Shown here: in pieces, positions 1 to 64,000 of the stretch
How positions within the stretch are numbered: the first letter of the stretch is position 1
Layout: each line of letters starts with the position of its first letter
UHGV virus genome: UHGV-0120889
Length of the DNA stretch: 64,000 nucleotides
DNA from: a virus
Direction: 5' to 3' (one strand)
Program-made: the position numbers and the translations under genes
The notes under the pieces: model-generated
The model's input: the letters and a program-made list of their open reading frames with translations, nothing else
The model's database searches: none
Told to the model about the DNA's origin: nothing

Positions 1-22
1 TTCTACGTCTGTACTCTGCCAT
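1..22 (-). CDS. N-terminal tip of a leftward gene continuing beyond the window (partial)
   Basis: ATG at 22..20 overlaps the TAA stop of the 22..402 gene (coupled overlap); rest of ORF lies outside window. Confidence 0.25.
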
Positions 23-402
23 TATTCTAACCCTTGCTGTTCCTTGTAAAGATCAACCGGGGTGCCGTATACAAGTTGTAGCTCAGATCTCGCCCCAAGG
101 TTATATCTTCCAACCCTGCCCCAATATTGATCGTCTTTAAACGACAGCGCCATCAATCTACCTTTCGGTAAATCGTCTCTGTAATGCAGTCCGTCTAAAA
201 TATCTTGACAAGCTGTTACTTTTCTGGTTACTAAAGGGCTGTCACCTACCGGACCAAGAGATAACCACCAGGACTCATCCCTCTCATTCCATTGCATACG
301 CATTTCATACGTCTCATTGTCTAAAACAACACGCATGGTTTGATCAGGAAAGCCGTCAATGTCCCACACAAAGGTGATTATGCACCAATCTTTAAGTTCC
401 AT
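22..402 (-). CDS. hypothetical tail/baseplate-region protein (126 aa)
   Basis: ORF track; tightly packed in late operon downstream of tape-measure gene; no motif recognised. Confidence 0.45.
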   Translation of the reverse strand: MELKDWCIITFVWDIDGFPDQTMRVVLDNETYEMRMQWNERDESWWLSLGPVGDSPLVTRKVTACQDILDGLHYRDDLPKGRLMALSFKDDQYWGRVGRYNLGARSELQLVYGTPVDLYKEQQGLE

Positions 403-414
403 TACACGCTCCCC

Positions 415-1326
415 TTATTTTCCGTTAACTTTGTTGTAGTTTCCCTGCTCAGATGGGACTATGGTAGAAGGTCTTCCATATTCCTGATAATACCAATCCG
501 CAGCAGATTGAGTAACACCGTTTTCATCCGTCCACATCATAGATTTGTAGGGCTGCCACTCTTCTGCGGCATTTGTTGATGCAGTGTCTGCAAATGCCCC
601 TGTGTCCCTCTTGTTACCTACGTTACTGCCATTCTTACAGTCGTTGACAGCACCTTTTTGCTGGGTCTTGCCTACTTTCTTAGGGTTGCTGTATACAGTT
701 GCATTAACAACCTTGTTCAAGTAGAATGTGCGGAACTCTGTAAGTTCTACATCAAACACCATCGCAGCACCTTCACCAACAGACTTGTTGGCAGAAAGGC
801 TGGTTATGATGTAGTTCTCAAGGAGTCTCTCCTCGGTAACCAAAGAAACCAACTGGCGCTTATTAATGATCTCAGTCAAAGCCTCCAGTGCAGCGCCTGG
901 TCGCATAGACGCTGCAGGGTTTTTAGAGTCAGTATTCCTGTCAATGTAGTTTTGCTCATAGATTATATGTGGTGATGTATTTACCCTACCAGTAAAAGAA
1001 AATACACCATCTTTAATTACAGCGTGGTCTGACAGGGTAGATTTATCTTCCACCGCAAACCCAGTCTTATCAACAGAATGTTTGAAAGAGTAATTCTCAA
1101 CCTGATCGAAGATGATGGCAAGATCGTTAGTAAAGTTTTTACCCTTCATCTCCGTATTGCGACCACCATAGTTAAGACCGCTGACAAACATAGTGTACTT
1201 TACATCGCTTTCAGTTTGCTGTTCTGCCTTTTCAGCCTTTGGAGATTTAACCTCTTGAGGCTTGTACAGGTCTTTTTCATCAACTATATTGCTTGGCATA
1301 ACCTCTCCAGGACACTCCGATACCAT
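415..1326 (-). CDS. putative distal tail/baseplate protein (303 aa)
   Basis: ORF immediately downstream of tape-measure gene; position-based call only. Confidence 0.45.
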   Translation of the reverse strand: MVSECPGEVMPSNIVDEKDLYKPQEVKSPKAEKAEQQTESDVKYTMFVSGLNYGGRNTEMKGKNFTNDLAIIFDQVENYSFKHSVDKTGFAVEDKSTLSDHAVIKDGVFSFTGRVNTSPHIIYEQNYIDRNTDSKNPAASMRPGAALEALTEIINKRQLVSLVTEERLLENYIITSLSANKSVGEGAAMVFDVELTEFRTFYLNKVVNATVYSNPKKVGKTQQKGAVNDCKNGSNVGNKRDTGAFADTASTNAAEEWQPYKSMMWTDENGVTQSAADWYYQEYGRPSTIVPSEQGNYNKVNGK

Positions 1327-1364
1327 CTAAATATTGTATCATAAAATAGCCGTTTTTACAACAC

Positions 1365-1392
1365 CGATAAAATAAAGGGGGCCGGAGCCCCC
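1365..1392 (-). terminator. rho-independent terminator-like hairpin downstream of tape-measure gene
   Basis: GGGGGC-CGGA-GCCCCC stem-loop (1377..1392) followed on minus strand by U-rich tract (plus 1365..1376). Confidence 0.55.
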
Positions 1393-1405
1393 TATGTGCT
1401 GTTTA

Positions 1406-3742
1406 TTACCAAAGATCTGTTGACATAAAGTTAATATCTTTGTTATTCTCCCACTCAAGTTTTGCATCAAGTATTTTGCTAAACTCACCCTCATCTATTG
1501 AAATCGTGATTTTCCCATCACTAATCTCTAAAGGTAGCATTTCCATAGTTCTTAATTGAGAAGCAAAACCAGGGCCACCTGGCAACGGAAAAGTACCGCC
1601 CGGTAAGGTGTCCAAAGGATTAACAAATCCGTTACCTCCCGATATGATATCTTTGCGAATCATATCGCTGATAGTATCCAGCTGCTGATTTCTTTCACTT
1701 AGTGGGTTGTAACGGTCATTAAATAATTCCCCGGCGCTTAGTATTGTACCGATAATACCCAGCTTACCGAGCAGACCAACTTTGCCACCAGGTGTCTTGA
1801 GGCCACCTCCCCCTTTTCCTGCCGGAGCGCCACCACCAGATCCTTCTGTAGTAGCGGCACCTGCTACTCCAGCTGCACCCCTTAAAGATCTAAGGTATTT
1901 AAAGGTTTTTACAAGCATAGATACCATGACAAAACCTTTTGTTAGGGCGTTGACGACCAGCATGATGGCAGCAGCAAACCCTGCCCATTTAGCATAGCTA
2001 AAGGTGTCATGAAGCTCTTCAGAATATTCCTTCGTCTTAGCTGTTATGAACCCCCATTTAATCCCCCATTCAAGGAAAAACATGCGGATCTTGACTATAG
2101 TGTTGTTCAGTTCACCAACTACCCAGTTAAGGCCTCTCACAAACCCGCTAACAAAATCACCAGAGGCATCCCACACAAATTGCAGAGTCTCACCAGTGCG
2201 GATTAGTGTATAATAGAACTCTGTTAGTTCGTCAGACCAACGGGTGAACAGTTTCTGACGAGTCAGTTCGATAAAGGTTTTCAGTCTGTTTTCTGCCAGC
2301 ACGTTAGACTTCTGCATTCTTTCATAACCAGCTGCAGATGCCTCGTTCATGTACTTAGCCACATACTTCATGATCTTGGCTGTTTTAACCTCACCTTTCT
2401 TCATCATGTCCATGAACTGATCCATGGAAAGTTCAGAAAGACCAAAAGCCTCTTTGGTGGCCTTGATAAAAGGTTCGTATGCACCAGGCAATGCTTCAGC
2501 AAGTTGTTGCTTCAGTTCTTCGGACATTACCTGTCCTTTCCCGAGCATCTGTTGGATTGCCATAATACCGCGCTGGTATTTTACCTCATCGGCACCATAA
2601 GCAGCAGCATACTGGGAGTATGCAGAAAACAGCTCATGCACTTCCTGATTTGTCATCTGGTTTTTGGCGTTTACCGACATCTGGGCGTAACCTTGAAGAC
2701 CAGATTTGAGATCAAAACCAAGACGCATAGCCTCTTGCTGGACAAACGCAACCTCACTGTTGGCTTTGTTTGGATCTCCAGTGACAGCAGTAAGAGCAGC
2801 ACTTGCCCCCTCCATCATGTGACCGGATCTGTTAACCGCAGCAAATCCAGAAAAAGCTGTATACGCAGCTGTTGCATTAATAACAGATCTACGTAAGTCT
2901 CTCATGGCATCGCCTAGTGTAAGCGTTTGGCTGGTGGCGCTTTTAAACCCAGACTGCAGCGCTGACAGGTGGGCGTTAAAGGTTGACTTCTTCATCTCCC
3001 CGCGAGCAAACCTGGACTCTAACTCTGAGTATCCTGGCAAGCTTCCACGGAATCCGGCCCCATACTTGGCAGAAAGTCTTATCGCGGAGTTGTAGAGGTG
3101 GGTTCTCCTTGCCTCACGATCCGACATAAGCCTATTATCCATACCAGCTTTACTGTCTCTTCTTAGCTGTCTATGATAACGATTCATAGCGGCTGTCTGA
3201 GCTTTCACAAGGTTAGGGTCGGAAGCCACACCACCCATATTAGGGTTACCTGGGATATATTTGAAAGATTTGGCATTAGCCAAAACTCTTGCCTTAGGTG
3301 CCTTATAACCACCGTAAGACACTGGTGCAGATTTGGCAGCCTTTTTGGCCTCTTTAGCTTGCTGCTGGTAGAACTTACGCATCCTAGCCATTTCTGGATT
3401 TTTAGCGGTAAGATTACCTACAGCTTGTTTACGTCTCGCATTCTCCCTACGTTCTATTGCAGCCCTTACTGCAGCCTCTTTCTTGGCCTGTGCTACGCTC
3501 TCTCTGTGCAGTTTAGCATTTGCCTGAGATTGCTGTCTGGCAACCCTCTGCATTGTCTGCTGGGTTTTAACAGCTACCGCCTGCCATCTACTCATGGGGT
3601 TGGCTGAGTTAAAATCCTCGCCCAGTTTCCTGAACTCCCTCCCAATACTGCGAATTTTCTCTACAGCTTTTTTGTAGGAGGAGTTCTCTATCTCAAAGCC
3701 AATCTTGTTGACTGTTGTGGCAACTATTTTGTTTGTAGCCAT
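1406..3742 (-). CDS. tail tape measure protein (778 aa)
   Basis: Longest ORF of the tail module; Ala/Gln/Lys-rich helical N-terminal half, Gly-rich block (GSGGGAPAGKGGGGLKTPGG); preceded by chaperone-like ORF pair. Confidence 0.85.
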   Translation of the reverse strand: MATNKIVATTVNKIGFEIENSSYKKAVEKIRSIGREFRKLGEDFNSANPMSRWQAVAVKTQQTMQRVARQQSQANAKLHRESVAQAKKEAAVRAAIERRENARRKQAVGNLTAKNPEMARMRKFYQQQAKEAKKAAKSAPVSYGGYKAPKARVLANAKSFKYIPGNPNMGGVASDPNLVKAQTAAMNRYHRQLRRDSKAGMDNRLMSDREARRTHLYNSAIRLSAKYGAGFRGSLPGYSELESRFARGEMKKSTFNAHLSALQSGFKSATSQTLTLGDAMRDLRRSVINATAAYTAFSGFAAVNRSGHMMEGASAALTAVTGDPNKANSEVAFVQQEAMRLGFDLKSGLQGYAQMSVNAKNQMTNQEVHELFSAYSQYAAAYGADEVKYQRGIMAIQQMLGKGQVMSEELKQQLAEALPGAYEPFIKATKEAFGLSELSMDQFMDMMKKGEVKTAKIMKYVAKYMNEASAAGYERMQKSNVLAENRLKTFIELTRQKLFTRWSDELTEFYYTLIRTGETLQFVWDASGDFVSGFVRGLNWVVGELNNTIVKIRMFFLEWGIKWGFITAKTKEYSEELHDTFSYAKWAGFAAAIMLVVNALTKGFVMVSMLVKTFKYLRSLRGAAGVAGAATTEGSGGGAPAGKGGGGLKTPGGKVGLLGKLGIIGTILSAGELFNDRYNPLSERNQQLDTISDMIRKDIISGGNGFVNPLDTLPGGTFPLPGGPGFASQLRTMEMLPLEISDGKITISIDEGEFSKILDAKLEWENNKDINFMSTDLW

Positions 3743-3752
3743 GGTTTCCTCA

Positions 3753-3792
3753 TAATAAAAAGGGCCAGATCCCAGAAAAGGAATCCGGCCCT
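3753..3792 (-). promoter_or_regulatory. hairpin plus U-tract immediately upstream of tape-measure RBS (terminator/attenuator-like)
   Basis: Imperfect palindrome AGGGCCAGATCCC...GGAATCCGGCCCT at 3761..3792 with A-tract 3753..3760 on plus strand; sits between chaperone stop and tape-measure start. Confidence 0.4.
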
Positions 3793-3796
3793 TAGA

Positions 3797-4045
3797 TTAT
3801 CCTCTCCTGCGCTTAGCTTTCGCAGCAGCTGCGGCAGCCTTCTGCTCCCGCTCCATTTCCCTGTTTTGGACGGTATCTAGGAATTCTTCGATATCAAGAT
3901 ACTCACAGAGCTTCAGGAAATACGCCATATCTGCAAGATTTAGCGATTCAAAATTTTCCCCTTTGAAATTCTTGAGCACCCTGCACCAAAGAAAGTCGAA
4001 CCAGTTGAGTGAACTGTTCTTGGCTGCCCACTCACTGGCCCTCAC
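3797..4045 (-). CDS. tail assembly chaperone, downstream frame (possible frameshift extension)
   Basis: Small ORF between chaperone-like gene and tape measure; its frame stays open upstream into the 3' end of the 4057..4530 gene. Confidence 0.4.
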   Translation of the reverse strand: MRASEWAAKNSSLNWFDFLWCRVLKNFKGENFESLNLADMAYFLKLCEYLDIEEFLDTVQNREMEREQKAAAAAAKAKRRRG

Positions 4046-4056
4046 AACAGCCTTGC

Positions 4057-4530
4057 TTATTCCTGCTCTTCCGGAGTCTGATCCAGGTTGTTCACCTGCT
4101 GAATCATACCCATCTGCTGTAACATCTCCAGAAGGCTTCCTAAACCGTCTTGTGTGAAAAAACAGCCGTAGTTAACCTCCAGAACCTTACCTGCCAGCTT
4201 AATCATCTCCAGCAGATGCCCTGCAAACACAACATCCGGGTTAAGCTTATCCACACCATCTACGGTAATATCTTCGAACAAGATTTTAAATAGCTCTTCA
4301 ATAGAGTTATCATCAAGTTCTTGGAACAGGTAAGCCAGAGCTGTAGGAAGGACCTCTGCCATGTTCTGACCGCCTGAGATAATAGATCCACCGATAGCAC
4401 CTAGCGGGACAGCCACAATCTTACCGATTTTAGGCATGTTTTTCATTGCTTTCATCGGTCCCCAGTGGGTGATCACAAAGTTGTGCCCTGCTAAATCAAT
4501 CTCTGTTGTAGGTCTAAAGTTTATAGCCAT
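4057..4530 (-). CDS. tail assembly chaperone (157 aa)
   Basis: Conserved position between tube gene and tape measure; acidic C-terminus. Confidence 0.5.
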   Translation of the reverse strand: MAINFRPTTEIDLAGHNFVITHWGPMKAMKNMPKIGKIVAVPLGAIGGSIISGGQNMAEVLPTALAYLFQELDDNSIEELFKILFEDITVDGVDKLNPDVVFAGHLLEMIKLAGKVLEVNYGCFFTQDGLGSLLEMLQQMGMIQQVNNLDQTPEEQE

Positions 4531-4640
4531 TTTATAGCATCCTTATTAGTCATGTTGTGCACCATATTTGTGTATTTTACCATGATTATGGTGCATTGTC
4601 AATTTAACCTTTCAAGCAATTCAAGAACGTGTGTCAAAAC

Positions 4641-4675
4641 CATAAAAGCAAAAAGCCCCACCCGAAGGTGAGGCT
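4641..4675 (-). terminator. rho-independent terminator after tail tube gene
   Basis: AAGCCCCACC-CGAA-GGTGAGGCTT hairpin 4652..4675 with minus-strand U-tract (plus A-tract 4641..4651). Confidence 0.6.
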
Positions 4676-4692
4676 TATGCTAAAGTGTGCCC

Positions 4693-5166
4693 TTAGATAA
4701 TACCTGCAAGACCTGCGAGGCCAGTAAGAGCACCAGTGATGTTATCACGGTTGAGCCATGCATCCAGAATACCGATATCCCAGTCCAGCTGACCTACTTC
4801 GGTTCCGTAAGTCAGGTCAGGCTGTTTCTGGATCCAACCAATTGTGGAAATACCAGGGCCCTGGCTACCTTCCAGCAGAACCGGGAAGAATACCAGGCCA
4901 GTAATCGATGCCTGTTTCTGCCAGTCAGAAAGGTAAGCGTTCCATACAGAAGTGTTCTGCAAAGATACAGTCATAACACCAGATTGGTTACGAGACAGGG
5001 CAGCAGACATTTCGCCATCCACACCAACGTGAGGGTAGATGTTGTCTTCGTTTCTTGAAACAACGATCTTGGTGTCAGCAGCGAAGCCAGTGACACGCTG
5101 CTGCATCAGATACAGTTTGACCTTTTTAGGATCATAAGCATAAGGAGTTAAAATTTGAGTTTCCAT
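4693..5166 (-). CDS. tail tube protein (157 aa)
   Basis: Small ORF directly downstream of the 458-aa sheath-sized gene and upstream of chaperones (myovirus order sheath-tube-chaperones-tape measure). Confidence 0.55.
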   Translation of the reverse strand: METQILTPYAYDPKKVKLYLMQQRVTGFAADTKIVVSRNEDNIYPHVGVDGEMSAALSRNQSGVMTVSLQNTSVWNAYLSDWQKQASITGLVFFPVLLEGSQGPGISTIGWIQKQPDLTYGTEVGQLDWDIGILDAWLNRDNITGALTGLAGLAGII

Positions 5167-5176
5167 CTAGTCTTCC

Positions 5177-6553
5177 TTATTCAGTCATTGCAACAGCATT
5201 GGTGGATTTAGAACCAACTTTGTCCAGAAGGACGTTGATCCGGATACGAACGAAGTGCAGGGCGTTGTTATACACCAGTTCTACTTTCACACCTTCCAGA
5301 ACACGAGCAGCCAACTGATTGGTTGGAATCTCTGCACGTTTAGGAACTGTGATGATCGGGTCGTAGAACACATTGTTGTCTTCGTCAAAACCTGTCAGGA
5401 TCGCACCATTCTTAATGCCAGTGTTGATTGGGTTGTTCATCAGGACAGACTTGATAACCGGAAGATCATCATCAGACATCTTCATGCTTAAACCCATGTT
5501 GGAGCGACGATGCATGTACCCAAACATAGATTCTTCAGATCTGAACTTGATCCAGTGTGCAAAACGAATAGCGTCTGCATACTGACCTGAAGCACACTTA
5601 CCTTCCCAGAAAGCGCCAACACCGTTAATCATTCTGTAGAAGTTAACGTGGTTTTCCCAAATAGCCATACGCTGAGTTAAAGTCAGAGACGGTGCAATCA
5701 CACCTGGCATCTGTTTTAAGTGCAAGCTGTCGCCGTAGGACGGATCGTTGGATGCCATAGCACCTATGATACCACCCTCCGGGAAGTCCTTATCTGCACG
5801 AGGATCGTACATGCCAACACTGTCATATTGTGCAGCTTTCAGTTTGGTAGCGATGTTACTATCTTTGCCAGTCACATCTTCTGCAGTAGAGTAGACGTGC
5901 AGCTTGTAGTTGGCCTGAGCCCACTTAGCACATGCTTCAATGTCGGTGTGGTCTTCATGGCACAGGAAGTACCAATTGTCCCGCTCAGCATTGATCTTAT
6001 CAACTACTGTAGAAGGTTTTTCAGCATTGGCGATATTTTTAATTGTATAGTTACCAGTATGATAACCTACAGTGCAGTCACCAGTGATGGTGATAACACC
6101 GTCTTCAGCCGCTACAGTAATATCGTCCAAGTTATCATCTGCTTCGATTTTAGTCTTCATGGACTCTGCGATCTGAGTTGCAGCTGTCCCACCAGAGATA
6201 GGAACTATCAAAGAGGTATTGTAGCCACCTTTTGCAATAGTCATTACTACATCGGTATCAGCTGCGGCAGCAATACCTTTAAAATCTACAGTGGTTTTTT
6301 CTTTGGCCTGTCTGCCGATCATAACATATTGTGGAGGGAATACACCACCAAAAGCTTTTGCTGCAAACTCATACGCTGCAGAGCCTTGTGCGAAACCATC
6401 TTCCACCATCTGATCCAGCTCCGCATATACGCGAGCTCGCTCAGTAAAGTTGTTGTGGATAGCGATGAACAGGGGAGTTTCGAAACCTACAGTGTCAATA
6501 GGTTGGGTTCCGAGGTTAACTGTAACATCTACCACTTTATCTAAATATGGCAT
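5177..6553 (-). CDS. tail sheath protein (458 aa)
   Basis: Size and position upstream of tube gene; large ORF with no antisense competition; call by synteny. Confidence 0.6.
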   Translation of the reverse strand: MPYLDKVVDVTVNLGTQPIDTVGFETPLFIAIHNNFTERARVYAELDQMVEDGFAQGSAAYEFAAKAFGGVFPPQYVMIGRQAKEKTTVDFKGIAAAADTDVVMTIAKGGYNTSLIVPISGGTAATQIAESMKTKIEADDNLDDITVAAEDGVITITGDCTVGYHTGNYTIKNIANAEKPSTVVDKINAERDNWYFLCHEDHTDIEACAKWAQANYKLHVYSTAEDVTGKDSNIATKLKAAQYDSVGMYDPRADKDFPEGGIIGAMASNDPSYGDSLHLKQMPGVIAPSLTLTQRMAIWENHVNFYRMINGVGAFWEGKCASGQYADAIRFAHWIKFRSEESMFGYMHRRSNMGLSMKMSDDDLPVIKSVLMNNPINTGIKNGAILTGFDEDNNVFYDPIITVPKRAEIPTNQLAARVLEGVKVELVYNNALHFVRIRINVLLDKVGSKSTNAVAMTE

Positions 6554-6625
6554 TTGTTTCCTCTTAATATCTGTGCACGGATATCAAACACGCAGTGTAA
6601 TCATTACACTACACAATTATAACGA

Positions 6626-7177
6626 TTACTGACCACTGTCTGTAACCGATTTATCAGAATTGGGTGAAGGGAAGTGTGTGGTTATTTCAGCCTTAATTCC
6701 CTGAAGATCCTCAAAAGCCCCAATGTCTGTCTCAACAAACCTTACGTTAAATGTCAGCATTACCGTGGCTCTATTTTCATACGTCTGCTTATTCAACGGC
6801 ACTCTTTGAGGTGAGATTGTTGAATTGTTAGAGTAGGCAAAGCACGATCCCAGAGGGAAATACTTGTCATAAAACATTGGAAGGTTTATTGCTTGCAATA
6901 CTCTGCTAAGTGCAGCATATGCCCTGCCGCGATAAGCTGTTAACAGATAAGTAACAGTGTAACTGTGGGTGACGTAAGCATTACCTTCCGCATCTTGAAA
7001 CTCATTATCTTCCCAAGTGGTGGGATTGATCGCCAGGGTTTGCAAAAGTACAAACTCACCTTCCGGCTTCGGTATGGTAGAGCTTTCTGCCAGAACTACA
7101 GTTCTTCCTGTGGCAACCTTGACAAGCTTAGCGATGGTTGTTTCAAGATCAGAAAAAACTTTTTCGAAAGCTTCCAT
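6626..7177 (-). CDS. hypothetical virion protein (neck/tail-completion region)
   Basis: ORF track; between capsid genes and sheath gene. Confidence 0.4.
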   Translation of the reverse strand: MEAFEKVFSDLETTIAKLVKVATGRTVVLAESSTIPKPEGEFVLLQTLAINPTTWEDNEFQDAEGNAYVTHSYTVTYLLTAYRGRAYAALSRVLQAINLPMFYDKYFPLGSCFAYSNNSTISPQRVPLNKQTYENRATVMLTFNVRFVETDIGAFEDLQGIKAEITTHFPSPNSDKSVTDSGQ

Positions 7178-7602
7178 CAGTTTTCTCCTTCAGGCTCTTC
7201 TACCACAAAAAATCTATATCTTCCACCACCAGACGTGACATAAGCATCACATTTTAAAACGGTAAACCACTTCAGGTCACCACGGATGTCAGGCAGTTGA
7301 ATTTGATCAGCCATTGCATATGTTCCTTCGTCTGGACTATACAACTTGGTTGAGGAGTAAACTGTAAAAGCCTCGTACTGTCTGTCACCCTCAGGATTTA
7401 TCTGGGAGGAGTAATCTTTAGCTGCCCTTCCTGTCAACGGCTGCACAACACACTCTAAGACATCAAACTCTTCATACTCAAGTTCTAACCCCTCGTTGGC
7501 AAAAGGGCCACCAACTGTTTTGTTATACACTCTGTGGCGACCTTTGAATGTTTTACGAGGTATTAGTCTGTTCTTTCCTATCAGCTTATAACCTGCTGCC
7601 AC
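7177..7602 (-). CDS. hypothetical virion protein (neck region)
   Basis: ORF track; start overlaps stop of neighbour (coupled). Confidence 0.4.
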   Translation of the reverse strand: MAAGYKLIGKNRLIPRKTFKGRHRVYNKTVGGPFANEGLELEYEEFDVLECVVQPLTGRAAKDYSSQINPEGDRQYEAFTVYSSTKLYSPDEGTYAMADQIQLPDIRGDLKWFTVLKCDAYVTSGGGRYRFFVVEEPEGEN

Positions 7603-7618
7603 TCAACCCCCCTTATTT

Positions 7619-8089
7619 TTACTGTCCGATTTTAAAGGTTGCAGATTCAAGCAGCACATCGTAATGCCGCATAGCCTCGTTGAAGCCTTTCTCTTGTGCC
7701 CACTGCTCGCTAACAGTAGGATTACTAAACTGCCCAGCCTCAATAACAAACTGGATAGCTTTGGCCCCTGTGTCCCCCATCTGCTTAAGAATAGCCTCTG
7801 CACTCGATCCCCTAGCCATAGCTCTCAACAATTTTTCTGTCAAGGTCTGTAGTTGAGTACTATGAAATGCAAAAGCTGTCTCCATGAAATTGCGAACAGG
7901 CAGCCCGTTCCAACCGAAGTTGTGAATGGCTGCCAATGTTGCCATATTTAAGCCTGACGGGTGAGGTTCGTCATAAAAGCCGTAGGTTATTGTTTTACTT
8001 TCAAGTCTCACAAGCTCTTTGTAGAAGCGATCTAAACGCTTTAGGTTGAACCTTGTTTGACATTTAACCTTTAGCATTATATCCCTCAC
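7619..8089 (-). CDS. hypothetical virion protein (head-tail joining region)
   Basis: ORF track; late operon position. Confidence 0.4.
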   Translation of the reverse strand: MRDIMLKVKCQTRFNLKRLDRFYKELVRLESKTITYGFYDEPHPSGLNMATLAAIHNFGWNGLPVRNFMETAFAFHSTQLQTLTEKLLRAMARGSSAEAILKQMGDTGAKAIQFVIEAGQFSNPTVSEQWAQEKGFNEAMRHYDVLLESATFKIGQ

Positions 8090-8130
8090 TAATGTATTTT
8101 ACCACAAAGATGCATCAAAAGCAACAATTT

Positions 8131-8808
8131 TTAAAAACTGCGTTTGCGTCTTGGGTGGCGAGGAGGTTGGTTATTTAGACCACTGATAGGTGTAATCCCC
8201 TGGACATCGAACGGTCCGTTGCTGTTTTCATTAAATTTAACCCGAATTCCTTCGTCTACACGAACACCACCAATGATAATCATTCTGCTGTAAGCATCTA
8301 ACTCAGAATCTACATAGTCTGGGTGTGCCAGCAGCCAATCAAGAAAATCCTTCCATTGGGCGTAGGAAGATCCACCACGAATCTCTATGGTCTCATCACC
8401 TATTTTTTCCAGACGGGAAGTTATACTTGCATTACCACTGGACACTTCCTGCATCATCAGCCACCGCACAAGTTGCACAAGAACATTGTACTTAAGCAGC
8501 GGTAGCTTATCAGGATCTGCCGGATAATTTAGTTTCAACTTCTCCATGTCAAGGAATGTTTTAATTACCTCATCAGGGAGAGTTTCCTCATCAACATTGC
8601 CAAGCAATAACCTCATAATATCAATAAGAGGTTGGTCTGGATCAGGTTCCGGAGGCACAGGATCTTCTTTTGGTGGTTCTTCTGGGGTATCGACTACACC
8701 ATCATGGTTAGGCGGTGACGGGATAATCTCTTCATCTTCATACCATGCCATTTGAAAATACCTCGTAAAAATAAAGCCCCATTCCTGATTTGGAAGGGGC
8801 CTTAACAA
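8131..8808 (-). CDS. hypothetical virion protein
   Basis: ORF track; acidic Pro-rich central segment (PEEPPKEDPVPPEPDPDQP). Confidence 0.4.
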   Translation of the reverse strand: MLRPLPNQEWGFIFTRYFQMAWYEDEEIIPSPPNHDGVVDTPEEPPKEDPVPPEPDPDQPLIDIMRLLLGNVDEETLPDEVIKTFLDMEKLKLNYPADPDKLPLLKYNVLVQLVRWLMMQEVSSGNASITSRLEKIGDETIEIRGGSSYAQWKDFLDWLLAHPDYVDSELDAYSRMIIIGGVRVDEGIRVKFNENSNGPFDVQGITPISGLNNQPPRHPRRKRSF

Positions 8809-8810
8809 AA

Positions 8811-9638
8811 TTATGCCAGTGCAGCCTCAAAATCTTTCATCATATTTTGGAAAGTTTTTGCCTTACTTAAGGTAACACCGTACTCTTTAGCGAAGGTTTG
8901 GAGTGCATCTTTTGAACCACTTTTGTCATCTTCGTTGTTAAGAGCTGCGGCCTGTTTAAGGATTTCATCCTTATTCTCAACGGCTACAAATGAGGAAGAG
9001 GATACAGTCACATCTTGCGGATCTGCTACAGTAACTTCACCGTCACCACCAGGTTCAGTAGGACCTACAGGTGGCTCCGGCTCTGGTTCAGGCGGTGGAG
9101 CTATCGTAGAGACCAGTCCAAGATTTACAACCTGAGAACGTTTCTTAGGCCACTCAATGGTGAAAGTTTGGGTATCTTCTTCATAAACAATGTTGCATTG
9201 CTCATCGTTTATGGTCACTTTTTTAGGCATACCTTCAGGGTCCCACAGATGGCCCTCTGCCACGGAAACTTTGAAAGCAGCATCTACCTCTTTAAACACT
9301 GACGGAGTGAGTGTAATATTGACATCCCCGCTTTGCAGTGTTAAAGTGCTTTCATCAAGGTTCTCTGTGAAGAACAGAAGAATAACACCCATACGAATAG
9401 TTGAGATACCAGTATCAATTGGCAGGCCTGTGTGTTTTGCAATCTTCTCGAAGAAGTCTACAATCGTTCTGCACGGATAGTGAACACTGCCAATAACGAA
9501 TTCTGTTGGTGGCAGCAGGGCTGATAAACCAACATTGATTTCTGGATTGTATTGTGATAAAAATTGATAAAAACTTAACTGATTGTTGAAAACTCTTAAT
9601 AGAGGATCATACTCGACTGGATATACAGCTCTCTTCAC
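8811..9638 (-). CDS. hypothetical virion protein with Pro/Glu linker
   Basis: ORF directly downstream of major capsid gene; PPPEPEPEPPVGPTEPGGDG linker. Confidence 0.4.
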   Translation of the reverse strand: MKRAVYPVEYDPLLRVFNNQLSFYQFLSQYNPEINVGLSALLPPTEFVIGSVHYPCRTIVDFFEKIAKHTGLPIDTGISTIRMGVILLFFTENLDESTLTLQSGDVNITLTPSVFKEVDAAFKVSVAEGHLWDPEGMPKKVTINDEQCNIVYEEDTQTFTIEWPKKRSQVVNLGLVSTIAPPPEPEPEPPVGPTEPGGDGEVTVADPQDVTVSSSSFVAVENKDEILKQAAALNNEDDKSGSKDALQTFAKEYGVTLSKAKTFQNMMKDFEAALA

Positions 9639-9660
9639 GGGACACTCCTGTTAAACCCTA

Positions 9661-9694
9661 ATAAATAAAAAGGGGAGGGGAGAACCCCCTCCCC
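9661..9694 (-). terminator. strong rho-independent terminator after major capsid gene
   Basis: GGGGAGGGG-AGAA-CCCCCTCCCC hairpin 9672..9694, minus-strand U-tract (plus 9661..9671 ATAAATAAAAA). Confidence 0.7.
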
Positions 9695-9718
9695 ATATGG
9701 GATGAATCACCTTAGTGA

Positions 9719-10726
9719 TTATTCACTTTTCAGAGTTACTTTAACAACCAGCTCTGGACGGGTGTTAACTGCCAGCATAGAAGTTTCAGATTCAATCTTC
9801 TCTTCACGCAGGTATGCAGAGTGTTTATACCACATGTACAGTTCCTGTGCTGGAGTGTTTGCTTCGTTAACATCGTCTGCCGGAGCAAAGTGCAGCTGGA
9901 ACATCTGATCAATACCCATCGGCAGAATGCGAGCTTCTTTCTTAGGAATATTGCCAGAGATATCTTCGATAAAGGTGATACCTTTATGCTCAAACACACG
10001 GTATACGCTGTCTTGACCGCCAGCACCCAGACGGCGACGCAAAGGTTCCTGAGCAGAGCCGTAATAGGTGTATGCCAGTTCTACCAGCGGGTGATGAGTA
10101 ACAGCACTGAAGAACTCCGGTGAGCACAGGGCTACAATGCGATAGCCAGCTGCGTTATCACCAGCTTGCAGTGCGATGTGCAGACGAGCTTCTTCCAGAA
10201 CCTCCATAGGATCCTGATCTGCTTTTGCAGGGTCGATCTCAACAGACTTCTGAGACACACCCCACAGAGTGTAGTAATCATACTGGCAGGTAGCGTCACC
10301 AGGTGCATAGGATTTACCCAGAATAGCCTGGAACAGCGCTTTCTCACGCAGTGCTTCATGGGAAACACGGATACGGCGAACAACGCGGGTCACTACGTCC
10401 TGAACAGTTTTCGGAGCATCAGGGGTGAAGTAACGACGGAAGTTCTGGACATCTGCAGCAGTGATGCCTTTATCCAGAGGGAAGAACGGGATGTTCAGGT
10501 TTTTAACCTGAGCACGTTCATTACCAACGTAGTTACGCTCACCACCACGACGGCGTGCTGGAATGTCGGTTACAACTTCATCAACACGCTCAATCTGAGC
10601 AATTGTTGAGGTGCCGAGACGAGTTTCGAACAGATCCATACCGGTAATCAGGCGAAATTGACGCGGAACAAGGTCCAGAGTAGCACCTAAATCGACAATG
10701 CCAAATTCATCTTTACGAGTAATCAT
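9719..10726 (-). CDS. major capsid protein (335 aa)
   Basis: Size, position after scaffold/decoration-position genes and before a strong terminator; typical head-module order portal-protease-scaffold-(decoration)-capsid. Confidence 0.65.
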   Translation of the reverse strand: MITRKDEFGIVDLGATLDLVPRQFRLITGMDLFETRLGTSTIAQIERVDEVVTDIPARRRGGERNYVGNERAQVKNLNIPFFPLDKGITAADVQNFRRYFTPDAPKTVQDVVTRVVRRIRVSHEALREKALFQAILGKSYAPGDATCQYDYYTLWGVSQKSVEIDPAKADQDPMEVLEEARLHIALQAGDNAAGYRIVALCSPEFFSAVTHHPLVELAYTYYGSAQEPLRRRLGAGGQDSVYRVFEHKGITFIEDISGNIPKKEARILPMGIDQMFQLHFAPADDVNEANTPAQELYMWYKHSAYLREEKIESETSMLAVNTRPELVVKVTLKSE

Positions 10727-10778
10727 TTATTTCTCCAAAGTAAAACTTAAATATTTTTCCCGAACAATTTAGGGCTTA

Positions 10779-11165
10779 TTATTCACCAATAGTCTGGACG
10801 TGAACTTTGTTACCTAAAGCTTCCAACTTATCCAGAATTCTTTGGTCTGCTTTAGCTCCATCTGCACCTAACAGCATGTCTTTTGCAAAGGTGACACCAT
10901 GGACGGCAACAACCAGGTTATAGGATTGTCCTACTTCTAACGGTTTTGCAAGATGAACCGTACCAGCATCTTTGACAAGAGCACGGTCAACAAGAACGCC
11001 GTACACATCAGAACCGTCTGCGTTAGCGATGGTCCCGGTTTTTGTTACAACAGTGCCAGCGTGGTGATGCTCTGTCAGTGTTACCTTAATCTCTTTAAAA
11101 TTGTAGCCAGCATCGCTAGAATCAACTTTGCCGAGCACGATATCAGAATATTGAGCGGTAATCAT
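10779..11165 (-). CDS. hypothetical head protein (decoration-protein position)
   Basis: 128-aa ORF between scaffold-like and capsid genes; call by position only. Confidence 0.3.
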   Translation of the reverse strand: MITAQYSDIVLGKVDSSDAGYNFKEIKVTLTEHHHAGTVVTKTGTIANADGSDVYGVLVDRALVKDAGTVHLAKPLEVGQSYNLVVAVHGVTFAKDMLLGADGAKADQRILDKLEALGNKVHVQTIGE

Positions 11166-11185
11166 TTATTTCCCCCGTTAATGTC

Positions 11186-12163
11186 TTATTTGTTAGATTC
11201 TGCACGTGCACGAGCAAGTGCTTTTGCAACGTTTTCAGCAAGAATTTCTTCTGCGGATTTTGCAATATCATCCACAACAGGTTCGCCATCATTACCATGT
11301 TCAGTGGTGGCAAACTCTTCTTTGGTTTTATGCACCTCTGCTTCCAGCTCTTCAATTTTTGCTTGAGCTTTCTCCAGCATAGCTACGATAGGTTCGTTAG
11401 CTTTTTCCAGCATGAAGTCAACTAGGGTTGCATGATCTTCTTCACCAACAAAGCTTAAAGCTTGAGCCTTAGTCAGCATTTTAGCTTTTTCAACTTCAAC
11501 CTGGGCCTTGATGATTTCTTCAGCTTTACTCTGGGTTGCTTTCAGCTCTTCTACTTGCTTCAGCAGATCCAGATACTCTTTAGTTTTGGTTACGTCCACC
11601 GGATTCTCCTCGGTATTTGCGGATTTTGCAACATCATCCACCTCGGCAGTTTTATCCACCTCAGCAGGTTCCTGTACCGCCTTGATCAGGTTCCCTTCTT
11701 TATCGAAGAGATCAGCGGTTACTTGTTCAAAAATCTGTTGTGTTTTTAACAGGCTGTACTGATCTACCACACTAAGCTGCTTACCTTCTTTTGCAGCTTT
11801 ATGAATGGTCACGTTATCACAACGCTCTTCCAGCCATGCAATACAAGACTCTGCGTCAGCTTGCGCCCATTCCCAATCAGGATGCTCTTTGGCCCAAGCC
11901 TCCTCTTCAATCTCAAAACCAAGCATGTGTGCAAGTGCTTTAGCATCATCATACCACATATCGAAGAAACGACGCAGGTATTCTTCAAAACTAAGCTCCA
12001 CAGTAACTTGGCGAAGTGCCTTAACAATATCGTCTGTTAACTGCTCAGGCTTAAGATCACTCTTCATCAAAAGAGATACAGGTCTGTTGTTAGCGCTATA
12101 GCCTTGCGCCTTATGGCACAGGGCAATCCCCTTCTCTTTAATAGTAATCGTTTTTTCAGACAT
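11186..12163 (-). CDS. putative scaffolding protein (325 aa)
   Basis: C-terminal half strongly helical, Glu/Lys/Ala-rich (coiled-coil-like); located between protease-like gene and capsid gene. Confidence 0.45.
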   Translation of the reverse strand: MSEKTITIKEKGIALCHKAQGYSANNRPVSLLMKSDLKPEQLTDDIVKALRQVTVELSFEEYLRRFFDMWYDDAKALAHMLGFEIEEEAWAKEHPDWEWAQADAESCIAWLEERCDNVTIHKAAKEGKQLSVVDQYSLLKTQQIFEQVTADLFDKEGNLIKAVQEPAEVDKTAEVDDVAKSANTEENPVDVTKTKEYLDLLKQVEELKATQSKAEEIIKAQVEVEKAKMLTKAQALSFVGEEDHATLVDFMLEKANEPIVAMLEKAQAKIEELEAEVHKTKEEFATTEHGNDGEPVVDDIAKSAEEILAENVAKALARARAESNK

Positions 12164-12594
12164 TATTCATTGCCCTCTTCTACAACACTGATCCCGAAGT
12201 TTACGTTGGTAATTTCACCAGTTTCTTCATCAACATTACCTGTTGCCTGAATGCTTAGGCCACCAACAATGCCAGCCTTCTTAGCTTCCCATAATTCAGG
12301 ATTATTGTATTTAACTTTAGCAACCCAAGAGCCAGCCTTGATGACCTGCTCAGTGCCAATTACTACAACATCAAACTCTTCTTGAATCCACGTCTTTTCA
12401 ATAGTGAAAGCATCTGTAGAGGTCAAGTGAAAAAGGTTTTCAGAAACTAGGCCTGCGGCGTATGCTGCGTCCCAGTTATCTTTAGCCTTTTTGATGGTGT
12501 CTTTACTCATCCACTCACCGTGAGCATCTTTAGTGTCAGGCTCGTAGATGATTTCGTAGGAAATCATTTCTTCCTGTGGCATCTTATTCCCCAT
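12163..12594 (-). CDS. putative prohead protease, HK97-like (start chosen at internal ATG 12594)
   Basis: Motifs resembling HK97-family prohead protease (LFHL...; GIVGGLSIQA; FGISVVE); upstream part of the long ORF would overlap portal so internal start preferred. Confidence 0.45.
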   Translation of the reverse strand: MGNKMPQEEMISYEIIYEPDTKDAHGEWMSKDTIKKAKDNWDAAYAAGLVSENLFHLTSTDAFTIEKTWIQEEFDVVVIGTEQVIKAGSWVAKVKYNNPELWEAKKAGIVGGLSIQATGNVDEETGEITNVNFGISVVEEGNE

Positions 12595-12649
12595 GTGGAT
12601 TATTTTATCACGCCAAAGGAGGTTTTGCAACCCCCTGTGTTGATAATTT

Positions 12650-14206
12650 TTAATTTTCCATGTTGGATATGGAATTATCTCTGGTTGATGACATCTTAGA
12701 AGTGCCGTTGCCAGTGGATCCTGCAGCCATTCCATCACCAGCCCTACTGATGTCCTGGCCCAAGAGCTTCATCAGCTCTTCCTGATCCATGTCCTCGTCA
12801 AATCTTTCATCAAACCCGCCTACTTCAAGAATCTTATTAATTACTGCAGGAGTTTTTGGCAAGTAACCTACAGCACCGATCCTCTGGACAAACTTGGAGA
12901 AGCTCTCCATATCCACTTCTTCAATCAGACCAGGTTTCAGTTTAGGCATATCATCATCTTCAAGGATGATACCATTCAATGCCAGAAGCTGCGGAATAAG
13001 ATCTTTATTGAAGGCCTCAGTGATAATATCTATATCACGCTGAACAAAATGACCATGGATAGACTGTTTTGACTCAGACAGAGAGAAGGACCCAACGTTA
13101 TCGTTACCGAGGTTAATAAAGCCAGCACCGAAACGGTCAAGAATCGCCTTCTTACGGGCATCAATCAAATCTTTAGTGGAATACTGCTTACCCATACCGT
13201 CAACCCCCTTCAGGGTCATGGAGTAAAGCTCTTTACCAGACTTATCTCTATCAGACGGAAGTATAAAGAAACTTTGCTCACCACTATGGGCGTTTGCTGC
13301 GTCAAGCATAAGGTCTGCAACCATTCTCCCTTCCATTGAATTCGGGTCAATGCTGGCCTTGTTCAAAATATTGGAAGGAATTTTCAGCTCAAGCACACCA
13401 CCAAGGTCTTTGGAACAGCCAACAACCTCAAGGTTTTCAATCAGAACTTTCTCACGGAAAGATCTGTAGCAACCTATCATCGGTGACACACCTGCAGGGT
13501 TAGATTCTGTTCCTGACAGGGTCATGAGCATAAGCTTTTTAGCAGGGATGAAAATTTCAGGCTCATTAAAGCCTTTTGAAGGCATTGCAGCAAGAGGTCC
13601 AGCCCAGCGTGCATTCTGAGTGTTTAGAAATGCATTAGGTGATTGATAAATACCTGTCAGTGTTCTACTATTCTTGTCAAAGACAAACGGCTCTGATCTG
13701 GACAAACTGGCCTGAGGTCGGAATGCAATTTTATCAATAAGAAGCATCCCGGCATATTTACCTTCTTTCTCTCTGCGGTATACTTTCTCAAACAGTGAAA
13801 AACCATACTCGTTAAAGGTAGCTGCACTTCTTGCAATATCTCGAAGAGTTTGTTGGTTTGCCAAATTACGCAAAGAATACTCTATAAGCTCGGCAGCTTT
13901 CTTAGAGTCTTCACTTTTAACATTATAAAGGATCTTAAAATCATTAAATGCTTTCGTGATGAAAACATATTTTGTATCTAAGGCAGTAGCAACTGTGGAA
14001 TCACATTTCATAGTCTCCACTGTAGCAATCAGCTGAGGCCAACGCAATTCCTCAACCATCATAGATTGCGATTCTGCCATAATTTGGGAAAGTGCGCCAG
14101 AACCGATCTCACTCATACGAACATTATGAGTTGGTGCGCCTGCGTTCCCAGATTTATTCACAGTTTTGGCTGTGGCGTTGTGTTTCCTGCGGTTCTTTTT
14201 GGACAC
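12650..14206 (-). CDS. portal protein (518 aa)
   Basis: Large ORF between terminase and head-maturation genes; size typical of portal; synteny-based. Confidence 0.65.
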   Translation of the reverse strand: MSKKNRRKHNATAKTVNKSGNAGAPTHNVRMSEIGSGALSQIMAESQSMMVEELRWPQLIATVETMKCDSTVATALDTKYVFITKAFNDFKILYNVKSEDSKKAAELIEYSLRNLANQQTLRDIARSAATFNEYGFSLFEKVYRREKEGKYAGMLLIDKIAFRPQASLSRSEPFVFDKNSRTLTGIYQSPNAFLNTQNARWAGPLAAMPSKGFNEPEIFIPAKKLMLMTLSGTESNPAGVSPMIGCYRSFREKVLIENLEVVGCSKDLGGVLELKIPSNILNKASIDPNSMEGRMVADLMLDAANAHSGEQSFFILPSDRDKSGKELYSMTLKGVDGMGKQYSTKDLIDARKKAILDRFGAGFINLGNDNVGSFSLSESKQSIHGHFVQRDIDIITEAFNKDLIPQLLALNGIILEDDDMPKLKPGLIEEVDMESFSKFVQRIGAVGYLPKTPAVINKILEVGGFDERFDEDMDQEELMKLLGQDISRAGDGMAAGSTGNGTSKMSSTRDNSISNMEN

Positions 14207-14238
14207 AAGCTTTACCCCTCAAAACAGTATAACAAAAT

Positions 14239-14258
14239 AGCCCTCGTGTTAGAGGGCT
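14239..14258 (-). other. stem-loop between terminase and portal genes
   Basis: AGCCCTC-GTGTTA-GAGGGCT hairpin; weak U-tract so terminator function uncertain. Confidence 0.3.
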
Positions 14259-14308
14259 AGTATCTCCGATTACTCTATTCTACCACATCTAATTAAGATT
14301 GGCAACAC

Positions 14309-15397
14309 TTAGATAAAACGCTTGAACATAGAAGGTGATGAGATTGATGGAATCACACAAGGAAGTGCTACTTCCTCTTTCTCCAGGAAATTAATAGCAG
14401 AAGCTACACAGTCAGCCCAGTCGTCTTTTCTGTTAAATGTTGATCTTTCCCCGTTGAATTTTTCAAGTTCAGTCAGAAATGCTTCCAGAGTATCAGGATG
14501 GAAACTGGATTTTACAATCCTCACCATTCCTTGTTGGGCAAGATTGGCAAAAGGTGAGAACCTTGTCAGTTTAGATTTGTTGGAAGGCATTGGGTCTTCT
14601 TCAACCCTAAACCCTTCGGCAAGCAAGGATCTGGAGGAGGTTAAGAACTCACTCTTACCTGCCTGACCGGGGTCCACAGAGAATACGATTATACAATCAT
14701 CACCATCAAACTGCGCCTGTTTCCTGATGATCACATCTCGTTCACCAGCCTTTTTACAGAACTTGCCTTCTAGACCTGTGGAATACCTCCCGTCATCCAC
14801 GTTCTCAGGACAATAATCACCGGACAGGTAATAAAAGCCGTCGCTATCTTTACTTACCTTAACACTGGCGGTAAAGTCAGGAAATTTATTACCGGAAGTT
14901 CTCTCGGTTCCTGCCTTATCCCATGCCCTGCAAGATACTGATCCAAGGGGTACTCTATCGGCATCACGAAGGAAAGATCTTTGAAAATAGTTTGCGCCCT
15001 CAGGCTTTGCAAACCAGTTACCATGAAGAAGCTGAGCTTTTTCCAGTTCCGGCAGACCTTCAAGGAAAGCAAGGTATTCTGGGTTGTCTCTTAAGCAAAC
15101 AGGATTATCGAATATTGTTGCGCCTATAAACGAGAATGACAACGGTCTTGGCTTGATCTCCACACCAAGTCCGTTAACCGTGGTGTATTTCTCTATCAAC
15201 TCTTCTTTAGAGTCCCCCCAGATAAATTCACCGTCGCGTCGGATAAAATATCTTTTCTTACCGCATTTCTCCGGATCTGGATACCCTTCATCGTCCAACC
15301 ACCACCTAACCAGTTTGGCAAGCATGTGTTCTGAATCGGGGTTACAGCTGATAACCATTCTTGATGGATACTTTGACTGAGATCGCAGACGAGACAT
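14309..15397 (-). CDS. terminase large subunit, C-terminal (nuclease) segment; 5' boundary approximate (exon 2)
   Basis: Same strand, immediately downstream of the ATPase segment after a ~340 bp ORF-less gap; frame open upstream of first Met to 15433. Confidence 0.75.
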   Translation of the reverse strand: MSRLRSQSKYPSRMVISCNPDSEHMLAKLVRWWLDDEGYPDPEKCGKKRYFIRRDGEFIWGDSKEELIEKYTTVNGLGVEIKPRPLSFSFIGATIFDNPVCLRDNPEYLAFLEGLPELEKAQLLHGNWFAKPEGANYFQRSFLRDADRVPLGSVSCRAWDKAGTERTSGNKFPDFTASVKVSKDSDGFYYLSGDYCPENVDDGRYSTGLEGKFCKKAGERDVIIRKQAQFDGDDCIIVFSVDPGQAGKSEFLTSSRSLLAEGFRVEEDPMPSNKSKLTRFSPFANLAQQGMVRIVKSSFHPDTLEAFLTELEKFNGERSTFNRKDDWADCVASAINFLEKEEVALPCVIPSISSPSMFKRFI

Positions 15398-15746
15398 CAG
15401 ATAGTCTATCTGCTCCCATTCGAATTGTGTCGTTTATGTTCGGGCAAGGTCGCTAGTCTTGCCCCGCCATTTTCAGGCAGCTGCATGTCTCCATGCAGAC
15501 CAGACTATATCTTATAAGCGACAACAACCGCTTATCCTCCCGTTTCGAATCGCTTGATTCTACGTCTTTCGACTAGTCGTTGAACGTTCATCCTCTCGGA
15601 TGCTTCGCTGCGGATTATCTAAATTAACACACTGTTACCATACCTTCGATCTCTCTTCGAAGCCTCTATCATGTTACCATGACAGGTTGGTGGTATTAAT
15701 AGTAAAGATTTCCCCGCAATTAGGGAGGTTTTACGAGAGCTACAAA
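15398..15746 (-). other. ORF-less intervening sequence inside terminase large subunit gene (putative self-splicing intron)
   Basis: No ORF in any frame; multiple perfect hairpins (CTGCATG/CATGCAG, CTTCGA/TCGAAG, GGGCAAG/CTTGCCC); separates Walker-A/B ATPase part from C-terminal part. Confidence 0.5.
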
Positions 15747-16175
15747 TTAACCCTCATCGAAGCAAACCATGGTGTACTCAAGCCCTTGATGGTTAAGCTT
15801 ATCTTGTACATACTCCATGTGGCAGTATTTTACAACAGCTCCCTTTTTGCTTCTATCCCACTTGCCAGTGTTCGGATCAAACCGTGGAAAAATGAACTTA
15901 TGATCCTTCTCTCTGAACTTTGGCTTAATGTTTTCAGGCAGATCACTATAAATAGCTACCGCTTTAGGCCATAGTCCACCCTCACCTTCCAACTGCGGGG
16001 TTGTTCTTCGGAACATAACCACAGAGCTGTGGGGGTCATCAATAATTTTAAGTGGCATCAATTGCAAGAGGAACGACTTGCCAGACCCTGCGGCACCGCC
16101 GATTACCAAAATATCTGCATCGTTTTCGAGGATCATCTTCTGCTTTTCAGAACACGGTCCGTAAATCTTAGACAT
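15747..16175 (-). CDS. terminase large subunit, N-terminal ATPase segment (exon 1; 3' boundary approximate)
   Basis: Walker A VIGGAAGSGKSF and Walker B-like VCFDE motifs characteristic of large terminase ATPase domain. Confidence 0.8.
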   Translation of the reverse strand: MSKIYGPCSEKQKMILENDADILVIGGAAGSGKSFLLQLMPLKIIDDPHSSVVMFRRTTPQLEGEGGLWPKAVAIYSDLPENIKPKFREKDHKFIFPRFDPNTGKWDRSKKGAVVKYCHMEYVQDKLNHQGLEYTMVCFDEG

Positions 16176-16462
16176 TAACCGCTCTCCTTTGGAAACAGTG
16201 TTCTAATATAGTCTTGCAAAATGATCAATTTAGCTCTATCATTGCTACAAGACAGATTATTATCCCTCATAATGCCAGAATTCACTGCATCTGGCGCACC
16301 TTTCTTCAAAGGCATAGCTTTAGCAGGTGGTTTCATGGCACCTTCCGGGGGTTTAACAATCAACCTTCCTACATCCGGAGGGTCAATCTTGTATTCTCTC
16401 TCAACGTTGGTTGCACACCCACATAATAACAAGCACACAATAAACAGTGTAGCAACTCTCAT
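16175..16462 (-). CDS. o-spanin (Rz1-like outer-membrane lipoprotein)
   Basis: Signal peptide with lipobox-like LLLCGC, Pro-rich mature region, 4-bp overlap with preceding Rz-like gene. Confidence 0.6.
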   Translation of the reverse strand: MRVATLFIVCLLLCGCATNVEREYKIDPPDVGRLIVKPPEGAMKPPAKAMPLKKGAPDAVNSGIMRDNNLSCSNDRAKLIILQDYIRTLFPKESG

Positions 16463-16857
16463 CGATCCTCCTGATTGATACTCTCATTATAAATATCTAT
16501 AAGCTGATCAGGGAGTGTTGACTTCTTGCCTTCAGGTGACTGGAGGTAGATAATCTGCTTTTCTTTACCTGCCTTCTCAGCCATATTTAATTTATCCTGC
16601 AGATCAGAAAGGGATTTTTCAAGGTTTTTAACCTCCTCTGCGTGGCCCATTTTAATTTTGTCGGCCTGCTTTTGTTGCTGATCAAGGATCCGTTCCCACT
16701 TTAACTCTGTTGCTGACACACCCTCTTGGTAGGCTTCATTAAGCTTAAAGTTAAACCAATATACGGCTCCAAGATAAGCTGTACCTAGCGCAGCTGCAAA
16801 AACTAAACCTTTTATGATCCCTCTATACCTACTCAGCCATGTTAAAACTGAAATCAT
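16459..16857 (-). CDS. i-spanin (Rz-like)
   Basis: N-terminal TM helix (LVFAAALGTAYLGAVYWF) followed by charged coiled-coil region; paired with lipoprotein gene. Confidence 0.55.
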   Translation of the reverse strand: MISVLTWLSRYRGIIKGLVFAAALGTAYLGAVYWFNFKLNEAYQEGVSATELKWERILDQQQKQADKIKMGHAEEVKNLEKSLSDLQDKLNMAEKAGKEKQIIYLQSPEGKKSTLPDQLIDIYNESINQEDR

Positions 16858-16870
16858 TTTAAGGCTCCAG

Positions 16871-16906
16871 AAACGAAAAAACCCCGCAGCTATACAGCTA
16901 ACGGGG
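16871..16906 (-). terminator. rho-independent terminator upstream of spanin genes
   Basis: CCCCG...CGGGG hairpin 16882..16906 followed on minus strand by U-tract (plus 16871..16881). Confidence 0.5.
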
Positions 16907-16962
16907 CGGGTTAAAATTGAGTAACCTAAATAGATCGAAACTAACTAAAAGGAGACTAATAC

Positions 16963-17232
16963 TTATCGAGGCACTCGGTGGATGATTCTAACAGTAACTG
17001 CATTTTCATTCATCAAGTATGCATCTACATCTCTGTAAATATAAAACTTCTGCTCACTATCAACAACACAAGCTACCGCCCCTTCAGAGTTGTCTTCAAA
17101 AAAGACCACCACTGCATCGCAGCTGAGTTCATGATATGACTCTCGAAGATTTACAGCCAGAGGATTGAAATCGTCACGAAAATCTACGGTATGGGTTGGA
17201 TTTACACGCTCTACAATTTTAAGTGTATACAT
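16963..17232 (-). CDS. hypothetical protein (90 aa)
   Basis: Internal ATG at 17232 with AAGGAA RBS; longer ORF-track start would run into tRNA-Pro. Confidence 0.45.
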   Translation of the reverse strand: MYTLKIVERVNPTHTVDFRDDFNPLAVNLRESYHELSCDAVVVFFEDNSEGAVACVVDSEQKFYIYRDVDAYLMNENAVTVRIIHRVPR

Positions 17233-17278
17233 TTTAAAGGTTCCTTTTGTTTGTATATGTTTAAAGTATAACTGAAAG

Positions 17279-17355
17279 TGGTCTCCACGGAGTGATTCGA
17301 ACACTCGACCTCCTGATCCCAAATCAGGCGCTCTACCAAGCTGAGCTACGCGGAG
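17279..17355 (-). tRNA. tRNA-Pro (anticodon UGG)
   Basis: Manual cloverleaf: acceptor CTCCGCG/CGTGGAG, D-arm GCTC..GAGC, anticodon loop UUUGGGA, T-loop TTCGAAT, encoded CCA. Confidence 0.85.
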
Positions 17356-17366
17356 TATTTATTATT

Positions 17367-17441
17367 TGGTGGCCCTGGGTGGAATTGAACCACCGTCTGG
17401 CGATTATGAGTCGCTTGCTTGAACCTTCCAGCTACAGGGCC
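17367..17441 (-). tRNA. tRNA-Met (anticodon CAU; could be Ile-lysidine type)
   Basis: Acceptor GGCCCTG/CAGGGCC, anticodon loop CUCAUAA, T-loop TTCAATT, encoded CCA. Confidence 0.8.
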
Positions 17442-17442
17442 A

Positions 17443-17518
17443 TGGTGCTGATGGCAGGACTTGAACCTGCAACCTATTGATTACAAATCAATTGCACTAC
17501 CAATTGTGCTACATCAGC
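17443..17518 (-). tRNA. tRNA-Thr (anticodon UGU)
   Basis: Acceptor GCTGATG/CATCAGC, D-arm GCAC..GTGC, anticodon stem ATTGA/TCAAT loop UUUGUAA, T-loop TTCAAGT, CCA. Confidence 0.85.
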
Positions 17519-17524
17519 AAAAAA

Positions 17525-17623
17525 GGTGCTAGGTGATGGAATCGAACCACCTATGTATTCAACGACTACCTCGTCTATTTTCAGGATTAAAAATCCTCGC
17601 CCTTGCCAAAGGGCTTACCTAGC
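17525..17623 (-). tRNA. atypical tRNA-like gene (possible anticodon UUU; ~30-nt extra arm)
   Basis: Acceptor GCTAGGT/ACCTAGC, D-arm GCCC..GGGC, T-arm GGTGG-TTCGATT-CCATC present, but 99 nt long with oversized variable region and no encoded terminal A. Confidence 0.3.
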
Positions 17624-17721
17624 TCAGTATGTTGACCATGTTGCTAGTCGGCGATGACGACTGTAACATTTGATAATCCGGTTCTGCTTCCGGCTTTCGC
17701 TTAATTACAAGGTCAACAATA

Positions 17722-17812
17722 TGGCTGAGGGTAATGGAATCGAACCATCATCGAGTCATCCTCAACGGGACGGTTTTCAAGACCGCTTGAGCACCATTGC
17801 TCCCTACCCTCA
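17722..17812 (-). tRNA. tRNA-Ser (anticodon UGA), type II
   Basis: Anticodon arm GCGGT-CUUGAAA-ACCGT, long variable arm, T-loop TTCGATT, acceptor TGAGGGT/ACCCTCA, CCA. Confidence 0.75.
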
Positions 17813-17926
17813 TTTATAAACAATACTGATAATGACACTGATTTTCGAGCAGTTAGTGACTAGTATAAACGACGATAAATATCAATGCCATTATCTGTAT
17901 GATTTATGCATTTAAAACTATAAATT

Positions 17927-18013
17927 TGGTGGGGAGTGGTGGAGTCGAACCACCCGAGTCGTAATGACAATAGATTTACAGTCTACACCGCTACCTCTAC
18001 GGGATAACTCCCC
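17927..18013 (-). tRNA. tRNA-Tyr (anticodon GUA), type II
   Basis: Anticodon loop CUGUAAA and variable arm TGTCATTACGACTCG closely resemble bacterial tRNA-Tyr; acceptor GGGGAGT/ACTCCCC, CCA. Confidence 0.85.
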
Positions 18014-18017
18014 AATT

Positions 18018-18092
18018 TGGCACCCCGTACTGGACTCGAACCAGTGTCAACGGCTTAGAAGGCCGCTGCTTTATCCACTAAGCTAACAGGGC
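18018..18092 (-). tRNA. tRNA-Arg (anticodon UCU)
   Basis: D-arm GCTT..AAGC, anticodon arm GCGGC-CUUCUAA-GCCGT, T-arm ACTGG-TTCGAGT-CCAGT, CCA. Confidence 0.8.
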
Positions 18093-18150
18093 ACTGGGTG
18101 GCTTTCTTTTACACCTTAGCCGCCAGAAAAGGTGGGAGACCATGTTTACA

Positions 18151-18179
18151 ATATTACACTGTTAAGCAAAGTTTGTCAA
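18151..18179 (-). promoter_or_regulatory. sigma70-type promoter for tRNA cluster
   Basis: Minus strand TTGACA (18179..18174) - 17 bp - TAATAT (18156..18151), just upstream of first tRNA. Confidence 0.6.
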
Positions 18180-18188
18180 GAAAATATT

Positions 18189-18527
18189 TTAGCTATTGCT
18201 AACAGGTTGTATTTCTGTGGTAAATGGCATAAAAGGTGCTGGTTTTTCAGCCTCTTCTACTACCACCTCTTCCTCTTCACCAAACATCTCATCATATTCT
18301 TCCTGCATTCGGTCTGCCTTATCAAGAACATACTCTGCAATGCTTTGACGAATATTTTGTTTGGTTTTCGGGTCCAACATCAGCTCTCTTAGAACTTTGT
18401 GAGCTTCTGGAACCATCGCTATAAAAGATTCCTTCATATCGAGGATGTTCTTCTCTAGCTGAATGGCGTTGGACTCCTCTTTCAGAGGTCTGCCTCTACG
18501 GCGACGCTTTTTAGTTGTATCCGCCAT
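18189..18527 (-). CDS. hypothetical basic/acidic protein (112 aa; internal start)
   Basis: ATG 18527 with GGAGG RBS; N-terminal KKRRRRGRPLK basic patch, acidic C-terminus. Confidence 0.5.
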   Translation of the reverse strand: MADTTKKRRRRGRPLKEESNAIQLEKNILDMKESFIAMVPEAHKVLRELMLDPKTKQNIRQSIAEYVLDKADRMQEEYDEMFGEEEEVVVEEAEKPAPFMPFTTEIQPVSNS

Positions 18528-18877
18528 GTTTCCTCCATTATCACGTGATAGGTGGATTTTATCATAGCAAATACTGATTGTCAAGTTCGCCGCAGGGTGG
18601 TATTCCCTGCGACTTGTCCAGCGTCCTGGACCAGCAAGACCCAACAAGTGGGTTTTCCAGCTATACCCATTACCGCGCACAGGCTCGACCTTATTACAGG
18701 TTGGCTGGGGTCACATCGTCATGTGCTGGCTGCCCCTACCATTTTAAGTGTGGTGCACTATCAAGCCCTCTAAGGGGAACTCAGCTTTCTCCGAACCCTG
18801 TTTCAAAGCATCCGGAGATAAAAAGCCATCAAATTCATCTTTAAATTGGATATTCATCATGATACACGAAAACAACC

Positions 18878-19120
18878 TCATTGTAAAGCACAAATAAATA
18901 AAACATACTTGATTTGTTTGTTATCGGGCTCAGGGTAGAAGTAGAAGATCTTGCTATCACCGATCTGAACACCACCATCCCAACAGCATAGCCCATAACC
19001 CGTATTCATACAAGCTAAGTCGTTGGCAAAATCTATTGCATCATCCAGTGCACGAAATTCACCTTCATCTTCTAAATAATCCTCATTCATGGAACGAAAA
19101 ACGAGCTTAACCTTAAACAT
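18878..19120 (-). CDS. hypothetical protein (80 aa)
   Basis: ORF track. Confidence 0.4.
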   Translation of the reverse strand: MFKVKLVFRSMNEDYLEDEGEFRALDDAIDFANDLACMNTGYGLCCWDGGVQIGDSKIFYFYPEPDNKQIKYVLFICALQ

Positions 19121-19196
19121 AGCATTACCTGTAGACCTCGTAAGTTAAAATTGTATCACATCATATTGCAGATCTTATCAGGTAACATTATTTTTG

Positions 19197-19406
19197 TCAA
19201 CAGATTCCGGCCTTATCCCTCCTGTCTGCGTATTCTTTAATCGCAACCTCATCTGCATTGGTGACTAAATCTTCAAAGTAACTCTCAAGCTCCTCGTCAA
19301 TGTCAGGAAACCAACTCTTTTTCCTATCAGTGTGAATCGCAGACTTGTTGAATTTATTACAGTTCTTTGCTACCGGATTGTTCATTAATCGCCCCTCAGC
19401 GTTCAT
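19197..19406 (-). CDS. hypothetical protein (69 aa)
   Basis: ORF track; overlaps upstream gene stop. Confidence 0.35.
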   Translation of the reverse strand: MNAEGRLMNNPVAKNCNKFNKSAIHTDRKKSWFPDIDEELESYFEDLVTNADEVAIKEYADRRDKAGIC

Positions 19407-19974
19407 AGTAAATCTTATTTAACATTACCTCATCCTTTGCAGAAAGAATACCGAGATATGCATCACCGAACCTACCTGCAACAACCTCTACATGATACAT
19501 AACTTCGTTAATATCGTCAAGAGTGATAACTGGATGACCGTACCTCTCTGAGTATTGTCTCAGAGTGCGATGTAGGGAATCATCATCGTAGGCAGACTTT
19601 TTAATATCACAAACACGACGAATAGCCTTGATGTCGAAAAACCCTGTGCGATACCAACCAAGAAAAAGGTTTCGTACAGTGTCAACACCTACATCAACAC
19701 CGTCAAGAACCTTATCTACAAGATAGCTGTCATCCTTTGGACCTGCTTCCTTAGTTCGAATGTAGTTGCCATCTTTTCCTGGTGACAGCTCCTTCTCATC
19801 ACCAACCTGAATGCCATCATTTGGCGGTGTTAACCACTTATCCGGATGCTTACGATCACGAGCGTTAGAATGATTACGCTGGAAACCTGGCTTCCACTTG
19901 AAAGTTTTCTCCATCTGTTCTTCATTCTGATAACGTTTTGCAATCTTTTCACGGTCATCTTTGCGTGGACTCAT
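19396..19974 (-). CDS. hypothetical protein (192 aa)
   Basis: ORF track; GAGGAGG RBS upstream of ATG at 19974. Confidence 0.5.
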   Translation of the reverse strand: MSPRKDDREKIAKRYQNEEQMEKTFKWKPGFQRNHSNARDRKHPDKWLTPPNDGIQVGDEKELSPGKDGNYIRTKEAGPKDDSYLVDKVLDGVDVGVDTVRNLFLGWYRTGFFDIKAIRRVCDIKKSAYDDDSLHRTLRQYSERYGHPVITLDDINEVMYHVEVVAGRFGDAYLGILSAKDEVMLNKIYYER

Positions 19975-20480
19975 AGCTGCCTCCTCTTCAAGTTATAGAA
20001 AAACTCACTGTATCGCTTTGTAACGAGCTTTTCTATCAAACTGGTGCGATTGCCTTACCTGGTATAGTTTATATAGCTGTGGAGCGATTTAGGGGCCTTC
20101 TTGTCCGTTTCCACACATAAACTTCATCCAAGCTCGCGCGGGAGACTCTCAACCGACTCCTTACGGCGCTGGCAAGCTTTCGTCGGTGGTCCACATCAGT
20201 GCTCGGCCTTTGGCCTGCGCTATCGCTTCGCTCCCACACATGTTAACAGACCTTCATGTATGCACTTCTGTTATTGTGTGCACCAAGGAGGCCCGGCATC
20301 TCGCCCCTCGTAGGCGAGTGCCAATGAAGGGCCGACACTACCTATAGTAAGTAATAAATTTAAAACATGGTACTTAGGATCTAGTATATTCTACATAAGT
20401 TAAGTATATGTACTTAGTACCATAAGTACTAGATCTTTTATTTTTTTTTTATTATTTAGTTATTTTAGTTATATTCTTTA

Positions 20481-20567
20481 TGTGTCCGTATCACGGACAG
20501 TTAGTGTCCGTATTACGGACAGATGTGTCCGCGTGACGGACAGTAGTGTCCGTATCACGGACAGTTA
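20481..20567. repeat. array of four 17-bp palindromes TGTCCGT-N3-ACGGACA at ~21-22 bp spacing (operator/iteron-like)
   Basis: Read directly: TGTCCGTATCACGGACA, TGTCCGTATTACGGACA, TGTCCGCGTGACGGACA, TGTCCGTATCACGGACA. Confidence 0.8.
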
Positions 20568-20630
20568 CTAACCTCTGTTCCAGAGTGAACATAAAACATA
20601 CGAATCCTTATAGTACAGATATTTAAGTTT

Positions 20631-20990
20631 TTACTGGTCTAACCAGTTGTTGACATTCGAATAACTTCTTCTGGTGGCAAAACTTTGGAAAATGTGCATC
20701 TTTTTACCTCTCCCTTGTGTGGATATTTCAACCACTCCTGCACATTCTAAAGTTTTAACGCACGCTGCTGCTTTTGTTTTCTTTATCCCAATATCTGCTG
20801 CAATTTTCCTTGTGCTGGGCGTGAAGCGTGAATTTCCTCCAAGCTTATACCAGTTGTGCAGGTAGCAGTATACGATCTTGTCATATAAGTCAAGAACAAC
20901 AACCTCACCAGTTGTGTCATTCAAAACTTTTGACATAGACAGTATTTCAAGGGGGACTTTAAGATATAGCAGCTTATCCCCATCTTTCAT
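20631..20990 (-). CDS. putative HTH DNA-binding protein (119 aa)
   Basis: Helix-turn-helix-like segment (RKIAADIGIKKTKAAACVKTLECAGVV); adjacent to palindrome array. Confidence 0.45.
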   Translation of the reverse strand: MKDGDKLLYLKVPLEILSMSKVLNDTTGEVVVLDLYDKIVYCYLHNWYKLGGNSRFTPSTRKIAADIGIKKTKAAACVKTLECAGVVEISTQGRGKKMHIFQSFATRRSYSNVNNWLDQ

Positions 20991-21037
20991 ATCTCCTGAT
21001 TCTCCTTGTGTGGCAATTTTCTTTAAAATAGCAGGGA

Positions 21038-21592
21038 TTACTCCACGCTGTCAATAGCAAGACTCATTGCAATACGGTATGCCTCTTCTAATGGTAAGAG
21101 TCTCCCCCACACATCCCAACCGACATCAAACTGCCTGCCAAACAACTGCTGTGTGGTTCCGTGAGCATGACCGAACAGTTGGACCGATCCGTGAGGCTTT
21201 CTGTTCCACTTTGCAAACTGGTAATGGCTCATACAGATCAAATTCTTGTTGTGGCGAAGCTCGTAATAATCTACAACCTCATGACCGAACTCTTTCATAA
21301 TTCTGACAGTCGTCCTTGTGTCATGGTTACCACGAACAAGAATAATATGTCCGTTCAACATATTTAGAACATCTGGGAGCAATTTGTTAATATTCTTATC
21401 ATTAGTGCACGCAATATCTCCTAAGTGAAACACAGTGTCTGCAGGTGACACAACAGAGTTCCACTTGGTGATGATCCCCGCATTCATACTGTCAAGATTG
21501 TGATCATACTGAGATCTGTGTTTTTGACATGAGTCAAACTCCATGACCCGCTGGTGGAGAAAGTGTGTGTCGCTTGTTACAAAGTATTTCAT
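21038..21592 (-). CDS. calcineurin-like metallophosphoesterase (putative polynucleotide 2',3'/3'-phosphatase)
   Basis: Metallophosphatase motifs VTSDTHF, HLGDIA, VRGNHD, GHAHG; start at internal ATG 21592 with GAGGAA RBS. Confidence 0.65.
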   Translation of the reverse strand: MKYFVTSDTHFLHQRVMEFDSCQKHRSQYDHNLDSMNAGIITKWNSVVSPADTVFHLGDIACTNDKNINKLLPDVLNMLNGHIILVRGNHDTRTTVRIMKEFGHEVVDYYELRHNKNLICMSHYQFAKWNRKPHGSVQLFGHAHGTTQQLFGRQFDVGWDVWGRLLPLEEAYRIAMSLAIDSVE

Positions 21593-21599
21593 ACATTCC

Positions 21600-22010
21600 T
21601 CATTTAAGTTTAATGCAGTTTTTAAGCTGGCGTTCCATACGATCCACAACCCTGTCTGGAACATCATGAATGCTTTTACTACCATGGCGGTTTTCAACCA
21701 CGATTACGGTATAACTATACCCATGACTGATCGCCATGTCAATATATTCTTGCACATATTTTTCTTTTGTAAATGTATTACTTACCACGATACGGTCGTA
21801 TCCCATACGCATCATATCTTCTACGTTATCTTTGCACCATTTTGCTGCAAGTGTTACTTTACTTGCATCCCAGTTGTAATTTCCATCATCGTCGTACCAG
21901 AACATGTCGTTCTCAAAATGTGGATACAGACCTTCTAAAGATAGCGCACTTGCCAGTGTTGATTTGCCAGACCCTGGTAGACCACGCACGATATATAGCA
22001 TTTTAGACAT
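21600..22010 (-). CDS. P-loop polynucleotide 5'-kinase-like protein
   Basis: Walker A GLPGSGKST, VVSNTF and ENRHGSKS...R motifs resembling Pnk kinase domains; ATG 22010 with GGAGG RBS. Confidence 0.55.
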   Translation of the reverse strand: MSKMLYIVRGLPGSGKSTLASALSLEGLYPHFENDMFWYDDDGNYNWDASKVTLAAKWCKDNVEDMMRMGYDRIVVSNTFTKEKYVQEYIDMAISHGYSYTVIVVENRHGSKSIHDVPDRVVDRMERQLKNCIKLK

Positions 22011-22110
22011 AGTAATCCTCCGTTTTAATTTCAACGATAGTATACCTAACTGTTTTGTTAATTTCAAGTGTTGACACTAGGTTATTTGTGTGGCAGGATA
22101 GACTGACAAA

Positions 22111-23046
22111 ATGACAAATGAGGAACGTATGATGAAGTATTTTAATGCAGACGACCTAGTTGACAAAGGTCTTGTAACCAGCAGATATCACCCAGACCTT
22201 GGGTTAAAGATCTATAAATATGCCAGAAAAGTATTCTACAACAACTTATGGCATTTGTCTCCTCGATTACTGGAGTGCCGAGGCATTGTTGTCGGTAATG
22301 AAGGAAATGTTGTGGCATGGCCCTTTACAAAAGTGTTTAACTTGGGAGAAAACTCCACCAACCTGCCTGACAATAAGCTTGTGACGGCGGTAGAGAAAAA
22401 GAACGGATTCCTTGGTGTGGTGTCATCTCATAAAGGTGAACTATTGTTCTCAACAACCGGGTCTCTTGATTCTCCATATTGTAACCTTGCAAAGGAAACC
22501 ATCCAGGAGCAATGTGGTAATTTAGATCTTATCAAGAAGGTTATGGGCAATGAAAATATGACATTCATGTTTGAAATTTGTCACCCATCAGATCCGCATA
22601 TTGTTCAGGAAGATCATGGCGCATATTTGATAGGTTGCAGATATAATGATTCTGGAATAATGCTACCAGAAGCAGCTTTAGATTGGATTGCCAAATACCT
22701 TGGTGCAAAACGTCCTCACACTGTGCGTGAAATTCCGTTCAGTTATGCAAAAGAATTAGCTGCAGAAACAAGAGGTGAAGGGTATATGATTCGTAAGCCT
22801 TACTACCCTTATGATCTGCAGCTGAAGATTAAGTCTCCATACTATCTGGCACAGAAGGCCGTAATGAGGGGTAAAGCTTGGAAGATTTGGGATGATGATA
22901 TCTTTAAACGTGTTGACGAAGAGTTTTACGGCATGGTAAACTTCATTCGTAACAACTACACAGAGGATGTATGGAACTGCCTCCTGGAGCAGGAACGCCG
23001 TGAGATACTCGATTACTATTTCCACAACGAGAACTATATGCAATGA
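22111..23046 (+). CDS. RNA ligase, Rnl1-like nucleotidyltransferase
   Basis: Motif I KKNGF (lysine ~97), motif IV EGYMIRK, motif V LKIKSPYY; divergent from kinase/phosphatase genes. Confidence 0.6.
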   Translation: MTNEERMMKYFNADDLVDKGLVTSRYHPDLGLKIYKYARKVFYNNLWHLSPRLLECRGIVVGNEGNVVAWPFTKVFNLGENSTNLPDNKLVTAVEKKNGFLGVVSSHKGELLFSTTGSLDSPYCNLAKETIQEQCGNLDLIKKVMGNENMTFMFEICHPSDPHIVQEDHGAYLIGCRYNDSGIMLPEAALDWIAKYLGAKRPHTVREIPFSYAKELAAETRGEGYMIRKPYYPYDLQLKIKSPYYLAQKAVMRGKAWKIWDDDIFKRVDEEFYGMVNFIRNNYTEDVWNCLLEQERREILDYYFHNENYMQ

Positions 23047-23393
23047 AGAAGTTGATTGTGTGGCTAGATGACTTGAGAGATCCGTCAAAGTACGGGCTCC
23101 AAGACGCTGTTTGGCTAAAGAATTCCTCCGAGTTTATAGATTTTATTAACGATAATAGAAAGCTCTACAGACGCGTTTCTGAGTGGCATATGGACAACGA
23201 CCTTGGAGAGGTATTCGAAGGGTACGATTGCCTATCTATGTTGGAGGAAAAATTTGTATTTGGTAAGCCTCCTGTAGTTGACAACGTGAAGATTTTCGTG
23301 CATACTTCTAACCCATCAGCGGCTCGTAAATTCATGCTTGCAGCTGACTCGTTTAAAAAGTTTGGAATAGAGATTAAACAAAACATCTACTGA
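23043..23393 (+). CDS. hypothetical protein (116 aa)
   Basis: ORF track; overlaps ligase stop. Confidence 0.45.
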   Translation: MKKLIVWLDDLRDPSKYGLQDAVWLKNSSEFIDFINDNRKLYRRVSEWHMDNDLGEVFEGYDCLSMLEEKFVFGKPPVVDNVKIFVHTSNPSAARKFMLAADSFKKFGIEIKQNIY

Positions 23394-23401
23394 GGACACT
23401 T

Positions 23402-24163
23402 ATGCGACGACTGATTATTATCTCCGGTGCTGGTTTGAGCGCTGAATCTGGTATTCCCACTTTCCGATCTGGTAGCACTGCAATGTGGGAGAATTTCAGC
23501 ATCGATGAGGTGTGCAACATCCACACCTTTGCCAAGAACTACTATAAGGTGCATGACTTTTACAATGCACGTCGTGTAGCTTTAGGCAGTGTTGAGCCTA
23601 ACCTTGCACATCTTCGGATCGCTGAGTGGTATTCCCGCTGGTCTGGTCGTGTGATCAACCTTACCACCAATGTAGATGATTTGCTGGAGCGTGCTGGTGT
23701 AAAACATGAAGATATTTTACATGTCCACGGGTATTTGCCAGAAATAGTCTATGAGGACGATGAAGGAAGTGACGTCATTAAGGACATTGGATACTCTGAG
23801 GTAGACGCAGGAAAGTATACCTGGGTTAAGCCTAATGTGGTGTTCTTCGGAGAAGTAGCTCCGAAGTATACAGACATGTATGACCTGTTGACTTCTCTTA
23901 CGAGCAATGATATGGTTATCCTTGTAGGGTGCTCCAACACAGTTATCAATTTTAACTGGGAGCTATTCCCTGCCTGCAATAAGGGAACCAAACTACTGAT
24001 CGTTAATAAATACGACTCACAGCATCTAGAGGAGAATGGCATTTCACGTAGTGATATTTACCAGTATGAGGATCGTGGCATCCCAGTTTGGTTTAACGGT
24101 GCGGTTGATGCCTTCTCTGATAAAACATTCATTGAGACTGTAGAAAACTTTATGGAACTTTAA
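23402..24163 (+). CDS. Sir2-family (sirtuin-like) NAD-dependent protein
   Basis: NAD-binding motif ISGAGLSAESGIPTFRS, catalytic HG (LHVHGYL), FFGE and LVGCS motifs; no CxxC zinc-ribbon pairs visible. Confidence 0.7.
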   Translation: MRRLIIISGAGLSAESGIPTFRSGSTAMWENFSIDEVCNIHTFAKNYYKVHDFYNARRVALGSVEPNLAHLRIAEWYSRWSGRVINLTTNVDDLLERAGVKHEDILHVHGYLPEIVYEDDEGSDVIKDIGYSEVDAGKYTWVKPNVVFFGEVAPKYTDMYDLLTSLTSNDMVILVGCSNTVINFNWELFPACNKGTKLLIVNKYDSQHLEENGISRSDIYQYEDRGIPVWFNGAVDAFSDKTFIETVENFMEL

Positions 24164-24176
24164 AAGGAGACCTTTA

Positions 24177-24890
24177 ATGCTGAATACTAAATTAATTGAC
24201 AACCTGGAAAAACTATCCCAACCTGAAAACTACCTTTGGTCTGCCAACTGGGTGGAAAACTGGAACCGTGTGGCAGCTAAAGTGAAAAAATCATACACAC
24301 CATTCGAATTACAGCTTAGCTTCATTAAGGAAGAGTTCAATGAAGTTTTGGAAGAGCTGGAGAAAGGTGATGGTGGAGATCACCTGCTAAAGGAGGCCTG
24401 CGATCTTCACGTTGTCACAAGTTATGCAGCTTATCTTGTTAATGACAATCACGAAAAGTGGTCAAACCTGTTTGATAATCCACGAGGTCTTAAGTTCAAG
24501 ATCGGTGAGTTCTATGACACACTGATCGCTGCGAAAAACACATCCAAGCAAAGAGCGTCAGCTTACCGTTTAGCGGAGTTGTCAACAGCTTTGCTGTTCC
24601 AGCTTCGCGGCGATGTGTGCGGGATGATGCGTAAGGTTCTCAAATCGAATGACAGCAAGTTTGCACGGGTCAACCATCTACGGTATTCACACGGTGCCAG
24701 TGCAGATATGCCTGCTGAACAACTCATAGAGTTGGAGATTAAAGATCTTGAGCGACGCTTTGATGGTCGATATGAAGGTTTTGTTGCTAAGGAAGAATTC
24801 TACAACGGTAATAAAGTTATCATATTCCTTGACAGTAAAGGTAAGATCATGAAGCCTTCGAGCTTCAAGGATGTAGCAGAGTATATTTAA
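24177..24890 (+). CDS. hypothetical protein, possibly MazG-like NTP pyrophosphohydrolase
   Basis: EEFNEVLEELEKGDGGDHLLKEACDLHVV resembles MazG EExxE...D motif; weak. Confidence 0.35.
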   Translation: MLNTKLIDNLEKLSQPENYLWSANWVENWNRVAAKVKKSYTPFELQLSFIKEEFNEVLEELEKGDGGDHLLKEACDLHVVTSYAAYLVNDNHEKWSNLFDNPRGLKFKIGEFYDTLIAAKNTSKQRASAYRLAELSTALLFQLRGDVCGMMRKVLKSNDSKFARVNHLRYSHGASADMPAEQLIELEIKDLERRFDGRYEGFVAKEEFYNGNKVIIFLDSKGKIMKPSSFKDVAEYI

Positions 24891-24897
24891 CAACATG

Positions 24898-24920
24898 GCC
24901 GGGATTACCCGGCTTTACTT
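24898..24920 (+). terminator. rho-independent terminator
   Basis: GCCGGG-ATTA-CCCGGC hairpin followed by TTTACTT. Confidence 0.6.
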
Positions 24921-24923
24921 GTT

Positions 24924-25262
24924 GTGGAAAGTATGCAAGTGAGGCAGATAGTTATGTACAAGCACTCTAGAGATCTTGAAAACGATGCTGTGTTTGGGGA
25001 TCAGATGAAAGAGTTGGTTAAACTTATAGGCAGGATAGAGGATAAGTTTGACACTAAGATCTACATCGACAGCAAAGTATTCAACCACAAAATATGGACA
25101 AATCTGTGTGTTGGACTACATGGAGATAAAGATGTGGTAAATTTAGTTGTAATTAAGTTCATAGTGTGGCAGAATAAAACTATAAATTATTACGATCCAC
25201 ACCTGCTTGTTTACCCAATAAAAGATCTATTAGATAAGGAGGACTGCAATGCCGTTATTTAA
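24924..25262 (+). CDS. hypothetical protein (112 aa)
   Basis: ORF track (start may be ATG at 24933). Confidence 0.4.
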   Translation: MESMQVRQIVMYKHSRDLENDAVFGDQMKELVKLIGRIEDKFDTKIYIDSKVFNHKIWTNLCVGLHGDKDVVNLVVIKFIVWQNKTINYYDPHLLVYPIKDLLDKEDCNAVI

Positions 25263-25518
25263 TCTTGCTAAACCTGTAGAAGCACACCAGTTTGACGGAA
25301 GCTCTTCATCAGTATCTGATCTGCAACGGTGGATTGATACAGGTGTGTTTACATCGTCACCTGTTCGGACCAGAGATCTTCGTCGCATGTGTGAGCTTGT
25401 AGAGCCGTTTGGTAACCTAGTCTTGTACCAGGGTGATTGGCTTGTTGATTTTATGGGGGACTGGTTGGTAATGAGTAAAGAAGAGATGTTTAAAATTTTT
25501 AAGGAAGAGGCCGAGTAA
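25249..25518 (+). CDS. hypothetical protein (89 aa)
   Basis: ORF track; stop overlaps ligase start. Confidence 0.4.
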   Translation: MPLFNLAKPVEAHQFDGSSSSVSDLQRWIDTGVFTSSPVRTRDLRRMCELVEPFGNLVLYQGDWLVDFMGDWLVMSKEEMFKIFKEEAE

Positions 25519-26801
25519 TGCATCAAATCAAAACAACACTGTACGCACTGAACAAAGATGGCAGCTACCAACAGTGGAAAGTATTCACGGATGGTGATAA
25601 GGTTATCGTAGAGTTTGGCAAGCTTGATGGTAAACTGCAATACAAAGAGACGATCTGCACACCTAAGAACGTGGGTCGCGCCAATGAAACTACAGCTGAG
25701 CAACAGGCCGAGCTGGAAGCGATCAGTAAGTGGGAAAAACAGGTCCGACTCGGGTACGTGGAAAGTATGGAAGATTGTGAGCAAGGTGTTGATCTTTTAC
25801 CCATGTTGGTGCATGACTACCTGAAGCGTGGCAAGGCACTTAAATTACCTTGCTGGATCTTGCGTAAGTTAGATGGCCTTCGTCTACTTGTTGTTTTCCA
25901 GAATGGTGAGCCTAAATTTATTTCCCGTGGTAATAAGTCCTACCCTATTCAAGGAAAGCTTCTGGAGCAACTTCGCTCTTTCCACCTAACCACCGGGATT
26001 AAACAGCTCGACGGAGAGCTCTATATTCATGGTCTACCTCTGCAGAAAATAGTGTCTCTTGCTAAACGGTGGCGCACACAGGAAGAAATTCAGGCCGAGA
26101 TCGATAAAGACTACAAGGCAGATAAAAAACGCCGTCAGGCTGCGATTAAAGCAGGTTTAGCAACATACAAAAACTTCAACAAGGTGGACATTCCTGTTGA
26201 TGTTGAGCCTGTTCGTGATGATTTGCGTTACGGAGGGTACTGCAGCTACGACTTAGAGTATCATATTTTCGATATTCCTAGCGATAAGGTGTGGTGGGAT
26301 CCTGAAACAGAGTCTGGTCGCTGTAAGGATCTTATGGAGGCAAACGGTGCTATTACTTCTTTGATGCTTGATCATATTAAGGTTGTTGATGCAGAGCTTG
26401 CATATACGGTTGATCGGTGCGAAGAGTCTGTTGGTATATTTATGTCTGAAGGATATGAAGGTACCATTATGCGTAACTTCTGTGGTAAATATGAGTATGG
26501 TCAGCGAACATCTGAAGCATTGAAATGGAAAAAGTTCAACGACGCAGAGGTGAAAGTTATTGACGTTGAGAAAGATAAGAATGATGAAGGTGTTCTTATC
26601 TGTGTTGACAAGGAAGGTGTTGTTGTTAAAATGAAGATGAAAGGCACGCACGAGGAGCGTAGCTATGACAGGATGCAGGAAATGATCGGCAAGTTTGTCA
26701 CCTTCAAATATCAAGCAAGGACAGAAGACAACAACTACCAATTCCCTGTCGGTATCTGCGTCCGAAATGTTAACCCAGATACTTGGGAGGTTCTGGAATG
26801 A
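25518..26801 (+). CDS. ATP-dependent DNA ligase-like nucleotidyltransferase (427 aa)
   Basis: Motif I KLDGLR, motif IV EGTIMRN, motif V LKWKKF; larger than the Rnl1-like protein. Confidence 0.6.
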   Translation: MHQIKTTLYALNKDGSYQQWKVFTDGDKVIVEFGKLDGKLQYKETICTPKNVGRANETTAEQQAELEAISKWEKQVRLGYVESMEDCEQGVDLLPMLVHDYLKRGKALKLPCWILRKLDGLRLLVVFQNGEPKFISRGNKSYPIQGKLLEQLRSFHLTTGIKQLDGELYIHGLPLQKIVSLAKRWRTQEEIQAEIDKDYKADKKRRQAAIKAGLATYKNFNKVDIPVDVEPVRDDLRYGGYCSYDLEYHIFDIPSDKVWWDPETESGRCKDLMEANGAITSLMLDHIKVVDAELAYTVDRCEESVGIFMSEGYEGTIMRNFCGKYEYGQRTSEALKWKKFNDAEVKVIDVEKDKNDEGVLICVDKEGVVVKMKMKGTHEERSYDRMQEMIGKFVTFKYQARTEDNNYQFPVGICVRNVNPDTWEVLE

Positions 26802-26925
26802 TGTAGGATGGTTTAGTAGGTAACGGTAGCCAATTGAATGATGGTTTTTCAATTGGCACCTACATAACCACACTATGCAGTGTTGTTGATCGGGTTAGTT
26901 ATGAGCAAACTGGAGAGTATGAAAA

Positions 26926-27396
26926 ATGAAACTTGATAAAAATGTTCAACGAAAAGCTTTCTTGGATATGATCGCATATTCGGAAGGAACAGATAATGGT
27001 AGACAACCTACCAAGGATCGGGGGTACGATGTCATAGTCGGCGGCAAGCTGTTCAGCGATTACAGCAAGCATCCAGGTGTTTACGTTAAGCTAAATGCTA
27101 AACTTACCTCCTCCGCTGCTGGTCGTTACCAGGTTTTGGAGAAGTTTGCTAAACACTACATGAAACAGCTAGGATTACCAGATTTTGGCCCTGCCAGTCA
27201 GGACAAGATTGCGTTGCAACTGATCCGTGAGTGCAAGGCTCTCGCCGACATTGACGAAGGGCGTATCCACGAAGCTATCCGCAAATGCCGTTCCCGCTGG
27301 GCTTCGTTACCCGGCGCTGGATATGGTCAGCATGAACAGAAGATCGAGAAGTTGATCGAGGTGTTTAAAAAGGCAGGCGGCATTGTCCTGGATTGA
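26926..27396 (+). CDS. endolysin, lambda R-type lytic transglycosylase
   Basis: Near-identical motif string to lambda R: QRKAFLDM, SEGTDNGRQ, GYDVIVGG, GRYQ, WASLPGAGYGQ. Confidence 0.85.
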   Translation: MKLDKNVQRKAFLDMIAYSEGTDNGRQPTKDRGYDVIVGGKLFSDYSKHPGVYVKLNAKLTSSAAGRYQVLEKFAKHYMKQLGLPDFGPASQDKIALQLIRECKALADIDEGRIHEAIRKCRSRWASLPGAGYGQHEQKIEKLIEVFKKAGGIVLD

Positions 27397-27459
27397 TCAT
27401 TGACATAACCACACGGACGTGGTATTGTTACCTCATAAAATGTTATGGAGTGTTTAACC

Positions 27460-27666
27460 ATGAAAGATTTTCTGTTGGCAATTTTGTTCATGGCAGCATG
27501 TCTGGCCTGTGGTGTCGTGTTTGCAGGTGAAACAGCGTATCTTGTCGATGTGTATCGGGACAATGGTAAACGTATTTGCCTTTATGAGACAAGCCAAGGT
27601 GAGCTCTACGAGCTTGTGAAACAAGGCGAGGCAGGTTCCTGCCCTCGCACCCATTTCTTTGAATAA
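27460..27666 (+). CDS. small secreted/lipoprotein-like protein (68 aa)
   Basis: ATG 27460 with GGAG RBS; N-terminal hydrophobic signal-like segment with Cys (LFMAACLACGVVFAG). Confidence 0.4.
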   Translation: MKDFLLAILFMAACLACGVVFAGETAYLVDVYRDNGKRICLYETSQGELYELVKQGEAGSCPRTHFFE

Positions 27667-27675
27667 GGGGGATAC

Positions 27676-28140
27676 GTGGAAGACGGACGTTTAATGAGGT
27701 CTGAACGCAGGCTTATTGTGCAACTGATCCCAGAAACAGCTTGGTATAATAACCTCCGAAACGCTGTGAAGAAGAGTGAGTGGGATAAGATCCGTAAGAA
27801 GTGCTACAGAGAGGCAAACTACACTTGCGAGGTGTGCGGCGGTAAAGGCAGCAAACATCCAGTGGAGTGTCATGAACTTTACACTTTCGAAGAGGGAGTG
27901 ATCCGGCTTGTCGGACTGATAGCGTTGTGCCCAGATTGTCACACATCGGTACATCCTGGATTAGCAAATATCCGTGGAAAGTATGCTCAGGCAGTTAATC
28001 AGTTGGCTAAGGTGAATAAGATCACCAGAGGTATGGCAGAGGCGTATTACCGAGACTGCTTTGCAGAGTGGCGCGAGCTTAGTAAAGTTCCAGAATGGAA
28101 GACTGACTTTTCGTGGATAGAGGGTTACCTTGATAGCTAA
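27676..28140 (+). CDS. zinc-finger protein, possibly HNH-like nuclease
   Basis: CEVCGG...HPVECHELY...CPDCHTSVH Cys/His arrangement. Confidence 0.35.
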   Translation: MEDGRLMRSERRLIVQLIPETAWYNNLRNAVKKSEWDKIRKKCYREANYTCEVCGGKGSKHPVECHELYTFEEGVIRLVGLIALCPDCHTSVHPGLANIRGKYAQAVNQLAKVNKITRGMAEAYYRDCFAEWRELSKVPEWKTDFSWIEGYLDS

Positions 28141-28423
28141 GAGATCTGTAAAAGAGAAATTCGATAAGACAGCTTTTGTATTCGATACACCTCTGGACGA
28201 TATCATCAGGGGTATGCAAGCCTTGTATCGGAAGGCTGAATCTGAGCAGTTGTCTGAATCAGAACTTTACTGGCTTGGTTGGTGGGAGTTAAACCTGCCT
28301 AAAGCTGAAAGCTCTTGTCTGAGAACTGTTAAAACGTGCGCCCAAGAAAACGCTGCACTTGGAATCTACCACAAAAGGAAAAGATCAACAAAAAGCTCTC
28401 CAAGAAAGACTAAAAAGTCTTGA
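28130..28423 (+). CDS. hypothetical protein (97 aa)
   Basis: ORF track; basic C-terminus. Confidence 0.4.
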   Translation: MIAKRSVKEKFDKTAFVFDTPLDDIIRGMQALYRKAESEQLSESELYWLGWWELNLPKAESSCLRTVKTCAQENAALGIYHKRKRSTKSSPRKTKKS

Positions 28424-28449
28424 CAAAAGTGTTATTAATCTGATATTAT
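28420..28449 (+). promoter_or_regulatory. sigma70-type promoter
   Basis: TTGACA (28420) - 18 bp - TATTAT (28444). Confidence 0.55.
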
Positions 28450-28482
28450 CGGTCAGATATCTATAAACTAGGAGAACTAGGT

Positions 28483-28791
28483 ATGCTTAAAATTTTTATT
28501 GTTGAAGATAAAGATATTGTCCAGTTGTATGCAAACGAGAATCATAAAGGTATGATTCTGAAGAAGGCAAGCAACCTTCATGAAAACACAATTCAACCTG
28601 GCGATGTAATTAAGATCTGTGGTTATATGATACCGGACTCCTTGATGAAAATAACCCACCACTGGGGGTCTAATCCGTTCCTTTTTGAAAAGTATTGGGA
28701 TGTTGAGTCACTTATTGCAGGGAGTGATGATGCATTCCATTACAGCATCCAACCATCTTGCAGAATAACTAACAGGAGGGTCTTTGAGTAG
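28483..28791 (+). CDS. hypothetical protein (102 aa)
   Basis: ORF track; AGGAGAA RBS. Confidence 0.45.
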   Translation: MLKIFIVEDKDIVQLYANENHKGMILKKASNLHENTIQPGDVIKICGYMIPDSLMKITHHWGSNPFLFEKYWDVESLIAGSDDAFHYSIQPSCRITNRRVFE

Positions 28792-29923
28792 AGAATATCC
28801 ACTTATTGAGTCCATAGATTGTCTGGCTGATCTTCTTGAACCTGACGCTATAGTTTATTATGACTTCGATCAGGTTGCATATCAAGCTGCAGCAAGTTGT
28901 GAAAAAAGGACAATTGAGGTAACACACAAAGCCTCCGGACGTAAGAAGATGTTTAAAACACGAACAGAGTTCTGGGGGCGGCAGAAGAACACCGTTGGTG
29001 GTTGGCTAAAAGCTGAGAATACCAACCGTGAAGCCGCATGTAAAAAGTCTGGTAAGGAGTTTATTCCGTGGACACGTGAAGATTTTGATGTCTTGGATAT
29101 CCAAACACCTGACCCTGTAGAGAACTGCTTGCACACAATAAAATGTAAGGCAAATGCAGTTCTTAACTATCTTGGTATTCCGGAAGAGCGATGTGTCGGG
29201 GTGTTGGGAGGCACAGGTAACTTCAGACTAGATCTTCCAATGCCGGAAAGATACAAAGCCAACCGTAACAATACTCTTCGACCACTGCTGCTTGGAGATG
29301 CAAGACAGTATCTCCAAAAGCAGTATAATGCTCAAGTGATCAACGGTATCGAGGCTGATGACTGGTTAGCTATCCAGCAATTTGAAGGTTGGAACCACTA
29401 CCAAAAAACAGGTAAGTTCAACAAGTTTATTATCTCTATTGATAAGGACCAAAGAACACTACCGGGGCTTGTGTTCGATCCCATGCGAAACGATAAGGGA
29501 GATTTTGTAAGGGAAACCCCTATGCTGATCGATAACGGTATGGGGAACATCTTCATGAAGCCTAATGGAGAGGTTGGTGGTTACGGAATGCTGTTCTTCG
29601 GATACCAAATGCTGTGTGGTGACTCTGCTGACAACATCAAGCCGTATCAAGGACTTATCGGTAAGGGTAAGTTCGGAGATGCCTCAGCATTCTACCTACT
29701 GTCTCAGTGCAGCACTCCAAAGGAGATGTGGGTGGCTATTATTGATCAGTACAAGAAGTGGTTCCCGAAAGGTGTTGTTAAGTATACTGACTTCAATGGT
29801 ATTGATCGTAGAATCTCCGTAGGTCAATGGATGAGTATAATTTTTGACTGTTTGTATATGAAGCGAACATTCAATGATCAAACAAAACTTGTTAACGTTC
29901 TTAGAAATGTTGGAGCAATTTGA
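28784..29923 (+). CDS. 5'-3' exonuclease / flap endonuclease (FEN family)
   Basis: GIEADDWLA and LCGDSADNIKPYQGLIGKGKFG (H3TH GDxSDNIPGV-like) motifs. Confidence 0.7.
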   Translation: MSREYPLIESIDCLADLLEPDAIVYYDFDQVAYQAAASCEKRTIEVTHKASGRKKMFKTRTEFWGRQKNTVGGWLKAENTNREAACKKSGKEFIPWTREDFDVLDIQTPDPVENCLHTIKCKANAVLNYLGIPEERCVGVLGGTGNFRLDLPMPERYKANRNNTLRPLLLGDARQYLQKQYNAQVINGIEADDWLAIQQFEGWNHYQKTGKFNKFIISIDKDQRTLPGLVFDPMRNDKGDFVRETPMLIDNGMGNIFMKPNGEVGGYGMLFFGYQMLCGDSADNIKPYQGLIGKGKFGDASAFYLLSQCSTPKEMWVAIIDQYKKWFPKGVVKYTDFNGIDRRISVGQWMSIIFDCLYMKRTFNDQTKLVNVLRNVGAI

Positions 29924-30255
29924 TGACTAAAAATTCTGTAGATAACGCAATTATGGAAGCTGTTTTTGAGGATGATCACACAACAGGGACACTTAAAACA
30001 AAAAATACATTCGTTGTTGCCACAGGTATGTGGCGGTTGTATGAAGATGACACCATTTCATACATCCTGTACACGGATGATTACGCAGATGACCGTGTAT
30101 GGTCTGCTGTTTTAAAAGAGGATTGTGAGCTGATTGAGGGCGAGCGGTTATGCATGTTCACCAGTGTGGAAACAGATGTTAAGCTTTGCTCTCTCGTATT
30201 GTTCAAAGATAAGGCTTATGCTCCTGATGAAGGAGAGGAGGATGAGGAAGCATGA
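29920..30255 (+). CDS. hypothetical acidic protein (111 aa)
   Basis: ORF track; C-terminal EGEEDEEA. Confidence 0.4.
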   Translation: MMTKNSVDNAIMEAVFEDDHTTGTLKTKNTFVVATGMWRLYEDDTISYILYTDDYADDRVWSAVLKEDCELIEGERLCMFTSVETDVKLCSLVLFKDKAYAPDEGEEDEEA

Positions 30256-30881
30256 GAGAGCGTCTATTATCCATAGACCAGTCGTTGACACACACAGCTT
30301 GCGTTGTATGGGACGATGGAAAGCCTGTTCATAAGGTTGTGTTACGAACTCAAAGCTCATCTGCAAAAGAGAAGAAACCAGGGACGGTTTCTTTTGCAAC
30401 AGCTGCTGAGCGTATTGACTGGATCTGCAAACAGGTCAGATATTATATCCACACGCACGGCGTTGACACTGTAGTTATGGAAGGGCTTTCCTTTGGATCA
30501 CGCGGGGATGCCACACGTGAACTGGCTGGGTTGTTTTACGGTCTTGAAGTTATGCTTTGGGATGCCTTAGCTGATTGTGAAAATGACGGCCTGTTTAAGG
30601 TCCACACAGTGACACCAACAACTGCCAAAAAGTTTGCTCGTGGTCATCTTCCTGAGGAACTTGCTTTCGAGGAGAAGAAAAAGCTTGACAAAAAGACAGG
30701 TAAAGAGCATACTGTGAAGAAACCTGTTACGATGGATAAAAAGTTGATGGTTAAGGCCTGCGAAGTATCTGAACCTGGGTTCCTAGATGGGATCAATTTG
30801 GTACAAGGTAAGGCCGATCTCGCAGATGCTTATTGGATAGGCAGGGCGCATCTGGAGGGATTATCGCAAAGCGTAAAATAA
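30252..30881 (+). CDS. RuvC-like Holliday junction resolvase
   Basis: RuvC-pattern acidic residues: LLSIDQS (D), VVMEGLSF (E), DLADAYWIGRAHL (D) with overall RuvC-like spacing. Confidence 0.55.
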   Translation: MRERLLSIDQSLTHTACVVWDDGKPVHKVVLRTQSSSAKEKKPGTVSFATAAERIDWICKQVRYYIHTHGVDTVVMEGLSFGSRGDATRELAGLFYGLEVMLWDALADCENDGLFKVHTVTPTTAKKFARGHLPEELAFEEKKKLDKKTGKEHTVKKPVTMDKKLMVKACEVSEPGFLDGINLVQGKADLADAYWIGRAHLEGLSQSVK

Positions 30882-31438
30882 GAAAGAAAGCTGTCAAAGC
30901 CCCCGTTCATAACGGGTGGTTAAAAGATTCTAAGGACATAGCCAACTTTCGAAAAGAATTGTCAGAGGAGCAGGATGGTCTTGATCCTATCTTGTGCGAG
31001 CCACTTCGTAAGCCTTGTTTGGATCATGACCATCTGACTGGTCGTTGCAGGGGTGTTTTGTCCCAATGCACTAATACCTTTGAGGGGTATGTGCTTAAAT
31101 ACTGGATGAAATACTGTAACGAGTATACAGATTGCAGTTTATCAGAGGCGTTGCGCCGGATGGCTGACTATTTGGAGAAAGACTACAGCGACTTCCCGCT
31201 CCACAAAAACTACAGAGATGATATGACAAAGTTCTTGAGGAGATGCTCTAAAGCTACGATCATTGCACGAGCAGAATCAGATTTCAATCTTGTCATTAAT
31301 CCGGAGTGCACCAAGCATGAGGCTATTGAGTTCTACATGCAGGAGTTTATAAAGAAAACTGAGGAGAGAGATTTCTATGGGGATGAAAAAGGTATTCAAT
31401 CCTTGCGATTCAGTTCTGATCAGGATGAAATACCGTAA
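30833..31438 (+). CDS. endonuclease VII-like (T4 gp49-type) protein; start uncertain
   Basis: CEPLRKPCLDHDHLTGRCRGVLSQCTNTFEG matches endo VII H-N-H/zinc motif (LDHDH...RG.LC..CN); no clean ATG, TTG at 30833. Confidence 0.5.
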   Translation: MDRQGASGGIIAKRKIRKKAVKAPVHNGWLKDSKDIANFRKELSEEQDGLDPILCEPLRKPCLDHDHLTGRCRGVLSQCTNTFEGYVLKYWMKYCNEYTDCSLSEALRRMADYLEKDYSDFPLHKNYRDDMTKFLRRCSKATIIARAESDFNLVINPECTKHEAIEFYMQEFIKKTEERDFYGDEKGIQSLRFSSDQDEIP

Positions 31439-31598
31439 CTGGAAAGGTGTTGTTGCAGATCGCTGCGTTACTGAGCCTAATTTATGGTTTGGCTCTACAG
31501 AGTATCATAAAGAAGAGCAATGGTTGATGCGTGCCTTCGATGTAGACAAGGGCGAATATCGTGACTTCGCTTTAAAAGACATTCTTCAGTTTTACTAA
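31377..31598 (+). CDS. hypothetical protein (73 aa)
   Basis: ORF track; overlaps 3' end of previous gene in another frame. Confidence 0.3.
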   Translation: MGMKKVFNPCDSVLIRMKYRNWKGVVADRCVTEPNLWFGSTEYHKEEQWLMRAFDVDKGEYRDFALKDILQFY

Positions 31599-31610
31599 GG
31601 AATCTTAACG

Positions 31611-32594
31611 ATGATGACAAAGTTAACTCTTGAGCAAATTTTAACACTAAAGCAACAGGGATACACTAATAGACAAATTGCTCGTGAATTTTTAGGCCGT
31701 GAGTCACGTGAGAGCTGGATCCGACTACAGCTTAAACGTGCACAAGAGAATATGTCAGAGATTCTAGGAGAAGCAACGGAGCGCTTCCTTGAAGAGCACA
31801 AAGGTGCTAAAGTTTGGGTGTATGATACAGAGACATCTCCAACAAACGGCTGGTTCTTTGGGCACTATAAGACCAACATTCAAACCTGCGGTATTGAAAT
31901 TATGCCCTACATGCTAACTTTCGCAGGTAAGTGGTTAGACAGTCCTAGTGTGGTTGACTGCGCTCTTCCTGATTACAAAATGTGGGATGAGGATATTCAC
32001 AATGATCTCGAATTGATTCAGGATTTGTGGTATTATCTGGATAAATGTGATGTCGCAGTAGCCCACAATTCAGGTTTTGACTGTGGGTGGGCCAACCAAC
32101 GATTTGCATTTCACGGATTGCCTCCAACAAGCCCCTACAAAGAGGTTGACACCCTTAAAATGATCAAGAAGGCATTCCGTTTGAATGCAAACACTTTGGA
32201 GTATGCATGCAAATACTTCCAACTTGCCCGACAGAAACTGATTGACCACACATTTGAAATGTGGATCAAGTGTGTTCACGGTGATCTTGAGGCGTTTAAA
32301 CAGATGCGGGAGTACAATGTTGGCGATATCCTATCTCTGGAAGGCCTGTATTTGCTGGCTCGCCCGTTTGCTAAGCAGCACCCCAACATGTCATTGTACT
32401 ACCAGGATGAGGAGCCAAAAGTTCGTTGCCCACGCTGTGGTGGAGAACACCTTCACGAGGAAGAAGCTTTGGCGTATACTCAACTGAGTGCATTTAAAAC
32501 ATACCGCTGCGAAGGTTGTGGATCTGTTGTTCGTGACCGTAACAACATCCGCACCAGAGAAGAAATGAAAAATACCCTGATTCAGATAATCTAA
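31611..32594 (+). CDS. DnaQ-like DEDD 3'-5' exonuclease with N-terminal HTH and C-terminal zinc ribbon
   Basis: Exo I VYDTETS, Exo II AHNSGFD, Exo III YNVGD; N-terminal QQGYTNRQIAREF HTH; CPRCGG...CEGCGS. Confidence 0.55.
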   Translation: MMTKLTLEQILTLKQQGYTNRQIAREFLGRESRESWIRLQLKRAQENMSEILGEATERFLEEHKGAKVWVYDTETSPTNGWFFGHYKTNIQTCGIEIMPYMLTFAGKWLDSPSVVDCALPDYKMWDEDIHNDLELIQDLWYYLDKCDVAVAHNSGFDCGWANQRFAFHGLPPTSPYKEVDTLKMIKKAFRLNANTLEYACKYFQLARQKLIDHTFEMWIKCVHGDLEAFKQMREYNVGDILSLEGLYLLARPFAKQHPNMSLYYQDEEPKVRCPRCGGEHLHEEEALAYTQLSAFKTYRCEGCGSVVRDRNNIRTREEMKNTLIQII

Positions 32595-32602
32595 CAATTA
32601 TA

Positions 32603-32630
32603 GGGAGGCTTGCGCCTCCCTTTTCCTTTT
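32603..32630 (+). terminator. rho-independent terminator
   Basis: GGGAGGC-TTGC-GCCTCCC perfect hairpin followed by TTTTCCTTTT. Confidence 0.75.
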
Positions 32631-32639
32631 GGAGGAACT

Positions 32640-33458
32640 TTGAGCAAGAAAGAGTCCAACGACAAATACTACACAAACCCTGAGTATGCAGAATATCTTG
32701 TTGGTAAAGTAAAAGATAAGTATGGGAATTGTGCATACGTTGAGCCTTCTGCTGGAAGGGGTTCTTTTTCAAAACTATTTTCAGAGATACTGTCGTACGA
32801 TTTAGTACCAGATCCTGAATTTGAAGGACCAACACCGTGCATTCAGGCAAACTTCTTGGAGGTGCATCCCAAGGCAGATGTCTTCATAGGTAACCCACCA
32901 TTTGGCAAGAATTCATCCTTAGCTTGCAAATTCTTTAACCATTGTGCATCATTGCTAGAGCTTGGAGGGGCTATAGCCTTCATCTTGCCACGGACATTTG
33001 AAAAAATATTTTTTGCAAACAAACTGGACATGTCGATGCACCTTGTCTACAGCGAAAGGTGCCCTAAGAATTCGTTTTTACTTAATGGCAAACCTTATGA
33101 CGTGCCATGTGTTTTCCAAATTTGGGAGAAAAAGGCGTGCAATAGGGATCCTGTAGAGATTGGAGAGAATAAGTTATTTTCTTTTAGCACACCAGATGAC
33201 TACGACTTCTGTGTAAGACGTGTTGGGTATAATGCTGGAAAAGTATTGGGGGATGATGACCCAAAATCTGAAGAATCAACATATTTCATAAAATCTTTAG
33301 TTAACGGTGTTGACAGAGTGTTTGCTGAATGCTATTCTTCTTTTCAAGAAGAAGCAGGTAAGACTGCTGGAATGAAGAGTATAGGTAAGAAAGAACTACA
33401 ATACATTTTGGAGACCAGGTATGATCAAAAGCATAGACTTGACCAAAGAACTTACTGA
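32640..33458 (+). CDS. DNA methyltransferase (NPPF motif; N6-adenine or N4-cytosine), TTG start
   Basis: Motif I VEPSAGRGSF and motif IV FIGNPPFG; GGAGG RBS then in-frame TTG after the terminator. Confidence 0.55.
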   Translation: MSKKESNDKYYTNPEYAEYLVGKVKDKYGNCAYVEPSAGRGSFSKLFSEILSYDLVPDPEFEGPTPCIQANFLEVHPKADVFIGNPPFGKNSSLACKFFNHCASLLELGGAIAFILPRTFEKIFFANKLDMSMHLVYSERCPKNSFLLNGKPYDVPCVFQIWEKKACNRDPVEIGENKLFSFSTPDDYDFCVRRVGYNAGKVLGDDDPKSEESTYFIKSLVNGVDRVFAECYSSFQEEAGKTAGMKSIGKKELQYILETRYDQKHRLDQRTY

Positions 33459-33879
33459 TGCAAAAGCTTTTGGTGAGACAGCGGTACAAAGAGGACAGGC
33501 GATGGGACTGGCACTACCTTTCGTCTTAAAAGAGCACTTTACAGATTTTCAACTTATCAAAGGTGATAAGGGAATGCTTATCCTGGAGCATAAGTTGAGT
33601 AAGAAACGCTATAAAGTCGTTTTTAATTCTAAAGCTCCAACAAAACTGGGATTCAGAACTTACAATCTTAACCCATCCTACACTAAGGGTGTTGGAAGGG
33701 TAGAACAACAGCATTTCAGTGCCAGAGCTTCTTTAGCCCCTTTGATGCTAAATTTCTCAGGGGTGGCTTTAGGATACCTTGATAAGAAAAGGGTTCTTCA
33801 TGTTCGTTTCACAGACTTTGTAACGCTTTTAGCTAACAACGAGGTTGATGAGAAGGGACGTGTAAAAACAAACTTCTAA
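33421..33879 (+). CDS. hypothetical protein (152 aa)
   Basis: ORF track. Confidence 0.4.
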   Translation: MIKSIDLTKELTDAKAFGETAVQRGQAMGLALPFVLKEHFTDFQLIKGDKGMLILEHKLSKKRYKVVFNSKAPTKLGFRTYNLNPSYTKGVGRVEQQHFSARASLAPLMLNFSGVALGYLDKKRVLHVRFTDFVTLLANNEVDEKGRVKTNF

Positions 33880-33894
33880 TAACGCATAGTATGA

Positions 33895-34098
33895 TTGGAG
33901 ACCGAAATGACACTAGAGTTAACAATTCCAGACAGCTTTTCAGAAAACTTTATCCCAGAAATGATGAGTAAGATGCGATCATTGCTTGATCAGATTGAGG
34001 AGGCTGTTTGGGAAGACGATGCTGTAGTGGCTAACGAGCTGGTAGATAAGTGTAAAAGTATTATTGATGCAGTTGAAGAATACCACGGAGGTTTTTAA
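33895..34098 (+). CDS. hypothetical protein (67 aa)
   Basis: ORF track; GGAG RBS; stop overlaps next start. Confidence 0.4.
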   Translation: METEMTLELTIPDSFSENFIPEMMSKMRSLLDQIEEAVWEDDAVVANELVDKCKSIIDAVEEYHGGF

Positions 34099-34715
34099 TG
34101 GATATTATTGTTCTTAACGCCCCACCCAGCAGTGGTAAGGATCACATTGCAGATCTCTTGTTGGAAGCTATTCCTAACTCACACCACCGTGAGGTTAAGG
34201 AAATGCTCTTCAGTGTGGCAATTAAGGCAGCTGGTGTAACTCCTCAACTCTGGAATGCACTTTATGACGACCGCCACTACAAAGAAGAGCCTTGCCCTTT
34301 CTTAATGATAGACGGCAAGCATGTTTCTCCGCGAGAATGGATGATCCATTGTAGTGAAAATCTGATTAAACCTATCTTTGGTGAAGATGCTTTCGGTAAA
34401 GCCGCAGTCGCATCTTTGAAGAAAGATTTCCCTGAAGGTAAAGGGGTTATTGTTTACTCCGATGGGGGATTCAAAGAGGAGCTGGCATGCCTTAGCGAGT
34501 ACGCATACAGCACAGGTGGAGATCTGTTGTTGTTCCGTATTCACCGTGTAGGATATGACTGGGGAAATGATTCCAGAACCTATCTAAGTCTGGAAAAGAA
34601 CGGAATAAAAGGGGTTGAGTTTGATGTTGTAAACCCTGAAGGTGCACCTTGGGAGTGTGCATCGGAGATTGTGTGCAAGTATATTGATGCTAAAGAGGCC
34701 CAAGAAGAATGTTAA
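34098..34715 (+). CDS. deoxynucleoside monophosphate kinase-like P-loop protein
   Basis: N-terminal IIVLNAPPSSGKDHIADLL resembles T4 gp1 dNMP kinase P-loop (LSG..SGKDT.A). Confidence 0.5.
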   Translation: MDIIVLNAPPSSGKDHIADLLLEAIPNSHHREVKEMLFSVAIKAAGVTPQLWNALYDDRHYKEEPCPFLMIDGKHVSPREWMIHCSENLIKPIFGEDAFGKAAVASLKKDFPEGKGVIVYSDGGFKEELACLSEYAYSTGGDLLLFRIHRVGYDWGNDSRTYLSLEKNGIKGVEFDVVNPEGAPWECASEIVCKYIDAKEAQEEC

Positions 34716-35302
34716 TCGGAATTGATGTAGATCTGACACTGGTAGATTCAGGAACAGCATGGTGGGAGTGGTTGGAGCGTTTGTATGGTCCAGCCAGTAA
34801 GACAGTAGCTAAACCTTCTAATGGGCTAATGTATTACGATCTGTCAAAGTATTGGCCTGATCGTCCCAAAGAAAACATCATAGGACCTTTTGATTTCTGG
34901 AGTGATCCGTTCCTCTACGACTTCCTTAAGCCTGAAGAGGGGGCTATTGAGGTTATGAAAGATTTGGTGGCTCGTGGTCACAAGCTTGCATTTATCTCGG
35001 TATGCAAGAAAGGTCACCTTGCATCTAAATCAAGGTTCTTAAAGCGTTGGACCAGTGATTTTATGGATCTGGACGATCACACCCAGGGCCACGGCTTCTA
35101 CGCCACACATTTCAAAGGGAATGTGGCTGTAGATGTTATAATTGACGACAGGCATGAATACCTGAACCAATTCGCTTCACGACCTGAAGTTATTAAAATC
35201 CTAAAAGATACGCCTTATGAGCAATTCGAGGAGTTAAAGGTCAGTGTTGACTATACCGCTAATAGCTGGTATAAAATAGGAAAATTTTTAGAAGGTATTT
35301 GA
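34709..35302 (+). CDS. HAD-superfamily phosphatase (5'-nucleotidase-like)
   Basis: HAD motif I IDVDLTLVD (DxDxT), motif IV-like VDVIIDD. Confidence 0.5.
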   Translation: MLIGIDVDLTLVDSGTAWWEWLERLYGPASKTVAKPSNGLMYYDLSKYWPDRPKENIIGPFDFWSDPFLYDFLKPEEGAIEVMKDLVARGHKLAFISVCKKGHLASKSRFLKRWTSDFMDLDDHTQGHGFYATHFKGNVAVDVIIDDRHEYLNQFASRPEVIKILKDTPYEQFEELKVSVDYTANSWYKIGKFLEGI

Positions 35303-35303
35303 A

Positions 35304-35504
35304 ATGGGCAGATGTTCTAAAGGTGGCGATCCTGTAGTCAGATACGGTGACTGGCTAGAGGTGTATGATCTAGGAGGTAAGCTAGTGTATGCCTCTAGGA
35401 TCACCCAAGATATGTGCTCTGACATGTTCAACAGATACCTTGCATTTAAGGCCAACATAAACCCAGACGAAATTTCCAAAATTAAAACAAGGAGAGCTAA
35501 ATAA
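35304..35504 (+). CDS. hypothetical protein (66 aa)
   Basis: ORF track. Confidence 0.4.
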   Translation: MGRCSKGGDPVVRYGDWLEVYDLGGKLVYASRITQDMCSDMFNRYLAFKANINPDEISKIKTRRAK

Positions 35505-36487
35505 TGCTAAAACTGTGCACTGCAAAGATTATTGCTGACAGCATTTCCGAGAAAGGTAAGCGTATCACCACTTTTGAACTAGAGTATCCTCGAATTATTC
35601 ACTCAGAGCTTATGACGCACCGAGTGTTCAGCCGAAACGCCATGTCTTCCCGTGCAGTGCCTGTCGGCAAGATGCTGCAACAGATTGTGGAGAATCCGGC
35701 AATGCCAGTTCGCTTCGGTGTAAATAAGCGAGGAATGGAAGATGGTGGGGAACACGATCAAAAGATCCGTGTAGAGTACACTGACATGGAGCTAACTCCT
35801 GAAGAGTTTTGGAAAGAAGCTGCAAAAAACGCCGCTTGGCATGCAGAGAAGTTCGCCCTTGCTGGTTACCATAAGCAAGTATGTAACCGCTTAGTGGAGC
35901 CGTTCCAGCGCATGAAAACAGTTGTAACAAGCACCGAGTGGAATAATTTTTTCCACCTCCGTTGCTGGCACGATGCGGATCCTACGATTCAGATGTTAGC
36001 TAATTGTATGTGGGAGGCTCTTGAGAATAGCACTCCTGAAATCCTTAAACCGGGTCAATGGCACACCCCATATGTAGAGCACGTTTATTTGGACGGAGAG
36101 TTTAACTACGCTGTACGTGACACAGAAGGAAAGCTCTGCATTCTCGATACTAAAGAAGCTCTGTCTATCAGTGCTAGTTGCTGTGCACAAGTATCTTATC
36201 GAAATATTGACAGCACGTTTGAAAAGGCAGATAGTGTGGCTAAAAAATTGATTGGTGGGGATCGTATTCATGCAAGCCCTTACGAGCACCAGGCAACACC
36301 TATGGATCACGATAACGCAATGGAACGTTTAAACTACTACCTGTCTTCATGTGAAATCACACAAGACATCAGTACTTGGCAGGAAGGTGTAACCCATCAA
36401 GACCGTGATGGTAAATTCTGGTCTGCCAACTTTTGTGGGTGGGTTCAGCACAGACAACTGCTTAATAACCACTTCGTGAAAGGTTAA
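35504..36487 (+). CDS. thyX: flavin-dependent thymidylate synthase-like (ThyX-like)
   Basis: THRVFSRNAMSSRAVP resembles ThyX RHR...S.R signature; sits in nucleotide-metabolism block. Confidence 0.45.
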   Translation: MLKLCTAKIIADSISEKGKRITTFELEYPRIIHSELMTHRVFSRNAMSSRAVPVGKMLQQIVENPAMPVRFGVNKRGMEDGGEHDQKIRVEYTDMELTPEEFWKEAAKNAAWHAEKFALAGYHKQVCNRLVEPFQRMKTVVTSTEWNNFFHLRCWHDADPTIQMLANCMWEALENSTPEILKPGQWHTPYVEHVYLDGEFNYAVRDTEGKLCILDTKEALSISASCCAQVSYRNIDSTFEKADSVAKKLIGGDRIHASPYEHQATPMDHDNAMERLNYYLSSCEITQDISTWQEGVTHQDRDGKFWSANFCGWVQHRQLLNNHFVKG

Positions 36488-36516
36488 TCCTATCACAGCG
36501 ATAGGTAACTTTTGTG

Positions 36517-36545
36517 TTGACTAATAGTATTAGATAATCTATAAT
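36517..36545 (+). promoter_or_regulatory. sigma70-type promoter
   Basis: TTGACT (36517) - 17 bp - TATAAT (36540). Confidence 0.6.
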
Positions 36546-36546
36546 A

Positions 36547-37047
36547 ATGGCTCACTTTGTTGGTGAGCCAGAAATGGAGACAGATATGAGTAATGTTATG
36601 ATTCCTAAAAAGACATTTATTTCAGTTACTTTAGATTTTCTATCTACCGTCCCAGGGTTTAACGTTCGCACACGAAACGGTCTCCGAGCTGCACTCTTTG
36701 CCGTAGGGTTTGATTTAAAAAGTATTGATGTTCTTCGTGGAAAAAACGTTCGATGCAAAAATAAGCCAACACATTATCGAAAGGCAGATGTATTTGCTGG
36801 TGTCATGCGTGCAGACTTTAGATACCCACAAATGTATAACGGTGTAGATATTTTAGATGTAGATAAAGCACCTGGTGAGGCAATGCTTGTTCAAGATCTC
36901 CCGTATGATATCCCTGTAGAGGATCGTGTTAATGTAAGAAAGTATACAAAACAATCTGAAAAGGCTGAAGATATTCATATTGTTGATGAACCTTTCAATT
37001 TTGAAGATCTGCATCGCCTGGAAAAATTATTCGGTATTGAAAGCTAA
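36547..37047 (+). CDS. hypothetical protein (166 aa)
   Basis: ORF track. Confidence 0.4.
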   Translation: MAHFVGEPEMETDMSNVMIPKKTFISVTLDFLSTVPGFNVRTRNGLRAALFAVGFDLKSIDVLRGKNVRCKNKPTHYRKADVFAGVMRADFRYPQMYNGVDILDVDKAPGEAMLVQDLPYDIPVEDRVNVRKYTKQSEKAEDIHIVDEPFNFEDLHRLEKLFGIES

Positions 37048-37057
37048 GGTGGTGAAG

Positions 37058-37288
37058 ATGAGTCATAACTCCAAGTGGAAGGATCTTGGTTTTGCAAGTC
37101 GGGCAGAGTATGTTGGTTGGCTTTGGTTCAATGGCCTGACAAACGATATTAAAATGTATGATGATGTCTATTATGACGAGTATACAGGTAAAATTATAAA
37201 TATCTCTGTAGAAGAGGATACTTTTATCCAGCAAGATACTGATACCTGCCTTGATAAATACGTTAGTGAAGTGGAGGAAGCAAATTGA
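37058..37288 (+). CDS. hypothetical protein (76 aa)
   Basis: ATG 37058 with AAGGTGG RBS; stop overlaps nrdA start. Confidence 0.4.
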   Translation: MSHNSKWKDLGFASRAEYVGWLWFNGLTNDIKMYDDVYYDEYTGKIINISVEEDTFIQQDTDTCLDKYVSEVEEAN

Positions 37289-39600
37289 TCACCAAGGTAA
37301 TTAAAAGCAACGGATGTGAAGTGGCATTCGATCCAGAACGTTTAAATAAGGCAGCTATTTTCGGTGACGATGGTAACGGCAATTGGTCACATATTGCACT
37401 GGATGCCTACAAGCGGTTGTATGATGGATGTACAACCAAAGAAGTTAACCAAGCTATTATAGACTCTTGTGTTAGCCGTAAAGACGAAGCACATTCCCGT
37501 ATGGCTGGTCGTGTTCTTATTGGTCAGATCTATAAAGAGGCTTTTGGAGGGTTTACAAAGATCCCTTCCTTACCATCATTTTACAATGACATGGTTGAGA
37601 AAGGTTATTGGGAGGATATGGGTTATAGCTTTACCGAGCTGAACACTTTAGACGCTGTTATTGACCACAGTAAAGATCTCGGTTATGGCTATGCAGTCCT
37701 TAAACAGTTTCGCGACAAATACGGGATCAAGGATACTCTTAAAGACACCTTGTTTGAATCTCCCCAGATGATGTTTATGGGGATAGCAATGGCTGTCATG
37801 AAGAATATGCCGAAAGAACGTCGTATCAACGATGTTGTAAAATTATACACTTATCTGTCCGACTTAAAGATCAATGCCCCAACACCGTACTTAAACGGGC
37901 TGCGTACAGGTAAGACAGGGTATGCATCTTGTTGTGTAATAAAAGCTGACGATACAGCAAAATCTATTGGTGTGGCACGTGAAGTTGCGTACACAATGAC
38001 GGTTAACCAAGCAGGTATCGGCTACTACTTATCCTCAAGATCTGCAGGCGATGGTGTTCGTGGTAACACTATTAAACATATGGGTAAGATTCCATATTAT
38101 CGAGGTATTGATGCTGGGGTTAAGGAGAACAGACAACAATCACGTGGTGGTTCTGCAACAGTATCATTCCTTGCACTGGACCCGCAGATTGATGAGCTAA
38201 TCCGTTTGAGAAACCCTATGACTGTTGCTTCAAAAAGAATCAACACCATGGACTACTCCATCGGTATTAATAGGTCGTTTATCAACCGTGTGGCTAAGAA
38301 TTTAGATTGGATGCTTGTTTCTTATAAGCACGCGCCTCAACTGCATGAGGGTATCTTCACCATGTCTATGGAGGAGTTTGATGCAGAGGTTGATCGTATT
38401 GCTAAAGATGACAGTATTCCTAAAACATGGATCCGAGCCAGAGATCTTGCTGTTGAACTGATCACGCAGCGTACTGAGGTGGGAAGGCTGTATGTATACT
38501 GGACAGATGAGATGAATAGGCATACACCTTTTAAAGATGTGATCTATTCAAGCAACCTGTGTGCAGAAATAGCCCTCCCGACAAAAGGCTATTCAGATAT
38601 GCGTAATATCTTCAAGTACGATGTTGATGATGGTGAGGTTGCATTGTGCTTCCTGTCATCTCTTGTAGCTGGAAGGGTTACCCCAGAGGAGTATGAGGAT
38701 GTTGCATACTACACGGTGCTTATGATTGACAATGTTATGGAAATCATGACATATCCGTATGAAAATATGGAGAGCACTGTTAAAAAACGCAGATCCATCG
38801 GGGTTGGCCTTACCAATGTTGCACATTTTATTGCCAGCCACAAGGTTACTTACGGATCTCCTGAAAGTAAACAGCTCGTTCACGATCTTGCAGAACTTCA
38901 CAGCTACAGCTTGCATAAGGCAAGTTTACGGTTGGCAAAAGAGCGTGGTGTCTGCGAGTGGATGCATAAAACAAAATATCCAGAAGGTTGGTTACCAATC
39001 GACACCTATAACAAAGAGGTCGATAGCGTGGTGAAAGATCCTTCTCTTAAACAGGATTGGGAAGGGTTACGTAAAGAAATCATTGAGAATGGTGGGCTAC
39101 GTAATAGCGTTCTTGAAGCATATATGCCTAATGAAAGCTCTTCGCTGGCAACAAACACCACTAACGGGGTTTATCCTGTCCGTGAGCACATTATCTTTAA
39201 AAAGTCGCCACAAGGGCAGGTGCTGTTTATCGTTCCTGACTATGATGAGTTGAAAGAGTATTACACCTCGGCTTGGGACGTTGATACTAACGACATGATC
39301 GATATGTATGCCGTGATTCAAAAATTCACAGGTCAGGCAATCAGCGCGGATTTATACATAGACTACACCAAGTTGAAAGATGGTAAAATTTCAATGAAGG
39401 AGCAGTTAGGGTACCTTATCCGTGCCACTAAATTCGGGATGAAGACATGGTATTATTTAAACTCTAGGGTTGGTGCTGGTGACTCCTTGGCAGAGGAACT
39501 TCATGCCAAGAAACAGGCTGAAGATGAAACCAGAAAGAACTATCCTTTGATTGCAGATAGTTCAGTTGAAGATCCGTATTGCGAAAGCTGTGCACTATAA
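37285..39600 (+). CDS. nrdA: ribonucleoside-diphosphate reductase large subunit (class Ia NrdA)
   Basis: 771 aa; active-site region SSNLCAEIALP and C-terminal Cys pair (CESCAL) typical of class I RNR alpha; followed by nrdB. Confidence 0.8.
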   Translation: MITKVIKSNGCEVAFDPERLNKAAIFGDDGNGNWSHIALDAYKRLYDGCTTKEVNQAIIDSCVSRKDEAHSRMAGRVLIGQIYKEAFGGFTKIPSLPSFYNDMVEKGYWEDMGYSFTELNTLDAVIDHSKDLGYGYAVLKQFRDKYGIKDTLKDTLFESPQMMFMGIAMAVMKNMPKERRINDVVKLYTYLSDLKINAPTPYLNGLRTGKTGYASCCVIKADDTAKSIGVAREVAYTMTVNQAGIGYYLSSRSAGDGVRGNTIKHMGKIPYYRGIDAGVKENRQQSRGGSATVSFLALDPQIDELIRLRNPMTVASKRINTMDYSIGINRSFINRVAKNLDWMLVSYKHAPQLHEGIFTMSMEEFDAEVDRIAKDDSIPKTWIRARDLAVELITQRTEVGRLYVYWTDEMNRHTPFKDVIYSSNLCAEIALPTKGYSDMRNIFKYDVDDGEVALCFLSSLVAGRVTPEEYEDVAYYTVLMIDNVMEIMTYPYENMESTVKKRRSIGVGLTNVAHFIASHKVTYGSPESKQLVHDLAELHSYSLHKASLRLAKERGVCEWMHKTKYPEGWLPIDTYNKEVDSVVKDPSLKQDWEGLRKEIIENGGLRNSVLEAYMPNESSSLATNTTNGVYPVREHIIFKKSPQGQVLFIVPDYDELKEYYTSAWDVDTNDMIDMYAVIQKFTGQAISADLYIDYTKLKDGKISMKEQLGYLIRATKFGMKTWYYLNSRVGAGDSLAEELHAKKQAEDETRKNYPLIADSSVEDPYCESCAL

Positions 39601-39607
39601 TTTTAAA

Positions 39608-39627
39608 GGGGCTTCGGCCCCATTTTA
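39608..39627 (+). terminator. hairpin/attenuator between nrdA and nrdB
   Basis: GGGGC-TTCG-GCCCC followed by ATTTTAG; short U-tract, nrdB RBS immediately after. Confidence 0.4.
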
Positions 39628-39638
39628 GAGGTAGAATA

Positions 39639-40727
39639 ATGGCTGTATTTAATGCTGAGAACACCGCTCATAAAACTGGTGACTATCCGCTGTTTCTGGG
39701 ACAGCAAATGGGTATGTACGACTCTATCAACAAAAAATATCCACAACTGTTTGAACTATACAAAAAACAAAAAGAGCAAGATTGGGCAGAGGATGAAGTG
39801 GATTTGTCGCAATCTATTTCAGATTTTGTAACATGCTCAAAATCAACTTATGACGTGATGGTGCAGACCTTGATGTGGCAATGGGAGGCTGATAGCGTTG
39901 CGGCAAGATCGATCATCTGCCTCTTTTCACCATTCATCACTAATAGTGAGCTTTTCACTCTATTGATGAAACAGTCAGAGATTGAAGTTCTTCACGCACT
40001 AACTTACTCAGAGATTGTTAGACAATGCCTCCCCAATGCCCGTGAGATTATAGAAGAGATTCAGGAAAACCAAAACGTTCTGAGCAGATCCGGCGTTATT
40101 GTCAAATACATGCAAGAGCTTGAGGTTATTGGTGCAAAATACCGCCTGGATCCTTCTAGTGTTGAAGAAGATATTGTGCGGAAATGCATTCTTAGAGCGC
40201 TTTTTGCGCTTTTAGCTCTGGAAAGTATTGAGTTTATTGCAAGTTTTGCATGCACTTTCGCAGTAGCTGAACAGGGTATCTTTGTTCAGGTGGCGCAGCT
40301 TGTTCAAAAAATCATGCTTGACGAAATGCTACATTCGAAAGGTGATTTTGCCATCATTGATATCTTGCTTAATGATCCCGCATGGGAGAAAAGCTTCCTT
40401 GAGATAAAGGGGGAGTTAAAAGAGATTCTTGATGAAGTACGAACCAAAGAGTACGGTTGGAGTGACTATATTTTCAGCGAAGGAAGAGCGATTATAGGTC
40501 TTAACTCACCGTTGCTTAAAGAGTGGGTTGACTATAACTGCTCACCGATTTATGATTACTACGACATCGACAAAGACTTTGTGCCGCCAACAAAGGACCC
40601 GCTACCGTTTATGCAGGTGTGGATGAAACCTTCATTACAACAGACGGCGAACCAAGAAATGTCGAACACTGACTACCGCGTCAACACAACTGTTAACGAC
40701 GCTGAAGAAGAAATTTGGGAGTTTTAA
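39639..40727 (+). CDS. nrdB: ribonucleoside-diphosphate reductase small subunit (NrdB)
   Basis: ATG 39639 with AGAGG RBS; 363 aa helical protein adjacent to nrdA; di-iron ligand-like E/H motifs (MLDEMLHSKGD). Confidence 0.7.
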   Translation: MAVFNAENTAHKTGDYPLFLGQQMGMYDSINKKYPQLFELYKKQKEQDWAEDEVDLSQSISDFVTCSKSTYDVMVQTLMWQWEADSVAARSIICLFSPFITNSELFTLLMKQSEIEVLHALTYSEIVRQCLPNAREIIEEIQENQNVLSRSGVIVKYMQELEVIGAKYRLDPSSVEEDIVRKCILRALFALLALESIEFIASFACTFAVAEQGIFVQVAQLVQKIMLDEMLHSKGDFAIIDILLNDPAWEKSFLEIKGELKEILDEVRTKEYGWSDYIFSEGRAIIGLNSPLLKEWVDYNCSPIYDYYDIDKDFVPPTKDPLPFMQVWMKPSLQQTANQEMSNTDYRVNTTVNDAEEEIWEF

Positions 40728-40730
40728 TAT

Positions 40731-41009
40731 ATGAGCTGCGAAAAATCTTTTTTCATCATCATTTACGGTAAGGATAACTGCCCACATTGTGTCAGAGCAA
40801 AAGAATTTGCAATCAGCAAAGGTCTGCCTTTTGTATATAAGACACTTGGCGAGGGCTACACAAAAGAAGAGCTTATTGAGAAGTGCAGTCCAATCGTCCC
40901 CCGAACGTTGCCGCAGATCTTCTTAGAAAGCGATCTTGACAGTATCCATATAGGCGGTGCCGACGATTTCATCTCTTTTGTTAAGAATGGTTTTGGAGAG
41001 AAAAAGTGA
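40731..41009 (+). CDS. glutaredoxin/NrdH-like redoxin
   Basis: CPHC active-site motif in 92-aa protein between nrdB and nrdD. Confidence 0.65.
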   Translation: MSCEKSFFIIIYGKDNCPHCVRAKEFAISKGLPFVYKTLGEGYTKEELIEKCSPIVPRTLPQIFLESDLDSIHIGGADDFISFVKNGFGEKK

Positions 41010-41869
41010 AAGTTGTAAAACGGGACGGTAGAGAAGAGTTCTATAACGGAATTAAGGTGATCAAGGCGGCAGAGTCCGCCTTACTTGAGTCTGGACATAC
41101 TGAAGAAGAAGCTTACCGGATCGCTTGTGCGGTTAATGAAGTTGTTGCTAACAATCTGCCAACCGACCAGTGCACGATCTCTGTAAAAAATATCCATATC
41201 CTTGTTGAAGATGCTCTTATGGATATGGGTTTAAAATGTGCAGCCAGAGAATACATCCAGTATAGACAGACAAGAGATAATAACAGAGAGGCAGGTGGAA
41301 AACTACTTGCAGATATTAGTGGCTTCTTGGATCGAACTTGTGATGAATTTACAAAAGAAAACGCAAATAAGCCCACTAATCATGTACACACTCATCGTGA
41401 CCTGCTTGCAGGCATCCTTAGCAAACACCTTGCATCAACACAGATCCTGCCAGACCGTGTTTCAGAAGAGCACAATAAAGGCTTCATCCATGTGCATGAT
41501 CTTGACTACTTGATCAGTCCGTTAACAAACTGTTGTTTGGTAAATTATCCAGATATGTTGGAAAACGGATTCAACATTGGCAACGCCCATGTCAGTAAGC
41601 CGAAGTCAATAGGGGTTGCAACAACAATCCTTAGTCAAATCTCTAGCGCGGTAGCTAGTGCTCAATATGGTGGTCAGACTATGAGCCATATTGATCATTA
41701 TCTGGCACAGTATGCTGAAGCAACCTATGAGAAGAACCTTAAATTTTGCCAGGAACATTGGTTGCCGGATGCTGAAACTGTTGCAATGCAAATGACAGAT
41801 AAAGATGTATTTGACAGCATGCAGACTTTGCTCTATCAAATCAATACGTTAACCTCTGTCAACGGTTAA
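41006..41869 (+). CDS. nrdD: anaerobic ribonucleoside-triphosphate reductase NrdD, exon 1 (3' boundary approximate)
   Basis: ATP-cone start MKVVKRDGREE, IHVHDLD and NCCL motifs; ORF ends where intron-like sequence begins. Confidence 0.7.
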   Translation: MKVVKRDGREEFYNGIKVIKAAESALLESGHTEEEAYRIACAVNEVVANNLPTDQCTISVKNIHILVEDALMDMGLKCAAREYIQYRQTRDNNREAGGKLLADISGFLDRTCDEFTKENANKPTNHVHTHRDLLAGILSKHLASTQILPDRVSEEHNKGFIHVHDLDYLISPLTNCCLVNYPDMLENGFNIGNAHVSKPKSIGVATTILSQISSAVASAQYGGQTMSHIDHYLAQYAEATYEKNLKFCQEHWLPDAETVAMQMTDKDVFDSMQTLLYQINTLTSVNG

Positions 41870-42717
41870 CAAACTGGCCGTTGTAAAACTCTCCTAACCT
41901 CATAAGAGGGGTCGGTAAATCCGGCTAACGGGGAACGCTAAGGCGAAAGCTATGCCAATCCCGTGACTAGTTCTTACAGGAGTTGGAACGGTTGTAACGA
42001 CTAACGAAAGGCAGAGATGCTTGACAAACATTTCTGAACCAAGTAGTGTAGGGGTTAGTTGAAATACTAACTTCGAAATGGAGAGGCTCTATGAAAAAGA
42101 TCATTCTTAATGGTGAAGAATCGAACTATGTGATTGATGAGGTTGGAAACGTATACGGAAAACGTGGAATGCTACACCCAATATTGTGGGGAGGTTATGG
42201 AAAAGGTAACAAGCATGTTAAACGCCGTTATATGTACTCTTTCAACCACAAAGGTAAAAAGATTCGAATCCAAACCTCAAGGGTTGTTGCCTTGTATTGT
42301 TTGCCAGATGTCCCAGAAGACCCTGAAAACTGGGAAGTGAATCATAAAGATGGCAATACATTGAATGATCATCCGTCTAACCTAGAGTGGGTTTTGCCGG
42401 AAGATAATAAGAGACATGCTTTCCGAACAGGACTTTGTCCAGGTAAGTGCTATAGGAAAGTGCAGGCATACAAAGGGAAAATCTTGGTGGGTGAATATCC
42501 TTCACTCTATGCCTGTGCAAAAGCCTTAAATTTGAACGTAGGTAACGTTCACAGGGCTATCGAAGGAAATGCCGAAGGTAAGCATCTCACAATAAAGGGT
42601 TATTATCTTATTGAAGTAGAGTAAGAGATAGTCTGGCCCTGTGGAAACACAGGGAGGAGACAGCAGACTCCATTCATCACATTAAGTTTAGGACTAGATA
42701 CCTCGGTCTTTGGTAGA
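41870..42717 (+). mobile_element. putative group I intron in nrdD carrying an HNH homing endonuclease gene (boundaries approximate)
   Basis: ~850 bp interrupts nrdD between N- and C-terminal halves; contains free-standing HNH ORF; flanking non-coding parts are structured. Confidence 0.55.
42091..42624 (+). CDS. HNH homing endonuclease (intron-encoded)
   Basis: Classic HNH motif EVNHKDGNTLNDHPSNLEWV; located inside nrdD intervening sequence. Confidence 0.75.
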   Translation: MKKIILNGEESNYVIDEVGNVYGKRGMLHPILWGGYGKGNKHVKRRYMYSFNHKGKKIRIQTSRVVALYCLPDVPEDPENWEVNHKDGNTLNDHPSNLEWVLPEDNKRHAFRTGLCPGKCYRKVQAYKGKILVGEYPSLYACAKALNLNVGNVHRAIEGNAEGKHLTIKGYYLIEVE

Positions 42718-43926
42718 ATGATTACCAAAAACTACTTGAAAGTCCACAAAATGGGTCTTGGTGAAGAACGTATCACACCTGTGTTCCCTAAAGTGCTGTT
42801 CTTCCTGGAAGAGGGTGTCAACATGAACCCTGGGGATCCTAACTATGATTTGAAACGATTAGCTCTGGAATGCTGTGCAGAACGTATCTATCCTGACTTC
42901 GTATCTGTACCACTAAATAGAAAAGTGACAGGCTCGACAGATGGCAAAGTAACTAGCATGGGTTGCAGGAGTTTTCTTAGCAAATACAATGACTTGGAAA
43001 CAGGCGAGGAGAAATACCTTGGCAGATTTAACTTAGGCGTTGTTAGCCTTAACCTGCCAATGATTGCGGCAAAAGCTAAAACGGAAGGTGTTGATTTCTT
43101 TGCAGTTCTTGACGAATACCTGGATCTTGCATACGAGGCTCACCTTGTAAGGGTTAATCGTCTAAAAGGGACAAAGGCAGGGCAGAACCCTATCATGTGG
43201 TGTGAAGGCGCTCTTGCTCGCCTGGACCCTGAAGAGAGTATTGATAAACTCTTCTATGACGGGTACGCTTCCATCAGTATTGGGTATATTGGTGTGTATG
43301 AAACCTGTCAGATTTTGGGCAGAGAGGGTGACAAGGCTTTAGCTCTTGGAATCCTTCAGCACATGAGAGATGCTTGTGAGCGACACAAGAAGGAAAGTAG
43401 ACTAGCGTTTAGCTTGTACGGCACCCCTTCTGAGAGTCTATGCTATAAAGCTGCAACCTGTCTGGATCGTGAATATCCTGAAGTGTTGAAGCACGAGCAT
43501 GAATATCTCACCAACAGTTTCCATCAGCCAGTATGGATCAATAGCTCTCCTTTTGATAAGTGGGAGTATGAGGAAGGTTTTGCTATGATCTCCTCTGGTG
43601 GCAACATCGGATACGTAGAGACACCAAATCTGAAAAACAACTTAGATGCTTTGGAAGCTCTTGTTGATTTCGGATATAAACACATTATGTATTTTGGTAT
43701 TAACCAACCTGTGGATAAATGTCTCAAGTGTGGTTTCTCTGGTGAGTTCAGTGCAACAGCTAAAGGCTTTGTATGCCCAGAGTGTGGAAACCATGAAGAG
43801 GGAACGATCAGTGTAATTCGACGTGTGTCTGGATACCTTTCCAGTCCTAACTCCCGTCCTTACAATAAAGGTAAGCAAGCGGAAGTTATCGAGCGAGTTA
43901 AGCACTACGGAAGTTGTGGTTGCTGA
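42718..43926 (+). CDS. nrdD: NrdD exon 2 (5' boundary approximate; frame open from 42625)
   Basis: C-terminal zinc ribbon CLKCGFSG...CPECGN and glycyl-radical motif RRVSGYL. Confidence 0.7.
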   Translation: MITKNYLKVHKMGLGEERITPVFPKVLFFLEEGVNMNPGDPNYDLKRLALECCAERIYPDFVSVPLNRKVTGSTDGKVTSMGCRSFLSKYNDLETGEEKYLGRFNLGVVSLNLPMIAAKAKTEGVDFFAVLDEYLDLAYEAHLVRVNRLKGTKAGQNPIMWCEGALARLDPEESIDKLFYDGYASISIGYIGVYETCQILGREGDKALALGILQHMRDACERHKKESRLAFSLYGTPSESLCYKAATCLDREYPEVLKHEHEYLTNSFHQPVWINSSPFDKWEYEEGFAMISSGGNIGYVETPNLKNNLDALEALVDFGYKHIMYFGINQPVDKCLKCGFSGEFSATAKGFVCPECGNHEEGTISVIRRVSGYLSSPNSRPYNKGKQAEVIERVKHYGSCGC

Positions 43927-43989
43927 TTCTTGACAAAAGCCACAAGAATGTGGCATATTATTGACACACAGTGAGCTAGGAGGTGCAGT

Positions 43990-44106
43990 ATGTCATCAGG
44001 TATTTATAAAATTTGCAAGTGCGGCTGTAGTTGTAATCTTCGTTGGTGCAAGGCACTAGACGATTTTATTTGGCATTGCCCTAAATGTGATGCGGAGTAT
44101 CTATGA
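43990..44106 (+). CDS. small Cys-rich zinc-ribbon-like protein (38 aa)
   Basis: AGGAGG RBS 6 nt upstream; CKCGCSC...WHCPKCD; stop overlaps nrdG start. Confidence 0.45.
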   Translation: MSSGIYKICKCGCSCNLRWCKALDDFIWHCPKCDAEYL

Positions 44107-44576
44107 ACATTGCTGGATACACAGAAATATCTTACACCGAAGGACCAGGTATTAGAACTGCCTTGTGGGTATCTGGGTGCCCACACGCTTGCCCTGGTTG
44201 CTTTAATCAGGCATTTTGGTCAAAAGATAAGGGGAGGAAGTTCACTGAAGAAGACTTGCAAAAAATCTTGTCAGATTTAGATAACCCGTCTGTGTGCGGT
44301 ATCTCTCTACTAGGTGGAGAACCCTTAGCATACTATAATGAGCCAGATATTATTAGCCTGATGGAGAAAATTAAGGAAAAATTTGGTGACAAGAAAACTA
44401 TTCTTGTATATACTGGGTTCACATTTGACCATATCTCTAGTGATGTTCTTAAACTGGCTGATATCATCATTGACGGTAAGTATGTAAAAGATTTACCAAC
44501 CAAGAAACCGTTCCGAGGCAGTGATAACCAAAGAATGTTTAAAAAAGTATCAGGCGGTTGGGTTCAGGTAGACTAG
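44103..44576 (+). CDS. nrdG: anaerobic RNR activating protein NrdG (radical SAM)
   Basis: CPHACPGC cluster motif near N-terminus; 157 aa; directly after nrdD. Confidence 0.75.
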   Translation: MNIAGYTEISYTEGPGIRTALWVSGCPHACPGCFNQAFWSKDKGRKFTEEDLQKILSDLDNPSVCGISLLGGEPLAYYNEPDIISLMEKIKEKFGDKKTILVYTGFTFDHISSDVLKLADIIIDGKYVKDLPTKKPFRGSDNQRMFKKVSGGWVQVD

Positions 44577-44579
44577 TTG

Positions 44580-44609
44580 TTGACAAAGCTTTGTTGAGTT
44601 GGTTATAAT
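44580..44609 (+). promoter_or_regulatory. sigma70-type promoter
   Basis: TTGACA (44580) - 18 bp - TATAAT (44604). Confidence 0.6.
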
Positions 44610-44638
44610 TGCCGTAATGAAAGCAGAGGAGGTGCCAA

Positions 44639-44752
44639 ATGGCTAAAAAAGCCTTGAAGAAGGCGTACAAGAAAGAGATTGCGCTTGAGCTTAAGAAAAA
44701 ACACAAGCGTGAAAAGAAACATCATGAAGATGAAGAGGGGGTGCAACAGTGA
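44639..44752 (+). CDS. small highly basic protein (37 aa)
   Basis: GAGGAGG RBS; Lys-rich MAKKALKKAYKKEIALELKKKHKREKKHH. Confidence 0.4.
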   Translation: MAKKALKKAYKKEIALELKKKHKREKKHHEDEEGVQQ

Positions 44753-45099
44753 CACAAGAACGTATCGATTTGGCTAATAAGTTTGTAGATCTCATTTTGC
44801 CACGGTTAGTTACTCAACATGCAGATGCTATTTCTACTAATCTTGATGGCTTACGCCTAATGCTGAATCGCACAGATGACCCTCGTATTCGGGCTGATTT
44901 AGAAGCCTCTGCCAACAAACTGGAAAAGTTCTTGCAAGTAGACACGCAAGAAGCCTTGCACAAGATTATGGTGGAAGGTTTCTCTAAAGAATTTACCATT
45001 AAAGAGCTTAAGGAGCTGATCCACCAAGAAGAGATGAATATCCGAGTTCAGGCTGTTGCAAGCAGCATGGAAGCGGCTATTGAAAAACTGTTGCAGTAA
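44749..45099 (+). CDS. hypothetical protein (116 aa)
   Basis: ORF track (GTG start overlapping previous stop). Confidence 0.4.
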   Translation: MTQERIDLANKFVDLILPRLVTQHADAISTNLDGLRLMLNRTDDPRIRADLEASANKLEKFLQVDTQEALHKIMVEGFSKEFTIKELKELIHQEEMNIRVQAVASSMEAAIEKLLQ

Positions 45100-45137
45100 A
45101 AGTACTTGGCACATCTCAATCTGAAAGGAGTCCCAAC

Positions 45138-45926
45138 ATGGGTCGAGCTAAAGAAACAAAACGCATGCGTGATGAAGCTAGAGAGGCTCGCAAATCTGAT
45201 CGCCTGCGTAAGGCTGCTGAGAAATTTGCTGACGAAAGAGAGCACACCGCTCCAGCTCTCCGACCAATGAATAAGAAGCAGCAAAAGTATCTTGATTATC
45301 TAGGGTCACGTAAGATTATTATTGTAAACGGTGTGTTTGGATCTGGTAAGACATTCATGGCATCTGCATATGCAGGTGATCTTCTGCGTAAGAACGAGAT
45401 TGATAAGATTATTGTTGCACGTCCTTACGTTCAGACAGGAAAGACTTCAGGATTTAAACCTGGAAATGCAATGCAGAAACTGTGGCCCTATCTTCGAAGC
45501 ATGATGGACACGATTTGTCGTCGTGTTGGCAAAGGTGCTTTTGCCGCAATGCTGGGAGACGGTCAGAACAGCCGTATCGAGATTTGTGAAGTTGAAAGCA
45601 TTCGTGGTCGTAGTTTCGATGAGCGATGCTTTGTCCTGATTGACGAGGCACAGCAAACTAACCCTGAAGAAATGTTGTCAATTATCACAAGGATCTCTGA
45701 TCAAGCCACCCTTGTAATTATGGGTGATAATAGCCAACGTGACATCCCTGGTAAATCTGGCCTTGCATGGGTGACGGATTTCTTTACTCGTCATCCAGAT
45801 CCTGAGGTTGGAATGATCAGCTTTGATAGTCCAGACGATGTCGTTCGTTCTGGGTTGGGTCGTCAGATCGCACTCAATCTTATTGAGGATCGTGCAAATC
45901 ATATTTGGACCCCTGTTTCCGAGTAA
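45138..45926 (+). CDS. phoH: PhoH-like ATPase
   Basis: Walker A GVFGSGKTFMA, PhoH-like layout, Walker B-like VLIDEAQ. Confidence 0.75.
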   Translation: MGRAKETKRMRDEAREARKSDRLRKAAEKFADEREHTAPALRPMNKKQQKYLDYLGSRKIIIVNGVFGSGKTFMASAYAGDLLRKNEIDKIIVARPYVQTGKTSGFKPGNAMQKLWPYLRSMMDTICRRVGKGAFAAMLGDGQNSRIEICEVESIRGRSFDERCFVLIDEAQQTNPEEMLSIITRISDQATLVIMGDNSQRDIPGKSGLAWVTDFFTRHPDPEVGMISFDSPDDVVRSGLGRQIALNLIEDRANHIWTPVSE

Positions 45927-45970
45927 TACAGAAGGGTGGTTATTCCACCCTTAAATATCTAAAACAGTTG

Positions 45971-45999
45971 TTGACAAATAGGTAAGCTTTAGATATTAT
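45971..45999 (+). promoter_or_regulatory. sigma70-type promoter
   Basis: TTGACA (45971) - 17 bp - TATTAT (45994). Confidence 0.6.
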
Positions 46000-46027
46000 T
46001 ATCGGACAAAACAGAGAGAAGGACAGT

Positions 46028-46339
46028 ATGGCTACAATACAAGAGAAACTGAATAAAATATACTGCCTGTTTGTCTATAACGGCGAGACAATTTTGGCAA
46101 ATAAAGGATCCAAGAATGTGTGGACCAAGGACAGTGGTGGTAATATAATTAACTTAGCGTTGCTACGTGAGCGCCGACACAGATTCTTTATCGAGTCTCG
46201 AATTATTGAAAGCAGCACTTGCTACAGAACAGGCGATAAAGTAATTGTTGACAATGATACGTGGTATGTGGTAGACTGGCAATCATTGAGTTGTGATGCT
46301 TCTGACAATCGTAAGTATTCCCTAGTGATTGCTAAATAA
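46028..46339 (+). CDS. hypothetical protein (103 aa)
   Basis: ORF track. Confidence 0.4.
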   Translation: MATIQEKLNKIYCLFVYNGETILANKGSKNVWTKDSGGNIINLALLRERRHRFFIESRIIESSTCYRTGDKVIVDNDTWYVVDWQSLSCDASDNRKYSLVIAK

Positions 46340-46399
46340 AGGTAAATGTGAATCAGGTTTAAATAAATAGCTTTCAACTTCCAATATTAAGGATTTCTC

Positions 46400-47449
46400 A
46401 TGAATTTAACACCTCGCAGCACCATGGTACACGGCATGAAAGAAAAACAGAACGGTTTCGAACCTATGAGTAATAAAATGTTTGGTATGCCGGGTGGTAT
46501 TATGGAAACATACAGCTACCCAACACCTGTTGTTGACCACGTTCTTTATATCGACGATTTGGAAGACCTGCAGGATCATATGTCTCGTCTGCAGACGATC
46601 CGTATGGCTCAGCCGGAAGAAAGCATTCGGGTGATCATCAATAGCCCTGGGGGTTGCGTGAACATTGCAATGGCTTATCTACAGGCATTCCGCGAGTCTC
46701 AGGCAAGCGTTGTTGCACATGCTGAAGGGATGTGCTGCTCTGCGGGAACAATCTTATGGCTGGGTTGTAAAGAACGCACTGTGGCTCCGGACACAGAATT
46801 TATGTTCCACTACTATCAAGGTGGCACCTATGGTAATGGTGTGAACATGAATACTCAGGTCAGCTACTGGAAAAAACGTTTTGAACGCCTGATCGAAAAA
46901 TACTACGGTGGGGTGCTGACAGAAGATGAGATCGCATCCATCACAGCTGGTGGTGAAGTGTGGTTGGACGGAGAGGAGCTGGCAGCTCGAACTGGAGCCA
47001 TCGTTCTGGATGAAGGCAACATACAGCGCATCCAGAACGGACAAAAACCTAAAAAGCTTTTGGCAAAAGGTGATGAAGAAGGTGTGCTAGGTGAAGCAGG
47101 TCTTCCGGAGATTCACCAGTGCACCTCTTTAGATGAGCTAGTTCATGCTGTTGAATCTGCAAAAGCGGGTGGTTCGAAAGGTGATGTTCACACTGTGTTC
47201 CTGAACCTGCAGATGGAAAGTGGTGAGACCGTTAAGATTGCCTTAGGCGAGATTACCTCAGAAGATCTGCAGCGATTCTCTGTCGTTGAACTTCAAGACA
47301 TTCTGTCCCAATTGAAGACAACCCTGAACGGCGGTGAAGAGGTTAAGGTAAAAGATAAGACTCGCAAGCGTCTGGTGGACAATATTATTAAAACAGCAAA
47401 AGAGCTCAATGAAAAAATCCTGGGTGCAGGAATTGTCGAAGAAGCTTAA
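46400..47449 (+). CDS. ClpP-like serine protease (S14/S49 fold) with N- and C-terminal extensions
   Basis: INSPGGCV, GMCCSAGTIL (Ser) and FMFHYYQGG (His) align with ClpP catalytic core motifs. Confidence 0.65.
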   Translation: MNLTPRSTMVHGMKEKQNGFEPMSNKMFGMPGGIMETYSYPTPVVDHVLYIDDLEDLQDHMSRLQTIRMAQPEESIRVIINSPGGCVNIAMAYLQAFRESQASVVAHAEGMCCSAGTILWLGCKERTVAPDTEFMFHYYQGGTYGNGVNMNTQVSYWKKRFERLIEKYYGGVLTEDEIASITAGGEVWLDGEELAARTGAIVLDEGNIQRIQNGQKPKKLLAKGDEEGVLGEAGLPEIHQCTSLDELVHAVESAKAGGSKGDVHTVFLNLQMESGETVKIALGEITSEDLQRFSVVELQDILSQLKTTLNGGEEVKVKDKTRKRLVDNIIKTAKELNEKILGAGIVEEA

Positions 47450-47462
47450 ACATTAATTCTAA

Positions 47463-47487
47463 AGCCCTCTTCGGAGGGCTTTTATGA
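47463..47487 (+). terminator. rho-independent terminator
   Basis: AGCCCTC-TTCG-GAGGGCT hairpin followed by TTTATGAT. Confidence 0.55.
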
Positions 47488-47500
47488 TCTGGAGATTTGC

Positions 47501-48034
47501 ATGACTTGTGCTCGAAAACCTGATGAACAACGTAACGCCTACGATGAGTATGTGACACCGGAGTGGTGTGCAGAAGGGCTGTACGACCTTATTCCGTTCC
47601 CAGAAGACTGGACCTACTTAGAGCCTTGCAGGAATAGTGCCTCAGGTGTGTTCTACTCCCGTATGCCGTTAGGATCTGCATGGGGAGAAATCCAAGAAGG
47701 TGTTGACTATCTGAATACAGAATACAACCATGTTGACTGTATTATCACCAACCCACCATACAGTTTGGCTCGTGAGTTTGTAGACAAGGCGTTGAAAGAT
47801 GCTGACGTAGTTATTATGCTTTTGCGTCTTAATTTTCTGGAAAGCAAAGCCAGATTTGAATGGTGGCTTGATAATGCACCTACCACTGTGATCACAATAT
47901 CTAAGCGTCCATCTTTTCAATCAAATGGCAGAACTGACGGGCAAGCATATGCATATTTTGTGTGGGATAAGAAAAACCGTTTAGGCTTGCCGCCATTTAT
48001 GTGGTTGGCACCCCCAGAGGTAGACCTGAAATGA
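47501..48034 (+). CDS. small DNA N6-adenine methyltransferase-like protein (NPPY)
   Basis: Motif IV IITNPPY plus upstream YVTPEW; 177 aa. Confidence 0.55.
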   Translation: MTCARKPDEQRNAYDEYVTPEWCAEGLYDLIPFPEDWTYLEPCRNSASGVFYSRMPLGSAWGEIQEGVDYLNTEYNHVDCIITNPPYSLAREFVDKALKDADVVIMLLRLNFLESKARFEWWLDNAPTTVITISKRPSFQSNGRTDGQAYAYFVWDKKNRLGLPPFMWLAPPEVDLK

Positions 48035-48315
48035 AAATGAGTGCTAAGGACAAATTACACCAGCTAGCGCTAAAACGCCCTGTAACGCTCCCTGACGAGC
48101 TTAACTCCATTTATGATGCGATTGTAGGGGAGATACAAAATAAAGCGTTAGCAGGCTTTCTGGGGTGCGGATTTTCGATAAATCTACCCTCGCATCTCTC
48201 AGATTACTTCCCGCACATTGTTGGAGATTTAAGGGCAGGAGGTCTGCAGGTAGATGTTGTTGGCATCTCCCCAGAGAAAAATAATACGGTTGCCTACTTG
48301 ACAGTAACCTGGTAG
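48031..48315 (+). CDS. hypothetical protein
   Basis: ATG 48031 overlapping methyltransferase stop (ATGA). Confidence 0.4.
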   Translation: MKMSAKDKLHQLALKRPVTLPDELNSIYDAIVGEIQNKALAGFLGCGFSINLPSHLSDYFPHIVGDLRAGGLQVDVVGISPEKNNTVAYLTVTW

Positions 48316-48351
48316 TTGTGTATTGTTGTTTTCAACAAGAGGGGGTCATTT

Positions 48352-48591
48352 ATGTACAAGTCATTTTCAATCTACTCAAGACAGGCGAAACACTACACAG
48401 AGATCCTGATCACTCAGAAAAAATTTGTGGAAGGTGAGTGGGAATATCACCATAAAATGTTGCGTCCAGACTGGGTTTTTGATAGACTTATTGCTATGAT
48501 CCCTCTCGGAGAAGTATACCCTCTGACAGCCCATCGCGATGCTTGGGATTTAATTGATTACATAGATTCATTTAAGGAGCCTAGATTATGA
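48352..48591 (+). CDS. hypothetical protein
   Basis: ATG 48352 with GAGGGGG RBS. Confidence 0.4.
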   Translation: MYKSFSIYSRQAKHYTEILITQKKFVEGEWEYHHKMLRPDWVFDRLIAMIPLGEVYPLTAHRDAWDLIDYIDSFKEPRL

Positions 48592-48986
48592 AGATTGAGA
48601 TTACTAAAGAAGGTAAGAAAGTGTCCGGCAACTATGCAACAGTAATTCGGGATTTAATGTTTGAAGCCACCAAGATCGGTACATCTAAAGTTGGTCAAAC
48701 TGTTAGTGTGAAAAGTAATATCTCCACAGGAGAGAAGGTATTCATTGTGGTCAAAGGGCAGGATCCCGTGGAAGGAACAGTGGGCCGAGGTGGCTACCTG
48801 TGCATTTCTGAAGAGCCGCGTATGTTAGTGGCTGACGCTACTATGGGTGGGAAACGTGTGTGCGAGGCGGATGAGGTAATGATTATCCAACCTGTTGATC
48901 CAGATGACCCAGCAACTTGGGTGGTAGGAAATGAAATCTTCTCTTTAGAAGAGTTATCCTTCCCAGCACCGCGCTCTGTTCAGTAA
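48588..48986 (+). CDS. hypothetical small protein (MKIEIT N-terminus)
   Basis: ORF track. Confidence 0.45.
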   Translation: MKIEITKEGKKVSGNYATVIRDLMFEATKIGTSKVGQTVSVKSNISTGEKVFIVVKGQDPVEGTVGRGGYLCISEEPRMLVADATMGGKRVCEADEVMIIQPVDPDDPATWVVGNEIFSLEELSFPAPRSVQ

Positions 48987-49023
48987 TAATTTATCTTACC
49001 AGGGACGGTAGGTAGGAGGTAGC

Positions 49024-49257
49024 ATGAAAGTTAAATTTCTTACAGATTTAGGGTACCCTTCCTTGGTTGACTGTGTTGGTAAAATTGTGGAAGCAAAACG
49101 GCTATCTGCAAACGAGAATGTTGTCCTGGTTAAAGGGAAGGATTTACTAGCTGCAGGTGCAGAGTCTGGCAGGATCTCTCCTGATTATATGTATTACCTA
49201 TCTTTAAGTAATCTGCCAGAGCGAGGCGGTAAAGGCCTTGAAGTTGTGGAGGAGTGA
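49024..49257 (+). CDS. small acidic protein, paralog family member
   Basis: MKVKFLTD N-terminus and acidic C-terminus GLEVVEE shared with other family members. Confidence 0.45.
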   Translation: MKVKFLTDLGYPSLVDCVGKIVEAKRLSANENVVLVKGKDLLAAGAESGRISPDYMYYLSLSNLPERGGKGLEVVEE

Positions 49258-49787
49258 CAGGTATGCTTCTGATTAACTGGGAAGACCTCTATGGGGACAA
49301 AGACCCTGTTGCGTTTGTTGATCGTAGGTGGAGATACACTGAAGAACAACTGGCGGCAAAAAATTTAACTGCAAAACGCAGAAAGATCATCCAGTGCAAG
49401 TACAAATACGCACAGTTTGCTGCAAAAGTGTCTCCACAAATCGAGAGCTTTGTGCTTAAATTGTATGACGAGTACCTCAAATTCAAATTGGATTTTGTGC
49501 AGGTGTACCGTGCACAGGTACGACCAGATACCAACATATGTAGATGGAAGGTTGTTTGTGACGGTAAAGATTTGCCGCTCAGCTTGACAATTGAGTGGCG
49601 TTATGGGTATCATGAGTGTGGTCTGTATGATATTTGGGATGTCATTGTAGATCCTGCTAAGCACCTGAACACAGAGGAGCTGGAATATATCAATAAGATT
49701 ATTCTTGATATGTTTTTCAGCTACACCCGTGAAAACTCTGGGAAAGAACGGGATAATTTTCTTGACACCCTCAGCGACCATTTGTAG
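49254..49787 (+). CDS. hypothetical protein (177 aa)
   Basis: ORF track. Confidence 0.45.
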   Translation: MTGMLLINWEDLYGDKDPVAFVDRRWRYTEEQLAAKNLTAKRRKIIQCKYKYAQFAAKVSPQIESFVLKLYDEYLKFKLDFVQVYRAQVRPDTNICRWKVVCDGKDLPLSLTIEWRYGYHECGLYDIWDVIVDPAKHLNTEELEYINKIILDMFFSYTRENSGKERDNFLDTLSDHL

Positions 49788-49790
49788 TAT
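49762..49790 (+). promoter_or_regulatory. sigma70-type promoter (overlaps 3' end of previous gene)
   Basis: TTGACA (49762) - 17 bp - TAGTAT (49785). Confidence 0.45.
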
Positions 49791-49817
49791 ACAATTTAAC
49801 CTACAAAGGGAGGCCCA

Positions 49818-50045
49818 ATGAGTATAAATGTTGTGCTAATAGGTTACCTGGTAATATCCGTTATAACAGCGGTATTCTTGACAGGTATATGCATCGTGTC
49901 CAGACGAAGGGTGAAGTTTGATGATTTTATCACCATCATCACTGCTGCGCCTTTTTGGCCTGTTGTTATCTTCATCGTAATAATGTGCCTAGTTGATTAC
50001 TACAAGAATATCCGGAAGGAGAGTAGGGATGGAGACCACACCTAA
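49818..50045 (+). CDS. small membrane protein (two predicted TM helices)
   Basis: Hydrophobic stretches VVLIGYLVISVITAVFLTGICIV and IITAAPFWPVVIFIVIMCLV. Confidence 0.45.
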   Translation: MSINVVLIGYLVISVITAVFLTGICIVSRRRVKFDDFITIITAAPFWPVVIFIVIMCLVDYYKNIRKESRDGDHT

Positions 50046-50181
50046 AACTGTTTATACTGTTCTTAAAGAGATTGCGTTCTACGCAGATCTTAGCCAGGCA
50101 CCTTTATGGGAAAAGAGCATGTATTTAAAATGGTGCGTTAATTTAGGGAGACCTTCCAGTGTTTCAAGCCATGTTTATTGA
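50029..50181 (+). CDS. hypothetical small protein
   Basis: ATG 50029 with GGAAGGAG RBS; overlaps previous gene by 17 nt. Confidence 0.35.
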   Translation: METTPKTVYTVLKEIAFYADLSQAPLWEKSMYLKWCVNLGRPSSVSSHVY

Positions 50182-50278
50182 GATGCTATCTGGGGTATTG
50201 TTACTGGTAGCCATCTTAGGTGGTGCAGTTCTGATGTATAACTATCTTGAAAAAGGAGACAGCAATGGCAAAAAATAA
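50171..50278 (+). CDS. micro-ORF encoding hydrophobic peptide (35 aa)
   Basis: MFIEMLSGVLLLVAILGGAVLMYNYL; no clear RBS. Confidence 0.3.
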   Translation: MFIEMLSGVLLLVAILGGAVLMYNYLEKGDSNGKK

Positions 50279-50450
50279 ATCTTTAGAGCAGGCTGAAAAC
50301 CTTCTCCACGAGCTGGTAAAGGAGTGGAAAGTTGAATACTCAGATTTTAATGCACGAGAGGGTGAAGATTATTGGCCTACGGAGCGCTCAGAGGGCGAAT
50401 GGTATCAAGATTTTATAGAGTGGTTATATCAGACGTGCGATGAGGGGTGA
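50265..50450 (+). CDS. hypothetical protein
   Basis: ATG 50265 with AAGGAG RBS. Confidence 0.45.
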   Translation: MAKNKSLEQAENLLHELVKEWKVEYSDFNAREGEDYWPTERSEGEWYQDFIEWLYQTCDEG

Positions 50451-50908
50451 CGATGTTTGTTAAATATGTAAAAACGTGCCTCAACAGTCTTGGCAGAGAG
50501 CATTGGTACACCTTACTTGAAAAAGGAGAAATTTTAACAAAATCTGGAAAGATAACTTTGATACCCTTGGACGATAAAGACCCGTCACTCCTTGTCATAG
50601 ATGATTACGTTACAGGTGTGTCGTACGAGGTCTCTGTGGAGAGGTTAATACGCAGAGCTGGCGGCCCTTATGACCGAAGAGAGTATATTTTCGATTCTGT
50701 TACAGAGAAGGAAGATCCGTCTCTAATGTTCAGGATGGTAATCAGGGATATGAAATCATCTATAAATAGGATCGTAAAGGACATTAAGGAGCCTTTTAGG
50801 GTAAAAGTTAAGAAGTTTTTTGATTCTAAGATTAACATACTTGCCGTTGTGCTAGGCGTAATTCAACTTCTGTTAATTTTGCACTATCTTGAACTGTTGT
50901 TTAAGTAG
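50447..50908 (+). CDS. hypothetical protein with C-terminal TM segment
   Basis: ORF track; C-terminal NILAVVLGVIQLLLILHYL. Confidence 0.45.
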   Translation: MTMFVKYVKTCLNSLGREHWYTLLEKGEILTKSGKITLIPLDDKDPSLLVIDDYVTGVSYEVSVERLIRRAGGPYDRREYIFDSVTEKEDPSLMFRMVIRDMKSSINRIVKDIKEPFRVKVKKFFDSKINILAVVLGVIQLLLILHYLELLFK

Positions 50909-50968
50909 TGTGCAATAAGGCACAAAGGATGTGCCATAACTAAATAAACTAAGAAAGAGGTAGAGAGA

Positions 50969-51316
50969 ATGCCAAAGATTAAATCGATATTAATGTGGGT
51001 AGCTGTTGTAGCTTTTGTAGGATACTGGACTTGGGAAACTGAATTAAAAGATATTGGATATACTAGTTTTGAGAGCAAGGCGTGCATTGGTATAACCGAT
51101 GCGTTCAGGCAAAATGCTATGGATCACGAATGTGTTGATGCAGATATAGATGAGAAACTGTCTAAGGACAAAGATTTTTACCATGGGCATGCTTTGCTTG
51201 ATAGTGGTGATACTGTAGAGTTCTGGTCGTGGTTCCGTGAAGATGGAACAATAAAAACAGCAGTAAAGATCTCTAACAAAGAGTTAATGCTGTTGCAGCA
51301 GAAGGAGGCTCAATGA
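50969..51316 (+). CDS. hypothetical protein with N-terminal TM/signal segment
   Basis: AGAGG RBS; N-terminal ILMWVAVVAFVGYW. Confidence 0.45.
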   Translation: MPKIKSILMWVAVVAFVGYWTWETELKDIGYTSFESKACIGITDAFRQNAMDHECVDADIDEKLSKDKDFYHGHALLDSGDTVEFWSWFREDGTIKTAVKISNKELMLLQQKEAQ

Positions 51317-51600
51317 TCTGGATATCCTATGCTGATGGCACCATGCTGTATACTGCAGGTACCAGATATGAAGTTCAGGAGAACGATAAAAAATTTATCG
51401 TAAGAACATTTGACAAGGACGACAACCTTTTGCTAGAATTGACTTACAAGGTTGGAGAGGTATCCAATATCCAATTGGATTGTGGTCATAAAGATAATCC
51501 ACTCAAAAAACCTGGAATAGGCAAGGCTTCAGAAGAACGTTTGTCTCGTATTGCAGAAAGCGTTTCTACACAAAAATCTAAGAAGGGGACTAGAAAATGA
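51313..51600 (+). CDS. hypothetical protein
   Basis: ORF track; coupled overlap. Confidence 0.4.
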   Translation: MIWISYADGTMLYTAGTRYEVQENDKKFIVRTFDKDDNLLLELTYKVGEVSNIQLDCGHKDNPLKKPGIGKASEERLSRIAESVSTQKSKKGTRK

Positions 51601-51791
51601 AAAACTTACGTTTTAACACTTATTACTACAACACATTGAATGATTTGTACTATATTGTTCGAAGTAAAAGTCCTGAAACAGTCCTATTCTGCCGTGAACC
51701 TTTCAAAGGGGAGGAAGTAGAGTCTGAGATGAATGTTAGCCAAATCACCTCTTTGTTGCTCTCAGGCGCAATGGAAGAAGCAATATTCTAA
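51597..51791 (+). CDS. hypothetical protein
   Basis: ORF track; coupled overlap. Confidence 0.4.
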   Translation: MKNLRFNTYYYNTLNDLYYIVRSKSPETVLFCREPFKGEEVESEMNVSQITSLLLSGAMEEAIF

Positions 51792-51809
51792 ACCGGGCGG
51801 GAGGGTTTT

Positions 51810-51995
51810 ATGAAGCACTATTGCCTGTCTGGTAGAATGGGTGCAGATTGTGATTGGGTTTTCTTAAAACTTGTCAGCATTCGAGAGTTCATCCCAGAGG
51901 AAGAGCAAGAAAGCGAGCTGATGTCATGGATCAACCATTATGGTAACACTTTTCGACATGTTAAGGTAGAAGAGTTGCCAAGCGAGGCTGATTGA
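51810..51995 (+). CDS. hypothetical protein
   Basis: ORF track. Confidence 0.4.
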   Translation: MKHYCLSGRMGADCDWVFLKLVSIREFIPEEEQESELMSWINHYGNTFRHVKVEELPSEAD

Positions 51996-51997
51996 CT

Positions 51998-52087
51998 ATG
52001 ATTGCATCAATATTAACGTTTATGGGTGGCGTGGCATTCGGATTCATTGTTTGCCTGTTTATAGTGATTATGTCTATGCGAGGCTGA
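51998..52087 (+). CDS. micro-ORF encoding hydrophobic peptide (29 aa)
   Basis: MIASILTFMGGVAFGFIVCLFIVIMSMRG; fills gap between genes. Confidence 0.35.
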   Translation: MIASILTFMGGVAFGFIVCLFIVIMSMRG

Positions 52088-52090
52088 ATT

Positions 52091-52387
52091 ATGAAACTTT
52101 TTGAGTGGTTTAAAAAGTTTAAATATAAAGCTGTAGCCATCGTGCCGTGGTCAATTCAGTGGGTTGATGAAGGTGGTCTACCAATACCTGGTGACAAAGA
52201 TACTGGGTACTGGATTATGATGGAGAACGGGTTTGGAAAGCGAAAGTATACGTGCACAAACTCTACTCGATCTGCACTTAATAGAGTGCCTGGTTACAAA
52301 CTTATGGTTGTGTGGAAAATGTCAGGCGTCCCTCCAGCCAATGCTCAATTTCTTACTGACAATCCTACCACGGTAGAGGAAGATTGA
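52091..52387 (+). CDS. hypothetical protein
   Basis: ORF track. Confidence 0.4.
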   Translation: MKLFEWFKKFKYKAVAIVPWSIQWVDEGGLPIPGDKDTGYWIMMENGFGKRKYTCTNSTRSALNRVPGYKLMVVWKMSGVPPANAQFLTDNPTTVEED

Positions 52388-52671
52388 TAATGAAAAAGAT
52401 TAACAGTAGTGAAGTCGAGTTTAAACTTGTCGGAAAAGGCACTTACTGGGAAGTTCGTCAAAAGGTATATTTGTTCGGTCTTATTCCTTACTGGTCTAAA
52501 TTCTACTGGGGAGCTAACGAGTGGGGAAGATACGCCACCAAATCAATGGCACTTATTGGTATAGCAGAGTACATTGCAGCCAGAGATAGGGTTGGAGACA
52601 CTTATTACTATACTGCGGACGATATTCGTAACAGTGTTTACGTCCCACAACCACCTGATAGAGACCGTTGA
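52384..52671 (+). CDS. hypothetical protein
   Basis: ORF track. Confidence 0.4.
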   Translation: MIMKKINSSEVEFKLVGKGTYWEVRQKVYLFGLIPYWSKFYWGANEWGRYATKSMALIGIAEYIAARDRVGDTYYYTADDIRNSVYVPQPPDRDR

Positions 52672-52882
52672 TGAAAGTTAAAGTTTTAGATTCAAGCTTC
52701 TATATTGGTCAGGAGCCCTTAGTGGGGAAGTGTTTACTGCTGTCCCTAACGAAGATTACCCCGACCTTTTAAAAATAAAAGGAGCAGACCTGATCACCGC
52801 TGGTGCACCTGAATATTATTTCGGGGAAGAGTCCTATTATACCTTTGGGGTAGGGTCAGATGCAGATATTGTAGAGCTGTGA
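52671..52882 (+). pseudogene. frameshifted member of the small acidic protein family (or programmed -1 frameshift)
   Basis: 33-codon ORF MKVKVLDSSFYIGQEP... stops at 52770; -1 frame continues KIKGADLITAGAPEYYFGEESYYTFGVGSDADIVEL with family-type C-terminus; junction in TTTTAAAAATAAAA run. Confidence 0.4.
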
Positions 52883-52894
52883 TGGGTAACCGTT

Positions 52895-53293
52895 GTGAAA
52901 AATAAACTGTTCAAAGTTACAATGAAAATTCGCGGAGCTTGGAGCGTAAAGCAAGGGCGTATTCCAGAATTTGAGAAAGACTTCTACGTAGTCTCCACCT
53001 CGGAGGAGGCTGCATGCTGGCAAGCTGGCTATGCCTATGCAAGAACCTGGTACGAAGGATACCAGACTGGGGGCTATGACGGAGAAATTATCAGCAAGGG
53101 TGTAGAAGAAATTAATGTGTTGACAAGTGAAAAAGTTTTTGTTATAGTGCATCCAGATTCCAGAGTGAAGCATTACTGGAATGCCAGAACAAAAACTTGG
53201 ACACCGTTTGCAGATTCTGCTACGCCACTTTTAAACCAGAAAGCTCTTGACTCTGCCCCAAGTTATGGGGTTGTTGAAGAAAAGCTAAACTGA
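52895..53293 (+). CDS. hypothetical protein, paralog of 55100..55495
   Basis: Shared C-terminal motif HP.S...YW.....WTP....AT.L with 55100..55495. Confidence 0.45.
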   Translation: MKNKLFKVTMKIRGAWSVKQGRIPEFEKDFYVVSTSEEAACWQAGYAYARTWYEGYQTGGYDGEIISKGVEEINVLTSEKVFVIVHPDSRVKHYWNARTKTWTPFADSATPLLNQKALDSAPSYGVVEEKLN

Positions 53294-53310
53294 AACAGTG
53301 AGGTGCCACT

Positions 53311-53601
53311 ATGATGGATTTAGTTCTGAATATTGATAACGCAGGAGAGCTTAAAGACGATGGTGTAACAAGCATGGACAAACCCTGCTCTGCCGAGGTT
53401 GACTCAAAATGGACCTACAAGTTTGACGGAGAGATCTTCGCAAATGATGAGAAGGTTGTAGATGCTGCAGCCATTTTGAACGCTTTAGGGTACGACCCTG
53501 TGAATTCTTTGATCAAGGATCCTGTTGAGTTTGCAGAGTATGTTCGAAAAATGGCAGATCTTGCTGTGGATATTTTAAAAACTATCGATAACAAGCTGTA
53601 A
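53311..53601 (+). CDS. hypothetical acidic protein
   Basis: ORF track; AGGTG RBS. Confidence 0.4.
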   Translation: MMDLVLNIDNAGELKDDGVTSMDKPCSAEVDSKWTYKFDGEIFANDEKVVDAAAILNALGYDPVNSLIKDPVEFAEYVRKMADLAVDILKTIDNKL

Positions 53602-53607
53602 AAACTG

Positions 53608-53636
53608 TTGACACAACGCTTCAGATTTAGTATCAT
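53608..53636 (+). promoter_or_regulatory. sigma70-type promoter
   Basis: TTGACA (53608) - 17 bp - TATCAT (53631). Confidence 0.55.
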
Positions 53637-53683
53637 TGTTTTCAAAGAGGGTTTGGTTCCCTCTTCTTTAAAAGGAACACGTT

Positions 53684-54001
53684 ATGCAAATTGAAATCAC
53701 TGGCAACGTAGAAATCACTGAAGGTATGGTGTCTTTCATTTCCCACAAAATGTCTAAGCTGGAGCGTTTGCACCCCTCTGCCAACTATGCACGTGTGAGT
53801 GTAAAAGTTGAAAATGATCACCAGGAAGTTATGGCGTTCATTTTTGACAATTCCGGAAAAGAAGTTATTGCCAAAGCTAAAGGTAGCGATGCTTACGAGG
53901 CAACTGACCGTATGGTAGATGTTGCAGCACGTCAGCTGGCTAAATGTGGTGGAAAGAAAGGTAAGGGGAAAGGCAAAGTAAAGATTGACTTTGTAGAATG
54001 A
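53684..54001 (+). CDS. ribosome hibernation promoting factor / RaiA (YfiA) homologue
   Basis: MQIEITGNVEITEGMVSFISHKMSKLE...AKGSDAYEATDRMVDVAARQLAK matches HPF/YfiA family pattern (ITG..EIT....KL....D.Y.A.D....RQL.K). Confidence 0.7.
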   Translation: MQIEITGNVEITEGMVSFISHKMSKLERLHPSANYARVSVKVENDHQEVMAFIFDNSGKEVIAKAKGSDAYEATDRMVDVAARQLAKCGGKKGKGKGKVKIDFVE

Positions 54002-54138
54002 GGTGCTACAATGAGCGTGATTAAGAAATTAGTCCCAAATGTAGAGATTGCATGCTTTGAAATTATGTTTGCAATCGCAGTTGTAGTTAATGTGTTAGGT
54101 TACGGCTATTAATATCAAATAATTGAGGAGACCTCTAA

Positions 54139-54408
54139 ATGAAAATTAAATTATTCAAAACTGAGCTGGCAGACAAAAACTGTGGACTGGTTGAAGGCAT
54201 GATTGTTGAAGCACAACCAGTGGACTATATGAAGGTGGTTCGTGATGCCCTGGGTGAAGGTTTTGATCTGATGGAGCCAGCTCTGCGAGAAGATGTTATC
54301 GAGATGGCTAAAAAGCACACACCTGAGGGTTTGGTGGTGTTTGTTGCACCTGGTAATGGAGAAGAGTTGATTGTAACTCCTGATGTGTATGAGATTGTAG
54401 AGGAATAA
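54139..54408 (+). CDS. small acidic protein, paralog family member
   Basis: MKIKLFKT N-terminus; C-terminus TPDVYEIVEE. Confidence 0.45.
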   Translation: MKIKLFKTELADKNCGLVEGMIVEAQPVDYMKVVRDALGEGFDLMEPALREDVIEMAKKHTPEGLVVFVAPGNGEELIVTPDVYEIVEE

Positions 54409-54499
54409 TCCTGCTTGGATTAGCATACTTCCTCGCTAAGGAAGATTTGTAATTATTTGTGGGAAAGGAATCCCAATCTCTTACCAGAGGTGATACTAT

Positions 54500-54763
54500 A
54501 TGATTGTTTATTTTAAAACTTCAGGTGGATACCCTGATTCTCAAAGCTTGATCGGAAAAACGTGCACAGCATACTCACCTCTTGATGAGGAGGTAAGTGA
54601 TATTCTACGAAATATGTATCGGATTGACCCCCAAGAAGCTTTTGATCAAAACCTTGTATTTGTCAAGGGCTCAGACATGAAGTCTTTGGGAGCATTCCCT
54701 GAAGCAGATGATGATGCCGTTTATTCGTTCATGACTCCTTTTGAAGCTATGGTTGTTGGGTGA
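54500..54763 (+). CDS. hypothetical small protein
   Basis: ORF track. Confidence 0.4.
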   Translation: MIVYFKTSGGYPDSQSLIGKTCTAYSPLDEEVSDILRNMYRIDPQEAFDQNLVFVKGSDMKSLGAFPEADDDAVYSFMTPFEAMVVG

Positions 54764-54767
54764 TAAT

Positions 54768-55100
54768 ATGAAAGTACGCTTTATTGGTGAAACAATTCCT
54801 GTGCATCTCCGGTCTCCTGAGGATTCTGCAGATCTTGCATCTCAAAAGGCGAGAGGTTATGATAAGAAAGTAACCTCAACTGATGTAGTGCTTGAGGCTA
54901 CTAGTCTACCTGACCCTGCTGCATTCTTTAATCATTATGGGTACTATTTCAGCAATCTGATGAATATCGGTGAGCTTGTGTTTATTAGTGGTGGAGAGAT
55001 TGTTAGCAAGCTTGGCGGCGATCCGGATGTCTTTCATGAAACCTGTCCTTTTGCATTTGTGGTAGGTTCAGATGTGGAAGTTATTGAGGAGGTGCGGTAA
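54768..55100 (+). CDS. small acidic protein, paralog family member
   Basis: MKVRFIGE N-terminus at internal ATG 54768; C-terminus SDVEVIEEVR. Confidence 0.4.
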   Translation: MKVRFIGETIPVHLRSPEDSADLASQKARGYDKKVTSTDVVLEATSLPDPAAFFNHYGYYFSNLMNIGELVFISGGEIVSKLGGDPDVFHETCPFAFVVGSDVEVIEEVR

Positions 55101-55495
55101 TGGTAAGCCTATACCGTGTTGAGTATAGCTCAGATACTGTATACAACGTAAGAAGCAAAGATCGCAGCGACAGAGTGCAAGAAATGTATGTTCTTGCCGA
55201 CAGTCCGTTATCTGCAGCGTTCAAGGCAGGGGCTCTTGCATCTCGTTGGAAATTTGAAGGCGGATCTTTCTATGAAGAAACCCTTGAAGATTCTGTTGTT
55301 ATTTCTTCTGTAGAGGTTTCAGATGACTACGAAGGGAAAAAGTTCGTAATGCGGCACCCACACAGCAACATTGCGTACTACTGGGATGTTCTGAACAACG
55401 AGTGGACCCCAGATCTTCAGAAGGCTACTGTGCTAACACCGTTTTTGGCAGATAAGTTCCCACCAGAAGGTAATTTATCCGCACTGTTTCAGTAA
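55100..55495 (+). CDS. hypothetical protein, paralog of 52895..53293
   Basis: Shared RHPHSNIAYYWDVLNNEWTP...KATVLTPFL motif block. Confidence 0.45.
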   Translation: MVSLYRVEYSSDTVYNVRSKDRSDRVQEMYVLADSPLSAAFKAGALASRWKFEGGSFYEETLEDSVVISSVEVSDDYEGKKFVMRHPHSNIAYYWDVLNNEWTPDLQKATVLTPFLADKFPPEGNLSALFQ

Positions 55496-55513
55496 TTTTC
55501 TTGCACACAGGTG

Positions 55514-55544
55514 TTGACAACGCCAACCCTGTGTGAAATAATAC
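55514..55544 (+). promoter_or_regulatory. sigma70-type promoter
   Basis: TTGACA (55514) followed 18-19 bp later by ATAATA/TAATAC. Confidence 0.45.
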
Positions 55545-55574
55545 CTTCATCTTAACAAGACAGGAGACCGATTG

Positions 55575-55832
55575 ATGAAGATTAAATTGAAAAACCTTGA
55601 AACGGCAGAGATTCAGGACGGTGTTGATTTCCGTTCTAAAGATGGTGACATCTTAGAGGTAAATATTCCAACCTACGAGCTGATTAAAGGTTTTGGCAAC
55701 GTTCCGGAAGAGGATATTACAGAAATTCTTATGATGTTGATTCTTGACGGAACTGTGTTTGTAGGTGAAGGTGAGAACGCTATTGCAATCCCAGGCCATT
55801 TTTATGAAGTAGTTGACGAAGAGGTGCTGTAA
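55575..55832 (+). CDS. small acidic protein, paralog family member
   Basis: ATG 55575 with GGAGA RBS; MKIKLKN N-terminus; C-terminus FYEVVDEEVL. Confidence 0.45.
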   Translation: MKIKLKNLETAEIQDGVDFRSKDGDILEVNIPTYELIKGFGNVPEEDITEILMMLILDGTVFVGEGENAIAIPGHFYEVVDEEVL

Positions 55833-56183
55833 ATGAAAGTAGAAATTACTGGTTTTGATGTTAATGTGGTTCCGGAAGATATTTTAGCTAAACTTCCGGA
55901 AGGTTTTGGTAACGGTGTTGTGGTGGATGCTGTTCCTCCTACTAAAGACATTCTGCTGCAGTATGGTGTAGCAGAGGAAGATGTCGATAAAGTTCTTACA
56001 ATGATGGCAATCGATCGTGTTGTCGTTGTTAAAGGTCTCGATAATTTTGAGAGTGATCCACTGATTATTCGTGGAGATGACTACAAAATCATCGATAATG
56101 AAGGCCAAGAGTTCTATGAGCCTTGTGCAGAAGATATTCTTAACTTATTACTGGAAGCAGGCACCGAAGAGGAGGACGAATAA
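55833..56183 (+). CDS. small acidic protein (MKVEITG N-terminus)
   Basis: ORF track; acidic C-terminus EEEDE. Confidence 0.4.
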   Translation: MKVEITGFDVNVVPEDILAKLPEGFGNGVVVDAVPPTKDILLQYGVAEEDVDKVLTMMAIDRVVVVKGLDNFESDPLIIRGDDYKIIDNEGQEFYEPCAEDILNLLLEAGTEEEDE

Positions 56184-56512
56184 TGAAGATTGACCCGTTA
56201 CTGAAGGCTCGTGCAGAAAAAGCGTACACCATTAAGTTGACCAACTTGGTTCCTACTTGTCATCCGGATGTAGGTTGGCCCGAAGGTTTGGTGGAGGGAA
56301 CTGTAACAGCTGCATACCTTCCTAACATCAAATACCTCATGGAAATCTTGGAGCTGGATGAGGAAACGGCAGAAGAGTTCCAGTTGGACATGAAACAAAG
56401 TGGGACTCTGGTTATTCACGGGTGGTACAATACTAAAGATGTAGAAGACCCTCTGGTAACTTCTAATCTGGCATATGAAATCTTAGGGCCTTTGAACCTG
56501 GAGGAAGACTAA
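56183..56512 (+). CDS. small acidic protein
   Basis: ORF track; coupled overlaps on both sides. Confidence 0.4.
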   Translation: MKIDPLLKARAEKAYTIKLTNLVPTCHPDVGWPEGLVEGTVTAAYLPNIKYLMEILELDEETAEEFQLDMKQSGTLVIHGWYNTKDVEDPLVTSNLAYEILGPLNLEED

Positions 56513-56799
56513 TGAAAGATCTGGTTAAGATTAAGATTAAAGATACCAATGGAGAACTCAGCCATTTTGGAATTAATGATGGTGACGAGCTGATCGCACA
56601 CCTGCCTACCAAGGAGGTTGTAAGCAAAGCAGTTGCCGGAGAAGAAGCTGCAATGCAGGCTGCAGGTGTGGATGAAAACTATGTAGCTATGTGCATGTGC
56701 CGAGATCAGGTTGTTCTGTATAAAGCGTATCGACCAAACGGAGCCACGGAGTGGCTTGTATTCCGACCCGAAGGATATGAAATCTTAGAGGCACTATGA
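56512..56799 (+). CDS. small acidic protein, paralog family member
   Basis: MKDLVKIKIKD N-terminus; C-terminus PEGYEILEAL. Confidence 0.4.
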   Translation: MKDLVKIKIKDTNGELSHFGINDGDELIAHLPTKEVVSKAVAGEEAAMQAAGVDENYVAMCMCRDQVVLYKAYRPNGATEWLVFRPEGYEILEAL

Positions 56800-56879
56800 T
56801 AAATCTTGCCAAGGTTGCAACGGCACTGTTAATTATTTGCTGGTCAGTAACCTTAACACTGTGTCTTGTATTTCAGTGA
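56796..56879 (+). CDS. micro-ORF encoding hydrophobic peptide (27 aa)
   Basis: MINLAKVATALLIICWSVTLTLCLVFQ; ATG overlaps previous stop (ATGA). Confidence 0.3.
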   Translation: MINLAKVATALLIICWSVTLTLCLVFQ

Positions 56880-56888
56880 GGTGCTTGT

Positions 56889-57152
56889 ATGAACATCCTG
56901 ATGTGGGTTATAGCAGTGGCGTTTGTTGCATGTTTTTGCTGCTGGGTTGCGGTGAGGATTTCTGTAGCTACCCTTCGGAAGTTGGGGTTCTCAGAATGGG
57001 ATATTAATATCCTTTCTTTTCGCAATGAAACAATCTCAGCCGCCCTGCTTTGTAAGAAATTTAAGTGGGAACCTTGTGAGGTCATGAGCTATCTAAGAAC
57101 AGGCGATATCCCTGAAAGATTTAAAAAAGTTCTTGACGGCAAGGATAAATGA
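56889..57152 (+). CDS. small membrane protein (N-terminal TM)
   Basis: GAGGTG RBS; N-terminal ILMWVIAVAFVACFCCWVAV. Confidence 0.45.
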   Translation: MNILMWVIAVAFVACFCCWVAVRISVATLRKLGFSEWDINILSFRNETISAALLCKKFKWEPCEVMSYLRTGDIPERFKKVLDGKDK

Positions 57153-57180
57153 CAGTATAGTGACTAACAAGAGGTGAGGG

Positions 57181-57321
57181 GTGACTGATTTTACTGAAGC
57201 TTTAATGATGGCCTTGTCTGTTTTAGCGCTATCGGTGTGTTTTGGGGCGTTATTCACATCTCTGGTTAAAGTTTTACATACAGTATTATTACCCAAGGAG
57301 CGCAGTAATGACGAAGATTGA
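57181..57321 (+). CDS. micro-ORF encoding hydrophobic peptide (46 aa; GTG start)
   Basis: GAGGTGAGGG RBS; ALMMALSVLALSVCFGALFTSLV; 3' end overlaps next gene. Confidence 0.3.
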   Translation: MTDFTEALMMALSVLALSVCFGALFTSLVKVLHTVLLPKERSNDED

Positions 57322-57559
57322 CTTGAATGCTGGTGATCATGTTGTTGTCAAATGCGTTGGAGATTATCTTGGATTCACAATCGGCAATACTTACGAGGCG
57401 GTAGTGGCGAAGGTTTATCATGATAAAGTCCTCAGTCTTGTATTTGACTGTGATGATGACGGAGATGACCGTTACGTCTGTGAGGTGCTGGCTCGTGACG
57501 ATAGTGAAGACCAGAAATTCCTGGTTATTGAACTGAACGGTATTTTTGTAGAACGTTAA
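57308..57559 (+). CDS. hypothetical protein (83 aa)
   Basis: ATG 57308 with AAGGAG RBS. Confidence 0.45.
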   Translation: MTKIDLNAGDHVVVKCVGDYLGFTIGNTYEAVVAKVYHDKVLSLVFDCDDDGDDRYVCEVLARDDSEDQKFLVIELNGIFVER

Positions 57560-57587
57560 TTTAAAACAACATAAGGAGACTCTTACT

Positions 57588-57893
57588 ATGGCTAAATCTA
57601 AAGTTGAACTGTTCACCTCTCTTCCTTCTGACACTGCAGAACGTGATCGCCTTCGCAAAACAATTGAAGAACTGGTGGAACTCCAGCTTCAGATTAAAGA
57701 TTTGAAAGATGCCATCAAGGATATCATTCTTGTTGAGAAGCAGGATCATCTGTATTCTCCTAAATTCATCAAATCTTTGGTGGCTACAGAGTTTGATATC
57801 CGCTACGAAGCTGAAAAACGTCGCGCTAAGATTGAAGAAGAGGTTGAGCACATGTCTGAGGCAGACATTCTGTTCAAACGCTCTGTAGAATAA
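57588..57893 (+). CDS. hypothetical coiled-coil protein
   Basis: AAGGAGA RBS; helical charged sequence. Confidence 0.45.
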   Translation: MAKSKVELFTSLPSDTAERDRLRKTIEELVELQLQIKDLKDAIKDIILVEKQDHLYSPKFIKSLVATEFDIRYEAEKRRAKIEEEVEHMSEADILFKRSVE

Positions 57894-57894
57894 T

Positions 57895-58266
57895 ATGGCA
57901 GAGGGGCCCCTCTTTCACTATTTGCAAAAGGAACCAGCTATGAGAATGCCAATCACTGTGAAAGAGCTAAATGAACGTGATGCAGGTGGTCTATGGCCTG
58001 CACGAAAAATCCGCTGCGTCTATATGAAAGAGAATCTTGAACATCTTGATCAACAGATCAAGGTCGGTGATATTTTCGAGGTCTTCTATTCCAATCGTCG
58101 CAACTGGGAAACCATTCAGCCTTCTGGTTTTGTTCTTGCCAAACTTGACACTGGAGAAGTGATTATTCCTGGGTTGGATATTGTCTTCGAAATTATCCAG
58201 GAGTGGGATCCGGATAAGATTAGATATGAAGAGTTATTCGGTGAAGGTATTATCAAACCTGTGTGA
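57895..58266 (+). CDS. hypothetical protein (start may be 57940)
   Basis: ORF track. Confidence 0.4.
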   Translation: MAEGPLFHYLQKEPAMRMPITVKELNERDAGGLWPARKIRCVYMKENLEHLDQQIKVGDIFEVFYSNRRNWETIQPSGFVLAKLDTGEVIIPGLDIVFEIIQEWDPDKIRYEELFGEGIIKPV

Positions 58267-58574
58267 GGTGGATTATGTCTACAAAGGCGGCTAAATACTC
58301 CTATATGCCATCAACCTCTGCAGAGGTAGACTTTAGTTTCGATGTGTTTCCACTGTTTGAGGTGGTTCTGGCATACCCAACAATACTATCTACTCCTGAA
58401 TCACTTGTGCCTGTTAAGTTGCAGAACGCTATGCATTCCATGCACTACAACAACAAATGTAGGCACAGATGGTGTCAGGACGAGGAAAAAGATTTGGATA
58501 GTTTGAGAGATTTTGACAGTCACCTTTTGACACCTTTCAGCTACTCCAACCTTGATAAGCCCTCGTGGGTATAG
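58263..58574 (+). CDS. hypothetical protein
   Basis: ORF track. Confidence 0.4.
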   Translation: MRWIMSTKAAKYSYMPSTSAEVDFSFDVFPLFEVVLAYPTILSTPESLVPVKLQNAMHSMHYNNKCRHRWCQDEEKDLDSLRDFDSHLLTPFSYSNLDKPSWV

Positions 58575-58598
58575 CAAAATATCAAATTTAAGACACCT

Positions 58599-58627
58599 AG
58601 GACGCTCTGTGGCGTCCTTTTCTTTAT
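58599..58627 (+). terminator. rho-independent terminator ending the plus-strand gene block
   Basis: AGGACGC-TCTGTG-GCGTCCT hairpin followed by TTTCTTTATC. Confidence 0.65.
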
Positions 58628-58787
58628 CTGGTGCACGATTGCATACCTTGGGTAGTTAATCTCATTACAGAGCGTTTAAGAGCTCCCTACAAACAACTCC
58701 ATATTTCGAGCGTAGCGAGAACGCACGTCCGTTTTGACCCAAATCACCATACGCTCGGATTTTAACCAAACCCTCGCGGCGTTTCTG

Positions 58788-58816
58788 TTGACACATTGCC
58801 GATCCAGTGATAGTAT
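58788..58816 (+). promoter_or_regulatory. sigma70-type promoter
   Basis: TTGACA (58788) - 17 bp - TAGTAT (58811). Confidence 0.5.
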
Positions 58817-58848
58817 CCACACATAGTTTGTAGAATATGGAGTACACA

Positions 58849-58938
58849 ATGAGAACATTGTCCGAAGTTTTAGTGGTGATCCTGATGATCATTACGTCCA
58901 TAGTGGCTGTTGCCGGAATACTCACGGGTGGAACATGA
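58849..58938 (+). CDS. micro-ORF encoding hydrophobic peptide (29 aa)
   Basis: MRTLSEVLVVILMIITSIVAVAGILTGGT; stop overlaps next ATG (ATGA). Confidence 0.35.
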   Translation: MRTLSEVLVVILMIITSIVAVAGILTGGT

Positions 58939-59147
58939 TAAACACACATGCATCTGAAGAGACATCCAAAGGAGTGACTATATGTCCCTTGACTGAGCCA
59001 GTGAAAGAGGAAAACTTCGATTCTGAAGATTCTCCATCTTCGCTCCAGGTAGATCCTGAGGTTGATGACCTAACGTGGGAGGACATCGTAGATATCTGGT
59101 TCTCTATTATGCCTGAGCACGAAGAGTTCAGGGGCGGCAGACTATGA
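58935..59147 (+). CDS. hypothetical acidic protein (70 aa)
   Basis: ORF track. Confidence 0.4.
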   Translation: MINTHASEETSKGVTICPLTEPVKEENFDSEDSPSSLQVDPEVDDLTWEDIVDIWFSIMPEHEEFRGGRL

Positions 59148-59186
59148 AGCACCGAGCCCACACAGGTTCCTCATGCTAAAGCATGG

Positions 59187-60376
59187 CCTGAAGAGGCAAA
59201 CGTGCATAATTCCAGCGTATTGGAACGCATAAAACCCTGTTCACACTCTCATTTTCCAGAGGAGATTTCATGAAGATAGAAATATTTGGTGGAGCTGACA
59301 ACACTCGTGGCCTGATTTACCTTGAATTCGAGGAATCATACCTGCCAGAGGTGTTAAATATAGACTCTGTTGCTGAGGCTTTGGGAGTAAACCCTAAAGA
59401 ACTCCACTCTTGTGCTGAGATCGATGGTTGGGAAGAGACCATGAACATTGATTTCAGTGAAGTAGAGGATGAACCGCTGGACTGACACACAATTAGCTGC
59501 CCGGCTAAAGTGCTGGAAGCACCTATAACACATCTTTCAACTAAATTTCCTACCACCACAATCACTTACCTCCCACACATGACTGTTTGCTTGTTTAGTG
59601 AGCAGTCATGCCTTGACATTCTTGCCTATCTTGATAAAATTAAGTTCTTCTCTTTTCTTTTACCGAGTAATTCGGGTTTTCTGTTCTCTTCGGTTTGAAG
59701 GGGTATGGAGATACACCTGAGTGAACAGGGTGAACAACCGAACCTTTGGCTATGGCATTAGCATGGCGAAGCGGACGGGTGACGAAAGAGGGGCCGGAGG
59801 ACACCAGTCACTGCCATATGATATATGGGTGATAACCTGAAGAGTCTGAATAAGTGTTTAAGTACCAGTCAGAGGAAAAGGTGAATGGTAGCCGAAGGGG
59901 GAGGGGGGTTTCTTGTATCTTTAATTTGTATATTATGTATACACTTGTAAACCAACACCATCTGAATTTGTTTACCACAGAAAGCGGATAGAGACAAATA
60001 TTACCTATTAAACTTGAATTATTTATAGAAAATACCACAACACCACTTAAGTATTTGATTTTACACATAAATCCTACAGATATTCACCCTCCATATTTAA
60101 CATACTTGTAACATATTCCATACTCTACCTGTCTGATCAATTTCCCCAACTACACCCACCATATTTTCCCTGTCTGTACCACCCCTGACCCGCCGGGAGT
60201 CCCGTCATATCTGGCTTTCCAGCAAATATCACACCCACAAATATCATTGCCTGAAGAGGGTTTCATCCCATAATACATGCCTTACCTGAAGAGCGCTTCA
60301 TACACCACGTAAATTTTTTAATTGACCCCCTCCCCGCCGCCGGAGAGGTTGTCTTTTCCCACACAGACCTGAAGAG
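59187..60376. repeat. five dispersed copies of 9-mer CCTGAAGAG in an ORF-poor region
   Basis: Exact copies at 59187, 59836, 60250, 60285, 60368 (all same orientation). Confidence 0.8.
59270..59485 (+). CDS. small acidic protein (MKIEIFGG N-terminus)
   Basis: GGAG RBS; N-terminus like family members. Confidence 0.4.
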   Translation: MKIEIFGGADNTRGLIYLEFEESYLPEVLNIDSVAEALGVNPKELHSCAEIDGWEETMNIDFSEVEDEPLD

Positions 60377-60903
60377 TCAGTCAGAAATATCTGAATGGAC
60401 CCAATTCTGCCCTGTCATGAGCGGTAGCGACTGGAGTGCTGCCAGGCGGACGAAATGGGAATACTTCTCATTCTTATAATAATTCTCAAATATCGAGGCA
60501 GTGAGGAAAATTAATAGGTGAGGCCGTTCACACAGTGGCACAACATTTGCAACCTATCTTGTGGGGGTGAATGAGAATACCTATCATTGTGAGAATAGTT
60601 ATCATTACGGGCAATTTAACATAATACCCATTATGCGCACCACTGGCGATCCATACAGGGATTGATAACATGAGTTACAGTTTACGCATATAACAATCAT
60701 ATTTCTTACTATTTGTGTGGGATATAGTTAGCAGCCGATAGATTAGATATTGACCTGTGGACTTCCAACCATCTAGACGTCTAAACGCCCACACAACAAG
60801 GATTATACATACATTACTGAATGTAAACAGGGCCGCAAAAATGCTACCATACCAGTTTGTAAATTTTTCATGCAGCACTTGACAAAGAGGAGGAAAACTT
60901 GTC

Positions 60904-61028
60904 TGACATAATGTGACCTAACTGACACAACATGACACTTTTACACACCTATTAGTTTACACACTGGATTGTTTACATTCCTGATTGTTCACATGCTAAC
61001 CATTTACATGATTGACTGTTTACACACC
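60904..61028. repeat. iteron-like arrays: TGACA x4 then TTTACA(C/T) x6 at ~16-bp spacing
   Basis: TGACA at 60904-60937; (T)GTTTACA-type units starting 60940, 60955, 60972, 60988, 61003, 61019. Confidence 0.7.
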
Positions 61029-61036
61029 GATAATCA

Positions 61037-61287
61037 GCCATGCCATTCGTTTGCATGACAATAATTATACATGACAATAATCGCACTGATTATAATTAGC
61101 ATGACATAATATAAAAGCAGGGCAACTATTAGCAGATCTATAGTTGCCTTGCTTGTCATGTCATGATTAACTAAATACAAGGCAACTATGATCTGATTAA
61201 TAGTTTGCAGACAAACTATCACGGGGGTGATGGTTACTGCTTTTATATTATGTCGCGACTCCGTCGCGCCATGCCATTCGTTTGCAT
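61037..61287. repeat. 251-bp element bounded by perfect 20-bp direct repeats with nested inverted repeats
   Basis: GCCATGCCATTCGTTTGCAT at 61037..61056 and 61268..61287; inner 15-bp inverted repeat 61106..61120 / 61237..61251; palindromes GGCAACTAT-N10-ATAGTTGCC (61121..61148) and 61181..61208. Confidence 0.8.
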
Positions 61288-61949
61288 AGTTGCCTTATTG
61301 TTACAGGTAAAATAATTGTATTGTTAATTATTTCTTATCTTTCTATTAGTCATCTAATGATTCCAGTTAGTATAGTAACGTACAGTAAACATTAGACGAC
61401 TAAAGATTTCTCTGCTTATGATAACCTAACGTGACAATTTCAGACTGTTTACGAAAAATGTTGACACCTGAGCTGATTTATGTTATGCAGTTTACACGAA
61501 TAATTATTTTATGCAGGTATTGACTATTCCGTTATTCTATGGTTGGAATAAATACTTAGCAGACTATAGAATGGTGAGCGTACGTAAATTCTGAGATCTG
61601 TCGGCTATAGTTATACTCGATTTTTCACGTAGAACACGCTTTTTGGTTTGTGTAAGTGTATGACTTATAAAGATTTTTAGTTGTTGACAAGATATTGGAG
61701 ATGTGCATCAGATTAAATTTTGTGCAATAGCTACATTACGTGCACTTTTGGAAGAAAAAACGTGTAAAAATGGCCCTGCTACCACACAATGAAAGATTAT
61801 GCAATAGTTATTTTATATGTATATTTGTACAGTGTGTGGGATTAATGGCTAGTCAATTATTCCACTTGCCAGGTAGGGCCGTTTATGGTAGGAGAAGAGC
61901 AGACAAAAAGAAAGGGGCCTTTAAGCCCCTTGATAATTCAATTAAGAAA

Positions 61950-62369
61950 TTATAATGATTCGTATATTTCAAAAATCCGATTTGCCAGGTCGTTACGGTA
62001 GCGGAATTTTTCATCACGCTTGATCATTAAATCCTTATAGCCGTACTCTTTAAGCACTTCATTAACTTTATGGCGGCATACCTGCATATTATCTTGAGCG
62101 TCACCAATAAATCTGTTGCTATGGTGCATGGCTTTAATTTCTTCTTCCAGGACCAGGGCAACTATGCGGACCGGATCAAGCTGATAGGCGGTAACATCCA
62201 TGCGGCATTGTAAACGGCTTTTTACGTCTGCCACCGGATATACTGCAACCTCTTCCCCGTCAACATTGACAATAATTAGTTTACCATCGATTTCGAATCC
62301 TTTCGCCGCCGGACCGTGACAAAAAGCGTTATCAAAGCTATATGCCGGATTATTAGATTTAATGTTCAT
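61950..62369 (-). CDS. hypothetical protein (139 aa)
   Basis: ORF track. Confidence 0.45.
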   Translation of the reverse strand: MNIKSNNPAYSFDNAFCHGPAAKGFEIDGKLIIVNVDGEEVAVYPVADVKSRLQCRMDVTAYQLDPVRIVALVLEEEIKAMHHSNRFIGDAQDNMQVCRHKVNEVLKEYGYKDLMIKRDEKFRYRNDLANRIFEIYESL

Positions 62370-62513
62370 GGTGTTTTTACCTCTTAGTTAATTTTCTTAC
62401 AACTTCCCTTCAAAAAAGAATATAGCAAAACTGCCGATCCCTGTCAACCAGGGATAGCATAATTTTTATGTGATCAAGGGGCTTTATTGCCCCTGACCAT
62501 GTAACTTGTTGTA

Positions 62514-62777
62514 TTATTTGTTGCTCATCCAGTTTTCCCAAGCTGCCTGATAATCTGCCTCACTACGGCGGATCTCTTCTTGCTCTTCAAGGCGGATCTC
62601 TTCTTCCAGGTACCCCAAGATGTCAGCCTTTTTAGTCTGGCGTAGCATCCAGTCATCTTTTTTGCGAGTGAAGATCTTATAAGCTTTCTCGCAAACCTCT
62701 TTTTTGCTACCTTTCTGGACTTCAAGAACACGATAAGCCATATATTGAACTAATTTGAGCTGATCAAGACGTTTCAT
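62514..62777 (-). CDS. hypothetical protein (87 aa)
   Basis: ORF track. Confidence 0.45.
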   Translation of the reverse strand: MKRLDQLKLVQYMAYRVLEVQKGSKKEVCEKAYKIFTRKKDDWMLRQTKKADILGYLEEEIRLEEQEEIRRSEADYQAAWENWMSNK

Positions 62778-62837
62778 GATGTTTACCTCTTTGTGCGGTT
62801 CTGATTAGTGGGCCTTTTGGCCCGTGTCATTATCTTA

Positions 62838-63110
62838 TTACTTATGACGGCAGAGTTCAAGCGTTTTTAATTGATAATCTTCCTCAGCTTGGAGTACGAC
62901 CGCCTCGATCATTTCGTTGGCATTGTTAAAGCCATAACCTTTAGCGAACTCATCCGCGCCACCTTCGTGATCATGTTCTGCGTTCATCGCTTCCACAAAA
63001 TGGAATTCCAAATTGTTGAGGTAGGGGCTTGATGTTCCGTCCTCTTTTTCGATGAGATCCCAAATAGCATTAAAACGTGATTCGACTTCTTGATTAATCC
63101 AGCTTGACAT
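62838..63110 (-). CDS. hypothetical acidic protein (90 aa)
   Basis: ORF track. Confidence 0.45.
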   Translation of the reverse strand: MSSWINQEVESRFNAIWDLIEKEDGTSSPYLNNLEFHFVEAMNAEHDHEGGADEFAKGYGFNNANEMIEAVVLQAEEDYQLKTLELCRHK

Positions 63111-63327
63111 AGTGTTTTCCTCTCTCCTGGTTGTTGTGTGGGCACTTTTGCCCCTTCAAGATAAATGTTACCTCACCCCATGGCAGATGTCAACGGTTTT
63201 TATAGTTCTTATATGACAGGCAGGCCCGGTGATTGTCTCCCCCTGTTCCCAAGTGCCGCCCGTTTAATAAGAATAGCAAAAGGGGCCGAACAAGTCAACC
63301 CCAAAATCAGTACCAAAACACTTTTAT

Positions 63328-63639
63328 TTATACGGTCCGATCATTGGCCTTTGTCCAGGACCTGGCGATCCGTTTCCCGGTCACCTGGAACGGAGGCTGC
63401 ATTGTGTGTAATGAGTCCAGAGTAAGGGAGGACCGTTTACGGCGTATCTTCAGGATCGCTAACGTATTGTCCATCTCACGGCCAGGTCCTGGGCGGTATG
63501 GTGTGCCTCCAGCGTTAAGGTTGATGATCTCATGTATTGAGATCCGGCGTTGTTTTGCTTCCGCATCTTTGAAGATAGCCAGCGGAGGCGCTATGCGTTG
63601 CCGATACCAATCTAAAACGGTTGGCGTAATAGCGATCAT
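63328..63639 (-). CDS. hypothetical basic protein (103 aa)
   Basis: ATG overlaps stop of upstream gene (ATGA); unusually GC-rich. Confidence 0.4.
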   Translation of the reverse strand: MIAITPTVLDWYRQRIAPPLAIFKDAEAKQRRISIHEIINLNAGGTPYRPGPGREMDNTLAILKIRRKRSSLTLDSLHTMQPPFQVTGKRIARSWTKANDRTV

Positions 63640-63827
63640 ATTTTACCCCCTATGTAGTCCGGTCGGTTTTTCTCTGTCATACGCTTAAGCAATTCTTGCA
63701 TGTTGCTTATGGCTTGTAGTGTATCCTCTTCAAGGGATGAATCAAGATAATCAGGATCATTCTTCACCTTGCAATGATTATGATAACGCAGTACCGCCAG
63801 TACTTTTTTAACTTCTTCCGCTGTCAT
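63636..63827 (-). CDS. hypothetical protein (63 aa)
   Basis: ORF track. Confidence 0.4.
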   Translation of the reverse strand: MTAEEVKKVLAVLRYHNHCKVKNDPDYLDSSLEEDTLQAISNMQELLKRMTEKNRPDYIGGKI

Positions 63828-63835
63828 TATCGCGC

Positions 63836-63970
63836 CTAAAACAATGAGTTAATATATAACACCAGATCGCTGACTACCAGGACAACATTAATCAGCACAT
63901 ACCTAACCATAAAGGGAAAGATCGCCAACATTGCCGCCACGATCCCCATGGTAATAATTATCTTTCTCAT
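63836..63970 (-). CDS. small membrane protein (44 aa)
   Basis: ATG at 63970; hydrophobic MRKIIITMGIVAAMLAIFPFMVRYVLINVVLVV. Confidence 0.35.
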   Translation of the reverse strand: MRKIIITMGIVAAMLAIFPFMVRYVLINVVLVVSDLVLYINSLF

Positions 63971-64000
63971 GGTTAACGGTTCACGTAAGTTTTCCCGTTT

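Follow-up and report, generated by a model that had tools for sequence, protein, structure and literature searches.

A phage sirtuin without zinc-ligand cysteines, encoded in an RNA-repair operon of a Vequintavirus, as a possible accessory RNA-repair enzyme

Introduction

What does a sirtuin do for a phage when it has lost the zinc ligands that canonical sirtuins need for deacetylation (PMC12700824), and when its gene lies among genes for RNA repair? The question is raised by a gene of the virus genome UHGV-0120889, analysed here as a stretch of 64,000 nucleotides (the window), which comes from a Vequintavirus and shows 99.5% identity to phage slur16.

The Sir2-like gene of rV5-type coliphages, its genomic context and a role in RNA repair have already been annotated or proposed in print. 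Of the more than 100 phage genomes that match, many already carry a Sir2-like annotation for this gene. Iyer, Burroughs, Anantharaman and Aravind (2022, Viruses 14:1977, PMC9503650) have described in section 3.7.3 a neighbourhood of type 2, with phage V5 as the prototype, that comprises a T4-like RNA ligase, cREC, a kinase, MazG and a calcineurin-like phosphoesterase, and have proposed for the phage sirtuin clade a KptA/Tpt1-like removal of RNA 2′-phosphate. Compared with the clade as that section presents it, our locus has the same protein family and the same neighbourhood, and nothing essential differs. The passages of PMC9503650 on phage sirtuins are silent on three features described below: the lost zinc ligands, the change of TQN to TTN and the retention of Y-x-x-R. 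A search of open-access papers and bioRxiv for experimental work on the rV5 or T5 Sir2 protein, on a phage sirtuin or on a sirtuin together with Tpt1 returned none.

In this work we have analyzed the protein, its operon and the neighbourhoods of its relatives, and weighed the functions that these features suggest.

Results

The sirtuin gene and its product

The gene of interest is the third of a tight operon in the order Rnl1-like RNA ligase, cREC, Sir2 and MazG-like, flanked on one side by two genes of the opposite strand:

21038..21697, minus strand: calcineurin-like metallophosphoesterase (relatives annotated from 21592); Pfam Metallophos and Metallophos_2, PHROG 547
21600..22067, minus strand: P-loop polynucleotide-kinase-like kinase (relatives annotated from 22010); Pfam AAA_33 40.6 bits, PHROG 2071 and PHROG 505 'polynucleotide kinase'
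22111..23046, plus strand: T4 Rnl1-family RNA ligase, 311 aa, operon gene 1 (relatives annotated from 22129); PF09511 RNA_lig_T4_1 55.7 bits vs 28.3, PHROG 562
23043..23393, plus strand: cREC (cyclic-phosphate processing receiver-like) protein, 116 aa; PF20274 cREC_REC 56.5 bits vs 27, PHROG 1479
23402..24163, plus strand: Sir2-family protein, 253 aa; class III-like sirtuin, same phage clade as T5.102
24177..24890, plus strand: MazG-like nucleotide pyrophosphohydrolase, 237 aa, last operon gene; PHROG 671 E=3.6e-22, weak Pfam PRA-PH E=0.05
24897..24914, plus strand: G+C-rich hairpin GGCCGGG-ATTA-CCCGGCT with a weak T tail, terminator-like in a consensus scan whose site count is not above that of shuffled sequence

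The Sir2 open reading frame starts with ATG, 5 nt downstream of a GAGGA ribosome-binding site. Its product matches Pfam PF02146 (SIR2) with E=3e-27 and 96.2 bits (cutoff 24) over profile positions 1-178 of 180, and PHROG 2162 'Sir2' with E=9e-110; the match to the Sir2 family is far above chance. The initial annotation had recognized a Sir2 NAD-binding signature and a catalytic HG, and both were confirmed as residues 9-23 (GAGLSAESGIPTFRS) and H109-G110, respectively, while residues 87-94 (LTTNVDDL) include N90 and D92. G9-S23, N90, D92 and H109 are invariant in a 29-member diverse alignment of the zinc-less clade, and VVFFGE is retained in the protein. T89 stands in place of the Gln of TQNID, and a GCSNxVINFNWELFP motif, strongly conserved in the clade, in place of the GTSxxVxP substrate/adenosine loop. 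The protein is acidic (pI 4.8; clade median 5.1), and no extra conserved basic patch was found in it or in the clade alignment. Phage T5 encodes a homologue of 58% identity (T5.102). The domain fusions of ten unusually long relatives consist of tandem Sir2 domains, WG repeats and unassigned extensions and give no hint of a target.

Loss of the zinc ligands

The protein has three cysteines (C38, C177 and C192), and none falls within the 36-residue interval H109-P144, the site of CxxC...CxxC in sirtuins; the lack of this module, asserted in the initial annotation, thus held. No CxxC occurs in any of the 120 closest homologues, and no column of the 29-member alignment contains a zinc-ligand Cys, so the missing ligands are a family trait rather than a sequencing or frame artefact. 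When the protein was aligned by HMMER to E. coli CobB, the cysteines of the CobB zinc module stood opposite Y117, V134, A136 and G137, so that the former ligand positions are now occupied by hydrophobic or small residues. The loss is clade-wide and tracks the TQN-to-TTN change.

The AlphaFold model (pLDDT 88, pTM 0.86) predicts a Rossmann domain and a small helical/beta-sheet domain, with strands 110-118, 124-128 and 142-146 placed at the usual site of the zinc ribbon and a pLDDT above 90 for this beta module. When the model was compared with the PDB by Foldseek, the best 50 listed matches were all canonical sirtuins, headed by E. coli CobB, Sir2Af1 and SIRT5.

Relationship to class III sirtuins and the deacylase alternative

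The best sequence and fold matches are class III sirtuins (CobB, PDB 1S5P and 6RXJ; human SIRT5, PDB 3RIY), with TM-scores of 0.7-0.84 and, for SIRT5, a sequence match of E=2e-21. Shared with CobB and SIRT5 are a similar length, GAGxSxxSGIPxFR, the N and D of TQNID, the catalytic His, VVxFGE and Y-x-x-R, whereas the phage protein lacks the zinc-ligand Cys, has Thr for Q140 of SIRT5 and a rewritten GTS loop, and is encoded by a phage in an RNA-repair operon. In all likelihood it belongs to a phage-specific sirtuin clade (PHROG 2162) that derives from the class III CobB/SIRT5 type and has had its four zinc-ligand Cys replaced while keeping the beta module, the NAD pocket and the catalytic His.

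The main rival to the RNA-repair reading developed below is that the protein deacylates lysines of proteins in an NAD+-dependent manner, as a desuccinylase, demalonylase or deacetylase of class III type. Its substrates would be proteins of the phage or the host; it might, for instance, restore the activity of enzymes acylated on their catalytic lysines, such as the RNA and DNA ligases and the P-loop kinase encoded nearby. The nearest sequence and structure matches (SIRT5, CobB and Sir2Af1/Af2) are deacylases, and the phage protein still has the catalytic His, N90, D92 and VVFFGE. The Tyr/Arg motif with which SIRT5 and CobB read acidic acyl groups (Y102/R105 and Y92/R95, respectively) aligns with Y54-x-x-R57, of which Y54 and R57 are invariant across the 29-member alignment. 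The residues of the CobB acyl-lysine pocket, including positions altered in engineered CobB variants, face the same or conservatively replaced residues in the phage protein (A76/C38, Y92/Y54, R95/R57, I131/V91, V187/V146, plus VVFFGE). Against a deacylase stand the loss of ligands on which deacetylation by canonical sirtuins depends, the Q-to-T change in TQNID and the rewritten GTSxxVxP loop. The NCBIfam CobB models also score far below their cutoffs (NF001753, 122.7 vs 243; NF040867, 103.5 vs 320; NF001755, 92.3 vs 318). These scores leave a plain label of CobB deacetylase insecure, and to this extent the earlier view that the protein is not a clean CobB deacetylase was borne out.

Comparison with defence-type and non-deacylase sirtuins

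From the lack of zinc ligands the initial annotation had deduced a defence-type, NAD-cleaving Sir2 protein. This deduction failed, and the class was rejected: PF02146 is the only Pfam family matched at E<=0.01, the best 50 listed Foldseek matches are all canonical sirtuins, and PADLOC gave a single match of 34 residues (PDC-S65, E=0.0076), which is not meaningful. Like the defence Sir2 NADases (SIR2_2: ThsA, DSR1/2, SIR2-HerA, SPARSA), the protein belongs to the Sir2 superfamily, has an NAD-cleaving core and is expected to bind no zinc. However, in SIR2_2 proteins such as ThsA the zinc-binding beta module is missing altogether (PMC12700824), whereas the model of the phage protein keeps it, and no sensor or effector partner (SLOG, HerA, pAgo) is encoded near its gene.

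SirTM (class M) offers the example of a microbial sirtuin with a non-deacylase role; it binds zinc, carries Gln in place of the catalytic His and is encoded in an operon with a macrodomain protein and GcvH-L/LplA (PMC4518038). A SirTM-like ADP-ribosyltransferase was rejected: unlike SirTM, the phage protein keeps its His (H109), and no macrodomain was matched by Pfam in the neighbours of its gene. It also differs from SirTM in having lost the zinc ligands. An ART-fold PTS_2-RNA domain is likewise absent, since the Pfam scan of the protein returned SIR2 alone and the folds listed as matches were all sirtuins.

The more general proposal of the initial annotation, an NAD+ glycohydrolase or an ADP-ribosyltransferase of proteins or nucleic acids serving host takeover or counter-defence, must be judged on the same data. 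The residues for NAD binding and nicotinamide cleavage are intact, and sirtuins can ADP-ribosylate (PMC4518038). In related phages PRPP-synthetase-like and NAPRTase-family genes adjoin the same cluster; by their Pfam families they resemble the NARP1 NAD-reconstitution pathway, which suggests local NAD turnover. We consider the proposal improbable nonetheless, with the protein outside the NADase-type SIR2_2 and defence families, its H109 invariant and no macrodomain adjacent, where SirTM has the His-to-Gln change and a macrodomain. An unregulated NADase would, besides, harm a phage that needs NAD+, and the domain fusions of the long relatives do not point to a target.

The operon and its surroundings

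The start of cREC overlaps the stop of the ligase gene (ATGA). The Sir2 gene follows cREC after 8 nt and precedes the MazG-like gene by 13 nt, and both gaps contain a ribosome-binding site; that of the MazG-like gene, AAGGAG, directly follows the Sir2 stop. The hairpin at 24897..24914 probably marks the end of an rnl-cREC-sir2-mazG transcription unit. The kinase gene is divergent from the ligase gene, with the metallophosphoesterase gene downstream of it on the minus strand, and its homologue in phage RudolfGeigy is annotated 'polynucleotide kinase'. All five partners (RNA ligase, cREC, kinase, MazG-like protein and phosphoesterase) are encoded within 2.4 kb of the Sir2 gene, and an array of seven tRNA genes lies 3-5 kb away. 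Sequence searches with the RNA ligase and cREC against the PDB gave zero matches; by this measure the ligase could be either T4 Rnl1-like or Trl1-like, which bears on whether it requires a 2′-phosphate.

The initial annotation had listed an RNA ligase, a MazG-like protein and a DNA ligase as nucleotide- or NAD-handling neighbours. These three genes are present, but the list missed the cREC, kinase and phosphoesterase genes (identified by Pfam) and its label did not stand: the operon is one of RNA repair, and the DNA ligase encoded near it is ATP-dependent (PF01068). The ORFs of the window that are annotated or long include no NAD-salvage gene.

Neighbourhoods of the sirtuin gene in other phages

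In Mydovirus-like phages a Sir2 gene whose product is 56% identical is surrounded by the same genes, differently arranged. The association with RNA repair also recurs in three unrelated phage backbones. In T5, a 'Swiss-army-knife RNA repair' phosphatase of the HAD_SAK_2 family (T5.105, 73 bits) is encoded three genes downstream of T5.102; each of 23 close T5-like loci has a homologue of T5.105, and some of these homologues overlap the Sir2 stop. A 608-kb jumbo contig carries a T4 Rnl1-type ligase gene two genes upstream of Sir2, and in a 279-kb contig RlaP and Thg1 genes adjoin it. Overall, half of the Sir2 sequence clusters (11/22) have a gene for an RNA-end enzyme within 10 kb. In 9/22 clusters, including that of the phi92-like phage ECO340P2, no recognisable repair neighbour was present, as judged by neighbourhood HMMs that were built from the window's own proteins and can miss distant homologues (the ligase of locus L062 was detected by Pfam alone). 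The lineages without repair neighbours are, in the present survey, exceptions to the published association.

The T5 genome has no homologue of Rnl, cREC, kinase or MazG anywhere. Sister phages with the ligase, kinase and cREC module have no Sir2 within 6 kb on either side, and five small ORFs lie between their kinase and DNA ligase genes, the place that Sir2 takes in relatives (loci L044, L054 and L057). Other relatives carry Sir2 with no cREC within 10 kb. Since Sir2 occurs without cREC and the module without Sir2, the partners are not obligate. Common ancestry could account for the large part of the synteny that is seen among related myophages. A swap of Sir2 for KptA beside cREC was not seen: the neighbours inspected included no KptA, and the 55 cREC matches came from closely related phages only.

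These data bear on the deacylase alternative in both directions. It explains the presence of Sir2 in T5 and the phi92-like phage, which lack an RNA ligase, and it accords with the Mydovirus-like phages, in which the Sir2 gene directly adjoins that of the ATP-dependent DNA ligase, yet it offers no obvious account of the recurrent link to three kinds of RNA-end enzymes. On balance we regard it as possible but rather doubtful.

The neighbours also bring up a small-molecule derivative of NAD or ADP-ribose as the substrate, from which a signal or toxic metabolite would be made or destroyed together with cREC, MazG-like or Nuc_deoxyribosyltransferase-like partners. cREC and the MazG-like protein are predicted to process small molecules or phosphoesters, a Nuc_deoxyri_tr2 gene adjoins those of two zinc-containing relatives, and the phage protein is acidic and has no obvious RNA-binding surface. 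This seems to us the least probable of the alternatives: the conservation of the lysine-tunnel residues points to a substrate in the form of a chain, and the sole PF02146 precedent is the CobB phosphoribosyl-transfer activity cited in the passages of PMC9503650 on phage sirtuins.

Discussion

We favour, with a probability of about 0.35-0.4, an accessory NAD+-dependent step in the repair of phage tRNA or RNA breaks that would counter host anticodon nucleases; a counter-defence role of the protein is plausible. From the observed protein identity, motifs, operon and recurrent neighbourhood we infer the substrate and every catalytic step of this RNA-repair model. In the scheme, which follows Iyer et al. 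(2022), nuclease cleavage would leave a 2′,3′-cyclic phosphate and a 5′-OH; cREC or the metallophosphoesterase would open the cyclic phosphate, the kinase would phosphorylate the 5′ end, and the Rnl1-like ligase would seal the break. The leftover 2′-phosphate would then attack C1″ of NAD+ bound to the sirtuin with release of nicotinamide, and the 2″-OH, activated by His109, would attack the phosphorus to yield RNA with a 2′-OH and ADP-ribose 1″,2″-cyclic phosphate, which cREC or the MazG-like enzyme might finally degrade.

By analogy, this proposed chemistry parallels both the Tpt1/KptA reaction and the two-step deacylation by sirtuins. Tpt1/KptA has an ART fold and no homology to the Rossmann-type sirtuin described here. 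The two would share, as proposed in the phage-sirtuin passages of PMC9503650, the NAD+-dependent removal of RNA 2′-phosphate through a 1″-phospho-ADP-ribosyl intermediate and the same place in a pathway of ligase, kinase and cyclic phosphodiesterase.

The RNA-repair model is supported by the ligase/cREC overlap and the short gaps in the operon, by the company of an Rnl1-type ligase, cREC, a PNK-like kinase and a metallophosphoesterase, and by the non-homologous RNA-end enzymes that accompany the clade in unrelated backbones. The nearby tRNA array, the catalytic His retained unlike in SirTM, and Y54/R57 as an anion-binding pair are consistent with it. Against it speak T5, with neither Rnl, cREC, kinase nor MazG, and the clusters devoid of repair neighbours. 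The acyl-lysine pocket residues are no less suited to lysine than to RNA as the substrate, and the protein is acidic without an extra basic patch. It also counts against the model that the T4-type PNK/Rnl1 pathway, to our knowledge, leaves no 2′-phosphate, and that E. coli has its own KptA.

A further idea is put forward tentatively and is, in our estimate, unlikely: that the protein is the first sirtuin shown to act on nucleic acid, a convergent Rossmann-fold analogue of Tpt1/KptA that would use NAD+ to remove (or ADP-ribosylate) 2′- or terminal phosphates of RNA when the phage repairs nuclease-cut tRNA. In that event phosphate would have become the new ligand of the anion-binding Tyr/Arg pair of class III, and the loss of the zinc module would reflect a shift from peptide to RNA.

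Conclusions

The hypothesis of a nucleic-acid sirtuin has already been published, and novelty would lie in its proof. T5.102 of the model phage T5 and the Sir2 homologues of BASEL Vequintavirus isolates make the question directly accessible to genetics and biochemistry. Should the protein be a deacylase, it would represent a naturally zinc-free canonical sirtuin, useful for work on sirtuin structure and function. If the nucleic-acid hypothesis is true, sirtuin chemistry would extend from acyl-lysine to RNA phosphate, and the Tpt1 reaction would have evolved anew in phages, as one element of a counter-defence against tRNA-cutting immunity such as PrrC, RloC and PARIS.

The Sir2-family protein and its missing zinc ligands

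23402..24163, + strand: Sir2-family open reading frame (253 residues; ATG 5 bases downstream of GAGGA)

The protein, here Sir2, was matched end to end by the Pfam profile PF02146 SIR2 (96 bits, E=3e-27) and by PHROG 2162 'Sir2' (E=9e-110). The NAD-binding signature GAGLSAESGIPTFRS occupies residues 9-23, LTTNVDDL residues 87-94 and the catalytic HG residues 109-110. Only three cysteines (C38, C177 and C192) are present in the whole 253-residue protein and none in the segment from H109 to P144, the CxxC...CxxC region of sirtuins, which confirmed the initial annotation of a Sir2 signature and catalytic HG without CxxC. In a profile alignment to CobB the module cysteines of the latter stand opposite Y117, V134, A136 and G137.

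The search for homologues at E<=1e-5 gave 861 proteins. Residues invariant in an alignment of 29 diverse members include S16, G17, F21, R22, W29, C38, F53, Y54, R57, R58, N90, D92, H109, G110, E114, G130, Y131, K143, P144, E151, G176, S178, N179 and N202; zinc cysteines occur in no column of it. CxxC was found in 0/120 closest homologues, which are acidic without exception (median pI 5.1; 4.8 for the protein of the window). The more distant relatives on jumbo-phage contigs (~41% identity) retain both CxxC-type knuckles and canonical TQN. A tally of the nearest representatives at 50% identity (144 usable) showed at most two module cysteines in 36 of the 44 with Thr at position 89 and at least three in 78 of the 86 with Gln (odds ratio 44, Fisher p=1e-16, a statistic that ignores kinship). 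Because of this tally and the absence of zinc cysteines from the 29 members and of CxxC from the 120, loss of the zinc ligands is a trait of the whole sub-clade, with a few intermediates, and goes along with a TQN-to-TTN change. No mention of the two together was found in the relevant passages of the literature, and the link is a modest addition to knowledge.

Relationship to canonical sirtuins

The lack of zinc had been taken to indicate an NAD-cleaving Sir2 of the defence type, which was not borne out. Canonical SIR2 was the sole Pfam family at E<=0.01, PADLOC returned nothing beyond a 34-residue match (E=0.0076), and the PDB sequence search was headed by SIRT5 (E=2e-21), E. coli CobB and Archaeoglobus Sir2 proteins. 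An AlphaFold model computed with 29 homologues (pLDDT 88, pTM 0.86) has strands 110-118, 124-128 and 142-146 at the position of the zinc ribbon, and the best 50 Foldseek matches listed against the PDB were canonical sirtuins throughout, with CobB, Sir2Af1 and SIRT5 first (TM-scores 0.7-0.84). In SIR2_2 defence-type proteins the beta module is wholly absent (PMC12700824), whereas its strands are predicted here; SirTM ADP-ribosyltransferases retain zinc and have lost the catalytic His (PMC4518038), the reverse of Sir2, in which His and module are kept and the zinc ligands are gone. Activity as an NADase or ADP-ribosyltransferase, the kind of role that missing zinc had suggested, is regarded as improbable.

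Y54/R57 align with SIRT5 Y102/R105 and CobB Y92/R95, the class III motif recognising acidic acyl groups, and C38, V91 and V146 are the aligned counterparts of the CobB pocket residues A76, I131 and V187. The curated CobB cutoffs were missed by a wide margin. The most fitting description of Sir2 is a divergent class III sirtuin derivative. The initial interpretation is partly supported, in that a plain CobB label is not secure, and unsupported as regards a defence family.

Genomic context and prior annotation

Operon partners and surrounding features are as follows.

Operon partner: T4 Rnl1-family RNA ligase (PF09511)
Operon partner: cREC, 'cyclic-phosphate processing receiver' protein (PF20274)
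Operon partner: MazG-like pyrophosphohydrolase (PHROG 671)
24897-24914: G+C-rich hairpin downstream of the MazG-like gene
Divergently transcribed: PNK-like P-loop kinase and calcineurin-like phosphoesterase (Pfam/PHROG matches)
17279-18092, - strand: seven-gene tRNA array (Pro-UGG, Met/Ile-CAU, Thr-UGU, odd Lys-like, Ser-UGA, Tyr-GUA, Arg-UCU)
15481-15759, - strand: group I intron, complete (Rfam RF00028 at 84 bits; gathering score 50)
15747-16175 and 14309-15397, - strand: terminase large-subunit reading frames flanking the intron

The ligase stop and cREC start overlap (ATGA, 23043-23046), 8 nt separate cREC from Sir2 and 13 nt separate Sir2 from the MazG-like gene; the DNA ligase farther downstream is ATP-dependent by its Pfam match. 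The tRNA array and the RNA-repair cluster are 3-5 kb apart. One member of the array (17525-17623, - strand, 99 nt; Rfam tRNA 35.5 bits) was given 'anticodon atcc' and no identity by ARAGORN. By eye the anticodon loop UUUUUAA yields UUU (Lys), and the extra arm of about 25-29 nt forms its own hairpin, so it would be a class II-like tRNA-Lys; the counterpart in phage RudolfGeigy is annotated tRNA-Lys. It could be a nuclease-resistant substitute for tRNA-Lys cut by PrrC or PARIS.

Elsewhere in the window, the group I intron interrupts the terminase large-subunit gene, whose P-loop GGAAGSGKS is on the upstream reading frame; the phage slur16 record has two separate 'terminase large subunit' CDSs there. 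The same record divides NrdD, the anaerobic ribonucleotide reductase large subunit (~41000-43900, + strand), into two CDSs separated by an HNH endonuclease gene, an arrangement suggestive of a second intron or some other mobile insertion.

Region 22000-25500 shares 99.5% identity with Escherichia phage slur16 and matched 121 records in all (90-99% identity), mostly rV5-like Vequintavirus. Many of these records label the gene Sir2-like or NAD-dependent deacetylase/deacylase, so that there is no novelty in the gene as such. Eighteen records at >=90% identity to this E. coli Vequintavirus region are named 'Campylobacter phage' (host C. jejuni), probably through host mis-assignment or contamination.

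RNA-repair neighbours in other phages

Neighbourhoods were surveyed at 58 viral loci and four further ones reached by exact-protein look-ups, using HMMs iterated on the proteins of the window itself; at 75% identity the loci form 22 Sir2 clusters. The ligase-kinase set accompanies Sir2 in 5/22 clusters, cREC in some of those five only; Mydovirus-like phages have the full partner set in altered gene order. The T5 homologue, T5.102 (58% identity), belongs to the nrdD early operon, and three genes downstream lies T5.105:

L064 (T5) 9589-10095 = NC_005859 57588-58094: T5.105, HAD_SAK_2 'Swiss-army-knife RNA repair' phosphatase (PF18143, 73 bits)

A HAD_SAK_2 gene occurs with Sir2 in four clusters, including 23/23 close T5 relatives. 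On a 608-kb jumbo contig an Rnl1-type ligase (Pfam) is two genes upstream of the homologue, and on a 279-kb contig RlaP and Thg1 adjoin it. From these neighbours it follows that three non-homologous sets of RNA-end enzymes recur near the clade on unrelated phage backbones, which supports the published RNA-repair association.

Homologues of Rnl, cREC, kinase and MazG are all missing from the entire T5 genome, and nothing recognisable was found nearby in 9/22 clusters, a phi92-like phage among them. Metallophosphoesterase, ligase, kinase, DNA ligase and MazG keep their order in one sister phage; there the kinase-DNA ligase interval, the place of Sir2 in L044, L054 and L057, holds five small reading frames, and Sir2 is absent across the 6 kb examined on each side. 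Some other Sir2-bearing relatives have no cREC within 10 kb. For these reasons Sir2 is an accessory of the RNA-repair module and not a fixed component. No informative domain fusions were found.

Two names in the records are wrong: RefSeq calls T5.105 'Sir2 (NAD-dependent deacetylase)', the true Sir2 being T5.102, and in Klebsiella phage vB_Kpn_3 the Sir2 homologue (P0059) is called 'tail assembly protein'. A Nuc_deoxyri_tr2 (nucleoside 2-deoxyribosyltransferase-like) gene adjoins a zinc-containing sirtuin relative at two loci (L063 10713-11198, L069 3859-4380; n=2), a second recurring sirtuin partner. In related 120-153-kb contigs of Mydovirus-like phages and relatives, a PRPP-synthetase-like gene on the opposite strand adjoins the RNA-repair/cREC cluster (L002 1-133, L070 1376-4107, L071 642-3539), next to a NAPRTase-family gene in L070 and L071. 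Together the two genes are reminiscent of NARP1, a published pathway of NAD reconstitution; neither gene was seen in the 64-kb window.

Possible function

Iyer et al. 2022 (PMC9503650) describe this type of gene neighbourhood, naming phage V5, and propose that the sirtuin removes 2'-phosphates as KptA/Tpt1 does, and no experimental test of this was found in the searchable literature. The feature is thus already known, as an annotated gene and a published computational prediction. We tentatively prefer, at a probability of about 0.38, a Tpt1-like, NAD-dependent step in RNA repair, which is chemically natural. The sirtuin reaction begins with attack of an oxygen nucleophile on C1' of NAD+, after which the 2'-OH, activated by His, forms a 1',2'-cyclic intermediate. 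Were the nucleophile a phosphate monoester, the identical two steps would yield RNA with a 2'-OH together with ADP-ribose 1'',2''-cyclic phosphate, and cREC or the MazG-like enzyme might then remove the latter. The fungal Trl1-plus-Tpt1 logic comprises ligase, kinase, cyclic phosphodiesterase and 2'-phosphotransferase. The gene set of the window corresponds to it (cf. a passage of PMC10946426).

Against a Tpt1-like step, the protein is acidic and its pocket and tunnel residues resemble those of a lysine deacylase; the same residues speak for a genuine class III-type deacylase, the main rival and only a little less probable. Also against the Tpt1-like step, E. coli has its own KptA and the T4-type PNK/Rnl1 route is not known to leave a 2'-phosphate behind. 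A small-molecule role is the least probable of the readings considered.

What is new here is a map of where in the clade the zinc ligands are lost and Q is replaced by T, the retention of the Y-x-x-R motif, the recognition of T5.102 as a tractable member and the tally of presence and absence of RNA-repair context. As a finding of a scan Sir2 is of moderate to low interest, which would become high only if an RNA-directed activity were shown.

Follow-up and report, generated by a model that had tools for sequence, protein, structure and literature searches.

The DNA analyzed here, referred to as the window, is a stretch of 64,000 nucleotides from the virus genome UHGV-0120889. It derives from an rV5-like Vequintavirus that infects E. 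coli and shows 99.9% identity to slur16, nimi, and WalterGehring. Two nuclease genes lie back to back in it, and the features that frame them are as follows:

28420..28449, plus strand: sigma-70-like promoter (TTGACA-18-TATTAT), the probable start of the operon, equivalent to 'P93' in the rV5 reference annotation
30252..30881, plus strand: gene for a RuvC-family nuclease, with an ATG start and 209 aa
30833..31438, plus strand: endonuclease VII gene as given in most GenBank records, with a TTG start and 201 aa
31377..31598, plus strand: conserved 73-aa gene directly 3' of the endonuclease VII gene (phrog_3715), with weak WYL/SH3-like matches
32602..32621, plus strand: hairpin and T-run resembling an intrinsic terminator, 3' of the DnaQ-like exonuclease gene, the probable end of the operon

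The endonuclease VII (EndoVII) ORF is in the -1 frame relative to the RuvC-like ORF and overlaps it by 49 nt. At its 3' end, it shares 62 nt with the next gene, and a gene of 65-73 aa also follows EndoVII in BIS47, 4MG, PBES02, and metagenomic relatives. Genes for a 5'-3' exonuclease and a DnaQ-like exonuclease neighbor the RuvC-like gene, and co-transcription of the RuvC-like and EndoVII genes in one replication/recombination operon is probable.

The first ORF (30252..30881) matches phrog_159, 'RuvC-like Holliday junction resolvase' (E 2e-40). When its AF2 model (pLDDT 92.5) was searched with Foldseek, the top 12 matches were all RuvC structures (E 2e-7 to 2e-4, TM 0.71-0.77 by target), the best being those of T. 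thermophilus (TM 0.75), D. radiodurans, P. aeruginosa, phage bIL67, and E. coli. The catalytic residues D9 (30276-78), E77 (30480-82), D189 (30816-18), and D192 (30825-27) form a D-E-D-D tetrad standing in RuvC order; among 29 homologs, the last three are invariant and D9 is at least 90% conserved. The window protein had no Pfam or NCBIfam match in a direct search, and its sequence found nothing at a meaningful E-value in the PDB; the family profile reached a PDB RuvC at E 0.61, and the Pfam RuvC family (PF02075) was matched by 4/29 homologs (best E 1.8e-6). As these direct searches gave nothing usable, the RuvC identity rests on the PHROG match, the fold, and the active site. The protein looks like an active member of the RuvC family, its fold being RNase H-like and its metal site of the DEDD type. 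The topology and the tetrad are shared with the RuvC resolvases of E. coli (1hjr), T. thermophilus (4ld0), and bIL67 (4ktw), but the window protein is about 50 residues longer than these enzymes, it has two inserted hairpins that cellular RuvC lacks (one of beta type near residues 24-48, the other strongly basic at 135-160), and no RuvAB partner is implied for it. Phage RuvC enzymes are reported to act on a variety of branched DNAs (PMC3864405).

Several GenBank records label this gene RNaseH or ribonuclease H, and the protein could be an RNase H-like enzyme that serves another purpose, for instance the removal of primers or flaps, rather than a junction resolvase, in which case the functions of the two genes would not overlap at all. 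Its position beside the two exonuclease genes, the insertions absent from cellular RuvC, and the lack of a direct Pfam or NCBIfam match would fit such a role. We consider it unlikely, however, as every top structural match is a genuine RuvC resolvase, phage bIL67 RuvC and the mitochondrial Ydc2 among them, while RNase T appears only at E 5e-3 in the structural search. Moreover, the D...E...DxxD spacing and the C-terminal 'DxADA' helix are a RuvC signature, and distant homologs do match the Pfam RuvC family.

The second ORF (30833..31438) matches Pfam Endonuclease_7 (PF02945) with 31.6 bits, above the curated cut-off of 23.6 (E 1.5e-7), as well as phrog_423, endonuclease VII (E 2e-37). A profile of its family aligns with T4 EndoVII (1e7d) at E 3e-14 over T4 residues 12-155 of 157, and its AF2 model (pLDDT 83.5) matches 1e7l, 2qnf, and 1en7 in Foldseek (E 6e-7 to 5e-6, 151-156 columns of 157, TM 0.67-0.75). 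Profile and Foldseek matches thus cover the full T4 architecture, namely the N-terminal helix, the nuclease core, and the C-terminal helical (dimerization) domain; one homolog (P0082) also matches PF09124, the Pfam EndoVII dimerization domain. Residues 1-20, which have low pLDDT, and 183-201 are predicted to be disordered. Two parts of the protein need to be located here:

30866..30928, plus strand: Lys/Arg-rich N-terminal tail of EndoVII, AKRKIRKKAVKAPVHNGW, predicted to be disordered and absent from T4 gp49
31019..31087, plus strand: beta-beta-alpha-Me catalytic core, L63-G85, with D64, H65, H67, N81, and E84

The five core residues align with T4 D40/H41/H43/N62/E65, the T4 numbering being confirmed by the mutant chains N62D and H43N, and are invariant in 29 homologs. 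This ORF is therefore a full-length endonuclease VII of the T4 gp49 type, a beta-beta-alpha-Me nuclease. The first-pass annotation had placed both proteins in junction-resolving nuclease families, and this agrees with the fold and tetrad of the RuvC-like protein and with the profile and fold of EndoVII; we hold the two assignments with high confidence. Of the EndoVII motif quoted there, LDHDH is present at residues 63-67 (nt 31019-31033), but the second half, given as 'RG.LC..CN', actually reads RGVLSQCTN.

It had also been suggested that the second gene might be a homing-type HNH endonuclease, and a generic HNH protein unrelated to endonuclease VII was named as the outcome that would overturn the resolvase assignment. 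The protein does have an HNH/beta-beta-alpha-Me core, and HNH homing endonucleases are encoded elsewhere in the genome (rv5_gp066 and gp087). Nevertheless, a mobile homing enzyme in place of a resolvase is extremely unlikely: the match to T4 EndoVII runs along the full length in both profile and fold, C-terminal domain included, whereas other HNH structures come at an E-value of about 1 or worse, the next-best structure being Hpy99I (E about 1). In addition, the syntenic position is fixed in every relative examined rather than sporadic, and no host gene is interrupted.

Homology to T4 gp49 (1e7d, 1en7, 2qnc) extends over almost the whole protein, including the catalytic residues and the C-terminal helical domain, but the two differ in several respects. 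The Cys4 zinc site of T4 EndoVII (C23, C26, C58, C61) is missing from the window protein, in which Ser77 and Thr80 align with the ligands C58 and C61; none of 29 homologs has Cys in these two columns, and both CxxC motifs are absent in 174/196 homologs. A lineage-specific zinc site built from the cysteines of the window protein was considered and rejected as a family feature, as C55, C62, C72, and C79 are occupied by Cys in 2, 23, 21, and 17 of 29 homologs, respectively. The window protein also has an extra Lys/Arg-rich N-terminal tail of 15-30 residues, and homologs have a median of 8 K+R in their first 25 residues. Judged by these alignments, the window EndoVII is one member of a large sub-family in which the T4 Cys4 zinc site is missing and the N-terminus is extended by a Lys/Arg-rich tail predicted to be disordered. 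Unlike the gene of T4 gp49, the window gene lies in an early-looking replication operon, directly behind the RuvC-like gene, and has no canonical, well-placed start codon.

Both nucleases thus come from well-known families, and some GenBank records already label the pair 'Holliday junction resolvase' and 'recombination endonuclease VII', so that the presence of the two enzymes is in itself an ordinary observation. The new point seems to be the start of the EndoVII gene, where the sequence suggests a non-standard codon. The overlap and the lack of a clean ATG had been pointed out in the first-pass annotation, and the latter was its most informative part: before residue 43, the only canonical start in the open EndoVII frame is TTG 30833, with no ATG and no GTG. 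The junction contains the following elements:

30833..30844, plus strand: TTG GAT AGG CAG; nine isolated relatives and lineage L007 have TAG in place of the last codon, CAG (30842-44)
30854..30858, plus strand: GGAGG, a Shine-Dalgarno-like core within the 3'-terminal part of the RuvC-like gene, separated by 4 nt from the downstream ATC 30863
30860..30865, plus strand: ATT (30860) and ATC (30863) in the EndoVII frame, ATC being the proposed main initiation codon
30875..30881, plus strand: A_AAA_TAA at the RuvC stop codon, the only candidate for a -1 P-site slip into the EndoVII frame

Three EndoVII starts are annotated across more than 120 genomes, TTG 30833, ATT 30860 (as for rv5_gp093 in NC_011041), and TTG 30959; on the evidence presented here, two or more of these cannot hold in general. 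The annotation used in most records would have EndoVII start at TTG 30833, which ribosomes would reach while translating the RuvC-like gene or on terminating there, with GG-x-I being merely residues of the tail. Three lineages have a start codon at -49 (TTG in the window and in L022, GTG in L008-11), and an exact 41-mer search found CAG, which leaves this frame open, in at least 84 records. The same search found TAG in 9 records. With TAG as the fourth codon, the frame initiated at TTG is closed in these nine isolates and in L007, yet the nine isolates are viable and no new canonical start was gained in any of the TAG carriers. The phages with TAG could have moved to another start, as EndoVII start positions clearly drift between lineages (-49, -43, -31, -19, +8, +11, +14, +17, +23, and +44). 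Against TTG 30833 in the window itself, no Shine-Dalgarno sequence lies upstream, the TTG sits in the loop of a predicted, non-significant hairpin, and homologs with canonical starts contain nothing that corresponds to the extra residues MDRQGASGG. We regard this start as possible for the window phage, though doubtful. Reading through the TAG by an amber suppressor tRNA was considered and rejected, as none of the seven tRNA genes in the window has a CTA anticodon.

The next canonical start is TTG 30959, which three GenBank records (ECP2303, EduardKellenberger, and Mangalyan) use and from which a truncated EndoVII of 159 aa could be made in the phages with TAG and possibly also in the window phage. 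This product would lose the conserved N-terminal helix (residues 33-46, pLDDT above 90) that aligns with helix 1 of T4 EndoVII. Furthermore, the 26 codons upstream of TTG 30959, which follow the RuvC stop and encode residues 17-42 (IRKKAVKAPVHNGWLKDSKDIANFRK), vary in the EndoVII frame as 5/3/17 sites by codon position with the TAG carriers included, and pairwise comparison gave 192 synonymous to 65 non-synonymous differences in this frame versus 40:215 and 16:249 in the other frames. By this measure, they evolve as coding sequence under purifying selection, even in the TAG carriers, and initiation at TTG 30959 appears very unlikely. Similar signals were obtained outside the genus: Seunavirus and Mydovirus have no canonical EndoVII start before +41/+44, and the codons before this point show 66 synonymous to 30 non-synonymous differences versus 0:82 and 13:68 in the other frames. 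In lineage L019, there is no canonical EndoVII start before +131.

GGAGG is present in every -1-frame RuvC-EndoVII junction examined, with GGGGG in L019. ATC 30863 is invariant in about 15 lineages, and so is the whole GGAGG-N4-ATC string, save for the same GGGGG, while the RuvC codon that supplies the A of ATC varies (TTA, ATA, GTA, CTA, AAA, TCA). A distance of 4 nt between GGAGG and the start is the commonest in the rV5 reference (6/16 genes), and the neighboring 5'-exonuclease gene starts at GGAGG-GTCT-TTG. In homologs with canonical starts, Met directly precedes the K/R cluster, at the place held by ATC in the window. The adjacent ATT 30860 was judged less likely than ATC: only 1 nt separates it from GGAGG and L007 has TTT in its place, whereas every lineage has ATC, at the preferred distance of 4 nt.

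We propose that translation of EndoVII begins in the -1 frame, within the final 20 codons of the RuvC-like gene, and that initiation would probably occur at the near-cognate AUC 30863, 4 nt after GGAGG 30854-58, with TTG 30833 as at best an optional extra start in the window phage. If initiation at AUC is weak and coupled to translation of RuvC, only small amounts of a potentially toxic nuclease would be made. Several observations speak against an AUC start. GG-x-I could be a peptide motif instead of a Shine-Dalgarno sequence with a start codon: Gly-Gly is retained in L019, where the nucleotides are GGGGG, and a Vibrio phage keeps the Ile downstream of in-frame ATGs. Part of the GGAGG...TC string is also constrained by codons for Glu and Ser in RuvC. 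ATG, GTG, or TTG codons also lie upstream of GGAGG in L023/24, L025, L008-11, L022, and the window, so that canonical initiation may be the rule where it is available. AUC is, in addition, a very poor initiator in E. coli (about 0.1-3% of AUG), where IF3 discriminates against it. Weighing these points, initiation at AUC or AUU as the main EndoVII start is advanced tentatively, at a little short of an even chance.

The E. coli genes infC and pcnB have AUU starts, in which a near-cognate AUH codon stands behind a good Shine-Dalgarno sequence and expression is low or regulated. The window EndoVII would likewise have a near-cognate AUH codon behind a good Shine-Dalgarno sequence but, unlike in infC and pcnB, the conserved codon is AUC and lies within the upstream gene, which makes coupling to upstream translation likely. 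We know of no established natural AUC start in bacteria or phages, and a literature search for AUC/ATC start codons in phages found nothing relevant.

EndoVII could also lack a start of its own and be made, wholly or in part, by a programmed -1 frameshift at A_AAA_TAA, helped by the upstream GGAGG, which would yield a RuvC-EndoVII fusion of roughly 394 aa. Such a product would join both active sites in one polypeptide, with the frameshift efficiency setting its ratio to free RuvC, and would account for translation without any start codon. EndoVII is in the -1 frame in every lineage in which it lies directly behind RuvC, A_AAA_N lies at the RuvC stop or close to it in the rV5 genus, within which the site is conserved, and in 4MG, L012, L013, L015, L016, L023, and L026, and GGAGG stands 13-16 nt upstream of the slip site. 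In E. coli dnaX (10 nt spacing) and B. subtilis cdd, -1 frameshifting is stimulated by a Shine-Dalgarno sequence, and the window resembles them in having an internal GGAGG upstream of A_AAA_N near a stop codon, with the downstream frame at -1. Unlike in these genes, however, the slippery site is not conserved across lineages and the spacing is 16 nt instead of the 10 nt of dnaX; the locus also has neither a conserved downstream structure nor fused homologs. The slip site is missing in BIS47 and L019, both of which also lack canonical starts, as well as in L008-11, L025, and L027, and EndoVII of the Vibrio phage is in the +1 frame with an ATG. No conserved stimulatory RNA structure was found downstream of the slip site, where the hairpin at 30898-30919 begins 17 nt after the stop and is not conserved, and no Rfam family was detected in 30000-31700. 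No in-frame RuvC-EndoVII fusion was present among 47 EndoVII homologs (129-201 aa) and 33 RuvC-like homologs (at most 230 aa), nor among the best 150 of 1176 representative matches from 1.84 billion proteins. Frameshifting would also leave unexplained the selection on ATC, which lies upstream of the putative slip site, and we find it quite improbable. One long match, P0158 (446 aa), is not a fusion but an EndoVII interrupted by an intein-like insert of the LAGLIDADG type.

The gene order RuvC-EndoVII is the same in 121 Vequintavirus records, and the pair is syntenic throughout Vequintavirinae and in myoviruses of Pseudoalteromonas, Aeromonas, and Vibrio. The two genes are adjacent in Vequintavirus, Mydovirus, Seunavirus, and IMG/VR relatives, as well as in Pseudoalteromonas phage H101 and Vibrio phage 495E54-1, and are separated by one inserted ORF in Certrevirus and Aeromonas phage TS9. 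This layout is not a chance arrangement. The pair had been described at first as redundant on its face, but it is co-inherited and intact across distant genera, and both genes are therefore very likely to be maintained by selection, as far as this can be judged from comparative data. In the RuvC-like gene of Raoultella phage Ro1, 1 nt is deleted; this could reflect a sequencing error or indicate that the gene is dispensable.

By homology, both proteins most likely cut branched DNA, and their conserved pairing suggests that they are probably not redundant and have non-identical roles. The role of gp49 in T4 is to resolve branched DNA, Holliday junctions included, chiefly while the genome is packaged (PMC3016281). 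One of the two enzymes might, for example, resolve recombination or replication intermediates, and the other might broadly debranch concatemers before headful packaging; by analogy with T4, such a split between packaging debranching and repair is plausible (PMC3016281). The presence of both genes in one replication/recombination operon argues against separate timing. A literature search combining rV5, RuvC, and EndoVII found no paper on the pair, and the rV5 genome paper mentions neither the gene pair nor the start codon. Overall, a conserved two-gene cassette in an rV5-like replication/recombination operon, with EndoVII initiated at AUC, is our best explanation of the locus, and we hold this account as a whole with moderate confidence.

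Should translation indeed begin at GGAGG-N4-AUC, the locus would have an AUC start of a kind rarely met in nature, conserved across a whole phage subfamily and driving a probably toxic nuclease, and would offer a clean case in which to test how expression is tuned by non-AUG initiation and translational coupling. For annotation, the value lies in a gene that carries conflicting starts across more than 120 genomes. The protein itself points to a large, uncharacterized EndoVII sub-family with a basic tail and without the zinc site that is thought to hold the T4 fold together. Finally, with two resolvase types in stable co-occurrence, these phages are a tractable choice for studying why a single resolvase does not suffice.

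Over the 1.8 kb around the gene pair, identity to Escherichia phages slur16, nimi, and WalterGehring is 99.9%. In all, 121 phage records match this region at 90% identity or more, all of them rV5-like (Vequintavirinae, genus Vequintavirus), and the aligned counterpart of the window is ~44.65–108.65 kb of the rV5 reference. Twenty GenBank "Campylobacter phage" records (MG0656xx, e.g., MG065676, MG065644, and MG065690; host Campylobacter jejuni) match positions 29900–31700 and are 97–99% identical to E. coli rV5-like phages; these look like mislabelled hosts or contaminating coliphages. The terminase large-subunit gene of the rV5 reference is in three segments, with an HNH homing endonuclease in one intervening segment (PMC3606486), and rV5 gp065/gp066 from this region align to ~13330–16180 (minus strand). 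At 17525–17623 (minus strand), ARAGORN also called a tRNA-like gene of 99 nt whose anticodon has four bases (atcc). It scores 35.5 bits with the Rfam tRNA model (gathering score, 29) and folds well (z = −3.7); its variable arm is long and its anticodon arm atypical, and it has no annotation between trnT and trnS in the rV5 reference.

The pair lies among replication and recombination genes that form a block on the plus strand:

28420–28449: strong sigma-70-like promoter at the upstream edge (rV5 "P93")
28784..29923, plus: 5'-3' exonuclease, first gene of the block
plus, between the 5'-3' exonuclease and RuvC-like genes: 111-aa ORF
30252..30881, plus: ORF1, RuvC-like nuclease, ATG start, 209 aa
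30833..31438, plus: ORF2, endonuclease VII (EndoVII), TTG start, 201 aa, frame open from 30812
31377–31598, plus: 73-aa ORF
plus, next: DnaQ-like 3'-5' exonuclease
plus, next: N6-adenine methyltransferase
32602–32621: terminator-like hairpin at the downstream edge

Since the promoter and the hairpin flank the block, the RuvC-like and EndoVII genes are most likely on one transcript. Inside the RuvC-like gene, ~150 nt ahead of the region where EndoVII starts, lies a promoter-like TTGACA-17-CATACT (30685–30713, plus strand; 10/12 matches), a consensus match only, from which a separate EndoVII transcript could arise. The 73-aa gene (phrog_3715; weak WYL/SH3-like Pfam matches, E ~0.02) shares the last 62 nt of the EndoVII gene and may encode a functional partner, as a similar-sized gene follows EndoVII in nearly all relatives.

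The product of the first gene is named variously in GenBank ("hypothetical protein", "RNaseH", "Holliday junction resolvase", or "RuvC-like Holliday junction resolvase"), and Pfam, NCBIfam, and PDB sequence searches gave no direct match to it. It falls in phrog_159, "RuvC-like Holliday junction resolvase" (E 2e-40), and four distant homologs match Pfam RuvC. Among 29 aligned homologs, E77, D189, and D192 never vary and at least 90% have D9; the four residues follow the RuvC order, and the C-terminal "D-x-A-D-A" helix is present as well. AlphaFold models the protein confidently (pLDDT 92.5), and the top PDB matches of the model are RuvC resolvases throughout, led by T. thermophilus RuvC (4ld0; E 2e-7, TM 0.75) and including those of D. 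radiodurans, P. aeruginosa, lactococcal phage bIL67, and E. coli, with mitochondrial Ydc2 next. The RuvC-like assignment made by the first-pass annotation is thus borne out by PHROG, predicted fold, and active-site conservation. Unlike cellular RuvC, the protein is predicted to carry two extra hairpins, one of them strongly basic (residues 135–160).

The second protein passes the Pfam Endonuclease_7 threshold and matches phrog_423, and a 29-homolog profile finds T4 EndoVII (E 3e-14; T4 residues 12–155 of 157). Its AlphaFold model (pLDDT 83.5) is disordered only at residues 1–20 and 183–201, and T4 EndoVII structures align to it over 151–156 columns (TM 0.67–0.75). The catalytic residues D64, H65, H67, N81, and E84 (T4 D40, H41, H43, N62, and E65) are invariant. 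The product is therefore classed, from sequence and model, as a T4-type EndoVII, as first proposed; the homing-type HNH enzyme offered as the alternative is ruled out by the near-full-length profile and fold match to T4 EndoVII, the next structural match being the HNH enzyme Hpy99I at E ~1. Of the motif quoted for this protein, LDHDH is present (residues 63–67), whereas RG.LC..CN actually reads RGVLSQCTN. Indeed, the protein differs from T4 EndoVII in lacking the Cys4 zinc site, with Ser77 and Thr80 at the positions of T4 C58 and C61 and the N-terminal CxxC missing, and in having a disordered Lys/Arg-rich N-terminal tail, clade-wide. Both CxxC motifs are missing in 174/196 homologs and representative clusters, and no alternative conserved set of four Cys was found among the homologs. 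Sequence comparison thus places this EndoVII in a large, apparently zinc-less, basic-tailed sub-family, a recognition that goes beyond existing records. One metagenomic homolog, P0158 (446 aa), is split within the catalytic LDHxH motif by a ~300-aa insert with a weak LAGLIDADG match; the insert resembles an intein interrupting a resolvase gene.

The EndoVII gene is in the −1 frame relative to the RuvC-like gene, and the overlap without a clean ATG described in the first-pass annotation proved to be 49 nt, TTG 30833 being the only canonical start in frame before residue 43. Annotated starts differ:

TTG 30833: most GenBank records
ATT 30860: rV5 reference
TTG 30959: ECP2303, EduardKellenberger, and Mangalyan

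The CAG three codons past TTG 30833, present in the window and at least 84 records, is TAG in the metagenomic contig L007 and in nine phage isolates originating in several laboratories, a substitution that does not alter the RuvC residue (GGC to GGT). None of the tRNA genes of the window is an amber suppressor. From the RuvC stop to TTG 30959, 26 codons show the substitution pattern of coding sequence when read in frame with EndoVII, TAG carriers included: variable sites number 5/3/17 at codon positions 1/2/3, and pairwise synonymous to non-synonymous changes are 192:65, vs 40:215 and 16:249 in the other frames. TTG 30959 is a very improbable start; it would also delete a confidently modelled, conserved helix. 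In Seunavirus and Mydovirus, the EndoVII frame has no ATG, GTG, or TTG from the upstream stop until a GTG at +41/+44, and the codons before it again show 66:30 changes (other frames, 0:82 and 13:68); in relative L019, the first canonical start is at +131. Where present, canonical starts drift (−49, −43, −31, −19, +8, +11, +14, +17, and +23). On these comparisons, the common TTG 30833 annotation cannot be general, which goes beyond existing records.

All ~15 −1-frame lineages share GGAGG (GGGGG once), a 4-nt gap, and an ATC read in frame with EndoVII. Since the A of this ATC falls on the third position of a RuvC codon that differs between lineages (TTA, ATA, GTA, CTA, AAA, or TCA), it is the EndoVII frame that holds it. 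Four nt is the commonest gap from an exact GGAGG to the start in the rV5 reference (6/16 genes), as in GGAGG-GTCT-TTG of the neighbouring exonuclease gene, and homologs with ATG starts place Met directly before the basic cluster (e.g., MRTRKRKK, MARRKRTKKK, and MTRRKRARR), exactly at the ATC position of the window (M-AKRKIRKK). Frame closure, coding evolution, wandering starts, the conserved string, its spacing, and the homologs' Met together make AUC 30863 our preferred initiation codon; the adjacent AUU 30860 is a less suitable candidate, and TTG 30833, where still present, would be an additional start that the phage can do without. Against this, E. coli initiates very poorly at AUC. RuvC residues also constrain part of the string, and GG-x-I might be conserved as a peptide motif rather than as an initiation signal, as L019 keeps Gly-Gly with GGGGG and in a Vibrio phage the Ile is retained downstream of ATGs. 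A −1 frameshift of the dnaX or cdd type that fuses the two nucleases, suggested by the frame relation, by A_AAA_TAA where RuvC stops, and by the GGAGG before it, is very improbable: no slippery site exists in BIS47 or L019, neither of which has a canonical start, or in the related loci L008-11, L025, and L027; the Vibrio phage EndoVII is in the +1 frame; no conserved structure follows the site; and no in-frame fusion occurs in close homologs or in the best 150 representatives out of 1.84 billion proteins. Initiation at AUC is the favoured, inferred expression mechanism of EndoVII, and the conserved GGAGG-N4-AUC, as a putative signal, goes beyond existing records.

The case for both enzyme identities is strong, from sequence and models; both belong to known families and are already named in some public records, so nothing is new at the level of two resolvases. 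A literature search found no paper on the pair. The two genes adjoin directly, RuvC-like first, in Vequintavirus, Mydovirus (BIS47), Seunavirus (4MG), several metagenomic lineages, Vibrio phage 495E54-1, and Pseudoalteromonas phage H101, the last with a classic ATGA stop/start overlap, while one additional ORF separates them in Certrevirus and Aeromonas phage TS9. This ORF is 214 aa long in Certrevirus (Cronobacter phage PBES02, locus L005, 1810–2454; also L020), where the annotated EndoVII start (GTG in WVSG) removes conserved residues and a GTG 1 nt past the upstream stop would fit better. Both genes are intact in all these phages except Raoultella phage Ro1 (MG250486, locus L017, ~1816–2435), in which the RuvC-like frame is broken by the deletion of one nucleotide (GTGAAGGC to GTGAAGC, compared with Klebsiella phage KNP2) and EndoVII is intact; the deletion is a sequencing error or reflects natural loss of the RuvC-like gene. 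The main role of T4 EndoVII is to remove DNA branches at packaging, and it is also able to cut stalled or regressed forks (PMC3016281), and phage RuvC enzymes are promiscuous branch cutters too (PMC3864405); because both cut varied branches, a division of labour can only be inferred. The pair had been called redundant on its face; its retention across a range in which RuvC-like identity falls to ~30% argues that the two enzymes would not be simply redundant.

Follow-up and report, generated by a model that had tools for sequence, protein, structure and literature searches.

The locus and its genes

The DNA analysed here (hereafter the window) was a 64 000-nt stretch of the virus genome UHGV-0120889, which was identified as an rV5-like Vequintavirus, a phage of E. 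coli. The ORF at positions 32640–33458 of the plus strand corresponds to rV5 gene 100, encodes a protein of 272 aa from a TTG start and, with exactly this span, is already present in GenBank records. It lies downstream of an exonuclease-subunit gene (31611–32594) that is ended by an intrinsic-terminator-like hairpin, and its 3′ end overlaps by 38 nt the gene for gp101 (rV5 gene 101; 33421–33879, plus strand; 152 aa), which has its own Shine–Dalgarno sequence, GGAG (33410–33413, plus strand), 7 nt before its ATG. Both the annotation of gene 100 as an adenine methyltransferase and the terminator, t099, were known previously; the conserved TTG start, the linkage to gp101 with its restriction-endonuclease fold and remote homology to RsaI-like enzymes, and the depletion of GTAC described below are new. 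The methylase gene was always found in replication or nucleotide-metabolism modules, with genes for an exonuclease subunit, primase/helicase, DNA polymerase, RNR or ThyX nearby.

Motifs, family and predicted fold of the methylase

A preliminary description of this DNA had recognized an amino-methyltransferase from the motifs EPSAGRG (motif I) and NPPF (motif IV). Both are present and fall in columns that are invariant across an alignment of 53 sequences of the family, in which the protein carries all 32 of the 32 invariant family residues. The motif X-like sequence DKYYTNP (aa 8–14; 32661–32681, plus strand) includes D8, Y11 and T12, which were invariant or nearly so; the AdoMet-binding loop of motif I, VEPSAGRGSF (aa 34–43; 32739–32768, plus strand), contains EPSAGRG at aa 35–41 (32742–32762) and the invariant residues E35, P36, A38, G39, G41 and F43; and the catalytic NPPF of motif IV (aa 85–88; 32892–32903, plus strand) lies within the invariant series G84, N85, P86, P87, F88 and G89. 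The order X–I–IV within one polypeptide is that of the gamma class.

The protein matched the PADLOC profile MTase_II (PDLC03255) with an E-value of 3.3e-34 over aa 8–253 (profile length 269 positions) and PHROG 799, 'DNA methyltransferase', with an E-value of 3.3e-13. Its match to Pfam Eco57I was below threshold (16 bits against a cut-off of 25.3), no match was obtained in a search of NCBIfam profiles, and no chain was matched in a PDB sequence search. An AlphaFold model (pLDDT 92.7) comprised a Rossmann catalytic domain followed by a C-terminal target-recognition domain, and could be aligned with M.BseCI, MmeI, M.TaqI and CamA over 227–252 residues. All full-length matches of the model were DNA m6A methylases; RNA methylases aligned to the Rossmann core of approximately 150 aa only, and the C-terminal domain aligned with DNA methylases only. 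Since the profile match, the fold and the restriction-enzyme neighbours of the homologues (see below) agree, the protein was assigned to the DNA methylases, and on profile and model evidence the ORF encodes a predicted full-length type II gamma-class (TaqI-like) N6-adenine DNA methyltransferase, the product of which would be m6A. The amino-methyltransferase call was thus upheld and narrowed to the N6-adenine DNA class, and the check for an RNA or protein methyltransferase, named beforehand as the outcome that would overturn it, did not place the protein in either class.

A 377-position profile, PHROG 5172, prompted consideration of a frameshift fusing the methylase with the next ORF. This was rejected, as homologues of the methylase are complete at 250–290 aa and the next ORF, gp101, forms a separate family and has a ribosome-binding site and an ATG of its own. 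Homologues of the methylase carry PF26055 (Mtase_EDM2), an accession that was mentioned in no paper in a literature search.

Terminator t099, the TTG start and expression

The hairpin preceding gene 100 occupies 32602–32630 on the plus strand, as judged from a terminator scan, folding and Table S4 of the rV5 paper, where it is listed as terminator t099 with dG −15.3 (PMC3606486). Its stem–loop, GGGAGGC-TTGC-GCCTCCC (32603–32620), has a stem of 7–8 bp with six G–C pairs and a 4-nt loop (TTGC), and is followed by the interrupted U-tract TTTTCCTTTT (32621–32630). A G+C-rich stem–loop with a U-tract directly after it, at the end of a transcription unit, is the arrangement of an intrinsic terminator. 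The site ranked first among 14 terminator-like sites in an 8-kb scan (5.5 expected in shuffled sequences), and the 71-nt region containing the hairpin folded at −23.4 kcal/mol (z = −2.6).

According to the preliminary description, the gene starts at a TTG 7 nt after this hairpin. The TTG and the hairpin are real, but the TTG is 19 nt past the last base of the stem and 9 nt past the U-tract. The 9 nt between U-tract and start codon, GGAGGAACT, hold a strong Shine–Dalgarno sequence, GGAGG (32631–32635, plus strand), 4 nt upstream of the TTG. The TTG at 32640 is the only plausible start, as the stretch from the upstream in-frame stop to the conserved N-terminal motif contains no ATG, and the N-termini of homologues (MSKK...D(Q/K)YYT) fit a start at this position. 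The GGAGG-N4-TTG arrangement was also present in Phapecoctavirus, and a TTG start forced in this way, with a Shine–Dalgarno sequence, was conserved in approximately 10 divergent viral lineages. In Klebsiella phage 05F01 the methylase has been mis-called as two short genes, the annotated starts of which are ATGs downstream of the TTG.

The possibility that the terminator arrived together with the methylase gene was rejected because phage PVP-SE1, which lacks both gene 100 and gp101, has a different hairpin of its own at the corresponding position downstream of the exonuclease gene. Relatives without a terminator still keep the TTG start, and for these two reasons t099 cannot be regarded as a peculiarity of the methylase gene.

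The published list of rV5 promoters contains none between t099 and P105 (PMC3606486). For genes of an essential type downstream of gene 100, including that for dNMP kinase, no promoter is predicted ahead of P105, and therefore either t099 is leaky or a promoter is missing from the list. A candidate internal sigma-70 promoter (GGTG-TTGACA-17 nt-TATTCT, with TG; 10/12 matches) was found at 33310–33338 on the plus strand, within the 3′ portion of gene 100, and could drive gp101 and the genes downstream; it is similar in form to the published rV5 promoters. Dependence of the methylase on read-through, as had been suggested at the outset, is plausible from this arrangement, and its expression is likewise predicted to be low.

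Distribution of the methylase family and its restriction-enzyme neighbours

Homologues of the methylase were patchy in bacteria, with 119 genome loci confirmed in a collection of 185 579 species, and abundant in viruses, with at least 558 loci in viral contigs. A housekeeping gene would not be distributed in this way; the pattern is sporadic, like that of mobile elements. The family thereby differs from the NPPF RNA methylases of the METTL5, RsmC and Trm types, which are compact housekeeping enzymes, and differs from them also in its extra conserved C-terminal recognition-like domain. The family was also abundant in giant-virus assemblies.

In many of the bacterial and viral loci the methylase gene adjoined a member of one of two families, designated A2 and c3. 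Family A2 (210 aa) matched PADLOC REase_II (PDLC03460) in 14 of its 15 members and had no match in Pfam, NCBIfam or PDB sequence searches; family c3 matched PADLOC REase_II PDLC03550. One c3 member was 39.6 % identical to the annotated R.RsaI of phage Syn19; a tblastn search with one c3 member gave no match in phage records.

The overlapping partner gene, gp101

The preliminary description had stated that the methylase has no partner restriction gene. This does not hold, as the overlapping gp101 is restriction-endonuclease-like. An exhaustive HMMER search started from gp101 by itself yielded only five relatives, and an alignment-based search found 22. When the gp101 family was compared with family c3 by hhalign, a probability of 93.9 % and an E-value of 1.6e-7 were obtained over 105 columns, against at most 2.2 % probability in the controls (one reversed and 30 shuffled). 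A structure search of BFVD with gp101 retrieved the 'R.RsaI endonuclease' of phage Syn19 (TM 0.65), the name being the depositor's label. The gp101 profile gave 3.7 % probability, which is not significant, against the single Syn19 R.RsaI sequence, and no member of the gp101 family had a restriction-endonuclease match in PADLOC. Homology to the A2 family, first proposed by eye and from one weak BLASTP match, was rejected (hhalign probability 0.1–0.2 %). On this profile and model evidence, gp101 is assigned to the predicted proteins of PD-(D/E)XK restriction-endonuclease fold as a remote homologue of RsaI-like (GTAC) enzymes. Many records label gp101 as a methyltransferase.

The catalytic E...D...(E/D)xK residues of c3 were not conserved at the aligned positions of gp101. 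The corresponding positions of the gp101 family were P33, the variable residue 58 (D in 10 of 19 sequences, K in rV5) and S/N-x-variable. At residue 82, D was nearly invariant in the family, but N in this phage, so that the rV5 group has K58 and N82 where most gp101 relatives carry D. Nuclease activity of gp101 may be proposed from its fold and homology.

Homologues of gp101 adjoined the methylase gene in Phapecoctavirus, in Klebsiella phage 05F01 and in the lineages L102, L169–171 and L175, giving a linkage in at least five phage lineages, in which the gene order was opposite to that of rV5. PVP-SE1 and phi92 lacked both genes at the syntenic site. Each gene was also found without the other: gp101 lay between primase and polymerase genes without the methylase in two lineages, and the methylase occurred without gp101 in other phages, e.g. 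GAP32. Among Vequintaviruses gp101 was more strongly conserved than the methylase (97 versus 19 records at ≥99 % amino acid identity), and, judged by this conservation, it appears to be under tight purifying selection.

GTAC as the candidate target site

The cleavage site of RsaI is GTAC, and the methylated form GTm6AC blocks the enzyme (PMC2588503). GTAC was counted over 20–64 kb of each genome, with four genomes as controls. The window contained 105 GTAC sites where 195 were expected, a ratio (0.54) that was the lowest among the 16 4-bp palindromes. GTAC was also the lowest of the 16 in phAPEC8 (0.28) and in Klebsiella phage 05F01 (0.46), and the lowest palindrome in the A2 loci of viruses (0.34) and in the c3 loci of both viruses (0.50) and bacteria (0.48). 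It was unremarkable in the four controls, PVP-SE1 (0.79), phi92 (0.72), T5 (0.81) and K-12 (0.85). The lineages with gp101 but without the methylase had no GTAC in the sequence counted, where about 90, 81, 55 and 43 sites were expected.

Because homology of the partner gene, through c3 and R.RsaI, coincides with depletion of the site, we infer that GTAC is the target of the methylase. Transfer of specificity from the methylase beside R.RsaI in Syn19 was rejected, that enzyme being of the unrelated SPPY class. A literature search found no Vequintavirus methylome or expression data, and no data on RsaI or GTAC for these phages.

Simple self-protection does not predict that a phage methylating GTAC should also be depleted of the site. 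Other phages are known to have lost a site completely under pressure from host enzymes alone. For this reason the zero-GTAC lineages are no proof of cutting by gp101.

Interpretation of the cassette

The explanation we prefer, and which we consider somewhat better supported than an even balance would be, is that genes 100 and 101 form a two-gene cassette derived from a restriction–modification (RM) system with specificity for GTAC, in which the gene 100 N6-adenine methylase shields the GTAC sites of the phage and gp101 contributes the restriction-endonuclease fold. The methylase would mark the adenine of the remaining GTAC sites in phage DNA, and DNA so marked would be spared by GTAC-directed cleavage, the sources of which would be gp101, provided that it has remained an active nuclease, and any RsaI-type enzyme of the host. 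Translation would proceed from the conserved weak TTG behind a strong ribosome-binding site and, with the gene in this phage immediately downstream of the leaky terminator that closes the preceding operon of replication genes, supply of the enzyme would probably be kept low.

The methylase had been described as an orphan, most simply with an anti-restriction function. The orphan label is doubtful because of the gp101 linkage, the restriction-endonuclease fold and the GTAC depletion, the methylase being half of a conserved two-gene cassette. A general anti-restriction role is unlikely, since the Vequintavirinae have been reported to be exceptionally sensitive to the RM systems tested (PMC8594841), and any protection would cover a single site, most likely GTAC.

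The closest competitor is a complete, offensive phage RM system, in which gp101 is an active GTAC endonuclease directed against unmethylated DNA of the host or of competing phages while gene 100 protects the phage, as in chloroviruses; this may be regarded as the strong version of the preferred explanation, and we rate its chances as considerable, if below even. It draws on the fold of gp101 and its remote RsaI-like homology, on the tight purifying selection that gp101 appears to be under and on its gain and loss together with the methylase. The GTAC ratio, moreover, falls in a graded manner in the presence of the methylase (0.54, 0.46 and 0.28) and the count is exactly zero in the gp101-only lineages, a pattern that self-inflicted cleavage explains better than occasional host restriction. 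However, the aligned positions do not preserve the canonical catalytic triad, two acidic residues have been lost in the rV5 group and gp101 has no restriction-endonuclease profile match, whilst the retention of gp101 without the methylase in two lineages would also fit a function unrelated to GTAC cutting. A broader proposal is made more tentatively still, namely that rV5-like, phAPEC8-like and related large lytic phages of enterobacteria carry an unrecognized complete GTAC type II RM system, in which gp101 would be a new and highly diverged RsaI-like branch with a rearranged active site, used offensively against host or rival DNA, and in which self-pressure would have lowered GTAC, to extinction where the methylase was later lost.

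Rather unlikely, in our estimate, is a functionally orphan methylase that counters host GTAC-specific enzymes of the RsaI/CviQI type, with gp101 either an inactive relic or engaged in an unrelated role in DNA metabolism. The missing catalytic residues of gp101, its position between primase and polymerase genes where the methylase is absent, the existence of methylases without gp101 as in GAP32 and the precedent of site purging by host enzymes would all suit such a methylase. It accounts poorly for an adjacency that is conserved in both gene orders, for the lack of both genes at the syntenic sites in PVP-SE1 and phi92, for the stronger conservation of gp101 than of the methylase and for the depletion of GTAC despite a protective methylase.

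Epigenetic or housekeeping methylation, in which phage DNA is marked for replication, for packaging or for its distinction from host DNA and not against restriction, would be in keeping with the constant location of the gene in replication and nucleotide-metabolism modules. It is improbable: the family otherwise belongs to restriction–modification, the close relatives PVP-SE1 and phi92 manage without the cassette, and some lineages have replaced the methylase and removed every GTAC, from which it follows that the mark itself is dispensable. An RNA (rRNA/tRNA m6A/m2G) or protein methyltransferase with an NPPF motif, to which a weak Pfam MTS match and the JGI label 'predicted RNA methylase' of some homologues might point, is very improbable given that such matches span the Rossmann core only, that the C-terminal domain aligns with DNA methylases only, that the type II methyltransferase profile is matched over its full length, and that the homologues have restriction-enzyme neighbours and a sporadic distribution of the mobile-element type.

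Comparison with known systems and significance

Phages of the rV5-like and phAPEC8-like groups are among the most often isolated coliphages and feature in sets for typing, in cocktails for biocontrol and in the BASEL reference collection. If GTAC is methylated in them, their DNA would bear a defined epigenetic mark affecting its behaviour in cloning, sequencing and host-range work; if gp101 cuts GTAC, the phages would possess a weapon, so far overlooked, against co-infecting phages or the DNA of the host, and gp101 would represent a new family of restriction enzymes with an unusual active site. Palindrome counts combined with gene linkage can give the recognition site of an uncharacterized methylase family.

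The methylase has the X–I–IV order, the NPPF loop and the full-length MTase_II profile match in common with the gamma-class enzymes M.TaqI, M.BseCI and CamA (Eco57I/N6_Mtase clan; PDLC03255/03256), but is far smaller (272 aa, compared with 380–580 aa) and has a compact, highly conserved recognition domain. M.CviQI of chloroviruses, M.HpyAXII and M.PabI would have the same site and product, GTm6AC, as proposed here; the likeness drawn here is one of site and setting, the setting being a viral or mobile gene paired with a small GTAC endonuclease. Compared with the R.RsaI-like PD-(D/E)XK enzymes of family c3 (PDLC03550), which are annotated in the cyanophages Syn19 and ACG-2014j, gp101 is of the same size class and predicted fold, has the PSxxxGxGR motif in common with them and occupies the same gene slot beside the same methylase family, but lacks E...D...(E/D)xK at the aligned positions and a restriction-endonuclease profile match.

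In the RM systems of chloroviruses, nuclease activity and degradation of host DNA have been demonstrated. The present locus resembles them in pairing, within a lytic virus, a small type II methylase with an adjacent small endonuclease-like gene, and in the protection of the viral genome itself by methylation (here predicted); it differs in that the nuclease-like gene is highly diverged and known from sequence and model. The Dam enzymes are of the alpha class, with the motif DPPY and the target GATC. Dam of phages T4 and T2 is comparable in that its gene belongs to a DNA-metabolism module of a lytic phage and its targets are adenines of the phage DNA, as is proposed here for gene 100; it has no nuclease-like partner, whereas the enzyme described here is of the gamma class, is linked to a gene of restriction-endonuclease fold and belongs to a family otherwise found in RM pairs.

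The methylase gene and its family

Region 32000–34000 of the window was identical (100 %) to Escherichia phage rV5_ev147, and 121 phage records, nearly all of them Vequintavirus, were at least 90 % identical to it, which identifies the window as a lytic, rV5-like E. coli myovirus. Both the methylase gene (gene 100 in rV5 numbering; 32640–33458, + strand, 272 aa) and the hairpin preceding it are already on record. The gene is annotated at exactly these coordinates in GenBank records as ‘putative DNA N6-adenine methyltransferase’ or ‘SAM-dependent methyltransferase’, whilst in the supplementary tables accompanying the 2013 rV5 genome paper it appears as ‘adenine methyltransferase’ and the hairpin as rho-independent terminator t099 (dG -15.3) (PMC3606486). 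Approximately 20 GenBank records titled ‘Campylobacter phage’ also matched region 32000–34000; MG065654.1, the only such record listed, was 98.7 % identical to the rV5-like E. coli phage region, which suggests that these are mislabelled or contaminant genomes.

The motifs EPSAGRG (aa 35–41) and NPPF (aa 85–88), from which the preliminary description had recognized a methyltransferase, were both present and formed invariant columns in a 53-member family alignment. General libraries recognized the protein poorly: Pfam gave sub-threshold matches to Eco57I and MTS, and searches of NCBIfam and of PDB sequences yielded no match. The methylase belongs to a known family: the PADLOC type II methyltransferase profile PDLC03255 matched over the full length (E 3.3e-34), and PHROG 799 ‘DNA methyltransferase’ matched as well. 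Since the 794 detectable relatives were of 250–290 aa, the enzyme is of full length rather than a piece of some larger protein; the AlphaFold model built from the family alignment was confident (pLDDT 92.7). The family was patchy in bacteria (119 loci confirmed among the genomes of 185,579 species) and abundant in viral contigs (at least 558 loci, including many giant-virus assemblies). The full-length type II match and the patchy distribution support a DNA methylase, and the RNA or protein methyltransferase considered in the preliminary description found no support.

The methylase family was common in metagenome assemblies of giant viruses (L109–L167, IMG/VR GVMAG contigs; homologues P0009, P0036 and others). 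Some members weakly matched Pfam PF26055 (Mtase_EDM2), a name that we take to refer to the plant chromatin protein EDM2; these matches hint at a virus–eukaryote connection. In Klebsiella phage 05F01 (L194 20465–21192, LC483177.1) the methylase homologue was intact and of full length if read from TTG, although the record splits it into a 35-aa ORF and a 200-aa ‘DNA methyltransferase’ with starts downstream of the TTG.

Restriction-enzyme partners and gp101

Clustering of the neighbours of methylase homologues identified two unrelated families of small proteins directly beside methylase genes. Family A2 (~210 aa) matched the PADLOC profile REase_II PDLC03460 in 14 of 15 members (best E 8.6e-17), and family c3 (~165 aa), with a clear E...D...(E/D)xK signature, matched REase_II PDLC03550. 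In many bacterial and many viral loci the methylase adjoined one or the other, and this held for some of the viral enzymes most closely related to that of rV5. This methylase family is thus normally half of a type II restriction–modification pair.

In the window the methylase overlaps by 38 nt the gene for gp101 (33421–33879, + strand, 152 aa), which has its own GGAG and ATG and for which the rV5 paper reported no homologue (gene 101; PMC3606486). Many phage records (e.g. MN850626.1 and NC_041869.1) label gp101 ‘putative DNA N6-adenine methyltransferase’; no methyltransferase features were found in the protein, and the label looks like one carried over from the overlapping gene. A gp101 profile picked up homologues in Phapecoctavirus (BLASTP E 2e-13) and viral contig L102, encoded immediately upstream of the methylase in both, and an alignment-based search extended the family to 22 members of 133–152 aa, whose contigs carried the gp101-like gene and then the methylase, with an 8-nt overlap, beside RNR and ThyX genes. 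The same pair was present in Klebsiella phage 05F01. PVP-SE1, of the same subfamily, retained the surrounding gene order without gp101 and without the methylase, its exonuclease-subunit gene being followed directly by a small ORF and a kinase-like gene, and neither family had a match in the first 50 kb of phi92, exonuclease-subunit region included. The two genes, linked across lineages and jointly missing from PVP-SE1 and from the first 50 kb of phi92, thus behave as one cassette. Among Vequintavirus records, 97 were at least 99 % identical in protein sequence for gp101, compared with 19 for the methylase, which argues that gp101 is not decaying.

Profile–profile comparison of a 19-member gp101 family with c3 gave a probability of 93.9 % (E 1.6e-7, 105 columns), with a PSxxxGxGR motif common to both; reversed c3 and 30 column-shuffled versions never exceeded 2.2 %, and comparison with A2 gave 0.2 %. 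The predicted gp101 model was good (pLDDT 84.6, pTM 0.80), and its first informative match in a viral structure library was ‘R.RsaI endonuclease’ of cyanophage Syn19 (TM 0.65). On the basis of these profile and model matches, gp101 is a restriction-enzyme-fold protein derived from RsaI-like enzymes, and may or may not retain nuclease activity.

GTAC as the probable recognition site

One c3 member shared 39.6 % identity with the protein annotated as R.RsaI in Syn19. RsaI cuts GTAC only when unmethylated, and the adenine of GTAC is methylated by M.HpyAXII, with M.CviQI and M.PabI named as other GTAC adenine methylases (PMC2588503). Together, the c3–R.RsaI identity and the RsaI site predict that enzymes of the NPPF family shield GTAC by methylating its adenine. 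In Syn19 the methylase next to R.RsaI was an unrelated SPPY-type enzyme, consistent with M.RsaI itself making m4C (PMC2588503).

Counts of the 16 four-base palindromes were compared with trinucleotide-based expectation. GTAC was the most depleted (rank 1/16) in all three phages with a gp101-like gene and methylase: the 64 kb window (105 observed/195 expected, 0.54), phAPEC8 (50 kb, 0.28) and Klebsiella phage 05F01 (40 kb, 0.46). In the window CTAG (0.59) and CGCG (0.66) were next lowest, and GATC, TGCA and AGCT were at or above expectation. Loci with the methylase and a restriction enzyme, without a gp101-like gene, also ranked GTAC first when viral (A2, 0.34; c3, 0.50) or bacterial with c3 (0.48), and third when bacterial with A2 (0.78). 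It was absent from two lineages that carried a gp101-like gene and in whose contigs no methylase was found (both rank 1/16): the four P0140 contigs (10–20 kb; 0/90, 0/81, 0/55 and 0/43), with an unrelated 112-aa ORF in the methylase slot, and the three P0133 contigs (~4 kb; 0 of 14–15 expected in each). Phages with neither gene gave 0.79 (PVP-SE1, 50 kb, rank 6), 0.72 (phi92, first 50 kb, rank 5) and 0.81 (T5, 30 kb, rank 3), and E. coli K-12 (50 kb) gave 0.85 (rank 10). The signal therefore tracks the cassette, which supports GTAC as its site. The P0140 contigs L185, L186, L187 and L188, and contigs L176–L178, were Phapecoctavirus-like, and in them the genes for primase/helicase and DNA polymerase flanked the gp101-like gene.

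Possible roles of the cassette

What the analysis shows is the family, the fold, the gene linkage, the depletion of the site, the start codon and the hairpin. Beyond this, the methylase most likely modifies GTAC adenines in phage DNA, and this methylation would protect against GTAC-directed cleavage. Whether gp101 is itself a source of such cleavage can be argued both ways. An active gp101, which would make the cassette a phage-borne restriction–modification system, best explains the selection against GTAC even in methylase-bearing phages, the loss of the methylase only in GTAC-free genomes and the strong conservation of gp101. Against activity, conservation is lacking at the positions aligned to the catalytic E, D and (E/D)xK of c3, gp101 of the window carries K58 and N82 at sites that are D in most of the family, and no restriction-enzyme profile matched gp101 directly. 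In its strong, offensive form, we rate this reading as somewhat less likely than not. The same substitutions would suit a gp101 that no longer has nuclease activity, leaving the methylase to serve only against host RsaI-type enzymes, a reading that we rate a little lower. To our knowledge, none of the restriction–modification systems tested in the BASEL study targets GTAC. The anti-restriction role first proposed for the gene is unlikely in a broad form, because Vequintavirinae are reported to be exceptionally susceptible to the systems tested there (PMC8594841).

The closest functional analogues are M.CviQI, M.HpyAXII and M.PabI for the methylase and the chlorovirus restriction–modification systems for the cassette. 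Neither in the annotations inspected nor in the literature searched was there mention of the link to gp101, the descent of gp101 from restriction enzymes, GTAC as the site or the relatives that lack GTAC. The finding would gain interest if gp101 turned out to be a working nuclease whose catalytic site has been rearranged.

Start codon, terminator and expression

The TTG start at 32640 was borne out: homologues share the resulting N-terminus (MSKK...), GGAGG lies upstream with a 4-nt spacer, and the reading frame of gene 100 has no ATG from the stop codon upstream to the conserved DxYYT motif near the N-terminus. An earlier in-frame TTG (32610) falls within the hairpin loop. In several lineages of 40–54 % protein identity (Phapecoctavirus, Klebsiella phage 05F01, L091, L092, L095, L097, L098, L108, L169 and L175), TTG with an upstream Shine–Dalgarno sequence was the sole possible start; other relatives start with ATG. 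Judged from these comparisons, the TTG is no local accident but a conserved weak start codon. In loci with a restriction-enzyme or gp101-like gene upstream of the methylase, the TTG overlaps the end of that gene, an arrangement suggestive of translational coupling.

The hairpin was likewise found as described, GGGAGGC-TTGC-GCCTCCC (32603–32620) followed by TTTTCCTTTT, and was the strongest terminator-like site in the surrounding 8 kb, but the reported spacing of 7 nt was wrong, the TTG lying 19 nt past the stem and 9 nt past the U-tract. Phapecoctavirus keeps the TTG with no terminator before the methylase, so the conserved start is independent of the terminator. In PVP-SE1 a different hairpin occupies the corresponding position after the exonuclease gene, which assigns the terminator to that upstream gene. 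The latter encodes a DnaQ-like exonuclease subunit (31611–32594, + strand) with a C-terminal CxxC...CxxC zinc ribbon (aa 265–312) that weakly matched several zinc-ribbon families, including Lar_restr_allev (E 0.004).

No promoter is listed between t099 and P105, the next published rV5 promoter downstream (PMC3606486), so genes 100–104 would have to be transcribed by read-through or from a promoter missing from that list. One candidate promoter (GGTG-TTGACA-17-TATTCT, extended -10 TG; 33310–33338, + strand) lies inside the coding sequence of the methylase, with 83 nt separating it from the ATG of gp101, and shares the preceding GGTG with published rV5 promoters; were it genuine, the methylase alone would depend solely on read-through. 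In phAPEC8 (L181, JX561091.1) a host-type promoter is annotated immediately upstream of the gp101-like gene (17483–17521). There the gp101-like gene, methylase and DNA polymerase form one unit with its own promoter, unlike the rV5 cassette behind its terminator.

Other methyltransferase-like genes

A second small methyltransferase-like ORF (47501–48034, + strand, 177 aa) carries EPCRNS... and NPPY motifs and was 61 % identical to PVP-SE1 gp152 ‘DNA methyltransferase’, with sub-threshold Pfam matches only (EcoRI_methylase, E 4.7e-4; Dam, E 1e-3). This ORF is shared with PVP-SE1 and phi92, in contrast to the gene 100 cassette. A third, Mod-like methylase, gene 235 in the rV5 paper (PMC3606486), lies outside the window.
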